Counted from the first letter of the stretch, positions 1 through 64,000 are shown. The stretch is DNA of 64,000 bases from Promethearchaeota archaeon (GCA_029838195.1 JALGVJ010000008.1:32001-96000); one strand, 5' to 3'. The notes: generated from the letters alone by a model not told the origin. Numbers and translations: made by a program.

Positions 1-596
1 ATGGATGTTTCGACAAGTACATTTGAATATTTCTTACAGCTCTTCCAAATATTTAGATAATCTGCACTCCCTCCTGCATGTCCCATGATGAATGTAAATT
101 CAGGAAAAAAAGACACGATCTTATTAAAGGTGGCCTTCAATCCATTGGGACGAAAACCCTTCTCTTCTAATAAAGGCCAATCAGTATGAATGTAAATAGG
201 CGTGTCTTGTCCTAACACGTCTAAAATACATTTAAAAAAGGGTTTTAAGAAATTTTTGTTAATTTTGAAGCCTTGTTCGGGATGGATTTTGATTCCTTGG
301 ATTTTCATAGTAGCTTTTTGGTTTTCTAATAATTCTTTATTTTTTTCAGCATCTTTGTTAAAATCCATGCATCCAAACGTGATTGCTCGTGCTCCAAATT
401 TTTTTTTTAACGGTTTGATTCTTTCAATAAATTCATTAATGTTATTAAAATCATTTGCCATGACTGTAGGCATCAAGCAGAATTTTCCTATATTAAATCG
501 GTTTAAATAATTATCAAAATCATCTAAATTCGAAGCGTGGCAATGAAAATCAAATAATTCAAAATCGGCAATATCGACAAAAAATTTGCTTTTCAT
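1..596 (-). CDS. Amidohydrolase family protein (TIM-barrel metal-dependent hydrolase), runs off the window edge
   Basis: Not in the ORF track. Manual minus-strand translation from ATG at 596 gives MKSKFFVDIADFELFDFHCH...GIKIHPEQG...IYIHT...IMGHAGG...VLVETS, with the DxHxH, KIHP, H and GH motifs of amidohydrolase_2. Confidence 0.8.
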   Translation of the reverse strand, partial: MKSKFFVDIADFELFDFHCHASNLDDFDNYLNRFNIGKFCLMPTVMANDFNNINEFIERIKPLKKKFGARAITFGCMDFNKDAEKNKELLENQKATMKIQGIKIHPEQGFKINKNFLKPFFKCILDVLGQDTPIYIHTDWPLLEEKGFRPNGLKATFNKIVSFFPEFTFIMGHAGGSADYLNIWKSCKKYSNVLVETS

Positions 597-1013
597 AATC
601 TGATTAAATTAAATGTTTTTAATAAATTTAAAAGATATGAATGGGAAGCAAAAAAGAACATGAGTGAGCTTACCTCTGATTTTCTTTTTTTACCTTCTTT
701 TACCAAAATTTTTGATAACATCCTAATAAAATAAATATAGAATAGTTTTTTTTAATGAATTAAAAAAGATTTTATTGTCAAAAAAAAACGAAAAGAAATC
801 TATAGAATAATTTCGTATATAAAAACATTTTCATGTAAAGTCATGTATCTATATTTTTTTTTAAATCCTTAGATTTGAAAATCTTCAAGTTCTTATTTCA
901 AGATCACTTCAATTAGGGTCATGTTAATGAAACTTGTGGTGAAATTTTTATAAAATAATTCATAGAAACAAATTCAACATTTGATTTTTAAACAAGCTGA
1001 TATCTTAATATTC

Positions 1014-1451
1014 ATGAAGGCGCTAATAATCTATTTTACAATGAATGGGCGGAAGAACAAAAAAAATGGCGGAAATTATTGCTAGTGCTCTTGATCAATA
1101 TGAGGTGAATTTTATTCCGTTTCATGTCAAGGGAAATTCAAGGAAAAAATGAAAATTTTAAATAAGTTCCTGCATGATGATTTTTCCAAGTTTGTAAAGG
1201 AGCTAAGTTCGTTAAATGCTGCTGGACAGGATTTAATTGAAATAATTGAAAGACTTAAATCATCGCTTCAAGGGAAGAAAGCCGCAGTTTTCTCCACTGC
1301 TCGAATCACGGGGGGAAAAGCAAGAGATTACATGAAAAAAAAGGTGGAAGGAGCGGGGGGTGAAGTCATTGGATACATTAATTTCAGAGGATTATTTACC
1401 CTTGGTAAAAACAAGGTTCTCAAATTCGGGAAAGAAACTCGTAGCTTTTAG
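1014..1451 (+). pseudogene. Flavodoxin-like protein, frameshifted
   Basis: MKALIIYFTM-GGRTKKMAEIIASAL is recovered if one copy of the AATG tandem (1040-1047) is removed. A second frameshift lies near 1135. The C-terminal GKKAAVFSTA...GGEVIG is in ORF 1149-1451, and the central segment appears to be missing. Confidence 0.65.
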
Positions 1452-1588
1452 CTCCCAAATATAAATTTTTCATTTCTTTTACGTTTCTAATTTTAACTCA
1501 TGAGTAAAGCAAGAGGGAATTCTTTTTTTACAAAAGAAACATTAGATACTTCTGAAAGTGCTTCTCAATTAGATGTTAAAAAAGAATT

Positions 1589-2428
1589 TTATAAGAACCT
1601 AGTTATATATTCCATGCTTTTTTCTAAAGTCGTGGCACTGAAGAGTTCCACGATTATTGCCCCAGTATAATTGTAAACTTTCATGATATTGAAAATTTCT
1701 TCAAAGTTCACTTTTCCAGTTCCTAATTGAGGATGGTTATCCGTATTTTTATCCGCATTATCAACAAGATGAACATTTCTAATTTTATCATGGAATTTAT
1801 TCCATAAACTATTAGGATCTCCATTATTTGTCCATAGATGAGAGGTGTCATAGGTAAAAAATAAATCAGTACGATTTAATCTTACGAAGAACTCTTCAAT
1901 CTCTTCTATTTTCAAAAAAAATCCGGCAACTTTTGGCATGTTTTCGATACACGTGGTAATTCCTAAATCTTTGATTTCATCTAATAGTTTATCCACAGAA
2001 TTAAGCAATATCTGCTCATGCTTTTCTTTAAAAGGAGGAATGGGAAAATCTGCGGGACCAGGATGAATTGTAAATACTTTAGCACCAATTTCAGCACAAA
2101 TCCTGGCATTTTCAATATATGCATCCACCGTTGCCCGTGAAATCCATTCATTAAAGGAACATAGTGAGACATCCATGAAATTTCCGTGAATTTGTTTTTC
2201 AACCGAATATGAATCGCATACCTCAATAAAAGCTTTTCTCTCTTTTTTTTCCGTTATTTTAGGAGGTTCAAGGATAATTTCACAGGTAGCTAAATTCCAT
2301 TTTTCAGTAAACTCTAAAGCAGATTTGGTGGCTTGTAATAATAGTTCATTCAAATTTTTATAATTACCCTTCACTCCGTGATTAACAAGATATCCTAATG
2401 AGCTAATCCCTAATTTCATGTATTTCAT
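1589..2428 (-). CDS. Sugar phosphate isomerase/epimerase (xylose isomerase-like TIM barrel)
   Basis: TIHPG, CIENMP, YDTSH, VHLVDN, HPQLGTGKVNF and IIVE motifs. Confidence 0.85.
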   Translation of the reverse strand: MKYMKLGISSLGYLVNHGVKGNYKNLNELLLQATKSALEFTEKWNLATCEIILEPPKITEKKERKAFIEVCDSYSVEKQIHGNFMDVSLCSFNEWISRATVDAYIENARICAEIGAKVFTIHPGPADFPIPPFKEKHEQILLNSVDKLLDEIKDLGITTCIENMPKVAGFFLKIEEIEEFFVRLNRTDLFFTYDTSHLWTNNGDPNSLWNKFHDKIRNVHLVDNADKNTDNHPQLGTGKVNFEEIFNIMKVYNYTGAIIVELFSATTLEKSMEYITRFL

Positions 2429-2618
2429 TAATTTTTTATTGTATTAGAGGTTGATGTTAATGGTAAGTCATTCATTTCTTTATATAATTCTTCGAAGACT
2501 TTTTTCAAAAGATTCAAAAAAAAATATTTATTTAGCATGATAATTGATCAATTTCAATGAATTCATGAGAACATCATTATCATTTTAATATTAAAAAAAA
2601 CCATAGTAAATTAATATC

Positions 2619-3755
2619 ATGATACGACCCTTAAAAATTGGCTTGGTTGGAAACGGCCTTAATGCAACCGAACATCGCAGTGAATTAGAATCCCATCCCC
2701 TCCTTAATAATCGAGCGAAAATTATCGCTGGTTTTGATCCAGATCCCGAAGCTCGTGAACGATTGAGTAAAATGGAGGGTGTCAAGGTTGCATCTTCTTT
2801 TGAAGAATTTCTTAGCACGCCTAACATGGAGGCAATTATCATTTCAAGCCCGCCGCAATATCATGCAGAACAAGCCGTAGCTGCATTAGAGGCAGGATTT
2901 CATGTATTTTCCGAAATTCCCATGGCATTAAATAAAAAAGATATTGAAAAAATTATTGATGCTGAAAATGCTTCTGGAAAAGTATATCAATTAGGCGAAA
3001 ATTATTGCTTTTTCCCCGAAGTACTTTATGCGGGTCATTTGGCCTCATCTGGCAAGCTAGGTCCCGTTGTTTATGCTGAAGCAGAGTATTTACATGATGT
3101 TACGTATCGATGGAGGAAAGGATTTCATGGAGATGTGAATACGCCTAGAATTGACTCGTGGTATCAATTATTTGATCCCATGATGTATGCCCATTCAATT
3201 GGTCCCGCACAAGCTGCAATGGGAGGAATAGACAATCCCATGCCTTTTGTAGAAGTTGTAAGCTTCGCAAATGATAATGGAGGTTACCATGGAAAACCTA
3301 TTTGCAGTCCGGCAAAAGCTTTTCAAGTAGCATTATTCAAGACTGAAAAAGAAGCTATTGCAAAATGTGCCAACGCCTACGTGTTTGCAAGAGAGCCCAC
3401 CCGAATCATCATACAAGTTACGGGTGAATTGGGGACCTATGAATGTTATGAATTAAGTCGACCTGGGAGATTGTTTTTAGCGGATGACCACGTGATCACC
3501 CGCAGCCGTCATCGAAAAGGCAAAACCAAGAAAATTGACGAGGAGCAATTATCTGATGTCATTCCTATAATCAAAGGGCTGTATTGGGGAGCAAATGCGC
3601 GAATCTTGCATGATTGGTTAGAAGCCATTGAAAAAAATAAAATTCCTAAATTGCACGCTAAAATTGGAGCCAATTTTTGCATGGCAGGCATCGCAGCCTC
3701 GGAATCTGCACGTAAAGGCGGAAAACTCGTGAAAATTAAAACATTTACCGACTAA
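2619..3755 (+). CDS. Gfo/Idh/MocA family oxidoreductase
   Basis: KIGLVGNG Rossmann start, SSPPQYHAEQAVAALEAG.HVFSEIPMA, and GENY. Confidence 0.88.
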   Translation: MIRPLKIGLVGNGLNATEHRSELESHPLLNNRAKIIAGFDPDPEARERLSKMEGVKVASSFEEFLSTPNMEAIIISSPPQYHAEQAVAALEAGFHVFSEIPMALNKKDIEKIIDAENASGKVYQLGENYCFFPEVLYAGHLASSGKLGPVVYAEAEYLHDVTYRWRKGFHGDVNTPRIDSWYQLFDPMMYAHSIGPAQAAMGGIDNPMPFVEVVSFANDNGGYHGKPICSPAKAFQVALFKTEKEAIAKCANAYVFAREPTRIIIQVTGELGTYECYELSRPGRLFLADDHVITRSRHRKGKTKKIDEEQLSDVIPIIKGLYWGANARILHDWLEAIEKNKIPKLHAKIGANFCMAGIAASESARKGGKLVKIKTFTD

Positions 3756-4032
3756 GCATCTTTTAGCAATTTTTATCTTTTTAGCTAACCAAAAAAAATA
3801 TCCATGTAATCCTTTTTCCAAACAAGCAATTTTTTCCAAAAACTTTAGTTCTCATGAAATACCATTAAATTAGCTTTTTCAGAGTTAAATTTACTCTGAT
3901 AACCCTCAATTTTAAACTACATGTTTTCACCCTTTCGAATGAAATTGCATAATATTTAATACGAACATTTACACATCATAATTTAACAACAAAGAAATTC
4001 ATCTTAAAATTTTAATAAACGGTTTTTTAATC

Positions 4033-5802
4033 ATGAACGAAGTCCTTAATTGGCACGTGCCCGACGACAGACCATGGTTCAATTCAGGGCTATGGCAAGA
4101 AGGCGTGCCCAAACATCCCAAATTTCCCGTGATAAGTCTCGGAGATTGGTTTGACCAAAAAACGGAGGAATTTGGACGACAAAAATATTCGTGGTTTCTG
4201 AAAACTACCATGAATTATAGGGTCCTAAGAAAACACGTGGACACGCTGACCACTTCTCTCGCTAAAAAAGGCATTAAAAAAGGAGATGTGGTGGCTATCT
4301 TGCTTCCTAATAGCTTCCAATTTACAATCTCGTATTTCGCTACGGTAAAACTCGGTGCCATTGTTATACCGATAAATCCTACCTATAAACCCTTAGAAAT
4401 TTTAAACGTGCTTAAGCAGACCAAACCAAAAGCCCTTATCTGCATGGACGCCATGTATGGCTTGATTAAACCCATTTCTGACCACTATAAGTTTGATTTT
4501 ATAATTTCCACAAACATTGCGGATTTAGCCGCTATTCCGCCAGCAATTAAAGAACAATTAATTAAAGAAGGCACGATTCCTAGTGGAGAAGTTCCTGGAG
4601 CTCTGAGCTTCTTGGAAATGGCTCCTAAAAGGGGAGAAATCAATATCCCCAAGGTCGAAATAGACCCTATTAATGATCCCGCTGTTTATTTAATGACAGG
4701 AGGCACAACCGGAGTTCCGAAAGCTGCAATCATCACGCATTATAATTGTGTTTGTAATGCTAAACAAACCTTCTCTTGGATGCCGGATGCTACTCATCCC
4801 ATGGCTTGTATCGGAATCCTCCCCATGTTTCATGCCTTCGGAATGACCATTGTTCAGAACGTGGTAATAGAAGGAGGAGATTTTAATATTTTATTTCCAA
4901 GACCCCCTTCTTCTTTAAAAGAAGTAGTGGATACCATCTTAGAAGTGGGTCCCGAGGGAGGGACGATTTTACCTGGCGTTGAAAATCTTTTCATTGGACT
5001 AACCAGATATCTGGAAGAAAATCCCGAACCTCGCTTAAAAGGAATGTTCCGTCTCTGCGTGAGCGGAGCTGGTCCATTGCATGGGCCTGTCAAAGAAAAA
5101 TTTGAGGCAGTAAGTGGAGGAAAATTAGTGGAAGCTTATGGTTTGACAGAATGCACAACTGCAGTTAGTGCTGGTCCATTTAATGGGAAAGACGAAACAG
5201 GAACGTTAGGATTACCTTTTCCGGGGACCGATTGGATGATTTTCCACATGGAAGATTTTGATAAAGGTCCTCTTAATGGATACGGGCCAGATTTTACAGG
5301 AGAAATTTGCGTGAGTGGACCTCAAGTATTTAAAGGGTATTTGAATAACCCGGAGGCTACAGCAGAAACTTTAAGAGAGTGTGATGGAAAAATTTGGTGT
5401 TTAACGGGCGATATCGGCTACATGGACGCAAAAGGGCAAATAGTCATTCGAGATCGGAAGAAGCAAATGATTAAATATAAAGGCTACTCGGTGTTTCCTA
5501 AGGAAGTTGAGGAATTGATTGGCACCCATCCTGATGTCCTTGAAGTAGCCGTAGCTGGGTTGCCGGATCCTGAAACTGGAGAAATGGTCAAGGCCTGGGT
5601 TCAAATTAAAGCAGAAGCAAAAGGACGATTGACACCTGAGAAGTTGATCGAATGGTGTAAAGTAAATATCACCCACTATAAATGTCCAAAAGAAATAGAA
5701 ATCATAGAAGAAATTCCAAAATCCCTGGTAGGAAAGGTTCAGAGGAGACAGTTGCAAATAAATGATCCAAAATGGAAAGCAAAGCATGGAGAAACTTCAT
5801 GA
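4033..5802 (+). CDS. Long-chain fatty acid--CoA ligase (AMP-binding)
   Basis: MTGGTTGVPKAA, EAYGLTE, TGDIG and SLVGKVQRR motifs. Confidence 0.92.
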   Translation: MNEVLNWHVPDDRPWFNSGLWQEGVPKHPKFPVISLGDWFDQKTEEFGRQKYSWFLKTTMNYRVLRKHVDTLTTSLAKKGIKKGDVVAILLPNSFQFTISYFATVKLGAIVIPINPTYKPLEILNVLKQTKPKALICMDAMYGLIKPISDHYKFDFIISTNIADLAAIPPAIKEQLIKEGTIPSGEVPGALSFLEMAPKRGEINIPKVEIDPINDPAVYLMTGGTTGVPKAAIITHYNCVCNAKQTFSWMPDATHPMACIGILPMFHAFGMTIVQNVVIEGGDFNILFPRPPSSLKEVVDTILEVGPEGGTILPGVENLFIGLTRYLEENPEPRLKGMFRLCVSGAGPLHGPVKEKFEAVSGGKLVEAYGLTECTTAVSAGPFNGKDETGTLGLPFPGTDWMIFHMEDFDKGPLNGYGPDFTGEICVSGPQVFKGYLNNPEATAETLRECDGKIWCLTGDIGYMDAKGQIVIRDRKKQMIKYKGYSVFPKEVEELIGTHPDVLEVAVAGLPDPETGEMVKAWVQIKAEAKGRLTPEKLIEWCKVNITHYKCPKEIEIIEEIPKSLVGKVQRRQLQINDPKWKAKHGETS

Positions 5803-6100
5803 AAGAAAAGATATTTACTTTCTAACTCATGGTTTCCAGAAAGATCGAAAATAAATTTTGAATTTTTTCCTATTTCATTCATATTTTTTTTTCCCTGCTT
5901 TTTTCCGTCTTTTCCTTAGTCGACATTTTTCAATTTTGGTTTCTCAATTTATTTGAATATTAAGGTGAAGGCAAAAACATTGAAAATTTTCAAGAGATCA
6001 TGATTATCAAGAAATTTTATCAAGGGGTCAAAGGAAGGTGAAAAATATGTCATGTTCTCAACAATTAAATTAAAAATAATGAAATATTTTTCAACTAAAT

Positions 6101-7585
6101 ATGTCTACTGGAATTACCCATTTTCTCCATGAGATTTTAAATCCGAAAAGCGTGGCTATATATGGTGCTAATAATTCGGGAGCGTCGTTAGCTTGCATCC
6201 AGTTGATGAACCTCATTATTTCTGATTATCCGGGAAAAATTTATCCTATTCATTTGAAATTAGATTCGATAATGGGATTTCCAGCTTATAGAACCTTGGA
6301 TGAGGTTCCTGAAGTTCCCGATGTCGTCATCATTGTCTTGCCCCCCAGAATAGTTCCACAAATCTTTAAGGAATGTGCTGAAAAAGGTGTCAAATATATC
6401 ATCTTGATATCGGGAGGATTCAGAGAATTAACAAGCGACCGAAAGAATGACTTGACGGAACAAATAATTAAAATTGCTAAAGATCATGGCATTCGTTTCA
6501 TAGGGCCGAATTGTCTTGGCGTGTTCAATAATTGGATAACTGAAGAAGAGGGTAAAGCTTTTAACATATCCATTTGGGAGCGGCTTAAAAGAAATAAATT
6601 TTCTATTGCATCTCAGAGTGGCACGCTTTCAAGCCACATCTTTTTTGATCCTGAAAACTTGGATTTGGGATTGGGAAAAAGCATATCGGTGGGAAATGAG
6701 GCAAATATCGATATTGTTGATTGCTTGGAGTATTTCAAGGATGATGAGCAAACCAAAGTGATTGGATTATACATCGAAGAAATAAAACGCGGAAGAAAAT
6801 TTCTCGAATTAGCCAAGGAAATTACTCCTAAGAAACCGGTCATCGCGATTTATGGCGGGGGCTCCGAAGCAGGAAATCGCGCTTTAACCAGTCACACGGG
6901 TTCAATGGCTGGAGATAAGAGAATTTATAAAGCAGTCTTTAAAGAAACGGGAATTATTGAAACCTCTAAAGTTCAAGAATTTTTAGACCTTGCTCTGGCT
7001 TTAACTAAAGGATATCTTCCAAGAGGCAAGCGAATAGGCATAATAACCAACTCAGGTGGTCCCGGCACAATGTTGGCAAATACTGCTGAATCAGAGGGGT
7101 TAATCGTTCCGGAATTATCAGAACAATTACAGCAAGAATTAAAAGAAATGCTTCCTCCAATCGCCAGCTTTAAAAATCCTATTGATGTGACATTTGATAT
7201 GAATTTGCCCTATTATTATATTACATTACCCGAAATTCTCATGAAATCAGGAGAAGTAGATGTTTTAATTCAATATGGCGTGGTTGGCTTCCAAGATGTC
7301 ATGGATAAATATTTGGAACACGAAAGGATTGCCCAACATGCGGAATTTAAAAAACAAGATCCCGAAAAAAGTGATGAATTGGCCAAATCCCTGTTACAAC
7401 CCACGCTAAAAAATGCAGAGAAATATTCAATTCCCATCTTTTATATCAGCCCCCAAAATTTTAATAGTCCATGGTCAAGTCGATTGAGACAAAATGGAGC
7501 GATTTTATTTAAATTATGGGATCGCCCCATTCCTTTAATAAAAAAATTATGCGAATATTCAGAATTCAAACAAACTCATGCATGA
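6101..7585 (+). CDS. Acyl-CoA synthetase (NDP-forming), alpha subunit
   Basis: NPKSVAIYGA, GPNCLG, SQSG, SVGNEA, SHTGSMAG (phospho-His), TNSGGPG and NPIDVT. Confidence 0.9.
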   Translation: MSTGITHFLHEILNPKSVAIYGANNSGASLACIQLMNLIISDYPGKIYPIHLKLDSIMGFPAYRTLDEVPEVPDVVIIVLPPRIVPQIFKECAEKGVKYIILISGGFRELTSDRKNDLTEQIIKIAKDHGIRFIGPNCLGVFNNWITEEEGKAFNISIWERLKRNKFSIASQSGTLSSHIFFDPENLDLGLGKSISVGNEANIDIVDCLEYFKDDEQTKVIGLYIEEIKRGRKFLELAKEITPKKPVIAIYGGGSEAGNRALTSHTGSMAGDKRIYKAVFKETGIIETSKVQEFLDLALALTKGYLPRGKRIGIITNSGGPGTMLANTAESEGLIVPELSEQLQQELKEMLPPIASFKNPIDVTFDMNLPYYYITLPEILMKSGEVDVLIQYGVVGFQDVMDKYLEHERIAQHAEFKKQDPEKSDELAKSLLQPTLKNAEKYSIPIFYISPQNFNSPWSSRLRQNGAILFKLWDRPIPLIKKLCEYSEFKQTHA

Positions 7586-7653
7586 AATTAATAATTATTA
7601 GTAATAAATTTAAAACAATTAAAAGTTAAATTGTAATACAAGGAAGTAGAACA

Positions 7654-8505
7654 ATGGAAAAATTTAAGATTTTTGATGCGCACATGCATTCTAACGGCGT
7701 CTGGCTGAAAGAAGAGAAAGATCTGCTCGCCTATATGGATAAATATCATGTAGAAAAAGCAATTATTACAACCATTAATCGAACGAAATATTATGAAAAA
7801 AAGGAAAAAGGCTCTATTTCAAAACAGGATGAGTCGGAATCTAATCAATTAGAAAAATTCCTAAAAATGGTTCCAAAAGGGCAAATCCCTCATGATGATG
7901 TCATTGAGATTGCGAAAAAAGCGCCACATAGAATTTATAAATTTTTCTGGTTTAACCCGACAATGAATCCCGAGCTCGAAGCAGAAAGTTATGACATTTT
8001 AGAACAGCATTTTAAAGAAGGCTTTCGGGGGGTTAAAATCCATCCCGCATTCAATATCATGCGCATCCCAAAAGATCTAATGAAATTAGCTTCTTTCATG
8101 CAAGAACAAGATAAAGACCTCATCCTTTTCATTCATACCATGCCCAAGACAGGATACTTTAATGGCGTCTCATGTAAAAACGTGGCAAAATTAGCAGAGA
8201 TGTTTCCGGACCTAAAAATCATCCTTGGCCATTCTGCATATGCCATGGAATTCGCGGTAGAAGCAGGAATGGTGCTAAAAAAATATTCTAATATCTATTT
8301 TGAAACCTCTTGTTCGGTTTCCTTTGGAATATTCAATATAATTAAAACAGCTGGCCACGAACGCATTCTCTTTGGCTCTGATTCTCCTACAGCTTCCCAC
8401 TTGCCCATCGAAATTCAAAAAATAACGACCTTGCCCAAAATTTCTGAAGACATTAAAAAAGATATTTTATATTATAATGTTCTTCGATTATTAAATGAGT
8501 ATTAA
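7654..8505 (+). CDS. Amidohydrolase family protein
   Basis: DAHMH, GVKIHP, IILGH, YFETS and ILFGSDSP. Confidence 0.88.
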   Translation: MEKFKIFDAHMHSNGVWLKEEKDLLAYMDKYHVEKAIITTINRTKYYEKKEKGSISKQDESESNQLEKFLKMVPKGQIPHDDVIEIAKKAPHRIYKFFWFNPTMNPELEAESYDILEQHFKEGFRGVKIHPAFNIMRIPKDLMKLASFMQEQDKDLILFIHTMPKTGYFNGVSCKNVAKLAEMFPDLKIILGHSAYAMEFAVEAGMVLKKYSNIYFETSCSVSFGIFNIIKTAGHERILFGSDSPTASHLPIEIQKITTLPKISEDIKKDILYYNVLRLLNEY

Positions 8506-8617
8506 ATTAATTTAATACTAAATTTTTCTCAAGAAATAGTTATAGTTATGTGATTTTTACATTACTATTATTAAATGCCTAAAAAAATAGCCAGGAAAAA
8601 TTAAAGGTTTAAGAAAA

Positions 8618-8893
8618 TTACTCTTTTTTTATATTTTTCTGGATAAAATCTTTTACTTTAGTATTAATTACTTTAACTTTCTCTAAAGGCGCTTTTGATA
8701 TGGAAATTTTCTTTTTATTTTTTTCAGAATGGTTTTTTATTAATCTTTCAATTCCTACTTTTTTTTCTAACCATACTTTCTCAAAAAAAGAGTCTAATCC
8801 AGACCATTTTTTTAATTCATGAGCTCTATTAATTCCTTCCATAAACCAAATTTTTGCTATTTCTTTAATTTCATTTTCTTTCATTTTTATCAT
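8618..8893 (-). CDS. Hypothetical small basic protein
   Basis: 91-aa ORF in an extremely AT-rich stretch, in tandem with 9011-9301. No motif recognised. Confidence 0.5.
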   Translation of the reverse strand: MIKMKENEIKEIAKIWFMEGINRAHELKKWSGLDSFFEKVWLEKKVGIERLIKNHSEKNKKKISISKAPLEKVKVINTKVKDFIQKNIKKE

Positions 8894-9010
8894 TTTTCCT
8901 AAGTTTTTTTTTATCTTATAAAGTAAGAAATATAAAAATTTTTATATTTTTTTAAGAAATCCTCTCTCTTTTTGAAATATGCCTGATTTTAGCATTTAAG
9001 TTATAGATGA

Positions 9011-9301
9011 TTAATCTATTTTTTTTAATTTTAACTCTATATCTTCTTTAATCTCATTAATTTTAGATTTCATCATTGTAAAAAATCGATTTCCAGATGT
9101 CTTAAGTATTTCTTTATAATTATTTAAAGTTTTTGATTTTAAATGTTCTTTTAAGTCTTGTAAGTTAAAATCAATGGGTAGATTTTCAATGCCACACCGT
9201 TCGCAATAGATTGACTCATTATTCATCAGTTTCTTTATTAATTCTGGTGGAATTCTCGCACCACATTCCTTACAATTAATTATTATATCTTTCATTATCA
9301 T
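9011..9301 (-). CDS. Small zinc-ribbon protein
   Basis: CKECG...CERCG pair followed by a Lys-rich helical tail. Confidence 0.6.
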   Translation of the reverse strand: MIMKDIIINCKECGARIPPELIKKLMNNESIYCERCGIENLPIDFNLQDLKEHLKSKTLNNYKEILKTSGNRFFTMMKSKINEIKEDIELKLKKID

Positions 9302-9508
9302 TCTTTCATTTAATTATTAATTGAAAGGGAGAAAAAAATGAATAATATTTAATTTGGATTTTAAATAACCATCAATAAGTTTAAAACTATTTTATTTTTA
9401 AAATGCACGATGAAATTAAATAATTATTAAATTTTCTCTCCAAGTCTTCCAATATTTTTGAAAAAATATAAATCCTCTCAATTTTTAAAAAAAAATTCTT
9501 TTATAAAA

Positions 9509-10354
9509 ATGAACGAATTTTTTGCAAATATTAATGGGATTAAAATTTGTTATGAACTTCATGGTAAGAAAGAAAATTTTCCACTGATCTGTGTTCATGG
9601 ATTTGGAGGAAAAAAAGAAACATGGATTGCTCAGATTCCCATGTTATCAAAACATTTTCAAGTAATAATTTTTGATCAAAGAAGTGCTGGCAAATCTGAT
9701 CGTCCAGATGAACCTTTTACGATGGAAACGCTCGCAGATGATATTGCTGGTCTCATGGATTATCTCCACATTTCTAAAGCTCATTTTCTTGGTTTTTCTT
9801 TAGGAGGGATGATCATCCAAAATTTTGCCTTAAAATATCCGACTCGGATTGAAAAAATAGTGTTAATAAATACCAGCCCCGGCATTCCAAGAAAGGGAGG
9901 CATTGAATTGTTTAGAAAAAATCAGCTCGAACGCATTGAAGTAATTAAAAAAGATCCCGAACAAGTGCTATGGAATGATATTAAAAGAGGGTTTCACGTT
10001 AGCTTCCGTAAAAAAATGAAAGCAGATCCCAAAATGAAATTCCATGGTATCTGGTCAGTAGAAGATTTGATTAATTATATTAAAACTAATCCAAGCACGG
10101 AAAAAGATGTGGAAAATCAAATTCATGCGCTTAAATCTCATGATACATGGAAGCATCTTCATGAAATTACTCATGAAACCTTGTTGATTGGAGCCTCCCA
10201 CGATAAGCTTACTCCTCTTTCCGTAATGGAACAAATCCATGAAAAACTGCCTAACGGCAAGCTTCATGTAATCCAAAAGGCAGGTCATGAAGTGCATCGC
10301 TCAAGGGCTCCTGAAGTGAATGAATTAATTATTAAGTTTCTTCTTAAAAGGTAA
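9509..10354 (+). CDS. Alpha/beta hydrolase
   Basis: CVHGFGG oxyanion motif, DQRSAGKS, GFSLGG nucleophile, HDKLTP and AGHEV. The ATG at 9509 is preferred over the TTG at 9458. Confidence 0.9.
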   Translation: MNEFFANINGIKICYELHGKKENFPLICVHGFGGKKETWIAQIPMLSKHFQVIIFDQRSAGKSDRPDEPFTMETLADDIAGLMDYLHISKAHFLGFSLGGMIIQNFALKYPTRIEKIVLINTSPGIPRKGGIELFRKNQLERIEVIKKDPEQVLWNDIKRGFHVSFRKKMKADPKMKFHGIWSVEDLINYIKTNPSTEKDVENQIHALKSHDTWKHLHEITHETLLIGASHDKLTPLSVMEQIHEKLPNGKLHVIQKAGHEVHRSRAPEVNELIIKFLLKR

Positions 10355-10560
10355 AATTTAATTCGAAAGTTACCCCCTTTTAATTTTTTTTTTAAGTTAA
10401 CCAATTTTTTAATTCTTCAACTTTCCCCTTCAATGTTCGTTCATTTAAGATAGGACCCGCTAATGAAATAAGTTTTTATTTTGAAATGAATAAAATTAAT
10501 TACAATAAATAAATTTAAAATTATTCTAATAAAATATAAAAAAGATATACGAGATCGAGA

Positions 10561-11973
10561 ATGTCTAAATCGCATGTGGTTAATAATTCTGTAATGGTTG
10601 AGCGTAGTACCAAAAAAATGATTTTCTATTCCTTGGGCATTATCGTGGGAGGATTTCTCTATTCCATGTTCAATCAGCTTCAATTTTTCGCCGTTTCTCT
10701 GCTTTTAATTCCTCAAACTACTATTGCTCTCATGTTTTTAATCTACAGTATCGTGGATGGCATAAATGATCCAATTTTGGGATATTGGACTGATAGATCT
10801 ACAAGATTTACAGAAAAGCATGGAAAAAGATTTCCTTATATTGTTATCGGAACCTTCATTTCGCCCATTCTTCTCATTTTTTGTTTCATGCCTTTCGGGA
10901 TGGAGTCCATCGCTTTAATTGCAGTAATTTTAACGATTTTAATGTGCATTTACGAGACAATGCGTACGCTGGCTGAGATTAACATTAATGCCTTATTTCC
11001 AGATATGTTTAGGGGCGAACGGGAGCGCCGGAAAGTCTCCTCCATAGGAGTGATTATAAGCTTCTTTAATAGTCTTTTAGGAATTATTCTAATTCCACTT
11101 TTCATCTCTATTTATGGAGGGGCTACGAGTAAAACGGCATTCTTCATGGCAACAATCACTATAGTTATTATTGTTTACATCATTGCCATTCCCTTTAGTT
11201 TTGGTGTGAAGGAACCCGATGATCTAAAACAATTAAGAATTAGATTGGACACGGAAAAAAAGAGCAGTTCTCCTATAAAAGAAGTAGTAACTCGCATTTT
11301 CAAGGATAGAGTATGGATGTCTTTTACGCTTGCTTATTTTTTTTACACGATTGCGGGATATTGTTTACTAGCGGGTATCAATTTTTACGTGATTCATGGA
11401 TTAGGGCAACCGATTAGCGCTGTAATCCTTCCTCAATTAGGAACTTTGGTCATGAGTGTCGTGGCGATTCCGATTTTTTCAAAAATTTCACATAAATACG
11501 GTGCAAAATTAGGATATATTCTCAGTTTTGTAATTTTGGCGATTTTTTTCATATTATTCTTTTTATTCGTAAACGAAATGGTTGGATTCACGATTTTATT
11601 TTTACTGTTAGGCATTGGATTGGGTGGAAATGGATTCATGTATAACATCGTATCTTCGGAGGCCATCGATAATGCTGTTGTTAAATCTGGTAAAAGAGAG
11701 GAAGCAACTTACAATGGTATTCTTCGAATTTTCTCCGCTTTTTGCTATTTCTTCCAAGCTTTAATTTTCGCCCTCGTTAGTGAATATTCCGGTTATGATC
11801 CGGCATTGGGCGCCGCTCAAACGGAATTAGCTAAATTGGGCCTTAAAATACAAATGTCATTAATACCATTTTTCTTGATAATCGCTGGATTAATCATTTT
11901 TACCCTTGGGTATCCCCTAAGCAGACATGATGCTATTGAAAACCGGAAGAAACTCATTGAATTGAATCTCTAA
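10561..11973 (+). CDS. MFS transporter, glycoside-pentoside-hexuronide (MelB-like) family
   Basis: DGINDPILGYWTDR, GKRFPY, SGKREEATYNG and about 12 hydrophobic segments. Confidence 0.88.
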   Translation: MSKSHVVNNSVMVERSTKKMIFYSLGIIVGGFLYSMFNQLQFFAVSLLLIPQTTIALMFLIYSIVDGINDPILGYWTDRSTRFTEKHGKRFPYIVIGTFISPILLIFCFMPFGMESIALIAVILTILMCIYETMRTLAEININALFPDMFRGERERRKVSSIGVIISFFNSLLGIILIPLFISIYGGATSKTAFFMATITIVIIVYIIAIPFSFGVKEPDDLKQLRIRLDTEKKSSSPIKEVVTRIFKDRVWMSFTLAYFFYTIAGYCLLAGINFYVIHGLGQPISAVILPQLGTLVMSVVAIPIFSKISHKYGAKLGYILSFVILAIFFILFFLFVNEMVGFTILFLLLGIGLGGNGFMYNIVSSEAIDNAVVKSGKREEATYNGILRIFSAFCYFFQALIFALVSEYSGYDPALGAAQTELAKLGLKIQMSLIPFFLIIAGLIIFTLGYPLSRHDAIENRKKLIELNL

Positions 11974-12004
11974 AAAATTTTTTTTATTTTTATTTTTTTT
12001 TTCC

Positions 12005-12089
12005 CTTGATATAATCCATCTTATAATTAAAGGAAAAAATTTTAGTGATTAGAAGCGAACTTTAGTTCGCAAGGAATTTTTTTTATTTT
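12005..12089. repeat. 85-bp dispersed repeat, copy 1 (hairpin GCGAAC-TTTA-GTTCGC)
   Basis: Matches 50756-50840 at 84 of 85 positions by manual alignment. Confidence 0.9.
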
Positions 12090-12463
12090 ATAATAATCCC
12101 ATCTTCAAGCTCATTTTAATTTTGGTTAGAGATTATTAAATTGAAGATTTAGTACTCTTATCATGTATTCATCTTGATAAAAAATTCGAGATTTCTGTAC
12201 GATTTCACGAAAAAATTACCTTTTTGCTTTTCTTTTTTCAAACACGATGCATAGAGAGCTCAATCTTATTTTTAATAATGAGTTAATAGCGCTTGATCAT
12301 AACCCGAACGTGGATTAATACGGGTTGAATATTTTTTTTTTAGAACCAATTCTGCGATAGATATCTTAATGGCTTGTCTATTTTCGATTTAATAATAATT
12401 TAAATAAATGAGAAAATGTAATAATTATATAAATTTAAAATAAAAATATTTTTTGGGAACTAC

Positions 12464-13027
12464 ATGAGATATTCTCGAGAACATGAAGCTAACAAGGATT
12501 TAAATGATGATAATTGGGATTTAATAAAAATCTCTAATGTTGACGACAAAATAATTAAAAATTTATTAGAATATATTACTTCGGATGTAAACGATAATTT
12601 CTTCATTTCCTTCGAATCTTTGCTAAAAATTGGAAAAAAAGCACGGACCTTAGTCGAGCAGAGTTATAAAAAACATGCGAGAAAAAAGGATGTTCGGAGA
12701 GAAATTTTAAAATTCATTTTAAATTATTACAAGGGCAGGATAAAATATCCCTTAGTTCCAAGGTTATACCATCCTGATTTCATTATTCGAGCGCGAACAT
12801 TAGAACAAATAGAAAAAAATAGAGAATTTAATTATTTGAAATTCATTTTGCCGCTAATAAATGATACGGATGATTCCGTGAGATGGGCTGCTATAAGAGT
12901 ACTAGAATCTTTTAAACACGCAGAAAACCGTCATTTTTTATACCAGATGTTAAAACATCGCATTCAAAAAGAGCCTAATCCTATAATAAAAGAAAAATTA
13001 ATTAAAATTTTCGCCCCAACCAAATAG
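12464..13027 (+). CDS. HEAT-repeat-containing protein
   Basis: LYHPDFIIRARTL, LPLINDTDDSVRWAAIRVL and EPNPIIKEKL HEAT-like units. Confidence 0.7.
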   Translation: MRYSREHEANKDLNDDNWDLIKISNVDDKIIKNLLEYITSDVNDNFFISFESLLKIGKKARTLVEQSYKKHARKKDVRREILKFILNYYKGRIKYPLVPRLYHPDFIIRARTLEQIEKNREFNYLKFILPLINDTDDSVRWAAIRVLESFKHAENRHFLYQMLKHRIQKEPNPIIKEKLIKIFAPTK

Positions 13028-13337
13028 TTGATTTATTATTACGCCGTATTTTTCATTTTTATTTCTTATTTTTGAACTATTCTACTCCTAATTTTCCTAA
13101 AGTTAAGTTAAGATTTATCTCATTTTTTAGAATAGTATGAATCTTATACCAAGGGAAAAATAAAAATTCATTATTCTTTCCTTCCTTGATTACATTTTTC
13201 TAATAAATCAAGTCCATGTTTTAAATCTTCAAAGAAATTAATTTAAAATGACACTCATGAATTTTTCATGGAAATTTTCTTAAAACTAATAAAGAAGAGC
13301 TAAAAAGAAAATTATAAAAAATCAATGAGGAGGAATA

Positions 13338-13928
13338 TCATGTTCTTCTTTTTATAATTTCATAATCTTTTTTAATAATTTCTGAAAGTCCGGATCTTAG
13401 AGTAATGATTCGTGTATCAATTTTTTTGGAGCCTTGATAAAATGTAGGAATTCTATGTTTAAATTTTTCTAAAAGTTCGTGGAAATCAATTTTTTCTTCA
13501 TTGGGATAAAAAAAAATCGCATGAAGCACACTTAGTTCAAATTCTTTAATGTCTTCTTTCAATAATTTTCGAAGTTTCTCATCAAAACGTAAAAAAAAAT
13601 GAAATAGACAATCATCTATAGCCACATCGAAAGAAGGAAATGAATAACTGCCTAAATGCTTCAAGTAATCCGTGCGAATTATTCTTGCCCTCACCCATTC
13701 AATCGCTAAATCAAAAAGCGTTTTTCCCTCTTTCATTTTATCTTGATAATATTTTAATACGTCTATTATTTCATTCATCGAAGATCTAAGAGATTGGGCA
13801 TGATGGAGGAAATAAGCTAAAGTTGAAAGTGTTTCTTGGTCTTTTAACCCCTTTTTGACGCGTTGATAATAAGCCTTTAATTTATCTATATCAATTCTAT
13901 ATATTTGATCAAATTCACGGGTATCCAC
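13338..13928 (-). CDS. Hypothetical protein
   Basis: 196-aa ORF with a GTG start and an upstream GGAGG Shine-Dalgarno. Confidence 0.7.
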   Translation of the reverse strand: MDTREFDQIYRIDIDKLKAYYQRVKKGLKDQETLSTLAYFLHHAQSLRSSMNEIIDVLKYYQDKMKEGKTLFDLAIEWVRARIIRTDYLKHLGSYSFPSFDVAIDDCLFHFFLRFDEKLRKLLKEDIKEFELSVLHAIFFYPNEEKIDFHELLEKFKHRIPTFYQGSKKIDTRIITLRSGLSEIIKKDYEIIKRRT

Positions 13929-14242
13929 GTCGTTAATTGCCTCCCAAATAAAGATAGCATCGAATTAATAATACGGTTTTCAGTTCTCCCCAAAATAAAT
14001 TTCCTAGATTTGGGTATTCCAAATATCATGTTAAATTATTATAATCAATAACACTTGGTTCTTTAACTATTTAATATTTTAGAATTTGAAAAAGAAGTAA
14101 AAATAACATTAATGTAAATTAAAAAAACCACGATTTGCTGAGTACTCATTTAAAATTAAAATTTTGCTTAAACCATACTAAGAGAAGAGAAGGTAAAAAA
14201 TATCATTAAACAATTTTTATTTTTTTCTTATTTCTATATATT

Positions 14243-15292
14243 TTAGATTTTATCCAAGTTATATTGGATTTTTTTAAGAGCTTTATCCTCCGTTACATTC
14301 CAATCGTAAAAAGGATTTATCATGGGATTGATTTCTGCAATTACTTTTTCAAAACTTTTTTTTCTACCGAGTATCTGATGGAGCATTTTTCTATAATAAA
14401 TTAACTTCTTGGGTTCAGTTTCTATATTCATATCATTAATGAGAAAAACTCCATAGCTTTCTTTATTATCGCCCCTTATTAAAGATTCTTCTAAATATAT
14501 AACAACATCATTTCCGCGCTTTAATTTTATTAATCTAATGGACGGAATGATATGACTTATATTGAAAAGATCTAATGTTTCCATGATCCGGTGTTCATAG
14601 TAATCTGGAAGAATGCTCAACACGTAAAAAGACGGTATTTTTTTTAAAATTTCCTTGCGCATGGTGTCATCTAAATCACAAGTATACAAATTAGATTCTT
14701 CTCGATCGCGTGATAATGTCTGTTTTATTACGCCGATACAATAATAATCTTTCGGTGATTCCCAATAAATTTTTCTAGGCGAACCAAGCGAATATTCAAT
14801 GAAATTTAGTCCTTTCTTCAGTTCCCTTCGAATAAACCGATCAAAATTGAAATCTTCTCCCTTTAAGGCCTCCTCCACTATTCTTCCTTGTAATATGCTT
14901 GGATGGATGATTTTATCCAACTTTTCATGAATGATCTTAATATCCTCTGTATAAGATGAGCCTATAATTGAAAACAAGTTAGTAAATTTATCTTGAAATA
15001 TTCTTGTTGAATTTATCACGAAAAAAGACTGCATGAGATTTAATCCATTAATTCGTGTTGCTTTTAGAGATAATGACGATTCTATGCGTTCAATCTGCCA
15101 AGGTATTGGAGATTGGATTGCTTTTGTTAAAAAAATAGGTCCTAAAAATCTAAAAGATAACGTTCTCAATTGTTCTAAATTGGATTCCGATAATTTTTGA
15201 GGAAATTTTATCTCATCATAAATGAGATTATTTTCCGTACAAAAAAAAAGTCCTAACAAGGGACTTATTTGTTTCATGGGTGATTCTTGCAT
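14243..15292 (-). CDS. Hypothetical protein (349 aa)
   Basis: Long uninterrupted ORF. No family recognised. Confidence 0.7.
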   Translation of the reverse strand: MQESPMKQISPLLGLFFCTENNLIYDEIKFPQKLSESNLEQLRTLSFRFLGPIFLTKAIQSPIPWQIERIESSLSLKATRINGLNLMQSFFVINSTRIFQDKFTNLFSIIGSSYTEDIKIIHEKLDKIIHPSILQGRIVEEALKGEDFNFDRFIRRELKKGLNFIEYSLGSPRKIYWESPKDYYCIGVIKQTLSRDREESNLYTCDLDDTMRKEILKKIPSFYVLSILPDYYEHRIMETLDLFNISHIIPSIRLIKLKRGNDVVIYLEESLIRGDNKESYGVFLINDMNIETEPKKLIYYRKMLHQILGRKKSFEKVIAEINPMINPFYDWNVTEDKALKKIQYNLDKI

Positions 15293-15491
15293 TCTAATAT
15301 TATATAATATTTATAATTGAATGGATTATTTTCCCTATTCTTTTAATATTAAGGGATTTAAATCATAAAATATTTTTTTTAACCATGCATGGTTTAAATA
15401 TCTTAATTTTCTTTATTTTCCCCATAATCATTGCTTAATAGAGATCATTCATTTTTAATTAATAACTTTATCGCACCATGATAAAAATATT

Positions 15492-16331
15492 ATGATTTCA
15501 CGCCACAATTTAGCTTTAAATCAAGACTCGTGTAAGAATTTTCCGACGATAGAAGAATTTCTCAGAAAAACCAGATTTTTTACCCGTGTTGAGTTGAATT
15601 ATTATACATTAACCAAAAATTTTACACCGAATTTTAAATTGTCTGATCTTATTGAACTTCTTGAAATATTTAAAACTAAAGTCATAAGCCTTCATGGTTT
15701 GAAGGATTTTTCTCTTTCCTCTGATTATATCTTTACAACTACCATTTTACCTCAATTAAATGACATGATGAAGGCATGTTATAAATTAGAATGTGAAATG
15801 ATTATCGTTTATCCCTCAAAAATTGACCCGAAATTTTCCGAAACTCCCTTTTCTAAAGAAAAAATCATCCAAAGAACCCTAAAACGTTTATCAACTTTAT
15901 CTAAAATCGCTTGGAAAGAAGATATAAAGTTAGGATTTGAAATGTTAAGTGATGAAGATAGTTCTATTAAAACCCTAAAAGAAACTCAAGATGTTTTAAA
16001 TAATTTAACTACACGAGAGAATGTAGGGTATGTATTAGATATATTCCACCTTTACATGTCAAAAAGTAATCTTGATATATTAATTAAAGATATCAAGGAT
16101 CATGTTTTTTTAATTCAACTATGTGACTTTGAAGAAACTTCTATAGAAAATGCTGAAAAAGGAGAAAAAATTCATAGAATCTTCCCAGGGCAAGGAAAAT
16201 TTAATTTTAAAAATCTCTTTCGCTTATTAAAAAACCATGATTATAGTGGATTATTTTCCATAGAAGCAGATTGTGATAAGTGTGATTCTAAAATATTAAA
16301 GCAAGTTTATCAATTTTTAATGAATTTCTAA
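15492..16331 (+). CDS. Sugar phosphate isomerase/epimerase-like TIM barrel (IolI-like)
   Basis: LGFEML, VLDIFH, IQLCD, RIFPGQG and FSIE. Confidence 0.8.
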   Translation: MISRHNLALNQDSCKNFPTIEEFLRKTRFFTRVELNYYTLTKNFTPNFKLSDLIELLEIFKTKVISLHGLKDFSLSSDYIFTTTILPQLNDMMKACYKLECEMIIVYPSKIDPKFSETPFSKEKIIQRTLKRLSTLSKIAWKEDIKLGFEMLSDEDSSIKTLKETQDVLNNLTTRENVGYVLDIFHLYMSKSNLDILIKDIKDHVFLIQLCDFEETSIENAEKGEKIHRIFPGQGKFNFKNLFRLLKNHDYSGLFSIEADCDKCDSKILKQVYQFLMNF

Positions 16332-16490
16332 AAAAAATTAATATGGTTATTTCCAAAAAAAGTTCATCCCTTATCTTTCCAAATTTACCTTTTCTAGCGA
16401 TGAGCTTTTTTAAAATGAAATATTAACCAAAAACATGTCTATATAACATTTTGATCCTTCAGTATAAATTAAAAAAATGAACGAAATAAC

Positions 16491-17393
16491 ATGAAAAAAA
16501 TTCCCCTCATTCTTGATACGGATATTGGAACTGATATAGATGATACATGGGCTTTAGGTTTCATGTTACAATGCCCCGAATTTGATGTTAAATTGATAAC
16601 AACAACTTCTGATAATACTATTGAACGAGCCAAAATCGTTGCAAAATTTCTTGAATGCGCTGACCGAACTGATATTCCCATTGGAATAGGCCTTAATGAA
16701 AATCAGAAGAAAGTAAAACAACATGAATGGATAAAAGACTATGATTTATCTAGCTATCTCGGCACTATTCATGAAAATGGGGTTGAATCGCTCTGTTCCA
16801 CGATCATTCAATCTCCTGAACCTATTACGCTTATTGCAATTGGCCCCTTAGGAAACATCGCACGTGCGCTTAAAACTCACCCAGAAATTGCTAAAAATGC
16901 CCGATTCATAGGGATGCAAGGAAGCCTCCGAATCGGTTATGAAGGAAGACCTGGCCCGCATCCTGAATATAACGTGATTAGGAACGTGCAAGCTTGTAAA
17001 GAGGTTTTTCAAGCCCCTTGGGAAAAAACTATTACACCGCTCGATACATGTGGAAACATCATCCTCTCCGATGAGCGATTTGAAAGAGTCATGAATTCTA
17101 ATAACGTGATAATGGAATTAATAAAAGAAAATTTCATGATTTGGGCTAAAAAAACAAGAATGACCAAGAAAACCATTGAGCAGCGAAAAACATCTATATT
17201 ATTTGATACCGTGGCTATATATTTAGGATTTTCGGAAGAATTTCTTAATATTGAAGGATTAAACATTATAGTTACGGACAAGGGCATTACTGAAATAAAT
17301 GAAAATGGGAATCTAATACGATATGCTACCGATTGGACCAATTTAGAAGGTTTTAAAGACCTACTAGTAAATAGATTAATCCAAGATAATTGA
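16491..17393 (+). CDS. Nucleoside hydrolase (IUNH family)
   Basis: LDTDIGTDIDD, AIGPLGN, PEYNV, PLDTC and LFDTVA. Confidence 0.9.
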   Translation: MKKIPLILDTDIGTDIDDTWALGFMLQCPEFDVKLITTTSDNTIERAKIVAKFLECADRTDIPIGIGLNENQKKVKQHEWIKDYDLSSYLGTIHENGVESLCSTIIQSPEPITLIAIGPLGNIARALKTHPEIAKNARFIGMQGSLRIGYEGRPGPHPEYNVIRNVQACKEVFQAPWEKTITPLDTCGNIILSDERFERVMNSNNVIMELIKENFMIWAKKTRMTKKTIEQRKTSILFDTVAIYLGFSEEFLNIEGLNIIVTDKGITEINENGNLIRYATDWTNLEGFKDLLVNRLIQDN

Positions 17394-17802
17394 ACGAAAA
17401 AAGAGATGATGTTTTATATTTAGATCAACTCATTTTTAACCTTCTTATACAAAACGCTTTCAATAGCTCTCTTGATTGAAAAACATTCTCATTAAAATGG
17501 TTGATATTTAAAATTTTATTAAAAACTTTACAATAAGAGCTCAAAGATAAGTCATTAACCAAAATTCATGGAATTTTCTTTCATTTCCTAATATTTTTCA
17601 TGATGTAAAATGACACGAATTCACGAAAATAAGAATAACCTTAAAATTTCTTCTTTCCTTAAAAAAATGAAATTCGACAATTTTTTTAGCATTACCAAAT
17701 TAATACCCAAATTTTAATAATTTATCGAAATCTAAGAATTTATAACGTAAGAATTTTAATTTATAATATAAATGAATTGAAATTTCTTTTGGCAAAATCA
17801 CC

Positions 17803-18330
17803 ATGCCGCCCTCGTACGATTACACATTTAAGATTTTGTTGCTAGGAAATGCCACAGTGGGTAAAACATGCTTCACAAAGCGATATTGTTATAATATATT
17901 TAATCCATCTGAGCGATTGACTATTGGTGTGGATTTTCATGTTAAAACCATTGAATTAAAAGGAAGGAAAATCAAATTGCAGATATGGGACATAGGAGGA
18001 GAGGCTAGATTCCGATTTTTATTACCCACTTATTGCTTGGGAGCGAATGCGGCATTTTTATTATATGATATAACAAGGACATCAACATTAGAAAATGTTC
18101 ATGAATGGATTTCTATTGTTCGTCAAAAAGCAGGTCCCATTCCAATCATGCTCATTGGAGCTAAAATAGATCTCTCACCGAAGGAACGAGAAATCAGCCG
18201 AGAGTATGGCATCCAAATAGCAGAAAAAAATGATATTGCTGCTTTTGCCGAAATCAGTTCTAAAAATAATATAAATATAGACGAATCCTTCAACACGTTG
18301 ACAAGACTAACCTTAGAACGAACGGAATAA
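17803..18330 (+). CDS. Rab-like small GTPase (eukaryotic signature protein)
   Basis: FKILLLGNATVGKT (G1), TIGVDF (G2/RabF1), KLQIWDIGGE (G3), GAKID (G4) and EISSK (G5). No C-terminal Cys. Confidence 0.92.
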   Translation: MPPSYDYTFKILLLGNATVGKTCFTKRYCYNIFNPSERLTIGVDFHVKTIELKGRKIKLQIWDIGGEARFRFLLPTYCLGANAAFLLYDITRTSTLENVHEWISIVRQKAGPIPIMLIGAKIDLSPKEREISREYGIQIAEKNDIAAFAEISSKNNINIDESFNTLTRLTLERTE

Positions 18331-18347
18331 GAAGGAAGGGTGAGAAT

Positions 18348-19313
18348 TTGGAGGAGGAGAAATTTTTAATTTTGAGTCAGTTATTCGATTCCTTGGGGAT
18401 AATTGAAAAAGGTATTGAAAAAATTTATCATCACCTTTTAAAAAACAAGAAGATTGAGAATTTAAATGAAGTGTGTGGTCAATATGGGCTGTCCTTGAAG
18501 CGTGGATATAAAATATGCTCTGTCTTGAATGAGCTGGGCTTAGTATTAATTTATGATCGTCCCATGAAAATCCTGCTCCAATCCGATGTGATTCCCCTCT
18601 GGCAAGAAATCGTGAACTTACGGATTGAAAATCTTCAAAAAGAATTTCAAGAACAAAAAAAGAAATGCGAAATGAGTTTAGAAGAATTTTTCAAAGCTTA
18701 TGATTTAAAAGAAAAAGAAATTCAAGAACCCGTAGAATTTTATAATTTGAACATCCCTAATTTTTCAGAAATCCTTAGAAATTATAAAAATGCACTCAAA
18801 AAATGTTGTATTGCTTTAGGAATACATTATGAAAACCCTTTCGTGTCTCTCATTAGAGAAAAGGAGGGAAAACAACTTCAAGATATCCTATATTCTGAAA
18901 TTTTACCTGAATTGCATGAAATTAAAGAAAAAATTAAAAATTTAGATATAAAAATTGTAATTAACGAAGAATTGTTCCTTGAACTGATTCAGAGCAAGGA
19001 ATTTAAGATTCTCAACGAACTCATTACCCCTTTAAACATCAAATTCAAAAAAATTGAATTATGGATTACTGAATCCAATTTTAGCAATTTCTCCTTAACG
19101 GATGATGAATTAATTCAACCAAGCTTCGATCCTACCAATAAACTCATTGGATGTTATATTTCCAGAAATAAAAACATTTATCAAATCTTTTACGATAAAT
19201 TTAATGAACTATGTGAAAATGGTATCATCCTAGAAACGTATGCAAAATCTAAGGATATATTCGAATCTAAGCCCATTTCGAGTACAGATATCTTAACTTT
19301 AAGCCTTCTTTAA
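18348..19313 (+). CDS. TrmB-like transcriptional regulator (N-terminal HTH)
   Basis: IYHHLL...GLSLKRGYKICSVLNELGLV..YDRPM resembles the TrmB wHTH. A coiled coil and a C-terminal effector-like domain follow. Confidence 0.6.
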   Translation: MEEEKFLILSQLFDSLGIIEKGIEKIYHHLLKNKKIENLNEVCGQYGLSLKRGYKICSVLNELGLVLIYDRPMKILLQSDVIPLWQEIVNLRIENLQKEFQEQKKKCEMSLEEFFKAYDLKEKEIQEPVEFYNLNIPNFSEILRNYKNALKKCCIALGIHYENPFVSLIREKEGKQLQDILYSEILPELHEIKEKIKNLDIKIVINEELFLELIQSKEFKILNELITPLNIKFKKIELWITESNFSNFSLTDDELIQPSFDPTNKLIGCYISRNKNIYQIFYDKFNELCENGIILETYAKSKDIFESKPISSTDILTLSLL

Positions 19314-19603
19314 ATCTTTTATTAAGAGCTATTTATTAAATCGTTTTCTTCATGATTCTTAGCTCCTGGCTATCCCTACACGTGATTAAAAAGTTAAACG
19401 GCACGCACCTACCTTCTTTTTGGCTCCTAAAAAAGAGATTATTAATTCTCAAAACTTCACGCGCTAAAGATAATCAAGAAGGAGAAAAAAAAGCTTGCTT
19501 TCTTATTTCATGAATATTAACGACCGTGACAAAATTAAATATTCTAATTTCATCTCAAAATTTAAAATTTATAACAAAATTAAAGTTAAAAATTAATAAA
19601 AAA

Positions 19604-21139
19604 TTATTTATTAAGATTCTTTTTAAACTGCATAGCCTTCCGAAATTTTTTTAGCTGTTCACGTGGAGTCACGGTTGGCCGCTCATATCGCTTCAATTTT
19701 GATTTAATACCAAAAAGATATTTTGCAATATTCTTAAGTTTTTCAAGATCATAGCGCATCATCATTGTAATTGTCTCCATCTGAGGAGATCCTCCTCCAT
19801 GTAGCCCTCCCACTTGCATGAGTCCCGCAAGCTCGGAGACTGCAAGAGTTTCAATGCCTTTAAAGCATTTATAAATATTTTCGGGTTTAATCCTTGGATT
19901 TCTCTTCAAATATTTCATGGCTAATTCTCCCACCTCTTCTGAAAAGAAAGATCCTTCAAAAGGTAAGGTTGCTATTAATCCTCCAGAAAGATCCGCTAAA
20001 ATCTTATATTCTTCATAAATCATCTCTCCAGCTAACCTACGTCCCGCATTAGTAAGAATTTCATCGGGCACTTGCGTTCCTGAAGGCGCTTTTTCTGAAT
20101 GCTTTGCACTCGATTCTCCTGCCGCAAATACTAATTCGGCAGTTCCAATTAAATGAGATATTTTATCTTGAACATGAGACGCTTTCTCAATTCCATTATA
20201 TTCAGCAACCAAAGCAGCAGCGCTAGCTATAACCTCTGAAACTGCAGGCTTACAGCCTGTATAACTATGGCGATGATAATGTGCGAACATTAGTGCTAAA
20301 AATCCAGCATATGCTGTCTGGCGGGGATCTCCATTGCCGTTTAGAAAAACACGCTCATTGGGAACAAATACATCATCAAATATTATGTAAGTTTCCGCAT
20401 CACCCAATTTCCTGTTGGGCATATCAACATATTTGCTTTCGCGTTGATAAGCGGGACGTGTTAATAATTTAACCCCTTCCCAATCGCAAGGTAAAGCAAA
20501 GGCTACAGCATAATCTTTATCTTCTGGACCCATGTAGCGACATGGAACAACAATCATCTCATCGGCATAGGGCGTGTTAGTTATATTACATTTGCACCCA
20601 CGAACAATGATTCCATCCTCCCGAGTTTCTACGACTCGCAAGTAAAGATCTGGATCTTCTTGTTCGTGGGGTCTTTTTAATCGATCCCCTTTTACATCGG
20701 TTTGAGCACAGCTTGCAACTAAATCATTTTCTTGGAAAAATATCATGTATTTTTTAAACCGTTCATAATAGTCCGTACCAAGAGCTTCATCCATCTCATA
20801 GGTGATGACCGATAATGCATTCAAAGCATCAATGCCCATGCATCTTTGGATGCAACCACCTACTCTATGACATAACAAGCGAGTCATGAGCTGTTTTTTT
20901 AACAAATCTTCTTCACTTTGATGGATATGACAGAAACGATTTATTTTTTTACCGGTTAAATGCGAGGTTGCTATACAGAGATCTTCATATTCAGGGTCCT
21001 GGGCCCGATCAAATGTCTCTTTAATGATATTCATGCCCCCCTTTAGTCTTGGATCATCTCTTCCTACTATTTCTTCTCCGATATAGACATTTGGTTTCAT
21101 TTTATAGAGATCTTGAACATATTCTTTAAACGTGCGCAA
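19604..21139 (-). CDS. 4-hydroxybutyryl-CoA dehydratase / 4-hydroxyphenylacetate 3-hydroxylase family protein
   Basis: GGCIQRCMGIDA and HRHSYTGCK (Fe-S ligand pattern), QTDVKGDR and HGGGSP. Confidence 0.85.
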   Translation of the reverse strand: MRTFKEYVQDLYKMKPNVYIGEEIVGRDDPRLKGGMNIIKETFDRAQDPEYEDLCIATSHLTGKKINRFCHIHQSEEDLLKKQLMTRLLCHRVGGCIQRCMGIDALNALSVITYEMDEALGTDYYERFKKYMIFFQENDLVASCAQTDVKGDRLKRPHEQEDPDLYLRVVETREDGIIVRGCKCNITNTPYADEMIVVPCRYMGPEDKDYAVAFALPCDWEGVKLLTRPAYQRESKYVDMPNRKLGDAETYIIFDDVFVPNERVFLNGNGDPRQTAYAGFLALMFAHYHRHSYTGCKPAVSEVIASAAALVAEYNGIEKASHVQDKISHLIGTAELVFAAGESSAKHSEKAPSGTQVPDEILTNAGRRLAGEMIYEEYKILADLSGGLIATLPFEGSFFSEEVGELAMKYLKRNPRIKPENIYKCFKGIETLAVSELAGLMQVGGLHGGGSPQMETITMMMRYDLEKLKNIAKYLFGIKSKLKRYERPTVTPREQLKKFRKAMQFKKNLNK

Positions 21140-21589
21140 TTTTATTACCTTTTAAAATTTTAAAAAATTTGTTCTATAAATAGACTATTATTCATGAGAA
21201 AAAAAATCTAATGATTATAAAAGATTCGCCCTCATTAAAAAAAATTTTGAAAAACATTACAAAAAACATTTTTTTTTCCCTTGTTTTTAAAAACATGATC
21301 AATCAGAAGCCTTATAGAGAATTCTTCAAGAACATGAAAATTTAACAATGTTATAATAAACAAAGAAAAAATTACATGAATGAAAAAGATTCATCTAAAA
21401 AAATAAACAATAAAATATAAAAAACAAAAAAAATTAAACAAACTAAAATATCTCATGATTTTTATTAAAAGTATTAGAGAACTAATTTTATACACTTGGG
21501 TAATTAGTTCTTATTGAATGATAATATTATCACTATTCTTGAGGTAAAAATGAATAATGTAGAGAGAATTCAAAGGTGAAAAATTCTAT

Positions 21590-22948
21590 ATGGATAAACG
21601 AATTAGAATCTTAGACGTGACCAATAGAGATGGGGTACAGACGTCCCGGCTTGGCTTGGCTAAGATTGAAAAGACTGTATTAAATATTTTGCTAAATCAG
21701 ATGGGCGTATATCAATCTGAGATGGGCTTTCCCACGACCCTCCATGAAATCAACTATATTAATGCCAATTTAGAATTGGCACGCATGGGCGTTATAAAAC
21801 CCATGAAACTGAGTGGTTGGATTCGAGCTATCGCTTCAGATGTAGAAAAAGCAGTCGAGCTAACGCGCATTCGCCATCTTAATGTATCTATATCCACCTC
21901 AAAACAAATGATTGAGGGTAAGTTTCAAGGAAAATATAACGAAGAGGACGTTATCAAAATGATGGTCGAAGCCGTTAAATTAGCTAGAGACTATGGAATT
22001 AAGACTATTGGCGTAAACGCAGAAGATGCCTCGCGTACTTCAATGGAATTTTTAAAAAAGTTTGGAAATGCTGCTAAAAAAGCAGGAGCAGACCGATTCC
22101 GATATTGCGATACGCTTGGATATGAAAGTCCTTTTAGAATTCATTTTCGTTGTAAAGAATTGGCAAGAGAATTCGATATGCCTATTGAATTACACACGCA
22201 CAATGATTTAGGGATGGCTGTAGCGAATGCCGTGGAAGGAGCTAAAGGAGTGTTAGAAGAAGGACAAGATGCTTACATTAATACAACAGTAAATGGATTG
22301 GGAGAGCGGGCTGGAAATGCAGATTTAGTATCCGTCCTGTTAGCATTAAAATATGCCGCAGATTTTGATGAATTGGGCGCATTAGATCCTAACATTGATT
22401 TGAGTAAATCATGGCAAATTGCTAATTACGCTTCTCATTGCTTTGGCGTGCCTATTCCTGTCAATCAAGTAGGCGTTGGAGAAAATGCATTTGCCCATGA
22501 ATCCGGCATTCATGCGGATGGTGTTTTGAAACAAAGACATAACTATGAATTATATGACTATCGTGTCTTGGGAAGAGGAGAAAAAGTGTTCATCGAAACG
22601 GGACGCATGATAACAACGGGAGAGTATAGCGGAATCAAGGCATTTGAACATGTATTTAATAATTTTGGTTATACCTTTAAGAATGAAGAGGAAGCCAGAC
22701 AAATCTTAGAATTAGTCCGGTTTGCGAATGTAGAAAAACAACGTCCATTAGTAAAAGAAGAATTTTTATTTATTGCTCAATTTCCCAAAATTGCAGAAAC
22801 CATCCTTACGATTGTTCCTCCGAAAATCACGATCTATCGGCCATATATAGAGCATAAAATAAAACGTGAAGAGAAAAGGGAAAGTAGAGAAGTAAAAAAA
22901 ACAAAGAAACGAAAACAAATAAAAAAAGAAATTGAAATAAAGAAATAA
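21590..22948 (+). CDS. Homocitrate synthase / LeuA-like DRE-TIM enzyme
   Basis: DVTNRDGVQ, NAEDASR, YCDTLG, HTHNDLGMA, GLGERAGNA and HESGIH. Confidence 0.85.
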   Translation: MDKRIRILDVTNRDGVQTSRLGLAKIEKTVLNILLNQMGVYQSEMGFPTTLHEINYINANLELARMGVIKPMKLSGWIRAIASDVEKAVELTRIRHLNVSISTSKQMIEGKFQGKYNEEDVIKMMVEAVKLARDYGIKTIGVNAEDASRTSMEFLKKFGNAAKKAGADRFRYCDTLGYESPFRIHFRCKELAREFDMPIELHTHNDLGMAVANAVEGAKGVLEEGQDAYINTTVNGLGERAGNADLVSVLLALKYAADFDELGALDPNIDLSKSWQIANYASHCFGVPIPVNQVGVGENAFAHESGIHADGVLKQRHNYELYDYRVLGRGEKVFIETGRMITTGEYSGIKAFEHVFNNFGYTFKNEEEARQILELVRFANVEKQRPLVKEEFLFIAQFPKIAETILTIVPPKITIYRPYIEHKIKREEKRESREVKKTKKRKQIKKEIEIKK

Positions 22949-23147
22949 AAAATTTTTTTAAACATTCACTTCTTTTTAGACGGGGAATTAAAAATGTTCC
23001 CGCATGAGGAAAATTATTTTTATTAGAATCATTTTTCCTAACAAATCTTCATCCTAACATGTTATTTTCGATGGATCTAAATTTATAATCGTTTAAAATT
23101 ATTGAATAAATGAAGCTGCGAATTATAAAAAAAAATTAATTAAGATT

Positions 23148-24002
23148 TTATTCATGAGGTAAAAGTAGGACTAAAGATATGATTAATAAGATCCCTACCA
23201 AGAAAATTAATGCTTGAATGATCGATTTTTTCAAATTTTTTTGTTTAATAATTTCAGGCATCAATTCTGCACTAGCAATATAGAGAAATCCCCCTCCTGA
23301 AAATGCGAGGATTAAAGAATTAAATACTTCGATGATATTGGATAAAATAAAGGAAATGAGTCCTCCGAGTAAAGCCACCATGGCGCTCATGAAATTGTAG
23401 AACAGGGCATTTCTCCTAGAAAACCCTCCATATAAGAGAATACCAAAATCTCCGATTTCCTGGGGCAATTCATGAAATAATACGGCCAAAACGACAATGA
23501 TTCCATTAACAAGGCCATTAAAAAAAGCTACCATGATAATAATGCCATCCAAAAAGTTATGCAGAGCATCTCCCAGTAAATTTAGGATCGCAACCGATTT
23601 TATATTTTTTTCTTTAGGAAACATCATTTCTCCACCCGTGCTCAAATTTTCATAACAGACATATTCACTTTCTTTTTGATGAGCGTGCCCGTGAAACCAA
23701 TAGATAAATCTTTCCAGAATGAAAAAAACAACAAACCCAAAAATAATAATACCAAAAGGAAGTGTTTCAGAAAAGTTGGCACCTTCCAAGTTTAATTCTT
23801 CTAGATGCTGTATGGATTCCGGAATTAAATCAAATAAAGCAGTGGCTAAAATCGTGCCTGTGGCGAAAGCTACCAAGATAAACAAGATATTATCTAAAGT
23901 TTTTTCTTTCAGGGAAATCATGAATAATCCAATAAGGCTAAAACAACCTATGAAAAAAATCATCAAGAAACCAATTATTAACAAGCTATTTTCCATGATC
24001 AA
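23148..24002 (-). CDS. ZIP family metal transporter
   Basis: HGHAH loop, GDALHNFLDG and HELPQEIGD. Confidence 0.92.
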   Translation of the reverse strand: MIMENSLLIIGFLMIFFIGCFSLIGLFMISLKEKTLDNILFILVAFATGTILATALFDLIPESIQHLEELNLEGANFSETLPFGIIIFGFVVFFILERFIYWFHGHAHQKESEYVCYENLSTGGEMMFPKEKNIKSVAILNLLGDALHNFLDGIIIMVAFFNGLVNGIIVVLAVLFHELPQEIGDFGILLYGGFSRRNALFYNFMSAMVALLGGLISFILSNIIEVFNSLILAFSGGGFLYIASAELMPEIIKQKNLKKSIIQALIFLVGILLIISLVLLLPHE

Positions 24003-24301
24003 ATGCCCTTAATTTAAAAATACTATTATCACGTGAAATCAGTTATTCCATTTAATTTTGTGGGTTTTCTCCAATAACTAAATAATGAAGTTTCTCTTAT
24101 TTCATATTGTTCTTTACGATGAATTCATGAAAGTTCTAAATGAAACTTGTTTAGAATTGATAAAACAACATTCTCGAAAATTTTTATTTTATAAGAAATA
24201 AATTTATTAACCCTTTCTATTATACTTTATTTGAATCTTTTTAGTAGAAGAATATTAACAAAAATCTTTTAATAAAAAAAAAATAGTTCGAAGTAAAAAT
24301 C

Positions 24302-24568
24302 ATGGTCTTTACATCGTTAAAGTCCTTTCTGGGGTCTTTGTTCATCGGTCGATATCTGAATGATATACAGGAAAATATAGATAAATTAAGTTTCCTGTAT
24401 TATCAAACCAATTCAGAAACGATAAAAAAACAGATTGAACCCAGAATAAATTTTTTACAAGATTTATTATGGCTTTTTAAAAACGCTTCTATTAGCAAGA
24501 GAAAAATCATAAAAATTATTAAGGAAATCAAAAAGACCTTGTTAAATATGAGGTTTTTTCCTTATTAA
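24302..24568 (+). CDS. Hypothetical protein (88 aa)
   Basis: ORF with an ATG start in an otherwise empty interval. No motif recognised. Confidence 0.5.
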   Translation: MVFTSLKSFLGSLFIGRYLNDIQENIDKLSFLYYQTNSETIKKQIEPRINFLQDLLWLFKNASISKRKIIKIIKEIKKTLLNMRFFPY

Positions 24569-24762
24569 AATTCTTGCTAATTTCCTAATTTTTTTAAAAA
24601 CCTCTTATATTAAATATTATTTTAAAGTTTCACATCAATATTTTTATGGAACTTAGCAATTCAATAAAGAAAAAAGAAATTATTTTAATTTTTTTTTCCC
24701 CATTTAGTATTCATTTTATGAAGTGATTTTCAAATTCCAACTTAAGGAGTACTTGATTGTAA

Positions 24763-25095
24763 TTATCCGTTTCGTGAAGCTTGCTTAACGTGAGTTATTT
24801 CAAATATAACGGTCCCTCCTCCTGTATGGGGCTCTCCTGGATCTAAACAATGAAAATATCCGGGACCATTTGGAGTTTTTGCGAGCCCTAATTTTGCCGG
24901 ATCCATGCCATCGCGCAGAGCAACAATGAAGGATCCTAAAGAGAAAAGCGCATGAATACACACAACATCCGATTCTTCCATGTCAATAAATGGACCATTT
25001 ATAACGGTTTTATCTCCTACTTTATAAACAGGACACGTTCCTTTTATTTCGATGGCTTTAATTACCAATTTATTAAATTCTTGCTTGGATTTCAT
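24763..25095 (-). CDS. TIGR04076-like small Cys-rich protein
   Basis: GTCPVYKVGD, CIHA and CLDPG...GGTVIFE. Upstream GGGAGG Shine-Dalgarno. Confidence 0.75.
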   Translation of the reverse strand: MKSKQEFNKLVIKAIEIKGTCPVYKVGDKTVINGPFIDMEESDVVCIHALFSLGSFIVALRDGMDPAKLGLAKTPNGPGYFHCLDPGEPHTGGGTVIFEITHVKQASRNG

Positions 25096-25397
25096 GATCA
25101 GCCTCCCTTTAAAATTAATTCTCCTTCTTGAATTAAAGATGAGGATAGAGTTTTCTATTGATTCATGGAAAAAAGATTATTTATATATAAAACTTGAATT
25201 CTGTTATTAAAAAATCTTACTTTCGAAATTTAAAAAAAAAGGTGAACCACAACCTGAGCACATTGATTATTTCCCTTCTTCCTTCATTAAAAAAATGTAA
25301 AACCTTTTACTTTAAAACAATTTTTCAACAATAGTGAATAATTAAAATATCACATTCATTTAATTAAGGAATCACGCAACTCTTAATTGAGATTTTC

Positions 25398-26474
25398 ATG
25401 TTTGATGATTCTACCGTTCATTCCATTTATAATAGGGCAATTGAAGGAAAAATTGATAAAGAACGTGCCGGTAATTTATTACTTTCAATAATAGAAGAAA
25501 GTGAAAAAGCAAGCATTCGACTACATGTTTTAGAAATTTTAAAACTCCTTCCTATTCGTTCCAATAGAATTTTTAAAACTTTAGAAAATCTCCTCATTTC
25601 GGATGAAAATCATGACGTGAGAAAAGTAGCTGCGGATTTAATCATTAAATTTTATCTCAAAGAAGGAATGAATTCTCTAAGATGGGTGCTCCATCATGAA
25701 CAATCTCCCGTTGTCATTCAAACGATTTTTAATGCACTTGAAGAATTCACTTTATTTGACCCCATTAACAAGGAACTTAACGCAGATTTAGAACATTGGA
25801 TAAGTTCATTTGCTTCGAATTTGGGCGTAGTTCCTGAAGAAGCAAGATTTTTTTTGGATTTAGAAGCCATGTTCGCAGAAGGTAAGAACAATTGTAAAAC
25901 ATCCCTTGAAATGTATGAGTTCTGTCAATTTATGGATAATCTTTTAGAAAAAGAACCATGGCTTATCATTGAAAAAGGCCACGTGAAAAAATTGACATTT
26001 AATTACTTGAATTGGAAATACTTAAAGGATATGGGAAAAAACCTTAATTCCCTCATGAATATAAATTATTTAGATCTCTTTTTTTCTTATCTAAAAAAAA
26101 CACATCTAAATCCAAGAAAGAATTTCCGAATTCCCGCCTCGATTGGAATGCTCCGGCAGTTAGAATTTTTGAACCTTAGCCAAAATAACCTTGAATCCTT
26201 GCCCTCATCTTTTAAAAATCTCCAAGCTTTAAAAAAAATCGTTTTAAACGAGAATGATTTTAAAGAAATTCCGCCCATTCTTTTATCCCTTGAAAATCTT
26301 GAAGAAATACACCTCAAGCAAAATAAAATTAAAGAAATCCCTATAATCGCCCTTCAATCCCATCCCTCATTAAAATATATCGATCTTAGTAATAATGAGA
26401 TTAAAACCCTTCCTGAACATGTAAAGAATAAAAAGGTACCGTTTCAAATCAATCTCTTTAATAATCCCCTTTAA
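25398..26474 (+). CDS. HEAT-repeat plus leucine-rich-repeat protein
   Basis: N-terminal LENLLISDENHDVRKVAA. C-terminal LEFLNLSQNNLESLP, LEEIHLKQNKIKEIP and LKYIDLSNNEIKTLP. Confidence 0.85.
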   Translation: MFDDSTVHSIYNRAIEGKIDKERAGNLLLSIIEESEKASIRLHVLEILKLLPIRSNRIFKTLENLLISDENHDVRKVAADLIIKFYLKEGMNSLRWVLHHEQSPVVIQTIFNALEEFTLFDPINKELNADLEHWISSFASNLGVVPEEARFFLDLEAMFAEGKNNCKTSLEMYEFCQFMDNLLEKEPWLIIEKGHVKKLTFNYLNWKYLKDMGKNLNSLMNINYLDLFFSYLKKTHLNPRKNFRIPASIGMLRQLEFLNLSQNNLESLPSSFKNLQALKKIVLNENDFKEIPPILLSLENLEEIHLKQNKIKEIPIIALQSHPSLKYIDLSNNEIKTLPEHVKNKKVPFQINLFNNPL

Positions 26475-26589
26475 ATTTTACATTCATCTTCTACTTTTCC
26501 ATTAGAATTTCTCTCAATGAGTTAATTATAAATACTAATGAAATAAAATTAATATTAACCGATCCTAATTATTTAAAAAAGTGAAAATC

Positions 26590-28302
26590 ATGTCGGAAGA
26601 AAAGAAAAAAATTAATGGTGGAGATCTCTTAATCAAATGCCTCCTCCAAGAAAATGTGAAATACATGTTTGGCATCCCAGGTGGACAATTCTTAGCCATG
26701 TATGATGCCGTATATAGATGGGGCAAAGAAAAAGGCATCCAAACAATATTATTTAGACATGAACAAGCCGCTGCTCATGCGGCAGATGCTTATGCCCGCG
26801 TGACTAATCAGCCCGGCATATGCTTTGGAACGGTCGGACCTGGAGCCCTCCATCTTGTTCCGGGGGTGGGTACTGCGTGGAGTGATAACATTCCTGTTGT
26901 TGCTATTGTCCCTCAAGTGGCTTCAAAATACGCGGATTCTTTTACTCTCCAAGGAAATCTCGATCAAGTCACAATGTTTAAGCCCATCACTAAATATCAA
27001 AAAACCGTAAGAACAATTGAGGAAATTCCCGACGCCGTGCACAAGGTATTTCGTGAAGCCGTAGGAGGGCGTCCCCAGCCCGTTTTATTAGAAATTTTCG
27101 AAGATGCCTTTGTTGGGGAAATTGAGGAGGACAAGATCCCCGTCCTTCCTTCAGAGAAATATCGACCACTTGAGAAACCTGCAGTAGCCCCTGAAACGAT
27201 TCAAAAAGCCTTCAATTTATTAATTAATGCAGAAAACCCCTTAATAATTTCGGGGGGAGGCGTAGCTCGAGCAGAAGCATGGAACGAACTTAAGGAAGTG
27301 GCGGAATATTTACAAATTCCTGTAATGACAACTATCATGGGAGTAGGTACCATGCCCAATACTTCAAAATGCTTGATAGGAGCTACCATTGCTGGTCCCG
27401 GCCTCACCGCAGCAAGGAAGGCGGATGTAATTTTAGCCTTAGGGTGTAAATTCGGGTATACAATGAGCCATGGAGAAGCGCCATTTTGGGACAACGAGCA
27501 AAAATTGATTCAAGTAGATATCGATCCTTCCATCATCGGAAGAGCAAAACCCATAGAAATGGGCATCGTTGCCGATTGCAAGCAATTCTTAACTCAATTT
27601 CTCGCAGAAGTCAAAAAAACTGATAAAGTAACTCAGAGAGAATGGCTAGACATGTTAGCGGAGCAAAGAAAGAAACAAATCGCAACGGCTATAAAAAAAT
27701 CATCTAAGGACAAAGTGCCTATTTTACCCCAAAGGATGATTAAAGATATTTTAGAATTTATTGATGAGGATGCGATTCTCATTATTGATGGAGGAGATAT
27801 TGCTACATACGCTGTCGAGCAGATCGATTTTTATAAATCGCGACCCCCCTTATCTACGTTACAAGCTATTGGAATGGGACATTTAGGAACTTCTGTTCCC
27901 TATGGAATTGGTGCCAAATTCGCCAAACCCGATACTCAAGTCGTTTCCATTTCAGGCGATGGAAGTTTCATGATTAATATCCAAGATTTAGAGACAGCCG
28001 TGCGTTTTGGTTTCAAGAACTTGATATATTGCGTGGGAAACAATTCTGCCTGGGGCATGATTAAATCAGGGCAGAAATTAGTAATGGGCGGGCGATTTAT
28101 TGATGTTGATCTCCCTGATTTTGATTTTGCTGGATGTGCTAAAGAATTTGGGTGTTATGGAGAGACTATAACGGAACCGGGTGAAATTACGCATGCCTTA
28201 GAGAGAGCAAAGAATTCCGGAAAGCCCGCTGTTTTGGATATAAAAATAAAATTTGATATTCCGGATACTACAAAATTACTTCTTTCGATGGGAGTCCTCT
28301 AA
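26590..28302 (+). CDS. Thiamine-diphosphate enzyme, acetolactate synthase large-subunit-like
   Basis: FGIPGG, RHEQAAAHAADAYAR, TVGPG and SGDGSF...NNSAWG. Confidence 0.9.
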   Translation: MSEEKKKINGGDLLIKCLLQENVKYMFGIPGGQFLAMYDAVYRWGKEKGIQTILFRHEQAAAHAADAYARVTNQPGICFGTVGPGALHLVPGVGTAWSDNIPVVAIVPQVASKYADSFTLQGNLDQVTMFKPITKYQKTVRTIEEIPDAVHKVFREAVGGRPQPVLLEIFEDAFVGEIEEDKIPVLPSEKYRPLEKPAVAPETIQKAFNLLINAENPLIISGGGVARAEAWNELKEVAEYLQIPVMTTIMGVGTMPNTSKCLIGATIAGPGLTAARKADVILALGCKFGYTMSHGEAPFWDNEQKLIQVDIDPSIIGRAKPIEMGIVADCKQFLTQFLAEVKKTDKVTQREWLDMLAEQRKKQIATAIKKSSKDKVPILPQRMIKDILEFIDEDAILIIDGGDIATYAVEQIDFYKSRPPLSTLQAIGMGHLGTSVPYGIGAKFAKPDTQVVSISGDGSFMINIQDLETAVRFGFKNLIYCVGNNSAWGMIKSGQKLVMGGRFIDVDLPDFDFAGCAKEFGCYGETITEPGEITHALERAKNSGKPAVLDIKIKFDIPDTTKLLLSMGVL

Positions 28303-28571
28303 AAAAAACAATTTAATTAATCCTCTACAAATTTATATGATATCCGAGATAACTTGTATGACAAAGGAACAAGCATGAAAGAATAGTATTCCCAAGAATC
28401 TACGTGTCTTTTTTTTTTAATATTTTATATCATGGCAGAGCTTTCAAATTTTTTTATTATTTCCTGAATTTATAATCTTACTATTTTTGGAGGTTTTAGA
28501 ACGTATTAGAGATAAGAATCAAATAGGAGAATTTAATCCTTCTCTCATAATTTTATAGGAAATACTTCTTC

Positions 28572-29699
28572 CTATCTAATCTTATATTCATTAATCGCTT
28601 CATGCATTGCAAGAATATTTTGAACGGTCTGATCTAAAAGAAAATTCGTGGCTCCTGGGATGTATCCGTGAGGACCAAGAGAATCAATAGATTTTTTTAC
28701 GGAGGACTTGACTTCTTCAGGAGTGCCATGTTTAAGTAGATTCGTATCATCAATCGTGCCCAATAACGCAATTTTATCTCCGTATTTTTTTTTTATTTGT
28801 GGAAGGTCGTTATTAAAGGGTTTTAGGGATTCCACGCCATCTAAGCCGATTTCTACTAACTCATCAAATAGCACCTCGATATTACCGCAAGAATGTAATA
28901 AGCATTTAGCTCCCGCCTCGTGAATTATCCCCACGTGTTCAGATAAAGTAGGCTTGACCAAGCTCCTCCACATTTCCAAGCTCATTTGAAGCCCACTATT
29001 AAATCCATAATCATCACCAATCATGACTACTTTTGGTTGGGCGATTTTCACTAAGTTTTTCATGCCATCAAGTGCTATATTACAAAAATAATCATTAACT
29101 TCATGCAGGAATTTCCGATCTTTTCTCCAAAATTTCGCAATGTTGCTGAATCCAATACCGAAATGCAAGAATTCCCAAGGGCCGGTTAATCCTATTGATA
29201 ACACTAAATTATATTTTTTTTCACATGTTTCAATTAATTTTTTGTATTTTTTAAAAGACTTCGGAGAATACTTTAAATCTTTCTTTATGTGTTCTTCAAT
29301 TGCCTCTTTTGTAGTGAGCCCCTCTTTTAGCCACCACCAATGCGGAATAAGATGCTTCTCGCACCCTACTGGTGGTTGATACGTGGAAAATCGCGTGACT
29401 ACTTTAAAAAGTCCTCCGTTAGATTCGGCAGGCAGATTTAGATGATCTAACCACGTGAGGGGTCCTGAAATGGGAATCCATGTCAGATCTACTCCTAATT
29501 TGACTGATAAAGGAATGATCGCCGGACATAACCAAGGTAAACCATCTTTTTTAAATTGCTGAAATTCTTCAAAAGTAAATCCTATTTCTGCAATGTATCG
29601 TTCCATGAAATCCCAATCGGCTCCTAAGCATAATGAGGGAATCCTTGCGGGTGTTTTACATTCTAAAGCGTCTAAAACGACTTCTAAAGCTCCTTCCAT
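28572..29699 (-). CDS. Uroporphyrinogen decarboxylase-family / MtaA-CmuA-like methyltransferase fold protein
   Basis: GDDYG, LLHSCGN, KKKYGDKIALLGTID and GTPEEV. Confidence 0.8.
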   Translation of the reverse strand: MEGALEVVLDALECKTPARIPSLCLGADWDFMERYIAEIGFTFEEFQQFKKDGLPWLCPAIIPLSVKLGVDLTWIPISGPLTWLDHLNLPAESNGGLFKVVTRFSTYQPPVGCEKHLIPHWWWLKEGLTTKEAIEEHIKKDLKYSPKSFKKYKKLIETCEKKYNLVLSIGLTGPWEFLHFGIGFSNIAKFWRKDRKFLHEVNDYFCNIALDGMKNLVKIAQPKVVMIGDDYGFNSGLQMSLEMWRSLVKPTLSEHVGIIHEAGAKCLLHSCGNIEVLFDELVEIGLDGVESLKPFNNDLPQIKKKYGDKIALLGTIDDTNLLKHGTPEEVKSSVKKSIDSLGPHGYIPGATNFLLDQTVQNILAMHEAINEYKIR

Positions 29700-30095
29700 C
29701 TATAAAGCCACCTTTTGAAGTAATTTTAAAAACTGTAATAATGACTTAATTCCCTTAAATTTAAATTTTCTTGTAATTAAAAACCAAAATCCCTTTAAAA
29801 GAGGCTGTCCATGAAGTAAAGAGATTAATCCTTTCATAGTCCCAATAAAAATCCCATCCGCATCCCCGATCTTGGCCTCGAGATCTCGTACGGGTTCAAT
29901 GAAAAAATCTCCTTTCTCCCCATCGAATTTAATTAAGGCGCCGGGTTTATAATCTTTCAGAAAAATTAGAATGGATAATTTATCAATGTTTAACTCTTGT
30001 AATATCTGCTTAAGAAAACCCATCTCTAGGGTTAACCAAAAAGCAGAATAAATGATAGCGGGCAAATCTTCTAATTGTTCTACTTTTTCCATCAT
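29700..30095 (-). CDS. SCP2-like (sterol carrier) domain protein, tentative
   Basis: ADGIFIGTMKGLISLLHG...LITRKFKFKG resembles an SCP2 C-terminus. Its stop codon abuts the next gene's start. Confidence 0.5.
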   Translation of the reverse strand: MMEKVEQLEDLPAIIYSAFWLTLEMGFLKQILQELNIDKLSILIFLKDYKPGALIKFDGEKGDFFIEPVRDLEAKIGDADGIFIGTMKGLISLLHGQPLLKGFWFLITRKFKFKGIKSLLQFLKLLQKVAL

Positions 30096-30326
30096 GAGTC
30101 TTTTTTATTTTCTAAATTAATATATATGAACCATGTAGAATCATATAAAAAAGTGAGGTTCCCCGAAGAATTTAATGCTTCTAATTGAGTTGTTGGATTA
30201 ACTATTCTAAACCGCATTTTCCTTAAAGTTCATGGTATTCGAAAATCAATGACCTTGAATTAAAAATTTTTATAGAATGAGAATAAATTAACTATTAATT
30301 AAAGAAAAAAGGTGAATTCTTTTTTC

Positions 30327-31343
30327 ATGAAAGGTGCTGTATATTTAGATAAAGAAAAAGTTATTATTAAAGATGATTTAGAGAAACCAACGCCCGCAGC
30401 CGATGATGTACTTATTAAAGTGAAATACTGTGGAATCTGTGGTTCTGGCGTCGAAAGCTACAAAACTGGGGGCATGTATCTTCCTAATATCATCCTTGGG
30501 CATGAATTTTCTGGAGAAATTGTTGAAGTGGGAGAGAATGTTAGAAAATTAAAAGTAGGACAACGCGTCGTGGTGGATCCTAATGTACCGTGTGGTGAAT
30601 GCTACTGGTGTACTCGTTACAAAGAAAATATGTGCAAATTATCAAACAATGCTTTAGGAACCACGCAGAATGGAGGCATGGCAGAATTCATTAATGTGAG
30701 AGCTGATCACGTTCATTTAATACCTGATAGCATGACTTTTCAAGAAGGTGCCTGCGTGGAGCCTCTTGCCAACTGCGTGTATGCGGTTCAAGAATCCGGA
30801 ATTAAAATTGGAGAAAACGCCGCAGTATTTGGAGCCGGTACCATCGGACTGATGACCATTCAAGCGTTAAAAGCTGCGGGAGTAAGTAGAATTTTTGCCA
30901 TTGAACCCGTGGAATTTAAGCAGAAAAAGGCATTAGAATTAGGTGCAACTGGTGTCTTTCATCCAAAGCAGTATAATAAAGTGGCTCGCATGACAGATAA
31001 AATTGGTCCGGACCACATTTTTGATTGCGTGGGAATTCCAGAAACATTAATGGCTTCCATTAACTTGATTAAGAAAGGAGGGCACATCACGGTCATTGGA
31101 ATTCATATAGAACCCTTTGAAATGCGCGGTTTAATGCAAGTACCCTTAAAAAATATTACACTAAGAGGGGTTTTCAGTTTCACGCCGGATGTATTTCAAG
31201 CATCTCTGGATTTAATTGCGGGCAAGCAAGTAAATGGTCAAGCCCTCATAACAAGTATCATCAAATTAGATGATGTTCCAGACATGTTTAAAAAATTAGC
31301 TAATCCTCCGCATGAAGAGATTAAAGTGCTGGTTGAAATTTAA
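30327..31343 (+). CDS. Zinc-dependent alcohol dehydrogenase (MDR family)
   Basis: CGICGS, GHEFSG, CGECYWC...C and FGAGTIG. Confidence 0.92.
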   Translation: MKGAVYLDKEKVIIKDDLEKPTPAADDVLIKVKYCGICGSGVESYKTGGMYLPNIILGHEFSGEIVEVGENVRKLKVGQRVVVDPNVPCGECYWCTRYKENMCKLSNNALGTTQNGGMAEFINVRADHVHLIPDSMTFQEGACVEPLANCVYAVQESGIKIGENAAVFGAGTIGLMTIQALKAAGVSRIFAIEPVEFKQKKALELGATGVFHPKQYNKVARMTDKIGPDHIFDCVGIPETLMASINLIKKGGHITVIGIHIEPFEMRGLMQVPLKNITLRGVFSFTPDVFQASLDLIAGKQVNGQALITSIIKLDDVPDMFKKLANPPHEEIKVLVEI

Positions 31344-31608
31344 ATTATCTTTTTTCTTATTTTTTTGATTATTTTAATCTAATACATTTAAAAAAAATTC
31401 CAAGAAATCATAATATTAAATCAAATCATGATAATCATGACCTTTCCTTTCACTTCATGATATAATGATCAAGTGAAATAATCCAAACATTTTTGATTTC
31501 AAGAATTTTAATACTTGGAATGTTTTCTTTAATATATTTAAGAGAGGTTATTGCTTCTTCACTGGTTAACTCAAAGACAATAGACCCTTGAAACTCATGT
31601 TTCTTTAA

Positions 31609-31695
31609 GAAGTGCCCAAGATTATTGAATTCGTGCCTAATATTCCCTTAACCGTTATTGGGAAAGTAGATAAAAAAGCCTTGAGAAATCTCTAA
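31609..31695 (+). pseudogene. C-terminal remnant of an acyl-CoA synthetase (AMP-binding)
   Basis: Manual translation gives EVPKIIEFVPNIPLTVIGKVDKKALRNL*, the A10 Lys motif. A stop codon lies immediately upstream and the rest of the gene is absent. Confidence 0.7.
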
Positions 31696-32000
31696 TTTTA
31701 ATTTTTTAATTCTACAACTCTTTTTTTTATATTAAATTAAATAGCACTAGCACGTGTTTGGTGATAGGGCAATTAGTTAGTTAAAAGTAATAAAAGTATA
31801 GTCTCTTTCTATGAAAGATAATAAATATCGGTGCTTTTCACTGAAAGTTTAACATCTTAAAGATTTTGATATTCAAGAAAAAAAAATCTTTTTAGAAGGC
31901 TTAAATTTAAAGGAAGTAACTATCATGTATATTTTATACCAATTCTTCTGATATTGGCATTTTACATGAAAAGAAATGGTTAAAAAGAGGAGAAGGGAAG

Positions 32001-32378
32001 ATGTTGCTACAAATTAAATGGGACTCTTTTGAAGAATTAATTGCAAATAATGATATCGAAACCATACCAACAGAAATAGCAACCATTATTGCGTCCTTAT
32101 TTGTCTTAATTGTCATCCTCTATCTTAAAAAAAAATATCCGAAACTCACGAGAAAAGGATTCGTGGAATTCATCTCAGGAGCCACGATTTTCACGGGGCA
32201 TTTCATTTTTGACTTATTAGACACGTTGGTGACAAAAAAAATAAATGGCCAAACCACGCTTGCTTATCTAGTATTCGACACCTTGGATGCCGTGTTGGCT
32301 TTTGTGGGATTATTTATCATGGGATATGCTTTTTATAAAATTGCGAATTATGGAATGGAGTTATGGAGGGAAGAATAA
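32001..32378 (+). CDS. Small membrane protein (about 3 TM)
   Basis: Hydrophobic helices, upstream AGGAGAAGGG Shine-Dalgarno, first gene of a tight 3-gene cluster. Confidence 0.75.
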   Translation: MLLQIKWDSFEELIANNDIETIPTEIATIIASLFVLIVILYLKKKYPKLTRKGFVEFISGATIFTGHFIFDLLDTLVTKKINGQTTLAYLVFDTLDAVLAFVGLFIMGYAFYKIANYGMELWREE

Positions 32379-32379
32379 C

Positions 32380-32736
32380 ATGACCTTTTTACCTTTAGAG
32401 GAGATAAATATTCAAGATGCCGTTTTAGAATTCTTATCTTTAATTGCCTATATTTTTCTTTTTGTCATGGTATTTTATGCGAGGAAAAAGAACAAGATTT
32501 TCGCTTCCAAGGGGTTTCCCTTGATGGTCTTAGCGATAATTATGGGGATTATAGGTGCGTTCATGGATTTTTTCACTGAATTTTATTGGTTTGATGATAT
32601 CAATAATTATATCATTTTTAAAACCGCGTTTTCCACCTTGCAAATCACAAGTCTTGGGATTTTTGCTCTCTCTCTACTTTTAGTTTTTATGTTTACGAAA
32701 TTCATGTTAGGTGAAGAAGAACAACAAGTTGAGTAA
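32380..32736 (+). CDS. Small membrane protein (about 3 TM), apparent paralogue of the upstream gene
   Basis: ATG 1 nt after the upstream stop, with a GGAGG Shine-Dalgarno. Shares a TM-basic loop-KGF-TM-D pattern with 32001-32378. Confidence 0.75.
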   Translation: MTFLPLEEINIQDAVLEFLSLIAYIFLFVMVFYARKKNKIFASKGFPLMVLAIIMGIIGAFMDFFTEFYWFDDINNYIIFKTAFSTLQITSLGIFALSLLLVFMFTKFMLGEEEQQVE

Positions 32737-32750
32737 GTCATCGAAGCGCC

Positions 32751-33542
32751 ATGTTACTTGAAGTTTTTATTATAATCGGTGAAGGAATGCTTTTATTGCG
32801 ACGTTCTTTCACGAAAAAAATGGAGGTGAATGGGGATCTTTTCAGTGCTCTCATAACTGCCATCGTTAGCTTCGTCTCGGAAATTCAAATGGGAGATGTT
32901 AGAAAATTCGAAACGGGAAACAAGCAAATCTTAATTTATCCTCACGAAAAAATCGTAATTGTTGGTATTGTTGATGAAAAGCATGAAGACGAGCACATTT
33001 ATAAATCATTGAAAATGATTGGAGAGGAATTCTCGAAGAAATATGAAAAAACGCTTTCTAATTGGACCGGAGAGTTAGATCCCTTCTGTGAGTTCACGCG
33101 CACTTTAGATGAAATCGTCTATAGTAATTTTGCAGAAGAATATATTTCTAAAGATTTTCCGAATAACGTTATTCGTTCAGTGAAAAAATTTCAAACGAAA
33201 TTCCAAAATGAAATCATGTATTTCATGGGCTCGAAAGCAGGTAGAAAACGTGCAAGCCTCCTAAAAAATCCCAAAAACTTTAAAAAAAGACTCCAGAAGG
33301 AATTAAATCTTTTTTCCATCAATAAAATAAAAGAAGAATCGGAAAATGAGCTTTTAATTGAAGTTCCTCTCTGCCCGTTCTGTAGAAAAATTAAAAATAA
33401 AGAGTTTTCATGCGATTTTTTCATGGGATTTATAGCAGGATTTGCTTCTAAATCTCTTGGAAAAAAAAATATCCAAGTTAAAGAAATTCATTGCTCGGCT
33501 CATGGAGATGAAACTTGTACTTTTCTCTTAAAAACAAATTGA
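32751..33542 (+). CDS. Longin-like domain fused to a V4R domain
   Basis: N-terminal VFII..G.LL...DLFSALITAIVSFVSEI...FSKKY...W.G...F..F has a longin pattern. C-terminal CPFC...C.FF.GFIAG...EIHCSAHGDETCTF is V4R. Confidence 0.75.
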   Translation: MLLEVFIIIGEGMLLLRRSFTKKMEVNGDLFSALITAIVSFVSEIQMGDVRKFETGNKQILIYPHEKIVIVGIVDEKHEDEHIYKSLKMIGEEFSKKYEKTLSNWTGELDPFCEFTRTLDEIVYSNFAEEYISKDFPNNVIRSVKKFQTKFQNEIMYFMGSKAGRKRASLLKNPKNFKKRLQKELNLFSINKIKEESENELLIEVPLCPFCRKIKNKEFSCDFFMGFIAGFASKSLGKKNIQVKEIHCSAHGDETCTFLLKTN

Positions 33543-33886
33543 TTTTTTATCCTTAAAAAATTGGTAAAAATTAAAAGATTTTCTTCTTTTTTCTTCAGAT
33601 TTTAAATTTTTAAGAATTATAATGGGATTAATTTTCTAGTAAAGAAACAAGGATGCTAATTAATGATCTTAGGACGTTTTTTTCCTAAAAACATGCCCGT
33701 TTTAAATATTTCAATCAATGGGGTTTTAGTCCTTTAAAATTTAATCTTCATTTTCAGCCGGATTCATTAAATAGAATTTTTAAAACCTTTATTACCATTA
33801 ATAACATTTTCTTTATTAGCGTATTTATAATAATTCAACGAACAATTATAATATAATAAAAAGTCTTAAAACAAAAATAAAAAAAG

Positions 33887-35203
33887 ATGAATTTCATGGA
33901 AAATGAAAATCAACAAGAAAATAAAACAAAACGATTTTGGGTGCAATGCATTTCCGATGAGATTTTAGAAAAATTAAGCTTGAAAAATCGCTATAAATTT
34001 TTAAACTTAAATTTGATGACCGTATTGGAACCGGACTATATTGATTTTTTAAAGCAAGCGGAAAAATTTTACATGAACCTCGAAAAAAAGCATGGTATCA
34101 CGCATAGAGAAGATTTTTATCAATGGATTCCGGAAATTGGAGAAGCGGGATTGGTAACGAGAGTGAATAAATTTGATGTCATAGGATTGAATTATGAGCC
34201 TTATGGGATGGTTGCGGAACTTATTAGGACAATCTCTACTGACTTTTTTGATCCTCAATTAGCCATGGGCATGGGGGCTACCGTTTTAGCAGTAAATCCC
34301 TTACTTTTACATCACGACAATGTTGATGTGCGATTAAATGCCCTTAAAGAAATGGTCACGGGCAAAAAAATAGGATGCATTTGCATAACGGAACCAGAAA
34401 GAGGCTCGGATGCCGTCCACATGCTTACAACGTGTGAAGAGCAACCTGACGGGAGCTTTATTATAAATGGGGAAAAAATATATCAAACCAATGGTTCTAA
34501 GGCGGATTGGGCTGTTGTATATGCGGTCTCGGAAAAAAATAATGGAAATACCATGGGACAATTTCTCGTTGATACATCATGGGAAGGTTGGAAAGCTGAG
34601 AGAGTGAACATATATTGGACTCCTCGTATGCACGTCGGAAAAGAAACTTTTACGAATTTGCGTGTACCAAAAGAATACGTATTAGCTTACCCCGGTCAAG
34701 GAAGGGAGCATCTTTTCGAAGGATTAAATCTGGAACGTTTAGGCATAGTGATCCTAAATATCTCAGAAGCATGGAATGCTCTCTCTTATGCATTTATTTA
34801 CGCTAATATGCGCAAGCAATTTAATCAAGAGATTTTAAAATATCAAGGTGTAGGATTTCCATTAGCGGACTTATGGGCTCAAACCATGAATCTTACCTTA
34901 GCGACTATAAAAATATGCGAATTAGTAGATTCTAAAATGGAAAAATTTAAAGGCATTCTTCCAAAAGACGTAAATTTAGCGTTAGGTGCTAATGCCTCTC
35001 AATTAAAGTCCCAATCAGCGAAATTAACAGAGCGCGTGTGCTATGAATGCGCGAATTTAATGGGAGGAGCAGGGGCTTGCGACAATACATTAATGCAAGA
35101 TCTCCTTGGAATCTCTAGAATCCAAGAAATGGGAGGAGGAACAAGACAAATTCAGCAACTATTGATGAGTTACGCCCTGCGAAGGATATTTAAAATGTTG
35201 TGA
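33887..35203 (+). CDS. Acyl-CoA dehydrogenase
   Basis: CITEPERGSD, INGEKIYQTNG, RKQFNQ, MGGAG and EMGGGTRQIQ. Confidence 0.9.
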   Translation: MNFMENENQQENKTKRFWVQCISDEILEKLSLKNRYKFLNLNLMTVLEPDYIDFLKQAEKFYMNLEKKHGITHREDFYQWIPEIGEAGLVTRVNKFDVIGLNYEPYGMVAELIRTISTDFFDPQLAMGMGATVLAVNPLLLHHDNVDVRLNALKEMVTGKKIGCICITEPERGSDAVHMLTTCEEQPDGSFIINGEKIYQTNGSKADWAVVYAVSEKNNGNTMGQFLVDTSWEGWKAERVNIYWTPRMHVGKETFTNLRVPKEYVLAYPGQGREHLFEGLNLERLGIVILNISEAWNALSYAFIYANMRKQFNQEILKYQGVGFPLADLWAQTMNLTLATIKICELVDSKMEKFKGILPKDVNLALGANASQLKSQSAKLTERVCYECANLMGGAGACDNTLMQDLLGISRIQEMGGGTRQIQQLLMSYALRRIFKML

Positions 35204-35326
35204 ATCTACGCCTACTTCCTCTTCTTTTCTCTTTATGATGTTCGGCAATTAAAAATTAAATTTTTTTTATTACCATTCTTTTTTTCTTTAGTTTTTAGAA
35301 TGAAAAAAAAGGGAGAGTGAAGAAGC

Positions 35327-35668
35327 TTGATAATAAAAGAATTATCTGACATTCAAGAATTAAACGTTACGGTTGCTAATTCTACTAAAACCACGGTAAA
35401 ATGGCTCATTACTAAAGAAGATGGAGCACGATATAATGCTACTCGACATTTCAAAATTCAGCCGGGAGGACAGATTGGAATCCATCAACATCCAGAAGAT
35501 CATCACATTTTTGTCTTACAAGGCCATGCAACGTTCATGGACGATAAAGGGAATAAGAAAGAAGTAAAACCTACCGATATAATTTATATTCCTCCAAATG
35601 AGCCCCATGGCATCATGAATGATGGAAAAGAACCATTTATTTTTCTTTGCATCATTCCCTATTTATAA
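35327..35668 (+). CDS. Cupin domain protein
   Basis: HQHPEDH.IFVLQG and YIPPNEPHG. Confidence 0.88.
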   Translation: MIIKELSDIQELNVTVANSTKTTVKWLITKEDGARYNATRHFKIQPGGQIGIHQHPEDHHIFVLQGHATFMDDKGNKKEVKPTDIIYIPPNEPHGIMNDGKEPFIFLCIIPYL

Positions 35669-35813
35669 TTTTTTTATTCATTCTTGAAAAATCAAATTTA
35701 AAAATTTGATCATTGAATCATTTGGAGAAAAAATGAGAAAAGATAAAAAAAGAAAAATACTTGATTTTTAACATGTAAGCATCAATTACTTGTTAATTGA
35801 AAGATCTTACGCC

Positions 35814-36635
35814 TTACTTTCCCTTGAAAATAGGCTCTTTTTTCGTCGTTAATGACTTTAGAGCCTCTCTAAAATCGTGGGTTTTCATGGTTTCTCTTAA
35901 CGCGATGTTTTCTAAATCAAGCGTCTTGGAGGCTATTTCTAAGAAATAAGCGTGCATGGTCTTCTTCATTAATTTAATCGAGACACTAGGGGCTTTTGGG
36001 GGCATCAATCGAAGCGCCTGGTCTCGCACGTACGAAAGTAATTCATCGTGAGGTACTACTTTATTAACGAGTCCCAAGCGTTCTGCCTCTTGTGCCGAGA
36101 TTTTATCTCCAAAATAGATGATTTCCTTAGCTTTTTGGAATCCCACGTAAAATGGGAGGATGAAAGACAGAGAAAATTCCGGAATAACGGCTCTTTTCAC
36201 GAAATAAAACCCCAACCAAGCATCATCTGCCATGTAAATCAAATCTGCACCTGCCAATGGCATGGTTATTCCGGCTCCGACAGCTAATCCGTTTATGGCG
36301 GCTATGACGGGCTTGCTAAACTGCCAAAAAGCCATGCATAACTTCTTTTGGGCGATGTCCTCTAAATCGATCTCATCGAGAATATCTTTCGGTAATCTCG
36401 TTAATAAATTCATGTTAAAATAACCTCCCGAGCTAAAGGCTTTACCCTCTTCAGAGCCCGTGATGATTAACACTTTTGCGTTCTTATCTTGTTCCATGTC
36501 TTCTAACGCCGTGCGAATTTCAAGGAAAGTCAGAAACGACATGGCATTTCTTCGCTTTGGTTGGTTGATAGTGATGGTACAAATTCCATTCTCCTCTTTT
36601 TCATATATTATGTCTTGAAAATCTTCAATATTCAT
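35814..36635 (-). CDS. Enoyl-CoA hydratase/isomerase family protein
   Basis: RRNAM, AFSSGG, KPVIAAINGLAVGAG and AQEAERLGLVN. Confidence 0.92.
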   Translation of the reverse strand: MNIEDFQDIIYEKEENGICTITINQPKRRNAMSFLTFLEIRTALEDMEQDKNAKVLIITGSEEGKAFSSGGYFNMNLLTRLPKDILDEIDLEDIAQKKLCMAFWQFSKPVIAAINGLAVGAGITMPLAGADLIYMADDAWLGFYFVKRAVIPEFSLSFILPFYVGFQKAKEIIYFGDKISAQEAERLGLVNKVVPHDELLSYVRDQALRLMPPKAPSVSIKLMKKTMHAYFLEIASKTLDLENIALRETMKTHDFREALKSLTTKKEPIFKGK

Positions 36636-36806
36636 TTTTCTACTACTCTTATTTCAATACCAACATGATTTAATTATCTAATAATTACACGATTAAGTTT
36701 TTTATTTTTATCTTTATTCCAATAATAAGTTATAAATCATTTCTGCGCCTTGTTCATGGAGAAAAAATTCTGCAAGTTGTTTTTAATTGTTTTTTCAACA
36801 CATTTC

Positions 36807-37604
36807 TCACATAAAGGGATCGATCTTTATGTAGGCATACGGTCTGAAAGTTTCTTGGTCAATTTCTGCTACAATTGTTCCCGGGCGCATCGAATTATCA
36901 CTCACTAAATATAAAGCACCCAATTCTCTTACCACTTCGACTTCGCTCCACGGATCTTTTTCCGAAAAATTGAGTTTGACGGTTCCTTCTCCAATTTTCA
37001 TCATGCTCGGCTTCATCGTGATCTCCTCCCGCATTAGGCGGGGGTTATAATCCAAATTAATTAAATCAGGAGCAGCGAAAAATTTAAAATTGTAAACCGT
37101 TGAGCTTGGTTTGGAGGGATTTAATCCTAGTTCCATCAATATTTTCAAGGCATCTGTTGTATTCGGTTTATTGGTTAATCTTGCACGGCCTTCAAAAACT
37201 CGTATACCATGACGCTCAAACCATCCTTCCACGTTATCTCCTTCCTTTTTCAAGTGCATGGTTGCAAGTTTTTTTGGATACCCGAATGTTTCTCTTCCTA
37301 AAATCAGCGCAATATCATTATCAACGGGCATGCTAAGACAATACATTCCTACAATGCCTTCATGCTCCGCATGAATGAATAGAGCTGCTTCTTTATAGCT
37401 CACGCCAAAATTTGTCCGGGGATAATTCGCCACAAAGGCACTTGCTACGGGATGCTTGGCAGGTTTTAAAGGAGGTGGAAGTAAGCGTTTAATTATATCT
37501 TCTTTTGTTTCCCAATAAATTACTAACATCTCAGCATCATAAAAATCGCCGGATTCCATCCTAAATTTTTGTTCTATCTCTTCCGGTGTTTTTACAAAAC
37601 TCAT
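36807..37604 (-). CDS. Acetoacetate decarboxylase family protein
   Basis: YKEAA and GRETFGYPKK (Schiff-base Lys). The start MSFVKT at 37604 is preferred. Confidence 0.85.
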   Translation of the reverse strand: MSFVKTPEEIEQKFRMESGDFYDAEMLVIYWETKEDIIKRLLPPPLKPAKHPVASAFVANYPRTNFGVSYKEAALFIHAEHEGIVGMYCLSMPVDNDIALILGRETFGYPKKLATMHLKKEGDNVEGWFERHGIRVFEGRARLTNKPNTTDALKILMELGLNPSKPSSTVYNFKFFAAPDLINLDYNPRLMREEITMKPSMMKIGEGTVKLNFSEKDPWSEVEVVRELGALYLVSDNSMRPGTIVAEIDQETFRPYAYIKIDPFM

Positions 37605-37848
37605 GGTATTTCCTTTATTTTGATTATTGAATGAATAGTATTTGCATGAGAATCTATATAAATGTTTCCTTAGCTTTTTTTCAAAAGAAAATGCCAAGAA
37701 TTTTGTTCCCAAGAATTCAGGAACTTCTTAACGCTAAACACCTTAATGCTTCAATACGCAAGTGGAAAGGATCGGATAAAAATAAATACCTTTCCTCCCT
37801 CCAACGGGATGGTTCTCTTCTTTTAAGAAGTTCTAATTCCACGGAATA

Positions 37849-38112
37849 TTAAGTTATTTTTAAATCTTCTCGCATTCTTTTCCATGCCTCATCAATGGTC
37901 AGAGTATTATATTTTACTGCTATGGGATAGTGCTTAGCGCAAAACCATTCTGCCCATGGTGGATGTCCAACGCTATGTATTTTTTTCATTCGTTTCCTCC
38001 ATTCTTCATCCGATTTTCGCATGACAAAATATACTAATCCTCCTTTTCCGGCAGGATCAAATCTTTCTCCACACACGGCGCAAATAGGGGGTCTCATTAT
38101 GGGTTCTCTCAA
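37849..38112 (-). CDS. Small Zn-binding hypothetical protein
   Basis: PPICAVC...GHPP..WFCAKH. Confidence 0.65.
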   Translation of the reverse strand: MREPIMRPPICAVCGERFDPAGKGGLVYFVMRKSDEEWRKRMKKIHSVGHPPWAEWFCAKHYPIAVKYNTLTIDEAWKRMREDLKIT

Positions 38113-38352
38113 ATTTTTAATATAATTGGAAGGATGATGTTCATATAAAAATTCTGATCATTCTCATTATTATTATTATTTTATATTATTTTTGTTTTTT
38201 TGTCCCTCGGAATTTATTCACTCGAAACCAACAGGAATGTTCTTTAATTCATGTGGGCTTTTCTCCATTTTTTTACCTCAGAGATGAATAAACAATTAAT
38301 ATTAGAAAAAATAATATTTTTATAATTAATCGAGAAAAACGGGAAATTATTA

Positions 38353-39882
38353 ATGTCAAAAATAAAAACCGCTTTTAATGAAATAAAAAATATCGTGGGA
38401 GATGATTTCATAACCGATAAAGATTTTATGAAAGCAGCCTATTCAAGAAATGTAGATCCCGCTTTTCCAGACAGATGGGCAGACATGATCGTGCGACCTG
38501 AATCAACTGAAGAAGTCTCTGAAATTGTCAAAATTGCTAATAAATACAAGATTCCCATGGTCCCTCGAGGCGGAGGCGCGGATCTGGTCGGAGGTTCGGT
38601 AAGCGATGGGGGAATTTTAATTGATTTAACGAGAATGAACCATGTTATTGACATAAACGAGACGGATTATTATTGCGAGGTGGAATGCGGAATTACATGG
38701 GGTGCTCTCTTAGCGGAATTACAGAAAAAAGAGCTAACCACGGGAGTTCTTGGTCCAGGCTCCGGCTTCTCTGCCACGATCGGCGGTGGATTATCGAACA
38801 GCACGGCAGGTTTTGGCTCTACTAAATATGGTCTGGTGCCAGATATCTGCTTGGGGGTGGAAGTTGTATTACCCGATCCCAAAGGCACGATCATGCGAAC
38901 GGGCGCAGCAGCAAATAAATACGCAAAACCCTTTTGCAGGTATGGCGTGGCACCGGATTTTACCAGTTTGTTCATGGGGGATGTGGGCACGCTGGGAATC
39001 AAAACAAAAGCTTTTTTACGATTATTTCCGGACACGCCTTATAAGAAACAGATGCTATATATCCTTCATGAAGATAATTATGAGACCGTTTATAAATTAA
39101 TGCATCTATTAAGGAAAAAAGTAAATGAGGGATTACATGATGTTTTTGTAGTACCCTTACGGGTAGTTCAATTACTTGGTACGTTCGCTATAAATAAACC
39201 TAAAAAACGGGCTAAATTGAGAGGCCCCGTATTTTCCATCCTTTTAGAAGCGCTTGATGAAAAAATTCTTGAACGATATCAAGAATTAGTAGAAGACATC
39301 ATGAAAAATGACACGCGCCCTTTTGAATGGCAAGAAATTGATTTAGATGCGGAATCATCTAAGGATTGGAAATTTAACTTGAAATATGCTTTCAATTATT
39401 TTAATAAATACATCTCGGTAATGCCACCAAAAATTTCATGTACGACATGCCATAAAATCCCCATTTCCGCACTCCCCGAAGTAGAAAAATCAAGTAGAGA
39501 GTTTGACAAAAAACATATCAATGAATTTCCACCTCAATCCATTTCTCTTTTTGCTACCGTGATTTTTCTCGTTCCTAATGGTAATTGCGTAGTAGTTGGG
39601 GGTTTCAACGCTGACAACGTAGATGAACATAGAGAACGTTCAATGAATTTATGGCATGAAAAACTAAGACATCAAGTGAAATATGGAGGTGTTCATTATT
39701 GGCTTGGAGAAGCGATTTCCCAATCGATCGTGGAGGCTAATGCCTATACGCCGGAGTTTTATCAATTTTTCAAGGATATTAAAAAGACCGTGGATCCCAA
39801 TTATCTTCTCAGTCCCAAGAAATTTCACATGTATAGTTATCAAGAAGATGTGAGCAAATATATCATTTCTGATGAGGATTAA
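38353..39882 (+). CDS. FAD-binding oxidoreductase (GlcD/D-lactate dehydrogenase-like, VAO fold)
   Basis: PRGGGADLVGGS, ATIGG, GTLGIKT and KKTVDPNYLLSP. Confidence 0.88.
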   Translation: MSKIKTAFNEIKNIVGDDFITDKDFMKAAYSRNVDPAFPDRWADMIVRPESTEEVSEIVKIANKYKIPMVPRGGGADLVGGSVSDGGILIDLTRMNHVIDINETDYYCEVECGITWGALLAELQKKELTTGVLGPGSGFSATIGGGLSNSTAGFGSTKYGLVPDICLGVEVVLPDPKGTIMRTGAAANKYAKPFCRYGVAPDFTSLFMGDVGTLGIKTKAFLRLFPDTPYKKQMLYILHEDNYETVYKLMHLLRKKVNEGLHDVFVVPLRVVQLLGTFAINKPKKRAKLRGPVFSILLEALDEKILERYQELVEDIMKNDTRPFEWQEIDLDAESSKDWKFNLKYAFNYFNKYISVMPPKISCTTCHKIPISALPEVEKSSREFDKKHINEFPPQSISLFATVIFLVPNGNCVVVGGFNADNVDEHRERSMNLWHEKLRHQVKYGGVHYWLGEAISQSIVEANAYTPEFYQFFKDIKKTVDPNYLLSPKKFHMYSYQEDVSKYIISDED

Positions 39883-40188
39883 TTATAGTTTGTTTTCACA
39901 GCTCCTCCTTTTCACTTAAGCTACAGATCTTTTAATTGTTTTTAAAATTTTTTGATTGTACTCAATAAAGATTATTTTAGTGAGAAAACTAGCGTAAATC
40001 TCATGATTTATTCTCATTCAATGAAAAAACGAGGGAGAGCGGAATTTGATGGAATTTAGTATTTATTGAGGCCCATGAAATATTTAAGACTTTTACAATA
40101 TTCTCGAAATTATTAATAGAAGTGGTAGATATTTATATATTTTAATTTTAATATTTAATCTGAAAAAAAAGAAAAATGGTAGGTAAAA

Positions 40189-41905
40189 ATGCCGAGTCAG
40201 TGTAAATTCGTGTTCGTGACGGGTGGTGTAATGAGTGGTATAGGTAAAGGAGTTGCTACGGCCAGTCTGGGAAAGATCCTTCAATTCCGTGGTTTTAACG
40301 TTTCAATCGTTAAAATTGACCCTTATCTTAACGTGGACCCCGGCACGCTTAATCCAATAGAACATGGTGAATGTTTTATCACGGAAGATGTATGGGATTT
40401 TAAACCAGTTCCCGAATCAGATGAAAAGGTTTATCGAATATCGGAAATTGACCAAGATTTCGGTACATTCCGTAATGCAATTCGCATGATGAGGTAAACA
40501 CGAAAGATTTCTTGGTATTGATATTCACCCTTCCCATAACATTACTTCAGGCCAAATATACCTTGCAACCATTCTCAGAGAGAGAAAGGGAAAATTTCTT
40601 GGAAAAACAGTCCAAATAATTCCACATTGCACGAATATGATAAAGGAGCGCTTATTAAGCATAGCAGAAAAAGAAGGACTTGAAGTTTTATTGGTGGAAT
40701 GCGGGGGAACGGTAGGCGACTTGGAATCCGGGATTTTCCTTGAAGCTTTTAGACAATTAAAATTAGAACTTCCAAAAAACAACACGGCTTTTGTACATGT
40801 CACGCTTGTTCCCTATTCCACGGTGATTGGTCAGCAAAAATCCAAACCGACGCAACATTCGGTAAAAATGCTTCAGAGTGCTGGTTTGCAACCCGATATT
40901 TTGATTGGACGGAGCGAAAAACCCTTAGAAGAGGATATACGGAAAAAATTATCTTTATTCACGAACGTTCCATTGAAGGCAGTCATTTCCAATCCCGATT
41001 TGGATTGCGTCTATGAACTACCCTTATTATTTGAAGAACAATCGATTGGAGATTATTTGTGTGAAATATTGGACTTAAAAGCAAAATTAGTTTCGTTTAA
41101 TGAGGTTACTAATTTTTCAGAATGGAAAAAAACGGTTGATAAATTTAAAAATGCCAAGAACAAAATTAGGATTGCGATGCCAGGAAAATATTTTAACATT
41201 ACGGATTCATATATTTCGATCAATGAAGCCTTAGAGCATGCCAGCATTCATCAAGGATTCACAACTGATTTAAAAATGATAAATATTGATGATAATACCA
41301 ATATTGAGGAAGAGGTAAAAGATTGCGATGGAATAGTTCTTACTCCGGGATTTGGCAGGAGAGCCGTTGAAGGAATGATCAAGAGCGCTGAAATTGCCAT
41401 GGAAAAAAAGATACCCTTTTTGGGGATATGTTTTGGTGCCCAGTTATTTTATGTAGCCTTTTGTAGAAAATATTTAGGTTTAAAAGGTGCTAATTCCACT
41501 GAAATTAACCCCAACACGCCCTATCCTGTTGTTGATTTATTAGAAAGCCAGAAAAACGTGAATGAAAAGGGAGGGACCATGAGATTAGGAGGTTTAAGAG
41601 TTATTATCGAAGAAAATACCATACTCCATGAAGCTTATAAAAAGAAAGAGATAATAGAGCGATTTCGACATCGTTATCACCTCATACCTCAAGGTCATTC
41701 GAAAGAAAAAGGTCTTATCGTCTCAAGCTGGGATGAGGAAAAAAAAATCATAAACAGCATAGAATTGGATAGAAAACTCCATGATTTCATGGTTGGAACG
41801 CAGTTTCATCCGGAATTCAAGTCCCGTCCCTTTCGTGCAAGTCCTATTTATTCTGCTTTTATCAAGGCTTGCATTCAATATAAACAAAAGAGGCAACCTT
41901 CTTAA
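40189..41905 (+). CDS. pyrG: CTP synthase in two exons (40189-40468 and 40500-41905), 561 aa after removal of a 31-nt intron
   Basis: [25 protein letters not shown], junction [41 protein letters not shown] (catalytic Cys), RHRY and QFHPEF. The exon lengths sum to 280+1406=1686 nt, or 562 codons including the stop. Confidence 0.93.
40469..40499 (+). other. Candidate BHB-type mRNA intron (31 nt) in pyrG
   Basis: Sequence TCCGTAATGCAATTCGCATGATGAGGTAAAC. Removing it restores the frame and the Tyr codon, and both junctions sit after the 2nd nt of each 3-nt bulge of a BHB fold. Confidence 0.85.
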
Positions 41906-42168
41906 ACCAAGAGTTTTACTATATTATTTTTCAATTTACGTTAATATTAAGCAAAAAAGCAAGATTCCTACATGTTAATCGCTATCATCCATGAAAGAAA
42001 ATAGACCGAGGGTTTAAATTTTTAAACAAATTTTAAATAAGGCATCGGATATTATCTAATGCTTTTTCTTAAGATTTACTTAAAGATGATTAAGGATTTA
42101 ATAAAAGGCATGGAAAAAAATAATAGATGCGGTAAATTTAATATATAAACAATAGAAAAAAAACATCG

Positions 42169-43302
42169 ATGTTGTACAAGGACGAGCGTCCCGCAATATT
42201 AATGTTAAAAGACGGGCGTTATTTTGAGGGCATTGGATTTGGAGCTACTAAAACCGTGACAGGAGAACTTGTTTTTACAACTATTACTGGAGCGGGCTAC
42301 AACGAGACACTTACCGATCCTTCTTACTGGGGGCAAATTGTTGTCATGACTCATCCTTTAGTAGGAAATTATGGAGTCCCACCGTGGGAAAAGGATGAGC
42401 ATGGTATTACCAAATATTTTGAATCAGATTCGATTAAGGTAAGCGGATTTGTAGTGAATGAATGTTGTAAGATTCCCAGTCATTATGAAAGCGTGAAAAC
42501 ATTGGATGAGTTTTTACAAGAACAAGACGTGCCCGGCATTGAATGGATTGATACGAGAGCGATTACAAAAATTTTACGAGAAGAAGGGGTGCAAGTCGGA
42601 CTATTATCGGTCATGGATGAAGGAGAAACACCCGATTTAAACCATCTTAAAGAGATTGTTAGTAAGGCTAAAGATCCTAATTTAAGAGAGTTAGCAAGGG
42701 AAGTTTGCACGCCAGAAGTTAAAACATTCACCCCTACTAATCCCATGGGAAAGGTTGTTGTAATAGATCTGGGCGTGAAATTAAACATCCTCCGTAATTT
42801 ATTAAAAAGGGGATTAGAGGTCATTTTAGTCCCGTATGATTATTCACATGAGCAAATAATGGCGTTCAATCCTAATGGCGTGTTAATTTCTAATGGCCCA
42901 GGTGATCCAAAAATCTATACTGCTACAATAGACACCTGCAGAAAGTTAATGGATAATAATATCCCCATGTTCGGAATCTGTTTAGGAAATCAAATAATTG
43001 GATTAGCTGCCGGAGGAACTTCTTATAAATTAAAATATGGACACCGGGGAGGTAATAAAACCGTAATTAATCTTCAAACAAAACAGTGCTATATTACCTC
43101 TCAAAATCACGGCTTCTGCGTGCGAGATTTTGAAAAAGGAGGCTTTATTGAATTTTTAAAAAATATTGATGATAATTCCAACGAAGGGATAATCCACGAG
43201 GAAAAACCCATTCTTGCCGTTCAATTTCATCCCGAAGCGTCTCCAGGCCCTTTAGATTCTCTCTACTTGTTTGATAAATTCATGGAATTAATGAAATTAT
43301 AA
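42169..43302 (+). CDS. carA: Carbamoyl-phosphate synthase small subunit
   Basis: GYNETLTDPSY, SNGPGDP, GICLG, GHRGGN, SQNHG and QFHPEASPGP. Confidence 0.96.
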   Translation: MLYKDERPAILMLKDGRYFEGIGFGATKTVTGELVFTTITGAGYNETLTDPSYWGQIVVMTHPLVGNYGVPPWEKDEHGITKYFESDSIKVSGFVVNECCKIPSHYESVKTLDEFLQEQDVPGIEWIDTRAITKILREEGVQVGLLSVMDEGETPDLNHLKEIVSKAKDPNLRELAREVCTPEVKTFTPTNPMGKVVVIDLGVKLNILRNLLKRGLEVILVPYDYSHEQIMAFNPNGVLISNGPGDPKIYTATIDTCRKLMDNNIPMFGICLGNQIIGLAAGGTSYKLKYGHRGGNKTVINLQTKQCYITSQNHGFCVRDFEKGGFIEFLKNIDDNSNEGIIHEEKPILAVQFHPEASPGPLDSLYLFDKFMELMKL

Positions 43303-43530
43303 CCTATCAATTTTTTATCAAAAAATAGAAAATTTCTGAGAACGATTTTAAATTTATTAATCTATGTTAAAAAAATATCGCTAAAAATAAATTAAATTCG
43401 TCCCGCGATTAAAATTAAAACATTGATTGTCAGATTTAAATATTTCTTCAAATTAAGAATTCCGAGAGAAAAATTAGTTGCGGTTGGAATCAATTGATTT
43501 AATAGAAATATTTGTATCTTCTTTTGTTTT

Positions 43531-43884
43531 TTAAATTTTATTTTTCCGAGTTTCTAATTTTTCAAATAACTTCTCTGATTTTTTCAATTCTAACTCCATT
43601 TCTTCTTTTGTCAAGGATGGAGATTGAATTCTCTCACGATCTAGATATTCCATCATCTCGTAGAGTGATACTTTAGCCATGGTTGCAGCTTCAGCTAAAC
43701 TAATTATACCTTTTCTATATTTTTCTGCCGCATTTTTCATTCGATATTCCTTCATTTGAATAAGAAGGAATTTTCGAATTAGTGTAGATCGATCAACTTT
43801 TTCTTTCTCACATATTTTATTTAATTCTTCAATTTCTTTTTCGTCTAGACGGGTTGATATTACATTAGTCATCTTACTATTCAC
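43531..43884 (-). CDS. UPF0175-like antitoxin with an N-terminal RHH
   Basis: ISTRLDE...DRSTLIRK, followed by YRKGIISLAEAATMA. Confidence 0.8.
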   Translation of the reverse strand: MNSKMTNVISTRLDEKEIEELNKICEKEKVDRSTLIRKFLLIQMKEYRMKNAAEKYRKGIISLAEAATMAKVSLYEMMEYLDRERIQSPSLTKEEMELELKKSEKLFEKLETRKNKI

Positions 43885-43888
43885 CTTG

Positions 43889-44377
43889 TTATTGATTTAA
43901 TTTTTCTAAAAAAAATAAGATGGATTTTGGTTTTGTAGCATTTACAGTTTCTAATTGCTCTAAAATATTCATGAATTCATTTTTCTTCAAAATTCGTTTC
44001 TGATATGCATGAAAGAAAAAAGTATCTAATCGTATTGTGTTCAGTTCAAAATTAATGAATTTTTTATAAGCCCTCTCGTCAGAAGTTATACAAATTCCAT
44101 GATCCTTAGCTAAAATATAACAGCTCGTCTCACCAGCATCTCTAAATAAATAAATCTCTTTTGAAACATCGACAGATATTACCGGAATCATGAATTCTTT
44201 TAATAATTTCTCTATTTCAAAAGCATCTTTATGTTCTTCATGTTTACCTCTTATAACTACTTCCTCATAAACGGTTGAATCAATTACAACGGGAAATTGA
44301 GTCAACTCAATAAATTTCCTAAATATTCTTGCTTTCGCCAAATAAATTAAAGTACAAGCATCCAATATCCATCTCAT
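43889..44377 (-). CDS. PIN-domain protein (DUF3368/VapC-like toxin)
   Basis: ILDACTLIYLAK, VYEEVV..G, DAGE and ITSDER acidic residues. Confidence 0.8.
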   Translation of the reverse strand: MRWILDACTLIYLAKARIFRKFIELTQFPVVIDSTVYEEVVIRGKHEEHKDAFEIEKLLKEFMIPVISVDVSKEIYLFRDAGETSCYILAKDHGICITSDERAYKKFINFELNTIRLDTFFFHAYQKRILKKNEFMNILEQLETVNATKPKSILFFLEKLNQ

Positions 44378-44629
44378 TATTAATATATATACATCTACTT
44401 ATTTATATTATTATCGATTGTATACAACATTCTCAAAATCTTTATTAAATTATTTTTTAAATTAGAAGAATCTGAAAATTTTCAAGTAGATCTCTGAAAA
44501 TCAAAATACCAGATATTCGGAAATTAGTTCCTTATCAAAAAATGTTTCCTTCGAAATGAACTAAATGATTATACGTGAAATTTTTTATAATAAAATTAAT
44601 AAAAAAATAACGGGCTTAAAATCCCTTGA

Positions 44630-45073
44630 TTATTCAATGATTTCGATATACCCCTCATTTCCATTGACATGTACTAAAGTTCCATTTGGAATTTGTTTTA
44701 ATTTCTCAAAATCTATTTGATCTACGATGGGAAATTTAAGTCCAAAAAAGATATCTGAAATTACTGCGCCAGAACTCATGAGAGGTTCGCCTCTCTCGCA
44801 AACAATAGCTTTAGGGGCAATTCCTCGATGAATTGTTTCAAGTAATACAAAACCTAAAGTTGTCGTGCCAATGGGATAGGGAAAAATTAAAACCTTATTT
44901 GAAACATTTTTCTTATAAAGTTCATGAGTTCTATCGGCTACTTTCAGCTTTTTACTAAACTGTATTAAGGGGAAAGTAAAGGCGGCGGAAATGCTAAACG
45001 GTTGAGAAGTGACCACTGCTTCTCCCTCTACAATACCTTCACTCAATCCTCTTCCTTTTAAGATTTTAGTCAT
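44630..45073 (-). CDS. Aconitase X swivel (small) subunit, DUF126
   Basis: GRGLSEGIVEGEAVVT, VLIFPYPIGTT, APKAIV and VHVNGNEG. The start MTKILK at 45073 overlaps the large-subunit stop. Confidence 0.85.
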   Translation of the reverse strand: MTKILKGRGLSEGIVEGEAVVTSQPFSISAAFTFPLIQFSKKLKVADRTHELYKKNVSNKVLIFPYPIGTTTLGFVLLETIHRGIAPKAIVCERGEPLMSSGAVISDIFFGLKFPIVDQIDFEKLKQIPNGTLVHVNGNEGYIEIIE

Positions 45074-46262
45074 TATTCGTACCCCTCTCTGCAATTTGAA
45101 TACATTCATCAATATTTTTATACGTGGCATTACTATAAAAACAAGTTTTAGCTGAATTAGTAATTAAAGGACGAGGCAAGGCTGTTAATAAAGGACAAAA
45201 ATGGGTAAGGTGGGCGCCCGAATCTTTTAAGATTTCATTATATTCTGAATTAACGATCTCATCTTTTATTTCCTTATTTGTACAAATCCAAAAATTTATT
45301 CCGGGCGCAATTTTTTTACCTTTCAGCTTTTCAAGAACAATAAGAACCTCGTCCCTACTCAAATGGGGGCAGCCGATTGAAAGGTTTTTGGGTGGCAAAG
45401 ACCATTCTGTACTATATTTTTCCCTCACTTCATTTATATCATCCATGGTAATTTCAATTACGTCCTCCGGTTTATCATTTTGAAATGCTACTTCTACGTT
45501 TTTTGCCTCTGGAGTTTTTCCGATCACGTGTATCAAAGCAACGGCACCGGTGGACGCAGAAGCAGCGCCTAAATTTTTAATCTCATCATTGGAAGCGTGT
45601 TCTAAGCCTTCTATTACCGGAATTTTATTTCCTGCAATTTCACCAATGATTAATCCCATGGAGGTTAAATTAAATAAATCGTGTTTATCAACATCATCAG
45701 AAAGCCGAAAAAGCAAATCTCCTTTGCGGTTTTCAGTCAGGTGAAGCCCATGATAAGATGTCTTGCCAAGAATCCCACACGCAATGTCTACTAACCCTCC
45801 TTCTCTATTTGATCGCGCTCCTATTACGGAATTTAAATAGATGACGGCAGAGGATTCAGACCATGCGCAATGTTCGCCAAAATTAGGCCTATTATCAAGA
45901 AAATATGGCGTGCAAGTAAACCCATGAATTCCAACATGAAGTAAGTCATCAATCAATTGATCATGCAGAGTAAACATGGGATAGACCATGCTAAGTTCGT
46001 CTTTATAATCCATGTCAATGATGGGATCTGCTGTGGTTCTAACTTTCACTTTTAAATTTGCTTCCCGAATTTCATGTATTACTTGGGCAGCCGCATTAAC
46101 AAAATTTAATCCAAAGTTTAATACGGTATGGGCTGACGTGATATCTATTAATTTCTCTGCTCCGAACGATTCTCCTAATTTTACGATTAATTTCATCAAT
46201 TTTGCGAGCATTTCCCCTTTGTTTCCGGAAAAAATAGCTTCTTCTTCGCGATTTAAAAACAT
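45066..46262 (-). CDS. Aconitase X catalytic subunit, DUF521 (phosphomevalonate dehydratase large subunit-like)
   Basis: FTCTPY, WSESSA.IY.NS..GARSN, IGCPH and TNSAK. Confidence 0.9.
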   Translation of the reverse strand: MFLNREEEAIFSGNKGEMLAKLMKLIVKLGESFGAEKLIDITSAHTVLNFGLNFVNAAAQVIHEIREANLKVKVRTTADPIIDMDYKDELSMVYPMFTLHDQLIDDLLHVGIHGFTCTPYFLDNRPNFGEHCAWSESSAVIYLNSVIGARSNREGGLVDIACGILGKTSYHGLHLTENRKGDLLFRLSDDVDKHDLFNLTSMGLIIGEIAGNKIPVIEGLEHASNDEIKNLGAASASTGAVALIHVIGKTPEAKNVEVAFQNDKPEDVIEITMDDINEVREKYSTEWSLPPKNLSIGCPHLSRDEVLIVLEKLKGKKIAPGINFWICTNKEIKDEIVNSEYNEILKDSGAHLTHFCPLLTALPRPLITNSAKTCFYSNATYKNIDECIQIAERGTNND

Positions 46263-46506
46263 CCCGATTTCACTCCTATATTGTGTTACATTTAAGGATG
46301 AAAGGTTTGTTTTAAAAGATTACCATTCGATTATTAATTGGACAAGGGATACTCAAACCATTAATAATATAAAGTGAAAAAAAATAATAGATTTCTTTTC
46401 TTATACTTCTTGAAGGTTGAAAGTGGAGGAATTATTTAAATTTTTAAGGGTTACTAATGAAAAAAACGAAAAATCTTTTAACACTTTTAATAAAAGGTCA
46501 TTTAAC

Positions 46507-49500
46507 ATGCCATTAGATAAAACAATTAAGAAAGCATTGGTTTTGGGCTCAGGAGGAATAAAGATTGGGCAAGCCGGCGAATTTGATTATTCGGGAAGTC
46601 AAGTTCTCAAGGCATTAAAAGAAGAAGGAATTGAAGTCATATTAATTAATCCCAATATTGCCACGATTCAAACAGATCCTCAATTATCTGATAAGGTATA
46701 TCTTCTGCCCTTAAATGTAAACTATGTCGAGGAAGTTATAAAAAAAGAAAGACCGGATGGAATTTTATTGTCATTTGGCGGACAAACCGCTTTAAACGTG
46801 GGAGTTGAGCTTAAAGAACAAGGCATTTTAGAAAAACATGGTGTAAGAGTTATGGGGACACCTATTGAAGCAATTGAGGCTACTGAAGATCGTGATCTAT
46901 TCGTTAAAGCCATGATGCGAGCTAATGCGAAAGTTTGCAGGAGTAAAGCTGTTAATTCTTATAGTGAAGCGATTAAAGTAGCAAAAAGTTTTGGATTTCC
47001 GTTAATGATTCGAGTAGCATATACTTTAGGAGGCAGGGGATCTGGAATTGTTAATAACATGAAAGAGTTTGAAAAGGTGGCTAAAAGAGGACTTGCGCAA
47101 TCAAGAATTAATCAGATTTTAATTGAAGAATCAATTTGGGGTTGGAAGGAGATTGAATATGAAGTGGTAAGAGATGCTGCAGATAATTGTTTTATAAATT
47201 GTAACATGGAAAATTTCGATCCCGTAGGGATTCATACTGGTGAAAGCATTGTTATTGCTCCGAGTCAAACCCTCACGAATGAAGAATATCACATGCTCCG
47301 CTCGGCTTCTATAAGAATTATTAGAAGTCTTGGAATTATTGGAGAATGCAATATTCAATATGGACTAGATCCTAATTCAAAAGAATTTCGAGTCATCGAA
47401 GTAAATGCACGCCTTTCTCGCTCTTCAGCATTAGCCTCTAAAGCAACAGGCTATCCTCTGGCATATATTGCCGCTAAATTAGCCATTGGGTATACCTTGC
47501 CAGAATTAAAGAATAAAATCACGGGCATTACAACCGCATGTTTTGAGCCTGCTTTAGATTATGTGGTATTAAAAATCCCCCGGTGGGACCTCACAAAATT
47601 CAAGAGGGTAGATAGAATGATTGGAAGCCAAATGAAATCTGTTGGAGAAGTAATGGCCATAGGTAGAACTTTTGAAGAAGCTGTCCAAAAAGCCATTAGA
47701 ATGCTAGATATTGGAATGAAAGGATTTGTTGCGAATGATCTAAAGCCCATTGAAGATATCGATGAATTAAAGTTCGTGTTGAAAAATCCTACTGATCTGA
47801 GATTATTTAGAATTGCAGAAGCTATTAAACGGGGACTTTCAATAGATGAAATTTATCGCTTGACCCGAATAGATAAATGGTTCTTATATAAATTAAAAAA
47901 TATCATCGATATAGAACTACAGTTAAAAAAATTAAATATTTTAAAAACTCCTCGTGAGGAATTAAAATATTGGTTTACACGGGCCAAGCGCTTTGGATTT
48001 TCTGATGGACAAATTGCTAAAATTTTAAATGTCGATACGATTAAAATTAGAAATTTAAGAAAAAACTTGAAAATCCAGCCATTCGTCAAGCAAATCGACA
48101 CTCTTGCGGCAGAATGGCCCGCACGGACTAATTATCTTTATTTAACCTATAGTGCCGCGGAACATGACATTGATTTTGAAAAAGAACGACAACAAAATGA
48201 TTTGCGCAAGGTAATCGTGCTCGGAAGTGGAACATATAGAATTGGGGCCAGTGTCGAATTCGATTGGGGCTCAGTAAATTGTTTATGGGGGTTGAAAAAA
48301 TTAGGAATTAATCAAGCGATAATGATTAATTACAATCCGGAAACCGTATCTACTGATTATGATATTTCAGATAAGTTGTACTTTGAAGAGCTCTCCGGTG
48401 AACGAGTTATTGATATTTGCGAATATGAAAAGGCATATGGAATCATAGTGAGTGTCGGAGGGCAAATCGCTAATAATTTAGCATCTAAATTCTCAAAATA
48501 TTCTGAAGTCTTCAGGAAAACAAACTTAAACATATTAGGAACGCATGGAAGTCGAATCGATATGGCAGAAGATCGCTCAAAATTTAGTAAATTGTTAGAC
48601 CAATTAGGAATTAAACAACCTGAGTGGAATGTTTTAATTGATAAAGAAGAGGCAATTAAATTTGCCAAGAAAGTAGGCTTTCCCGTTCTCGTTCGCCCTT
48701 CTTATGTATTAAGTGGGGCTGCAATGAGAGTATCTTACGATGAAAATACTTTAAAAGATACCTTGGAACTCGCAGCAGCCGTCTCAAGAGAATATCCCGT
48801 AGTTATTACAAAATTTTTTACTAACGCACGTGAAGTAGAATGTGATGGAATCTGTGATGGACAAAACGTGTTTATTGGAGCCATAGTTGAACATATAGAA
48901 AATGCGGGCATTCATTCTGGGGATGCAACCATGACCATTGGTCATTATACCATTTCAAAGAATGTTATCGAAACCATTGAAGATTATACTCAAAGAATTG
49001 CTAAAGCTTTGCAAATCCATGGCCCCTTTAACATTCAATATTTAGTAAAAGATGAAATGGTATATGTTATTGAATGTAATCTTCGCTCTAGTCGAAGCAT
49101 GCCTTATGTATCGAAAACTAGAGGAATAAATCTAATGAGACTTGCGGCCGAAGTATTTCTCGGGAAAAAAATACCTGAACGCTTATTACACATGCCTTAT
49201 GGAGAATATGTCTCTGTTAAAGCCCCCATATTTTCCTTCATGCGATTAGACAAGGCTGATCCCGTTTTGGGTGTGGAAATGGCAAGTACGGGAGAAGTTG
49301 CGTGTCTTGGAGATACATTTTCAGAAGCACTCCTAAAAGCTCTCGAAGCCGCTGAAATGAAAATCCCCATCCATGGAGGTAATGTATTCATTTCTGTAGG
49401 AGGAGAAACACTAAAGCAACAAATCATTCCTTTAGCAAAAATGTTAAAGGCTCTTGGATTTAAGATATTCGCAACGGAAGACACTGCTCAAGTATTAAAA

Positions 49501-49821
49501 ATAAACGGTATTTATGCTGTGAAGCTATATAAAATTCATGAAGCAGGAATGGAACCCAATATCATGGAATGCCTCCAAAATGGTGCGATTGATTTAGTCA
49601 TCAATATTCCTCATCCAAACACTACAGAAGAAAAATTTAGAACAATTTTGGAGGATGAATATAAAATCAGGAGATTATCTGTAGATTATAACATCCCAGT
49701 ATTCGTAAACTTACAATTGGCAGCGGCTGTCATTAGTGCGATTGAAAAAATGCGCAGAAAGCAATTCGATATTAAATCTCTTAATGAGTACCATGAAACT
49801 TTAGAAGAAATTTATTGGTAG
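46507..49821 (+). CDS. carB: Carbamoyl-phosphate synthase large subunit
   Basis: GSGGIKIGQAGEFDYSG, HTGES, EVNARLSRSSALASKATG, NPETVSTDYD, HSGDA and a C-terminal MGS domain. The ATG at 46507 is preferred. Confidence 0.97.
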   Translation: MPLDKTIKKALVLGSGGIKIGQAGEFDYSGSQVLKALKEEGIEVILINPNIATIQTDPQLSDKVYLLPLNVNYVEEVIKKERPDGILLSFGGQTALNVGVELKEQGILEKHGVRVMGTPIEAIEATEDRDLFVKAMMRANAKVCRSKAVNSYSEAIKVAKSFGFPLMIRVAYTLGGRGSGIVNNMKEFEKVAKRGLAQSRINQILIEESIWGWKEIEYEVVRDAADNCFINCNMENFDPVGIHTGESIVIAPSQTLTNEEYHMLRSASIRIIRSLGIIGECNIQYGLDPNSKEFRVIEVNARLSRSSALASKATGYPLAYIAAKLAIGYTLPELKNKITGITTACFEPALDYVVLKIPRWDLTKFKRVDRMIGSQMKSVGEVMAIGRTFEEAVQKAIRMLDIGMKGFVANDLKPIEDIDELKFVLKNPTDLRLFRIAEAIKRGLSIDEIYRLTRIDKWFLYKLKNIIDIELQLKKLNILKTPREELKYWFTRAKRFGFSDGQIAKILNVDTIKIRNLRKNLKIQPFVKQIDTLAAEWPARTNYLYLTYSAAEHDIDFEKERQQNDLRKVIVLGSGTYRIGASVEFDWGSVNCLWGLKKLGINQAIMINYNPETVSTDYDISDKLYFEELSGERVIDICEYEKAYGIIVSVGGQIANNLASKFSKYSEVFRKTNLNILGTHGSRIDMAEDRSKFSKLLDQLGIKQPEWNVLIDKEEAIKFAKKVGFPVLVRPSYVLSGAAMRVSYDENTLKDTLELAAAVSREYPVVITKFFTNAREVECDGICDGQNVFIGAIVEHIENAGIHSGDATMTIGHYTISKNVIETIEDYTQRIAKALQIHGPFNIQYLVKDEMVYVIECNLRSSRSMPYVSKTRGINLMRLAAEVFLGKKIPERLLHMPYGEYVSVKAPIFSFMRLDKADPVLGVEMASTGEVACLGDTFSEALLKALEAAEMKIPIHGGNVFISVGGETLKQQIIPLAKMLKALGFKIFATEDTAQVLKINGIYAVKLYKIHEAGMEPNIMECLQNGAIDLVINIPHPNTTEEKFRTILEDEYKIRRLSVDYNIPVFVNLQLAAAVISAIEKMRRKQFDIKSLNEYHETLEEIYW

Positions 49822-50064
49822 CTCCTACATGACCAAATAATATAGGATTAAAAATTTTACCGCTTATTTTCTTAAAAAATTCAAATTTTAATATGAGAGA
49901 TCCTGATCAATTACACGGCAATCTCTCTTTAATTGTTCCATGGAACGTGAAAGGGCAAGAATTATAAATGCCACCTATTTTTTTTCAATGGAGCTTGATT
50001 TAATGTTAAAATTTTTATAAATGAAAAAAAAAAATATATATTAATAAATAAGCCTTCATGAACC

Positions 50065-50727
50065 ATGAATCTTAAAGGATGGAAAAATAAAGCCTATCTT
50101 TTCATTATTATTGGAGGAATTCAATATATTATCTTAATTCTAATCGCAACCATGTTTTATGCTGGTGGTACTAAAAGTAATCCTGGACGGCCAGGATATT
50201 CTTTTTGGTCAAATAGCTTGAGTGATCTGGGGAGAACTATTGCCTATTCAGGAATTCACAACACCACTTCAATGATAATATTTACCATTACATTGACCAT
50301 TTGGGGAAGTTCGCTCATTCCATTTTTTTTAGCCTATCAATCTTTTTTCAAGGAAGAGAAAAAACAAAAAATTAGTAGCCGTCTTGGAAGTATATTTGGA
50401 ATGATCGCAGGGGTTTGTTTAATAGGGATCGCTTTTACTCCCGCAGATATTCTAATTGCCCCACACATGATCTTTGTATATATTGGGTATACAGCTATTT
50501 TATTAGTGGGCATCTCTTACACGGTTGCTGTATTTTTAAATAAAAATTTTCCAAGAATTTATTTTTATATCTTTCTTATTTTCACGATAATATTTTACGT
50601 TACAGTTTCAATCGCATTAATTGGTTTAAGTGGGAGTGAAACACTTTTAGCCACCGGACAAAAAATTGGACGCTTTTCAACGGTTGCTTGTTTCGCAATT
50701 GCTGGATATGGTGCCTTAAAACGATAA
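50065..50727 (+). CDS. Integral membrane protein (DUF998-like)
   Basis: YAGG...YSFWSNSLSDLG, GIAFTPAD...H and about 6 TM segments. Confidence 0.7.
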   Translation: MNLKGWKNKAYLFIIIGGIQYIILILIATMFYAGGTKSNPGRPGYSFWSNSLSDLGRTIAYSGIHNTTSMIIFTITLTIWGSSLIPFFLAYQSFFKEEKKQKISSRLGSIFGMIAGVCLIGIAFTPADILIAPHMIFVYIGYTAILLVGISYTVAVFLNKNFPRIYFYIFLIFTIIFYVTVSIALIGLSGSETLLATGQKIGRFSTVACFAIAGYGALKR

Positions 50728-50755
50728 GATTGCTTTTTTATTTATTTTTTTTTTT

Positions 50756-50840
50756 CTTGATATAATCCATCTTATAATTAAAGGAAAAAATTTTAGTGAT
50801 TAGAAGCGAACTTCAGTTCGCAAGGAATTTTTTTTATTTT
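50756..50840. repeat. 85-bp dispersed repeat, copy 2 (hairpin GCGAAC-TTCA-GTTCGC)
   Basis: Matches 12005-12089 except for one loop base. Confidence 0.9.
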
Positions 50841-51019
50841 TTATAAATTTTCGCTTCGATTCTGTACATGATGATAATATTTGACCTGTTTTTAATAAAT
50901 TAGGGTTTCTGTTTTTTATTTTGGAAATTAAAGAATGAATTGTTTAAGAAAAAAAGATGTTCTATTAGAATAAATTAAAAAAAGTTAGACCACTAATTTG
51001 AAGTTTTTTTAATAATTAC

Positions 51020-52471
51020 CTATTCTTGGGAAATAAATCTCTTATCAGTTAATCTGTGAAAGGGAATTTTATAGCCCTCGGGAAATGGACTCTCGTAAAC
51101 CTTCCCCTTTAAATCTTTTTTGAATTCTTTTTTAGCTTCCTTGACTAACTCGGGATTCCTCATGAAATCTAAAGCTGTATACGCCAATACTTTGGAAGCA
51201 GCAAGCATGCCTTTATGGCCAATACTCATCCCTGCCGTCGCTACATTCTGCCAACAATGTCCTAATGCTCCCATTACATAGCATGTCATCACGAATTGCC
51301 CTAAAGGAGTGACCCAAGAGACATCTCCTACATCTGTTGACCCCGGCGCTACTTTTCCTTTATCAAAATCCGCTATTATTGCGGGAAATAAGGGCTGACT
51401 AAATAATTGAGTTGCTAATTCTTTATACTTCTCAGGTACTAAACTCATTATTCCATCCATGGCTGTAGAGGGGATGGTTTTTTTTAATTTCTGAGCAAAT
51501 TCTTGCTCTTCTTTATTAAAACGAGGTGCCCCCACTATTTTCATATTTTTATGAATGACTTTACAAACCACTTCATTATGGATGGGATTATATAATCCTC
51601 CAAGATAATCAATTTCAACCTTTGTTTCGGTCATCAGGGTGGCACCCTTGGCAATATTTACCAATCGATGATAAATCTCATCGACTTGATATCTTTGCGG
51701 AGCTCGAATAAAATAATATACCTCTGCCTCCTCAGGTACCACGTTTGGCGCTTTTCCTCCATTGGTTATGATATAATGAAGCCGTGCATCGGGAATGATG
51801 TGTTCTCTCAAATAATTAGCACCCACGTTCATTAATTCTACCGCATCTAAGGCACTGCGCCCATTATACGGGTCAGCGGCAGCATGGGCTGCTCGCCCCT
51901 TGAACTTAAAAATAGCGGAATCTAAAGCTAAACAAGACGTTAGCATCACTGCGTTAAGATAAAAAGGATGCCAAGTGAGCGTAATGTCTACATCATCAAA
52001 TAATTTACCCGGATGAATCATGTAACCCTTACTATTAAATGATTCTTCAGCCGGACATCCATAATATCTAATGGTACCGTTTACCTCGCCCGCGTCTATT
52101 GCTTCTTTTACTGCTAAAACGGCAGCCAGCGCCCCGATTCCTAAAAGGTTATGCCCGCAGCCGTGTCCAGGGGCTCCCTCTTTTAACGGTTTTCGAATAG
52201 GTTCTGCGGCTTGACTCATTCCAGGTAAGGCATCATATTCTCCTAAAATTGCAATAATTGGTTTTCCTTCCCCGTAACTTGCTGATATGGCTGTTGATAA
52301 TTCTAATACACCTAATTGTACAGAAAATCCCGCCTCTTTTAAAGCATTTTCTATTAATTTTGAAGTTTTATACTCCTGCAATCCCGTTTCAGCAAACTGC
52401 CATGCCTGATTACTAAGGAATATGAATTTTTCCTTGTTATTTTTAATCCATTTTCCGTACTTTTTCCACAA
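51020..52471 (-). CDS. M20 family amidohydrolase (AbgB-like)
   Basis: GEYDALPG, GHGCGHNLLG, GCPAEE, TWHP, GRSALDA and GSTDVGDVSW. Confidence 0.9.
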   Translation of the reverse strand: MWKKYGKWIKNNKEKFIFLSNQAWQFAETGLQEYKTSKLIENALKEAGFSVQLGVLELSTAISASYGEGKPIIAILGEYDALPGMSQAAEPIRKPLKEGAPGHGCGHNLLGIGALAAVLAVKEAIDAGEVNGTIRYYGCPAEESFNSKGYMIHPGKLFDDVDITLTWHPFYLNAVMLTSCLALDSAIFKFKGRAAHAAADPYNGRSALDAVELMNVGANYLREHIIPDARLHYIITNGGKAPNVVPEEAEVYYFIRAPQRYQVDEIYHRLVNIAKGATLMTETKVEIDYLGGLYNPIHNEVVCKVIHKNMKIVGAPRFNKEEQEFAQKLKKTIPSTAMDGIMSLVPEKYKELATQLFSQPLFPAIIADFDKGKVAPGSTDVGDVSWVTPLGQFVMTCYVMGALGHCWQNVATAGMSIGHKGMLAASKVLAYTALDFMRNPELVKEAKKEFKKDLKGKVYESPFPEGYKIPFHRLTDKRFISQE

Positions 52472-52715
52472 TTAACCTTTTCACCACTCGAATAAAATTC
52501 AATCTTTCGTGTTTCCCTTGAACATAAAACGGTTTTTAATTAAAACCTTTGCTTTTAAATTTTTTTTAACTCTCTAATGCATTACTTAACAAGTCATTTT
52601 GCTCATTCATTCATTATAAAATACTTGAAATTATTCATGTTATTGATTTGGAATAAGCTTTTTAATGATGGCAATGTATTTTTATCTATTAATCATGTTA
52701 AATGAATGAATTAAA

Positions 52716-54356
52716 ATGAATGAGATTTTAATTAAGCAAGGAACAATAATCGATGGAACTGGTGCAAGATCTTATAAAGCAGATGTATTAATAAGGGGGG
52801 ATCTCATAGCAAAAATAGGAAATCTTGAAAATCTTTCCATTTCTAAGAAGATCAAAGCCGAAGGATTAGTCGTGAGTCCTGGTTTCATGGATGTGCATTC
52901 TCATTTAGGTTTTTTGATGGCTTCCCCTCGACATTCCAAATTATTAGAAAATTGGACACGACAAGGCGTCACTACGATTGTTTCAGGAAATTGTGGATAT
53001 AGTCCCGCTCCTATTAATCCGGAGATGCTACCAGATTTAGAAAAATATTGGTATTTTGCCTTTCCAAAGGAAGGATTGCAGTTTAACTGGAAAACCATGG
53101 AAGATTTTTTTAATTATTTAGAAAAGAAGGGAATCTCTCATAATTTAGCCATGCTAACTGGACACAATACGTTAAGAGCAAATGTCATGGGATTTGAGAA
53201 TCGATCTCCCTCAAAAAGGGAAATGGATGAAATGAAGGAAATGCTGGAAGAATCGATTCGAGCTGGCTCAATTGGTCTTTCCTTAGGATTAGATTATGTT
53301 CCGGGAATCTTTTCGAAAACTGAGGAGCTCATGGAATTAGCTTCGGTATTAACGCCTTTTCAAGCACCTTTGGTTCCACATGCTAGAGGTTTTTTAGGAA
53401 ATTTATTTACCCAAGGAATGAGAGAAATTATTGAAATTGCTGAAAAGAACAAGATTCCATTACACATTTCCCATCATGCGGGAGGAGGGGTAAGCAGAGC
53501 ACGAAAAATTATTTCAGAAGAAATAATAGAAGCAATCCAAAGAGGGGTAAAAATTAGCCATGATAACATTCCCTTTCCCAATGCTTCAACCACCGTACTA
53601 AACCTATTTCCTCCTTGGGCATTTAGCGGTGGAATGAAAGAATTTTTTAATCGCTTGAAAGATGCTAATATTAGAGAGCAAATCAAAAAAGAAATGAGTA
53701 GCTTCACTCCAAAATGGCCTCCTTGGGAATATAAGTGGTGGACCCATAGAGGATTTAACAAGAATCTTTTCATCTTCGGACTCACCAAAAAAGAAAATCA
53801 TCGATTAAATCACAAGAAATTATTTGAGATTGCTGACATTCTTAATAAAGACCCCGCGGATGCATTAATTGATTTGGTTCTTAGTGAAGATGGCAAAATT
53901 TTTTATATTAGCGGTCAATTTGATAGTCCTCTGGGGGAAGATTATGTTAAAACCATCATATCTGATCCAAATTGTTCAATAGGCACTGATATCGTGGGAC
54001 TCGATTTTAATACCATTTCTCCCGTGATAAACGGCGCATTTACGAAAATCGTGGGAAACTATGTTCGAGAAGAAAAATTATTTTCATTGGAAGAAGCCGT
54101 ACGTAAAATCACATCATTACCCGCTTCTCAAATGCAAATCGAAAATAGAGGGGTAATAAAAGAAGGGTTTCATGCTGATATAACAATATTCGATCCGGCC
54201 ACTATCAGTTGCACAGCTTCGTATAAAAACCCTCATGTACCTCCAGAAGGAATTGAACATGTCATTATTAATGGGCAAATAATATATGAGCAAGGAATCT
54301 ATTATAATAATGTATTAGCCGGAAAAGTTTTAAGAAAAAATTACTCGTTTTCATGA
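52716..54356 (+). CDS. N-acyl-D-amino-acid deacylase family protein
   Basis: PGFMDVHSH, QGVTTIVSGNCG, LHISHH, and GFHADITIFDP. Confidence 0.88.
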   Translation: MNEILIKQGTIIDGTGARSYKADVLIRGDLIAKIGNLENLSISKKIKAEGLVVSPGFMDVHSHLGFLMASPRHSKLLENWTRQGVTTIVSGNCGYSPAPINPEMLPDLEKYWYFAFPKEGLQFNWKTMEDFFNYLEKKGISHNLAMLTGHNTLRANVMGFENRSPSKREMDEMKEMLEESIRAGSIGLSLGLDYVPGIFSKTEELMELASVLTPFQAPLVPHARGFLGNLFTQGMREIIEIAEKNKIPLHISHHAGGGVSRARKIISEEIIEAIQRGVKISHDNIPFPNASTTVLNLFPPWAFSGGMKEFFNRLKDANIREQIKKEMSSFTPKWPPWEYKWWTHRGFNKNLFIFGLTKKENHRLNHKKLFEIADILNKDPADALIDLVLSEDGKIFYISGQFDSPLGEDYVKTIISDPNCSIGTDIVGLDFNTISPVINGAFTKIVGNYVREEKLFSLEEAVRKITSLPASQMQIENRGVIKEGFHADITIFDPATISCTASYKNPHVPPEGIEHVIINGQIIYEQGIYYNNVLAGKVLRKNYSFS

Positions 54357-54665
54357 TCAAGGGGGATATCTCTTGTAAAAAAGCGTCTATAAATTAAGAT
54401 TTAAAAAAAGTTCTTTTTTTATGATATTGCTGGTATTCTTAAAGGGCGAGAAGTTATCGGAATTAAAACATCGTGTTTTAACGACGATTTTAAAGGAAAA
54501 ATCATTCATGTTTCAAATGAGCACTATTATTTATAAAAATAAATTCAAGAAATTTCATTTCCAATTATTGGAATTATACGTAAATTAGTTTTTATATCAC
54601 GGACTAATATTATAAAAAGAAAAATAGAATCGATTTCAATATAAACAAATTTCCAATTCGTATTA

Positions 54666-56792
54666 ATGTCGATAAAAAAGAAGGCTGAAGATGAGGAGGA
54701 AATCCATGTTTTCGAATTTTACGAGGTAGATCATGAACCTTCTCTTGAATTTAAAGATATTGCCAGGGCCAAATATAATGAAATTGATTTTGAAAACGAT
54801 CTGAATGAAGAGCAACTAACCATCATTAATAATCTTAAAGGTCCCATGCTTGTCATCGCTGGTGCAGGTTCAGGAAAGACAAGAACTATTGTCTATGCGG
54901 TGGCTAAGTTATTGTTATCAGGAGTCAAGCCCTCAGAAATCATGCTTGTTACGTTCACGAATAAAGCGGCTAATGAAATGATTAAAAGAGTGGAAACCCT
55001 TTTAGGAGAGCGCCCAAAAGGGATGTGGGCGGGTACATTTCATGCTTTAGCAAATCGATTTCTAAGAATTTACTCAAAAACAATAGGAATTAAACCAAAT
55101 TATGTCATCATGGATGAAAGCGATTCGGTAGCCCTCATGAAATTATCCATTGATTTAGCCAACGTGTCAGAAATTGAAGAACGATTTCCCTCTTCCAAAG
55201 TTGCGAAAAGCATCCTTTCTTATTCCATTAATTGTAATAAAACGATTAAGGATGTCATTCTATGGAAATATTCAAATTTCGATAATCCTAAAATCATTTT
55301 GAAGCTAGAAGAAGTTTATAAAATCTACAAGAAGAAAAAAGCAGAAGCTGGATTATTAGATTTTGATGATCTGTTAGTTTTTTGGAATCAGTTATTATCA
55401 GAAAAAAAAGTGGCTCAGTTAATTGCTAAAAACATCAAATACATATTGGTAGATGAGTATCAAGATACAAATTACATTCAAGATGAGATCATTTATAAGA
55501 TAATCTCACTTAATCCCGAGCGGAATATTATAGTAGTGGGAGATGATGCTCAAAGTATTTATGCCTTTCGAGGGGCTAATTACGAAAACATTTTGAATTT
55601 CCCAAAAAAACATGCAGATTGTAAGATTTATTACATCACGTATAATTATAGAAGCATTCCCGAGATATTAGAATTGGCAAATGATTCCATAGACCATAAC
55701 ATGCGCCAGTTTAAAAAAAACATGCGCCCCACGAAACCTTCCGGCATTAAGCCTTTTCATGTTCAAGTAGCGGATGATGATGAACAAGCTCTATTTATCG
55801 CTAATCAAGTTTTAAAATTGCTTTCTGAGGGTTATGAATTAAATGAAATAGCGATTTTATGCAGAGCGGCCTTTCATACATTTAAAATTGAAATGCAATT
55901 GAGAGCAAAGAACATTCCTTTTGAAGTGCGGGCAGGGGTTGCTTTTTTTGAAAGGGCCCATGTTAAAGATGTATTAGCTCACCTCCACTTGATTGAAAAT
56001 CCACATGATGAGTTGTCGTGGCATCGAATATTTTCTATGATTCAAGGAATTGGATCCTCTTCAGCTGTAAAAATTTTTACAGCCCTCTTGAATATCGAAA
56101 ATCCCATTGAACAACTCTGTTCCAAGGAATTTTATTCCACACATTTAAAAGGTGAAAGAATTCCTCAAAAAGGCATTAAGAACCTCATGAACCACGTTGC
56201 TAACATGAGACATTTTAGTTCTGAGGATAGACCCGAAGAACTGATAGTAACGATCAGTAAGTTTCTCGAATCTTACATTCAAGCTCGTTACGAAAATTGG
56301 CAAGATAGAATGGATGATCTAAAACAACTAGCAATATATGCACAAAATTATGATTCTGTTAAACGATTTTTGGACAGTTTAGCTCTTAATCGCTCCACTA
56401 TTGAAGCCAAAAGGTGGTTATTAGGGGACCAATCGGAAGAAAAAGCGCCTTTAATCATATCGACCATTCATCGTGCTAAAGGCTTGGAGTGGCGAGTAGT
56501 ATTTATTCCCATGTTGTGTGAGGGATTTTTTCCTTCCTCTCGTGTGTATGGAGATGGAGAGGCATTTGAAGAAGAGCGAAGAGTTTTTTATGTTGCTGCC
56601 ACTAGGGCAAAAGAGAAACTTTATCTCATCACACCAGCCATGATTCGAGGGTTTAGAGGATACGATATTCATGGTACATCTCAATTCATTTCTGAATTAA
56701 ATCCACGCGTGTATAAAAAAGCTACGGTAAGATTTGATTCGAAGGAAAATGAAAAAAATATAGGATTCACGTCCGCAGCGGATTTATTATGA
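54666..56792 (+). CDS. uvrD: UvrD/PcrA family ATP-dependent helicase
   Basis: AGAGSGKT, TFTNKAA, GTFH, VDEYQD, VGDDAQSIY, NYRS, STIHRAKGLEW and EERRVFYVAATRA. Confidence 0.93.
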   Translation: MSIKKKAEDEEEIHVFEFYEVDHEPSLEFKDIARAKYNEIDFENDLNEEQLTIINNLKGPMLVIAGAGSGKTRTIVYAVAKLLLSGVKPSEIMLVTFTNKAANEMIKRVETLLGERPKGMWAGTFHALANRFLRIYSKTIGIKPNYVIMDESDSVALMKLSIDLANVSEIEERFPSSKVAKSILSYSINCNKTIKDVILWKYSNFDNPKIILKLEEVYKIYKKKKAEAGLLDFDDLLVFWNQLLSEKKVAQLIAKNIKYILVDEYQDTNYIQDEIIYKIISLNPERNIIVVGDDAQSIYAFRGANYENILNFPKKHADCKIYYITYNYRSIPEILELANDSIDHNMRQFKKNMRPTKPSGIKPFHVQVADDDEQALFIANQVLKLLSEGYELNEIAILCRAAFHTFKIEMQLRAKNIPFEVRAGVAFFERAHVKDVLAHLHLIENPHDELSWHRIFSMIQGIGSSSAVKIFTALLNIENPIEQLCSKEFYSTHLKGERIPQKGIKNLMNHVANMRHFSSEDRPEELIVTISKFLESYIQARYENWQDRMDDLKQLAIYAQNYDSVKRFLDSLALNRSTIEAKRWLLGDQSEEKAPLIISTIHRAKGLEWRVVFIPMLCEGFFPSSRVYGDGEAFEEERRVFYVAATRAKEKLYLITPAMIRGFRGYDIHGTSQFISELNPRVYKKATVRFDSKENEKNIGFTSAADLL

Positions 56793-56998
56793 TTTTTTTC
56801 GAAATAACTTCAAAAATTATTAAAAACGTATTAAACGAAAATTAGAAATTATCCTGGATAATTATTTAAAAATAAACTTTTATGAGTAATTTTAAAAATT
56901 CAAAAGGAATCATTAGATCTCATTAATTAATCTCTTACTTTATCGTTCTTGACCATCATGTTAGCGGTCAAGAAGTTCAATATCTAATTAATCAGCTT

Positions 56999-58069
56999 CT
57001 AATCTACGTTAATGATATTATAACTGGCCGCTTTTCTTAATCTATTCATGATAGCCAATCCGATACCTTTAAGTGAGATCCCTTCCGCAATCACCACATC
57101 GACATTTTCCTCATCAAATTCTCTCAATAAGCGAAATAAGTTTCTTGCTATTTCAGTAAAATCGTTTCTATTTCCTGCTGATTTTATTACATCCGCATTA
57201 TACATGAACTTGCTCTCATTATTTGCTAAAATACCCACTTTTTTTCCTTCTTTCATGTATTCATGAGCAATTTCTTGAACTTTATTCATTATCTTTTCCA
57301 TCTTTTTCCCTTCAATGATGATTAGTTTAGCATTTGGAGCATAATGTCTATGTTTCATGCCGGGTGAGGGTATTTTTTCTACAAGAAGCGATTTTTCTGA
57401 GAGAACTGTGGGATGCAGTTCTACTTTTCCTAAGATATTTTTCAGTTGTTCAAGAGTAATACCTCCTGGTCTTAAAAGCATGGGAACGGCACTTGTCATG
57501 TCGATTACTGTCGATTCTACGCCAATATTGGTGGGACCTGCATCGATAATAGCATCAATCCTTCCGTATAGATCTTTTTTGACGTGTTCCGCAAGGGTTG
57601 GACTTGGTTTTCCTGCTAAATTAGCACTTGGTGCTGCAATCGGAACCCCTGCTTGCTCAATCAATGCTAAAGCCACCTCATGTTTAGGCATTCTAATAGC
57701 AACAGTATTCAAACCCGCTGTTGTTTCATTCGGAACGATCTTTGATTTTTTTAATATTAACGTGAGAGGGCCTGGCCAAAAATTTTCAATTAAAAGCTCT
57801 ACTTTTTCGGGTAATTCTTCAACCAAAAAATGAATTTCTTCCTTGCTGGAGACGTGTACTATTAATGGATTGTCTGCCGGTCTGTTTTTAGCAATAAATA
57901 TTTTCATTACAGCATCGGAATCGAGGGCATTTGCTCCGAGGCCATAGACAGTCTCTGTAGGAAAAGCAACGGTCCCTCCCTCTTTAATGATCTCTGCGGC
58001 AATTTTAATCACATGAATTTCTGGATTTGAGGGGGTTACCTTTAAAATCTTGGTTTCCATTTTCCTCAT
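56999..58069 (-). CDS. sua5: Threonylcarbamoyl-AMP synthase Sua5
   Basis: FPTETVYGLGA, KNRPADNPLIVH, APSAN, SPGMKHRHYAP and AIMNRLRKA. Confidence 0.95.
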   Translation of the reverse strand: MRKMETKILKVTPSNPEIHVIKIAAEIIKEGGTVAFPTETVYGLGANALDSDAVMKIFIAKNRPADNPLIVHVSSKEEIHFLVEELPEKVELLIENFWPGPLTLILKKSKIVPNETTAGLNTVAIRMPKHEVALALIEQAGVPIAAPSANLAGKPSPTLAEHVKKDLYGRIDAIIDAGPTNIGVESTVIDMTSAVPMLLRPGGITLEQLKNILGKVELHPTVLSEKSLLVEKIPSPGMKHRHYAPNAKLIIIEGKKMEKIMNKVQEIAHEYMKEGKKVGILANNESKFMYNADVIKSAGNRNDFTEIARNLFRLLREFDEENVDVVIAEGISLKGIGLAIMNRLRKAASYNIINVD

Positions 58070-58690
58070 TTTTTCCCTTTCCTCTAATTTTGAGCTCTTA
58101 TTAATTAAAATTTTGCTGTTAAAAATTTTAGACCATTTTATTTTCGCAGTCCCTTAAAATGAATGGTTCCAATGTTCCCCTAAGGGATTTTTATAAATAT
58201 TTGCTACTTTTAATTCAATAATGAGAGGAAAACACTATAATTTTTAATTAAATATCAGAATTTTTTTTTATGACCTTTTAGGTTGTCTTGGCTTTTTTGC
58301 TCTTCTTTAATATAGAGAAATATTTCTGATCACCAATTAGAATGCATCAGATTAATACTTGAGGCTCTTCTTTAAATCTCTTTTAAAATCTAAAGTATGG
58401 TTATCCTTAAATATTTTTTCTTAATGATAATTTGATCCATCTAAGATATAATGTTAAGCATTTCAAAGATTTAATAAAAAAAGTGTCATGGAAGTTTATG
58501 AAAGATTACATTGATTTGATATCTTAAGAGAACTAACCAAAATGGGGGCCATGCAGGAAAATTAAAAGTAAAGAATTGCCAGCATTTTAACCTTATTGAT
58601 AGTAGGTCATTCTTATTTAATGTTTTTAAAATTAGAAAAAATTAATTGCTCTTTACTTTTTTTCCTAAATCCAAATAAAATTGAAACCAA

Positions 58691-58933
58691 ATGAATTTTT
58701 CAAAAAAAATGTTCAATTTTCGATTTGTATAAGAACACAAAATTATTTCCTTATTAATTAGCTATATTTTGATTAGCTTAATCTATATTGTAATTGGATA
58801 TGTATCAAGAATAATTCAAGGGAAAGAAATTGTTTTTTCACCGATTATAAGCATTTTAATAGGAACACCTTTTTTCTGGCCCATGATGGTATATGCTGAT
58901 ATTATCCATGTTGGCCTTAAAATAGAAGATTGA
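58691..58933 (+). pseudogene. Degraded small membrane-protein gene
   Basis: MNFSKKMFNFRFV*EHKIISLLISYILISLIYIVIGY...GTPFFWPMMVYADIIHVG, a hydrophobic reading frame with an early in-frame TAA. Confidence 0.35.
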
Positions 58934-59151
58934 GCCAATTCTTTATTATATTCAAATTTCACCGATTCAAGATTTTTCTCCTATTATAAAATATATGATT
59001 GCGTTATCAGATAATAAAGTTTAACCTTGAAAATTTTTTATATCGTACAATTTTGTTCCATTATCTATTAGAAATACCCATTCACAGCTTCTATTATCGA
59101 GTAATAAAAAAATAATTAAATTTGTAAAAAAAAAGAATATTAAAAAATTAA

Positions 59152-60567
59152 TTAAATTAAACCCTTCTCTTTTAACGATTGAAGATATTTCTTTTCTTTT
59201 TCCTCGTGGATTTTATTCAATTCTTCTTTTTGCTTGATCCATTCAGGTCCTCCAAGCGGATAAAATTTCACCGCAAGCCCTCCAAGCAAAAGAATTATTC
59301 CAGGAATCACACTAAATGCCAATAAAATTCCAAAACGAGCACTAGCGGTCTGAATTGCTAAGGTTTCATCAAATCCAAACGCAACAGCGACCCATAAGAA
59401 TACTGCGGGAGCAATGGATATGGCGGGTTTTTGAACGAGCGCCTCCGTTCCAGCGTATGTAGCTTCTCGTCGCTTACCGGTTTTAATCTCATCATAATCC
59501 ACGACATCTGCAAAAACCATTTGGCCCATTAAATAATAGCCTGAAAATGCTCCGCCGATTAAAATTAATCCAATGACTGCAGTCGCATAAAGTTCTCCTA
59601 ATATTAAAAAGGAGATAAAGCCAACTCCCATTAATATTAAACTAATCATGAAGGCTCTTTTAAGACCCCATTTTATTACGGCTCTATACCAGATCGGCAG
59701 AAAGATAATAATCATTATGAAGAACAACAGAATGGGTAGAAGGGCTAAAAATCCCGTGACTTCGAGAACAAAATCAATGTAGTAAAAGGTTGCTGTTCCT
59801 AAGAGTTCTTGAGAAAAATAAAAGCAGAAATAGGGAATCAAATAGATGAGAAATGGTTTGCTGCTGAACGTAGTTTTAATTGCCTCAATGAATGGCATGG
59901 GTTCTTGAAGAACTGTAAATTTATTTTCGGTGATATAATAGGAGCTGATAAAAAGTAAAATTCCGCAGATCACTCCTATGATTACCATGAAAAGAATAAT
60001 GGGCATGTTTATCCCTTTTTCTTCCGTGCCCGTGAAAAGTAATAAAGGAATCGTCATGGAGATGAGACTAGACAAGGTATTTGCCACGCCTCCATATGTC
60101 ATCAGTTGTCCTCGCCCCTTTGATGATAAAGCCATTTCGGCTGGTAGAATCCAAGTTACCATTAAAATTATGGTAATCATGGTATCAATCGCAAAAAGTA
60201 CAAATATGAAATATAAAAAGAGAGCCATTTGATTATTTAAATCTACTAATGGGATCCAACAAATAATAAATGCAAGAGCGAAAAAGGGAGCACCAAATCG
60301 AATGATGGGAATTCTTCGTCCATATTTCTCACTATGTATTCTATCTTCAATGTAACCAATGATAGGGTCATTAATTGTATTCCAAATTAAAAATATTACC
60401 CATCCAATAGAAATTAGTTGTGCGGATAATCCCAATATGATATTATAGTAATACGTTATAGCGATCATTGGAATTCCGCCGAGAAGATTGCCGGAGAACT
60501 GTGCAATTCCAAACCCAAGTTTTTGGCTTAAAGGAATTTTTTCTTCAAATTCTTCAATATTGCTCAT
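59152..60567 (-). CDS. MFS transporter, GPH (MelB-like) family
   Basis: WNTINDPIIGYIEDR, YGRRIP and DYDEIKTGKRREATY. Confidence 0.9.
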   Translation of the reverse strand: MSNIEEFEEKIPLSQKLGFGIAQFSGNLLGGIPMIAITYYYNIILGLSAQLISIGWVIFLIWNTINDPIIGYIEDRIHSEKYGRRIPIIRFGAPFFALAFIICWIPLVDLNNQMALFLYFIFVLFAIDTMITIILMVTWILPAEMALSSKGRGQLMTYGGVANTLSSLISMTIPLLLFTGTEEKGINMPIILFMVIIGVICGILLFISSYYITENKFTVLQEPMPFIEAIKTTFSSKPFLIYLIPYFCFYFSQELLGTATFYYIDFVLEVTGFLALLPILLFFIMIIIFLPIWYRAVIKWGLKRAFMISLILMGVGFISFLILGELYATAVIGLILIGGAFSGYYLMGQMVFADVVDYDEIKTGKRREATYAGTEALVQKPAISIAPAVFLWVAVAFGFDETLAIQTASARFGILLAFSVIPGIILLLGGLAVKFYPLGGPEWIKQKEELNKIHEEKEKKYLQSLKEKGLI

Positions 60568-60691
60568 GAACTCATTCTCCTAGGTTTTTTTATTCATTAG
60601 ACTTCATAAAATTGAAATGAGTTATGATGGATCAAGGAAAGAATTTATTTAAATATGTGGTACCATGAAAATGATATCATGAAAAAGTTCG

Positions 60692-61975
60692 TTATTTCAT
60701 AGGCAAGAGATTTTTAAATGTAGATTTCCAATCAAAATCGGGAGCGACTTCTTGAGATTCTTTTAACAAGGGTTGGATGGATTGAATATCCTTGAACCCG
60801 CTGCCTGTTATTAAGCACGTAATTCTTTCATCGGGCTCAATTAAATTCATGTCTAAAAGCGGTTTAAGTGCTGCGATGGTCGTGCAACTGGAGGGTTCTG
60901 CCCAAATTCCTTCTAAGCTACTTAACATTTGACTGGCAGCTAAAGTTTCTTGATCGGAAACTGTTATTGCCGTTCCTTTTGAATTTTTAATGGCGGGGAT
61001 ACCCAAATAGCAATCTAATGGAATATCATCTGCTAAAGCGGTTGAAATGGTTTTTATTTCTTTCCAAGGGTGTTCGAATAAATAAGAGGGGGATAAATTG
61101 TTCTGGATCGCTTGTACAAAAGGAGCGCAACCTTCAGGCTGAATCGCAAATAATTTGGGGATTTTATCAATGAAGCCTATTGTTTTTAATTCTTTAAATC
61201 CTTCAAAAATAGCGCTTAATAATCCTGACCCTCCTACGGGGATTATAATGGCATCGGGAAGCGCATTTTCTTCATTGAAAAATTGGATGGCAAGTTCATA
61301 AGCGATTGTCTTGGCACCATTGATAATGAATGGGTTATACACGCTTGCTGTTATTAAATTTGCCATATTAAATTCCGTTTTTGCTTTTTCCACGATTTCA
61401 GAAATGAATTTGGTAGAATCTGACTTGATTTTAATAACATTTCCGCCGTATATTTTAATTTGAATTATTTTTGCCTCAGGAGCAATGGATGGAATGAGGA
61501 TGATGTTTGGTAAACCAGCTCTCGCGGAGTATGCCGCAACAGCGGCACCGACATTTCCAGAACTCATGGTAATCACCGATTTCTTATTCATTTCCACGGC
61601 TTTACTCATGCCCATCGAAATCTGCCTGTCTTTAAAAGAACCCGTGGGATTGAGAAATTCTAATTTTAAAAATAAGTGGGAAAATTCGAATTTTTTAGCC
61701 AATCTTTTCCCTTTCAGCAAGGGCGTGTTTCCTTCTTTTAAGGAAATGATATTCTTCTTGTTATTGAGAGGTAAAAAATCGAAAAAAGTCCACATAGATG
61801 AGATTTTTAACTTAAAAAATTCGGTTTTCGACCATTTTTCTTTTAATTTCTCTTCATTCATGGCAATGGAGAGAGGGCCTACCTTACATTTAGGACATTT
61901 TGAAAGTTCCTCATTTAATTTAAAATAAGTCTCGGAACAATTGGCACATTTAAAAAAATACTTTTTTATCATCAT
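60692..61975 (-). CDS. thrC: Threonine synthase (PLP, fold type II)
   Basis: N-terminal CxxC-CxxC, EGNTPL, NPTGSFKDR, SSGN, PVGGSG and TGSGFKD. Confidence 0.85.
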   Translation of the reverse strand: MMIKKYFFKCANCSETYFKLNEELSKCPKCKVGPLSIAMNEEKLKEKWSKTEFFKLKISSMWTFFDFLPLNNKKNIISLKEGNTPLLKGKRLAKKFEFSHLFLKLEFLNPTGSFKDRQISMGMSKAVEMNKKSVITMSSGNVGAAVAAYSARAGLPNIILIPSIAPEAKIIQIKIYGGNVIKIKSDSTKFISEIVEKAKTEFNMANLITASVYNPFIINGAKTIAYELAIQFFNEENALPDAIIIPVGGSGLLSAIFEGFKELKTIGFIDKIPKLFAIQPEGCAPFVQAIQNNLSPSYLFEHPWKEIKTISTALADDIPLDCYLGIPAIKNSKGTAITVSDQETLAASQMLSSLEGIWAEPSSCTTIAALKPLLDMNLIEPDERITCLITGSGFKDIQSIQPLLKESQEVAPDFDWKSTFKNLLPMK

Positions 61976-62134
61976 TTTATTTGGTTTTTTATAAGAATTG
62001 GGGATGTTAAATTATAAAAATGAATGATATAATGATTAAATTAATGAAAACCTTGAAGGATATTCTCTTTCGTGTGAACTTTTATTTTTCTTTTAAATAC
62101 CCTACTAACAAGATTATATTAAAAATGAAAAAAG

Positions 62135-62638
62135 TTAAAGAGGAGCTTTATTGTAGGAAAATTTTTTAATAAATTTTGGTAAGGTAAATTCAATATAATA
62201 TAAAATTGAACAATTTAATTGTAAAATTCGAGTAATAAGAAATAATTCCAAGGGAAGTGTAATGAAGCTCTCAAGTAAAACTCCAAGAAAACCGGTGATA
62301 GTAGCTAAAAAAATAAATTTTCCTCTTAATTGCGTTTCTTTTTTCAAAGACGTCATCGCTCGTAATGAGAAGATTATCGGAATGATTAAATGTATAATTA
62401 AGATTGTTCCAATATACATCATTTTAAGAAAAGGGAATTGAGGATTTAAAGGATCATTAATGGCCATGATACCACTTGCTCCACAGAAAAAGAATTGAAT
62501 ATAATAGTGAATTTTAAGAACGATAAATAAGAAAAATACAGGCATGATGTAAATTTTTTGATTTTTTTCCAATAATAGAGCATGACTCCTTATTACTCTT
62601 TCATCCTTAGGTGTTCCTAACATCGGCTCAGCCTCCAT
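62135..62638 (-). pseudogene. Multi-pass membrane protein, probably 5'-truncated at the island boundary
   Basis: Hydrophobic C-terminal helices (QLRGKFIFLA...TRIL...FTLPKFIKK). The N-terminal ~25 aa look non-homologous and abut the foreign segment. Confidence 0.45.
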
Positions 62639-62715
62639 ATTTAAATCTTTCAGTAAATTTTTACACCAAAAGCTTTATTAATTATTTTACCTATATTTAT
62701 AAAAAGGTGGTAAAA

Positions 62716-62893
62716 ATGGGAGAAATCACTGTGCTTAACAAAGCTACTACAAAAAGCAGGTCTTTAAGAACCACCATTCCCATGAGCATTGTTACGCAGG
62801 TTAACCTTTCAGAAGGAGATAAGCTTAATTGGGAAATTAATTAGGGCTGAAGGTAGAGAGCTGATAATCGTTGTGAAACCATTAAGGCAGTGA
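62716..62893 (+). pseudogene. AbrB/MazE-type DNA-binding protein, frameshifted
   Basis: MGEITVLNKATTKSRSLRTTIPMSIV...LSEGDKLNWEI continues as [16 protein letters not shown] if one AATT of the tandem at 62835-62842 is removed. Confidence 0.7.
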
Positions 62894-62897
62894 AAAG

Positions 62898-63120
62898 ATG
62901 ATAAGAATTGAAAGATCCGATGAGCATGTTGTTGTTAAAATAAAGAAAGAGGTTACAGTTCATTCCTTGAGGCATTCATTTGCCACCCATCTGCTCGAAA
63001 GTGGAGTTGATCTGAGATAAATTCAAGAGTTGCTTGGTCACAAAAGTTCAAAAACTACAGAGATTTATATATGCGTTCCAATGAAAGATTTGGGAAAAAA
63101 AAGAAGTCCGTTAGATATAA
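62898..63120 (+). pseudogene. Tyrosine recombinase (XerD/integrase) C-terminal remnant
   Basis: [42 protein letters not shown]...SPLD retains HxLR, LGH and the catalytic Tyr. It has an in-frame TAA, and most of the gene is deleted. Confidence 0.85.
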
Positions 63121-63163
63121 TGGCCCTTATCTTCTCTAGCGATGGACATGCGGAGAGGCAAAG

Positions 63164-63559
63164 GTGCACTTTAACGATGCGAGAAAACACGCACAGTCAA
63201 CAAATGTTAATTTAGAAAGAGAGTGGAATAGAAATTTCATAAAAAAGGAGAAGGAATTCATAAGGGTTCTTGAATCGCAAGAGAGAACCTTGGATGATAT
63301 TGAAAATGAAGAAATGGTTGATGTCCTCCACAAAGTTCTCCTGCTCTGGAAAATTGGTAGAAAAGAGGAGATGAGAGATGTTCTTGTGGAAACCAGATAC
63401 GGAAAGAAGGAGCCATTTTACAGAGTTGCCCAGATTATATCGGAAACTCTGCCCATGGTAAGCAAAGAGAAAAAGCTCCTTGATGGGTTCTTAGGCACAA
63501 AAGATAAATTAAGGGATGAGATTAAAAATATAAGCAGGCAAAAGAGGTTGTTTGAATGA
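63164..63559 (+). pseudogene. C-terminal fragment resembling DUF1156-family DNA methyltransferase tails
   Basis: VDVLHKVLLLW..G...ET.YG..E.FYRVAQ.ISETLP..SKEKKLLDGFL recalled as a DUF1156 protein C-terminus. No MTase motifs are present. Confidence 0.5.
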
Positions 63560-63852
63560 AGGCCCTTAAAGAGATAAAAGATACACTCGCAGCTCATGAA
63601 GAAGAAATCAGAAAAAAGTATGGAGTGGTTATTTTAGGAATATTCGGATCTTATGCGAGAGGGGAACAGAATGAGCTTAGTGATATAGACGTACTTGTTG
63701 ATGTGGAAAAACCCATTGGTCTCAAGTTTTTTGAACTATGGGATGAACTTGAAAATCTTTTAGGGGTGAAAGTTGATCTGCTCACCATTAAAGCGGTAAA
63801 GCAAAAACCAAAGCTTTGGGAAAGCATAAAGGGGGATGTTATTCATGTTTAA
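63556..63852 (+). CDS. Minimal nucleotidyltransferase (MNT) antitoxin
   Basis: IFGSYARGEQ..SDIDVLV...KVDL. Confidence 0.92.
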   Translation: MKALKEIKDTLAAHEEEIRKKYGVVILGIFGSYARGEQNELSDIDVLVDVEKPIGLKFFELWDELENLLGVKVDLLTIKAVKQKPKLWESIKGDVIHV

Positions 63853-64000
63853 GAGGGACTGGAGGCTTTTTATCCATGATATACTTGAGAGCATTAAAAA
63901 AATTGAGAAATATATATCTGGTCTCTCTTACGATGACTTCATTAAAGATGATAAAACAAAGGATCTGTTGTGAGAAATCTTGAGGTTATAAGTGAATCAG
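63845..64000 (+). pseudogene. HEPN/DUF86 toxin, frameshifted near 63965 and running off the window
   Basis: MFKRDWRLFIHDILESIKKIEKYISGLSYDDFIKDDKTKD reaches TGA at 63971-63973. The expected VVRNLEVISE continues in another frame (1-nt deletion). Confidence 0.75.

Follow-up and report, generated by a model that had tools for sequence, protein, structure and literature searches.

The CTP synthase gene (pyrG) in the window analysed here, a 64,000-nt stretch of DNA from a Promethearchaeota archaeon, cannot be read as one uninterrupted frame. An ORF search of the window finds the gene in two ORFs, at 40189-40497 (102 aa) and 40637-41905 (422 aa), the same two that had been reported when the DNA was examined by a model given the sequence alone (hereafter the sequence-only reading). 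A 31-nt insert shifts the frame, and the frame of the upstream piece reaches a TAA at 40495-40497. Deleting 40469-40499 (31 nt) by script, as had been proposed in that reading, does rescue the gene: it yields a single 561-aa CTP synthase frame in which the invariant Tyr of the GxYERF motif is back and both GICFGAQ and QFHPEF, motifs of the glutamine amidotransferase, are preserved. Moving the deletion by one base in either direction replaces this Tyr, which is invariant in 53 of 53 distinct intronless homologues, with His or Phe.

The two pieces flanking the insert (all features described for the window are on the + strand) are thus exon 1 at 40189-40468, which has 93 codons plus base 1 of the Tyr codon and is 92-83% identical to relatives, and exon 2 at 40500-41905, which completes the Tyr codon with its other two bases and continues for 467 codons and the stop, as read from the spliced translation. 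Exon 1 matches positions 1-62 of the Pfam profile CTP_synth_N, and exon 2 matches positions 74-265, with the match restarting at the first exon-2 residue, as well as GATase. Since the CTP_synth_N match is divided between the exons, the insert splits one domain. Downstream, an ORF at 42169-43302 encodes the carbamoyl-phosphate synthase small chain (carA), and a syntenic gene with PF00988 is present in two further loci (L073 and L075). In the source genome, which comprises 4.5 Mb in 94 contigs at 96.6% completeness and 7.9% contamination, pyrG occurs only once. The closest proteins come from MAGs whose sources name them Promethearchaeota, Lokiarchaeota or Promethearchaeia (we use taxon names as given by the sequence sources); the host is thus a Lokiarchaeia-type Asgard archaeon, in agreement with the earlier guess of a probable Asgard host. 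The explanation for the break that we hold to be very probable is that 40469-40499 is an archaeal bulge-helix-bulge (BHB, tRNA-type) intron within the pyrG coding sequence.

Structure and covariation of the insert

The helices, bulges and hairpin core that the sequence-only reading had described are all found where it had placed them. Upstream and downstream exon sequences can pair in a distal 7-bp helix (ACCAAGA, 40451-40457, with TCTTGGT, 40510-40516), which appears in both the minimum-free-energy (MFE) fold and the RNAalifold consensus. They can pair again in a 5-bp outer helix, h (TTTCG, 40458-40462, with CGAAA, 40501-40505), which is also in the RNAalifold consensus, is paired in 86% of alignment cells and changes only to G-U or a terminal mismatch. 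Next is the central 4-bp helix, in which GTAC of exon 1 (40463-40466) faces GTAA of the insert (40494-40497) with three Watson-Crick pairs and one G.A. This helix is flanked by two 3-nt bulges, ATT on the 5′ side (40467-40469) and ACA on the 3′ side (40498-40500). The remainder of the insert forms the hairpin h′ (40470-40493), in which 40470-40478 pairs with 40484-40493, giving 9 bp with one bulged base (A40492), a loop at 40479-40483 and an ATGC/GCAT core; 93% of its cells are paired. Because the conserved G.A takes the place of a fourth standard pair in the central helix, the motif is, by its predicted pairing, relaxed rather than canonical.

The rule for where such a structure is cut comes from the canonical tRNA case, in which the 4-bp helix is closed by the first two bases of the anticodon, 34 and 35, and splicing takes place at 37/38 (PMC4090602). 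Applied here, it places one cut behind the second base of either bulge, at 40468/40469 and 40499/40500, and these predicted cuts give the 561-aa frame with the invariant Tyr. For the 5′ site the geometry, the junction defined by homology and a natural indel (see below) agree, as do the geometry, the spliced frame and the same indel for the 3′ site. To judge this agreement we held the exons and the homology-defined boundaries constant and randomised the 31 nt: at least 3/4 central pairs together with at least 8/9 inner pairs occurred in 0.015% of 200,000 shuffled 31-mers. The coincidence of BHB geometry with homology-defined boundaries, which the earlier reading had pointed out, is therefore significant. 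That reading had also stated that the RNA independently folds into a BHB, and this holds only in part. The single-sequence MFE structure (-19.0 kcal/mol) includes the hairpin as well as the exon helices, with other partners for the central region, and its z-score is only -1.21, so that thermodynamics alone is not significant for a BHB.

Two general searches were also run. No Rfam match was found up to E = 1 in 40300-40700, and a group I or group II intron or other catalogued RNA family was rejected on this basis and because 31 nt is too short for a ribozyme. An in-house BHB scanner, applied to the window, gave hundreds of chance hits with permissive settings; with strict settings its hits lay mostly at gene boundaries and it missed the pyrG intron, whose hairpin has an internal mismatch. 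We dropped it as unspecific.

A gapless alignment (A1) compares ten distinct intron-bearing sequences, all with the insert at equal length and at the same site. The BHB was specified in alignment columns as an outer helix (18-22/61-65), a central helix (23-26/54-57), an inner helix (30-38/44-53) and two 3-nt bulges. Standard pairs occupy 87% of the BHB cells; sliding the 3′ partners by 1-3 columns lowers this to 29-41%. Two-sided changes are seen at nine BHB pairs, and 0 of 500 shuffles reach the observed values. Relatedness among the ten sequences makes the shuffle counts look more independent than they are, and the slid controls and the number of distinct pair types are more robust. The inner helix h′ has compensatory changes at 8 of its 9 pairs, with arms as different as AUGC/GCAU, AACCAUAC/GUAUGGUU, GGGUUC/GAACCC and AUUCAUAU/AUAUGAAU. 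The central helix has one such change: a metagenome locus, L089, has GCAC/GUGA versus GUAC/GUAA (UA to CG), a change made up of a synonymous GGU-to-GGC substitution in the exon and an A-to-G substitution in the intron. The first central pair is G.A in 10 of 10 sequences, and the other three are Watson-Crick. RNAalifold, which has no knowledge of BHBs, arrives at the outer, inner and distal helices by itself and draws the central region unpaired.

The pairing also bears on the exons themselves. The pyrG element shares with archaeal pre-tRNA introns a 4-bp helix, half built from exon, between two 3-nt bulges, and the same predicted enzymes. It differs in that its host RNA is an mRNA and that the exon half also encodes DQDFGTYERF; the pairing must therefore be reached via synonymous codon choice. 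In intron-bearing alleles, the exon codons that pair in the motif are nearly uniform: GAC (10/10), UUC (9/10), GGU (9/10), ACA (10/10), UAC (10/10) and GAA (10/10). Among 53 intronless alleles the same codons vary synonymously (GAU 37 and GAC 16, UUU 41 and UUC 12, UAU 45 and UAC 8). The potential to form the outer helix is partly inherent in the coding sequence, with at least 4 of its 5 pairs present in 23 of the 53 intronless alleles, and such pre-existing potential may account for the intron having settled at this site of pyrG.

Distribution and history of the insert

We searched relatives with exon 2 (40 relatives) and genomes of the family with exon 1 (135 genomes). In most of them the pyrG frame is uninterrupted and encodes about 560 aa. 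The break occurs at the same residue in eight genomes, in each of which the insert is exactly 31 nt and lies at the identical codon position. Beyond the source genome, these represent seven other species-level genomes, and the eight fall into four genera of one family: g1 (G000 and G001), g4 (G004, G016, G023 and G048, which is 4/4 of its members), g10 (G010) and g6 (G051, 1/5). The 31-nt insert is also present in further assemblies of the source species. It occurs in two NCBI MAGs, GCA_054386595.1 and GCA_054386875.1, whose protein is 95% identical to that of the source, and in all four members of this protein cluster, each of them called as a truncated protein (422-462 aa). Six JGI metagenome contigs, which were retrieved by a degenerate exon pattern with the intron left unconstrained, carry it as well. 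The sequence-only reading had listed an alignment of related pyrG genes as a way to check for same-site insertions with compensatory pairing, and such insertions, all of 31 nt, are what the alignment contains. Outside the family, an order-level scan found exon 1 uninterrupted in 15 of 15 matching genomes of other families of the same order. A search of 5.8 billion proteins did not find the full-length, spliced-form protein of the source species, and returned only the truncated 422-462-aa calls at 90% identity or more; this absence would follow if the assemblies were made from DNA alone.

The distribution of the intron on a protein tree of 61 pyrG sequences (a quick search, with partial rows for some loci) is patchy, and its well-supported branches cannot be reconciled with fewer than four changes of state. 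Intron-bearing and intronless forms are found as sisters, for example G051 versus G054, and the g1 clade versus the intronless locus L075. The most clear-cut comparison is between L089, which has the intron, and the intronless L096 (JGI Ga0299915_10001287). Their DNA is 89-92% identical across the gene and flanking genes, and they differ at this site by exactly 31 nt, with GGCACAU, the insert and then ACGAACG in L089 versus GGGACAU directly followed by ACGAGCG in L096. The edges of this natural indel are the cuts predicted from the bulges. Hairpin and loop sequence is common across the genera (CAUAC...GUAUG arms and NNYUC loops), which favours a single origin followed by several precise losses. 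Comparison of the sequences thus favours an intron that is old within one Lokiarchaeia family and has been lost precisely several times, with regain being less likely.

A further genus, g11, differs at another position. The exon-1 match is 27-30 nt longer in seven g11 genomes and contains in-frame stops, and the additional 30 nt separate SGI from GKG in the glycine-rich loop of pyrG. This insert can also be fitted to a BHB, with a central GGCA/UGCU helix, UAA and AUG as bulges and an 8-bp hairpin, and with an outer helix of only 1-2 bp. In the seven sequences 90% of cells pair, versus 27-46% when slid, and there are four covarying pairs, including a change from C-G to U-A in the central helix. 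These patterns fit a second, BHB-like 30-nt intron at another site of pyrG in g11.

Proposed splicing and competing explanations

If the pyrG insert is to be spliced as a BHB intron, suitable enzymes should be encoded by the host. The endonuclease catalytic domain PF01974 has three hits in the source genome. One protein (202 aa; L069, 1459-2067, minus strand) has the Tyr/His/Lys context of a catalytic subunit (...VVYKKG...HSHFIVH...RKKFV...). Its nearest matches are the alpha subunits from Aeropyrum pernix (3p1z_B), Sulfolobus tokodaii and Pyrobaculum aerophilum, and in alignment it keeps the K-P-R of the crenarchaeal-specific loop. A second (199 aa; L070, 1201-1800) lacks the catalytic His and fits a beta subunit. 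The third (L071) is a decayed version of the beta gene, interrupted by an in-frame TAA and cut short at its end. RtcB is found at L072 with 553 bits. By these matches, the host encodes EndA alpha and beta subunits and RtcB. Asgard EndA has been reported to be an (alpha-beta)2 enzyme with an L1 loop, which has been linked to broad specificity and relaxed motifs (PMC5829648).

Under the proposed mechanism, exon 1 would pair with exon 2 in the pre-mRNA through TTTCG/CGAAA and the distal 7-bp helix, and the last paired exon-1 bases, GUAC, would pair with GUAA at the 3′ end of the intron. The rest of the intron would fold into its hairpin, leaving the two 3-nt bulges four base pairs apart. The heterotetrameric (alpha-beta)2 EndA would then cleave within both bulges, in each case after base 2, and RtcB would ligate the exons, so that U|AC becomes the codon of the invariant Tyr of GxYERF in a 561-aa CTP synthase. 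We infer this cleavage and ligation in vivo from the anatomy, boundaries, conservation and covariation of the insert, the purifying selection on the gene (see below) and the enzyme genes. Since unspliced mRNA yields only the 102-aa fragment, splicing would, if the insert is an intron, be obligatory for CTP synthesis. Taken together, the comparative sequence patterns show the insert to be a conserved and selected feature, which almost certainly needs to be excised from the mRNA.

The strongest competing explanation is translational recoding, in which full-length protein would be made from unspliced mRNA, either by ribosomes hopping over the insert, in the manner of phage T4 gene 60, or by a +1 shift near the TAA. 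Recoding signals do resemble what is seen here, a stable hairpin with an in-frame stop (TAA, 40495-40497) after it, and a +1 shift at AGG-U-AAA would enter the frame of exon 2. Yet bypassing needs matching take-off and landing codons, and no such pair is conserved: ACA...ACA occurs in the source species only and would land the ribosome out of frame, while other lineages carry AUA, AAA or UAA at the 3′ bulge. A +1 shift would add about 10 unconserved residues within the invariant GxYERF and lose the Tyr. Moreover, recoding has no need for covariation in a 4-bp central helix, nor for exon pairing with fixed 3-nt bulges, and exactly these 31 nt are absent from close relatives. We therefore regard recoding as very unlikely.

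A second possibility is that the gene is simply broken or split, such that pyrG is a pseudogene or encodes two separate polypeptides and the insert is structured yet unspliced. This is how the locus looks in annotation, where gene callers give two ORFs (102 aa and 422-462 aa) in every assembly, although the callers disagree on where the second piece starts (422, 454 or 462 aa). The selection on the gene speaks against decay. Versus the 95% identical strain, dS is 0.35 and dN is 0.023, giving a dN/dS of 0.066, with constraint on both exons (exon 1 alone has pS = 0.30 and pN = 0.03); versus other genera, synonymous sites are saturated and pN is 0.12-0.16. Thus pyrG is under strong purifying selection and is not decaying. 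The sequence-only reading would have been undermined by a second intact pyrG combined with relaxed selection on this one, but the genome has no other pyrG, and the low dN/dS leaves that reading standing. In addition, the break is conserved in four genera together with compensatory changes in the RNA, and it falls inside a single domain, CTP_synth_N. A broken or split gene is, in our estimation, extremely improbable.

Finally, the 31 nt might be an assembly or sequencing artefact absent from real DNA, which would also have told against the sequence-only reading. The idea was weighed since the source is a MAG whose contamination is estimated at 7.9%, and we found no support for it. Its probability is negligible, given that the insert recurs in independent assemblies (GCA_054386595.1, GCA_054386875.1 and GTDB species representatives) and in JGI metagenome contigs, with sequences that have diverged and a structure that is conserved.

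Relation to known introns and significance

The BHB intron that we propose for pyrG has its closest known counterpart in the pre-mRNA of cbf5, which encodes a pseudouridine synthase, in Crenarchaeota (Watanabe 2002; Yoshinari 2006; Yokobori 2009, PMC2738675). The cbf5 intron is 16-44 bp long, lies in the codon of a catalytic residue, has undergone lineage-specific losses and has been mis-annotated; for its precise loss, replacement by a copy of the spliced mRNA was proposed (PMC2738675). Like it, the pyrG insert is short, of BHB type and located within coding sequence at a catalytically important motif. It breaks the frame, as the cbf5 intron often does, and is mis-annotated by gene callers; its host has a hetero-oligomeric EndA, and there are precise, lineage-specific losses. 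The two differ in that cbf5 encodes an RNA-modification enzyme, whereas pyrG encodes a core enzyme of nucleotide metabolism. The cbf5 intron is found in Desulfurococcales and Sulfolobales, whereas the pyrG intron is found in Lokiarchaeia/Promethearchaeota, in mesophilic organisms with AT-rich genomes, and has a conserved G.A in its central helix. Splicing of cbf5 was demonstrated by RT-PCR and in vitro cleavage; splicing of pyrG is predicted from comparative data.

A BHB intron is also known in the HVO_1309 mRNA of Haloferax volcanii, where it lies in the 5′ UTR and was confirmed in vitro as a substrate of the tRNA splicing endonuclease (PMC7714728). The pyrG insert is likewise a BHB in an mRNA, but the HVO_1309 intron lies in the untranslated leader, belongs to a host with a homodimeric EndA and affects the level of expression, whereas the pyrG intron lies in coding sequence and affects the frame. 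A 2020 study gives cbf5 as the sole other mRNA BHB intron besides the one in the Haloferax 5′ UTR (PMC7714728). In the literature that we searched, tRNA-type splicing inside an archaeal coding sequence is therefore documented only for cbf5 (PMC7714728, PMC2738675). Asgard tRNA genes are rich in both canonical and non-canonical BHB introns (PMC4090602; bioRxiv 10.64898/2026.10.13.758758), and a 2026 preprint on these tRNA introns makes no mention of mRNA or pyrG (bioRxiv 10.64898/2026.10.13.758758). Within the searched literature CTP synthase is nowhere linked to BHB introns, and none are described for Asgard protein genes, which is in line with the sequence-only reading, whose author knew of no pyrG case. 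The central claim of that reading, a non-spliceosomal mRNA intron in a core metabolic gene, gains support from the comparative evidence on distribution, covariation, the precise indel and the enzymes.

Eukaryotes have a related process in the splicing of HAC1 and XBP1, in which a short, frame-changing segment is excised from an mRNA without the spliceosome and the ends are joined by an RtcB-type or tRNA ligase. There the endonuclease is Ire1 rather than Sen/EndA, the substrate is a pair of stem-loops, and splicing acts as a regulated stress switch. The pyrG insert, unlike this stem-loop pair cut by Ire1, is a BHB and a predicted substrate of EndA. One could go further and suppose that splicing of pyrG is a rate-limiting, regulated gate on CTP synthase and on the pyrG-carA pyrimidine cluster, an archaeal counterpart of HAC1/XBP1, and that Asgard genes harbour a population of mRNA mini-introns, this one included, with repeated gains and precise losses in conserved motifs; this is a speculative extension that we consider unlikely to hold as a whole.

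Asgard archaea are the closest prokaryotic relatives of eukaryotes, and a core metabolic gene in this group would depend on EndA and RtcB if the pyrG intron is as we propose. BHB-type inserts would occur at two sites of pyrG in sister genera, with precise gain or loss between close relatives. Split genes of this kind are annotated as fragments or pseudogenes, and metabolic reconstructions from MAGs are distorted as a result. The pyrG case makes testable how protein-coding introns originate, persist and are lost where there is no spliceosome, and whether their splicing is used for control.

A second candidate intron in pyrG

A second pyrG insert, a candidate intron of the bulge-helix-bulge (BHB) type that is 30 nt long, is present in seven genomes of another genus, g11. 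It is located on the plus strand in four loci (L061, L065 and L067 at 234-305, and L062 at 231-302), and on the minus strand at 702-773 in L063, L064 and L066. The insert keeps the reading frame, yet contains stop codons, and it lies in the glycine-rich nucleotide-binding loop, flanked by SGI and GKG. The homologous site in the window, at about 40240-40245, is intronless. The insert fits a BHB whose outer helix is weak. Under the BHB model, 90% of cells are paired across the seven genomes, and covariation is seen at four pairs, one of them in the central helix.

Neither the exon-1 nor the exon-2 query matched pyrG in 13 of the 54 g11 genomes (including G011, G020, G058, G060 and G064), several of which are 97-99% complete. 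The gene may be absent from these genomes, very different or more heavily interrupted.

An additional EndA beta-subunit copy

The genome of the window carries, in addition to its intact EndA beta-subunit gene (L070), a degraded copy on contig C53 (L071:1492-1974, minus strand). This copy is 82% identical to L070, has an in-frame TAA and is shorter at the C-terminus by about 35 residues; it could be a pseudogene or originate from a contaminating strain.

The pyrG locus with and without the proposed 31-nt intron

Downstream of pyrG and on the same strand lies carA (42169-43302; both genes, 40189-43302), and this gene order is common to intron-bearing and intronless relatives. Compared with the Pfam profile, whose match in exon 1 ends at position 62, CTP synthases of the window's family have an insertion of about 16 residues ahead of the DQDFGTYERF motif (window 40396-40452, exon 1; [19 protein letters not shown]), and some genera have 6-7 more residues at this site.

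In a DNA comparison of two metagenome contigs, L089 (about 2133-2222, reverse strand) and L096 (1501-3204), the two are 89-92% identical, and exactly the 31-nt intron is present in the former and absent from the latter. L089 has, in addition, about 1.5 kb of extra DNA between pyrG and the upstream enoyl-CoA hydratase gene.
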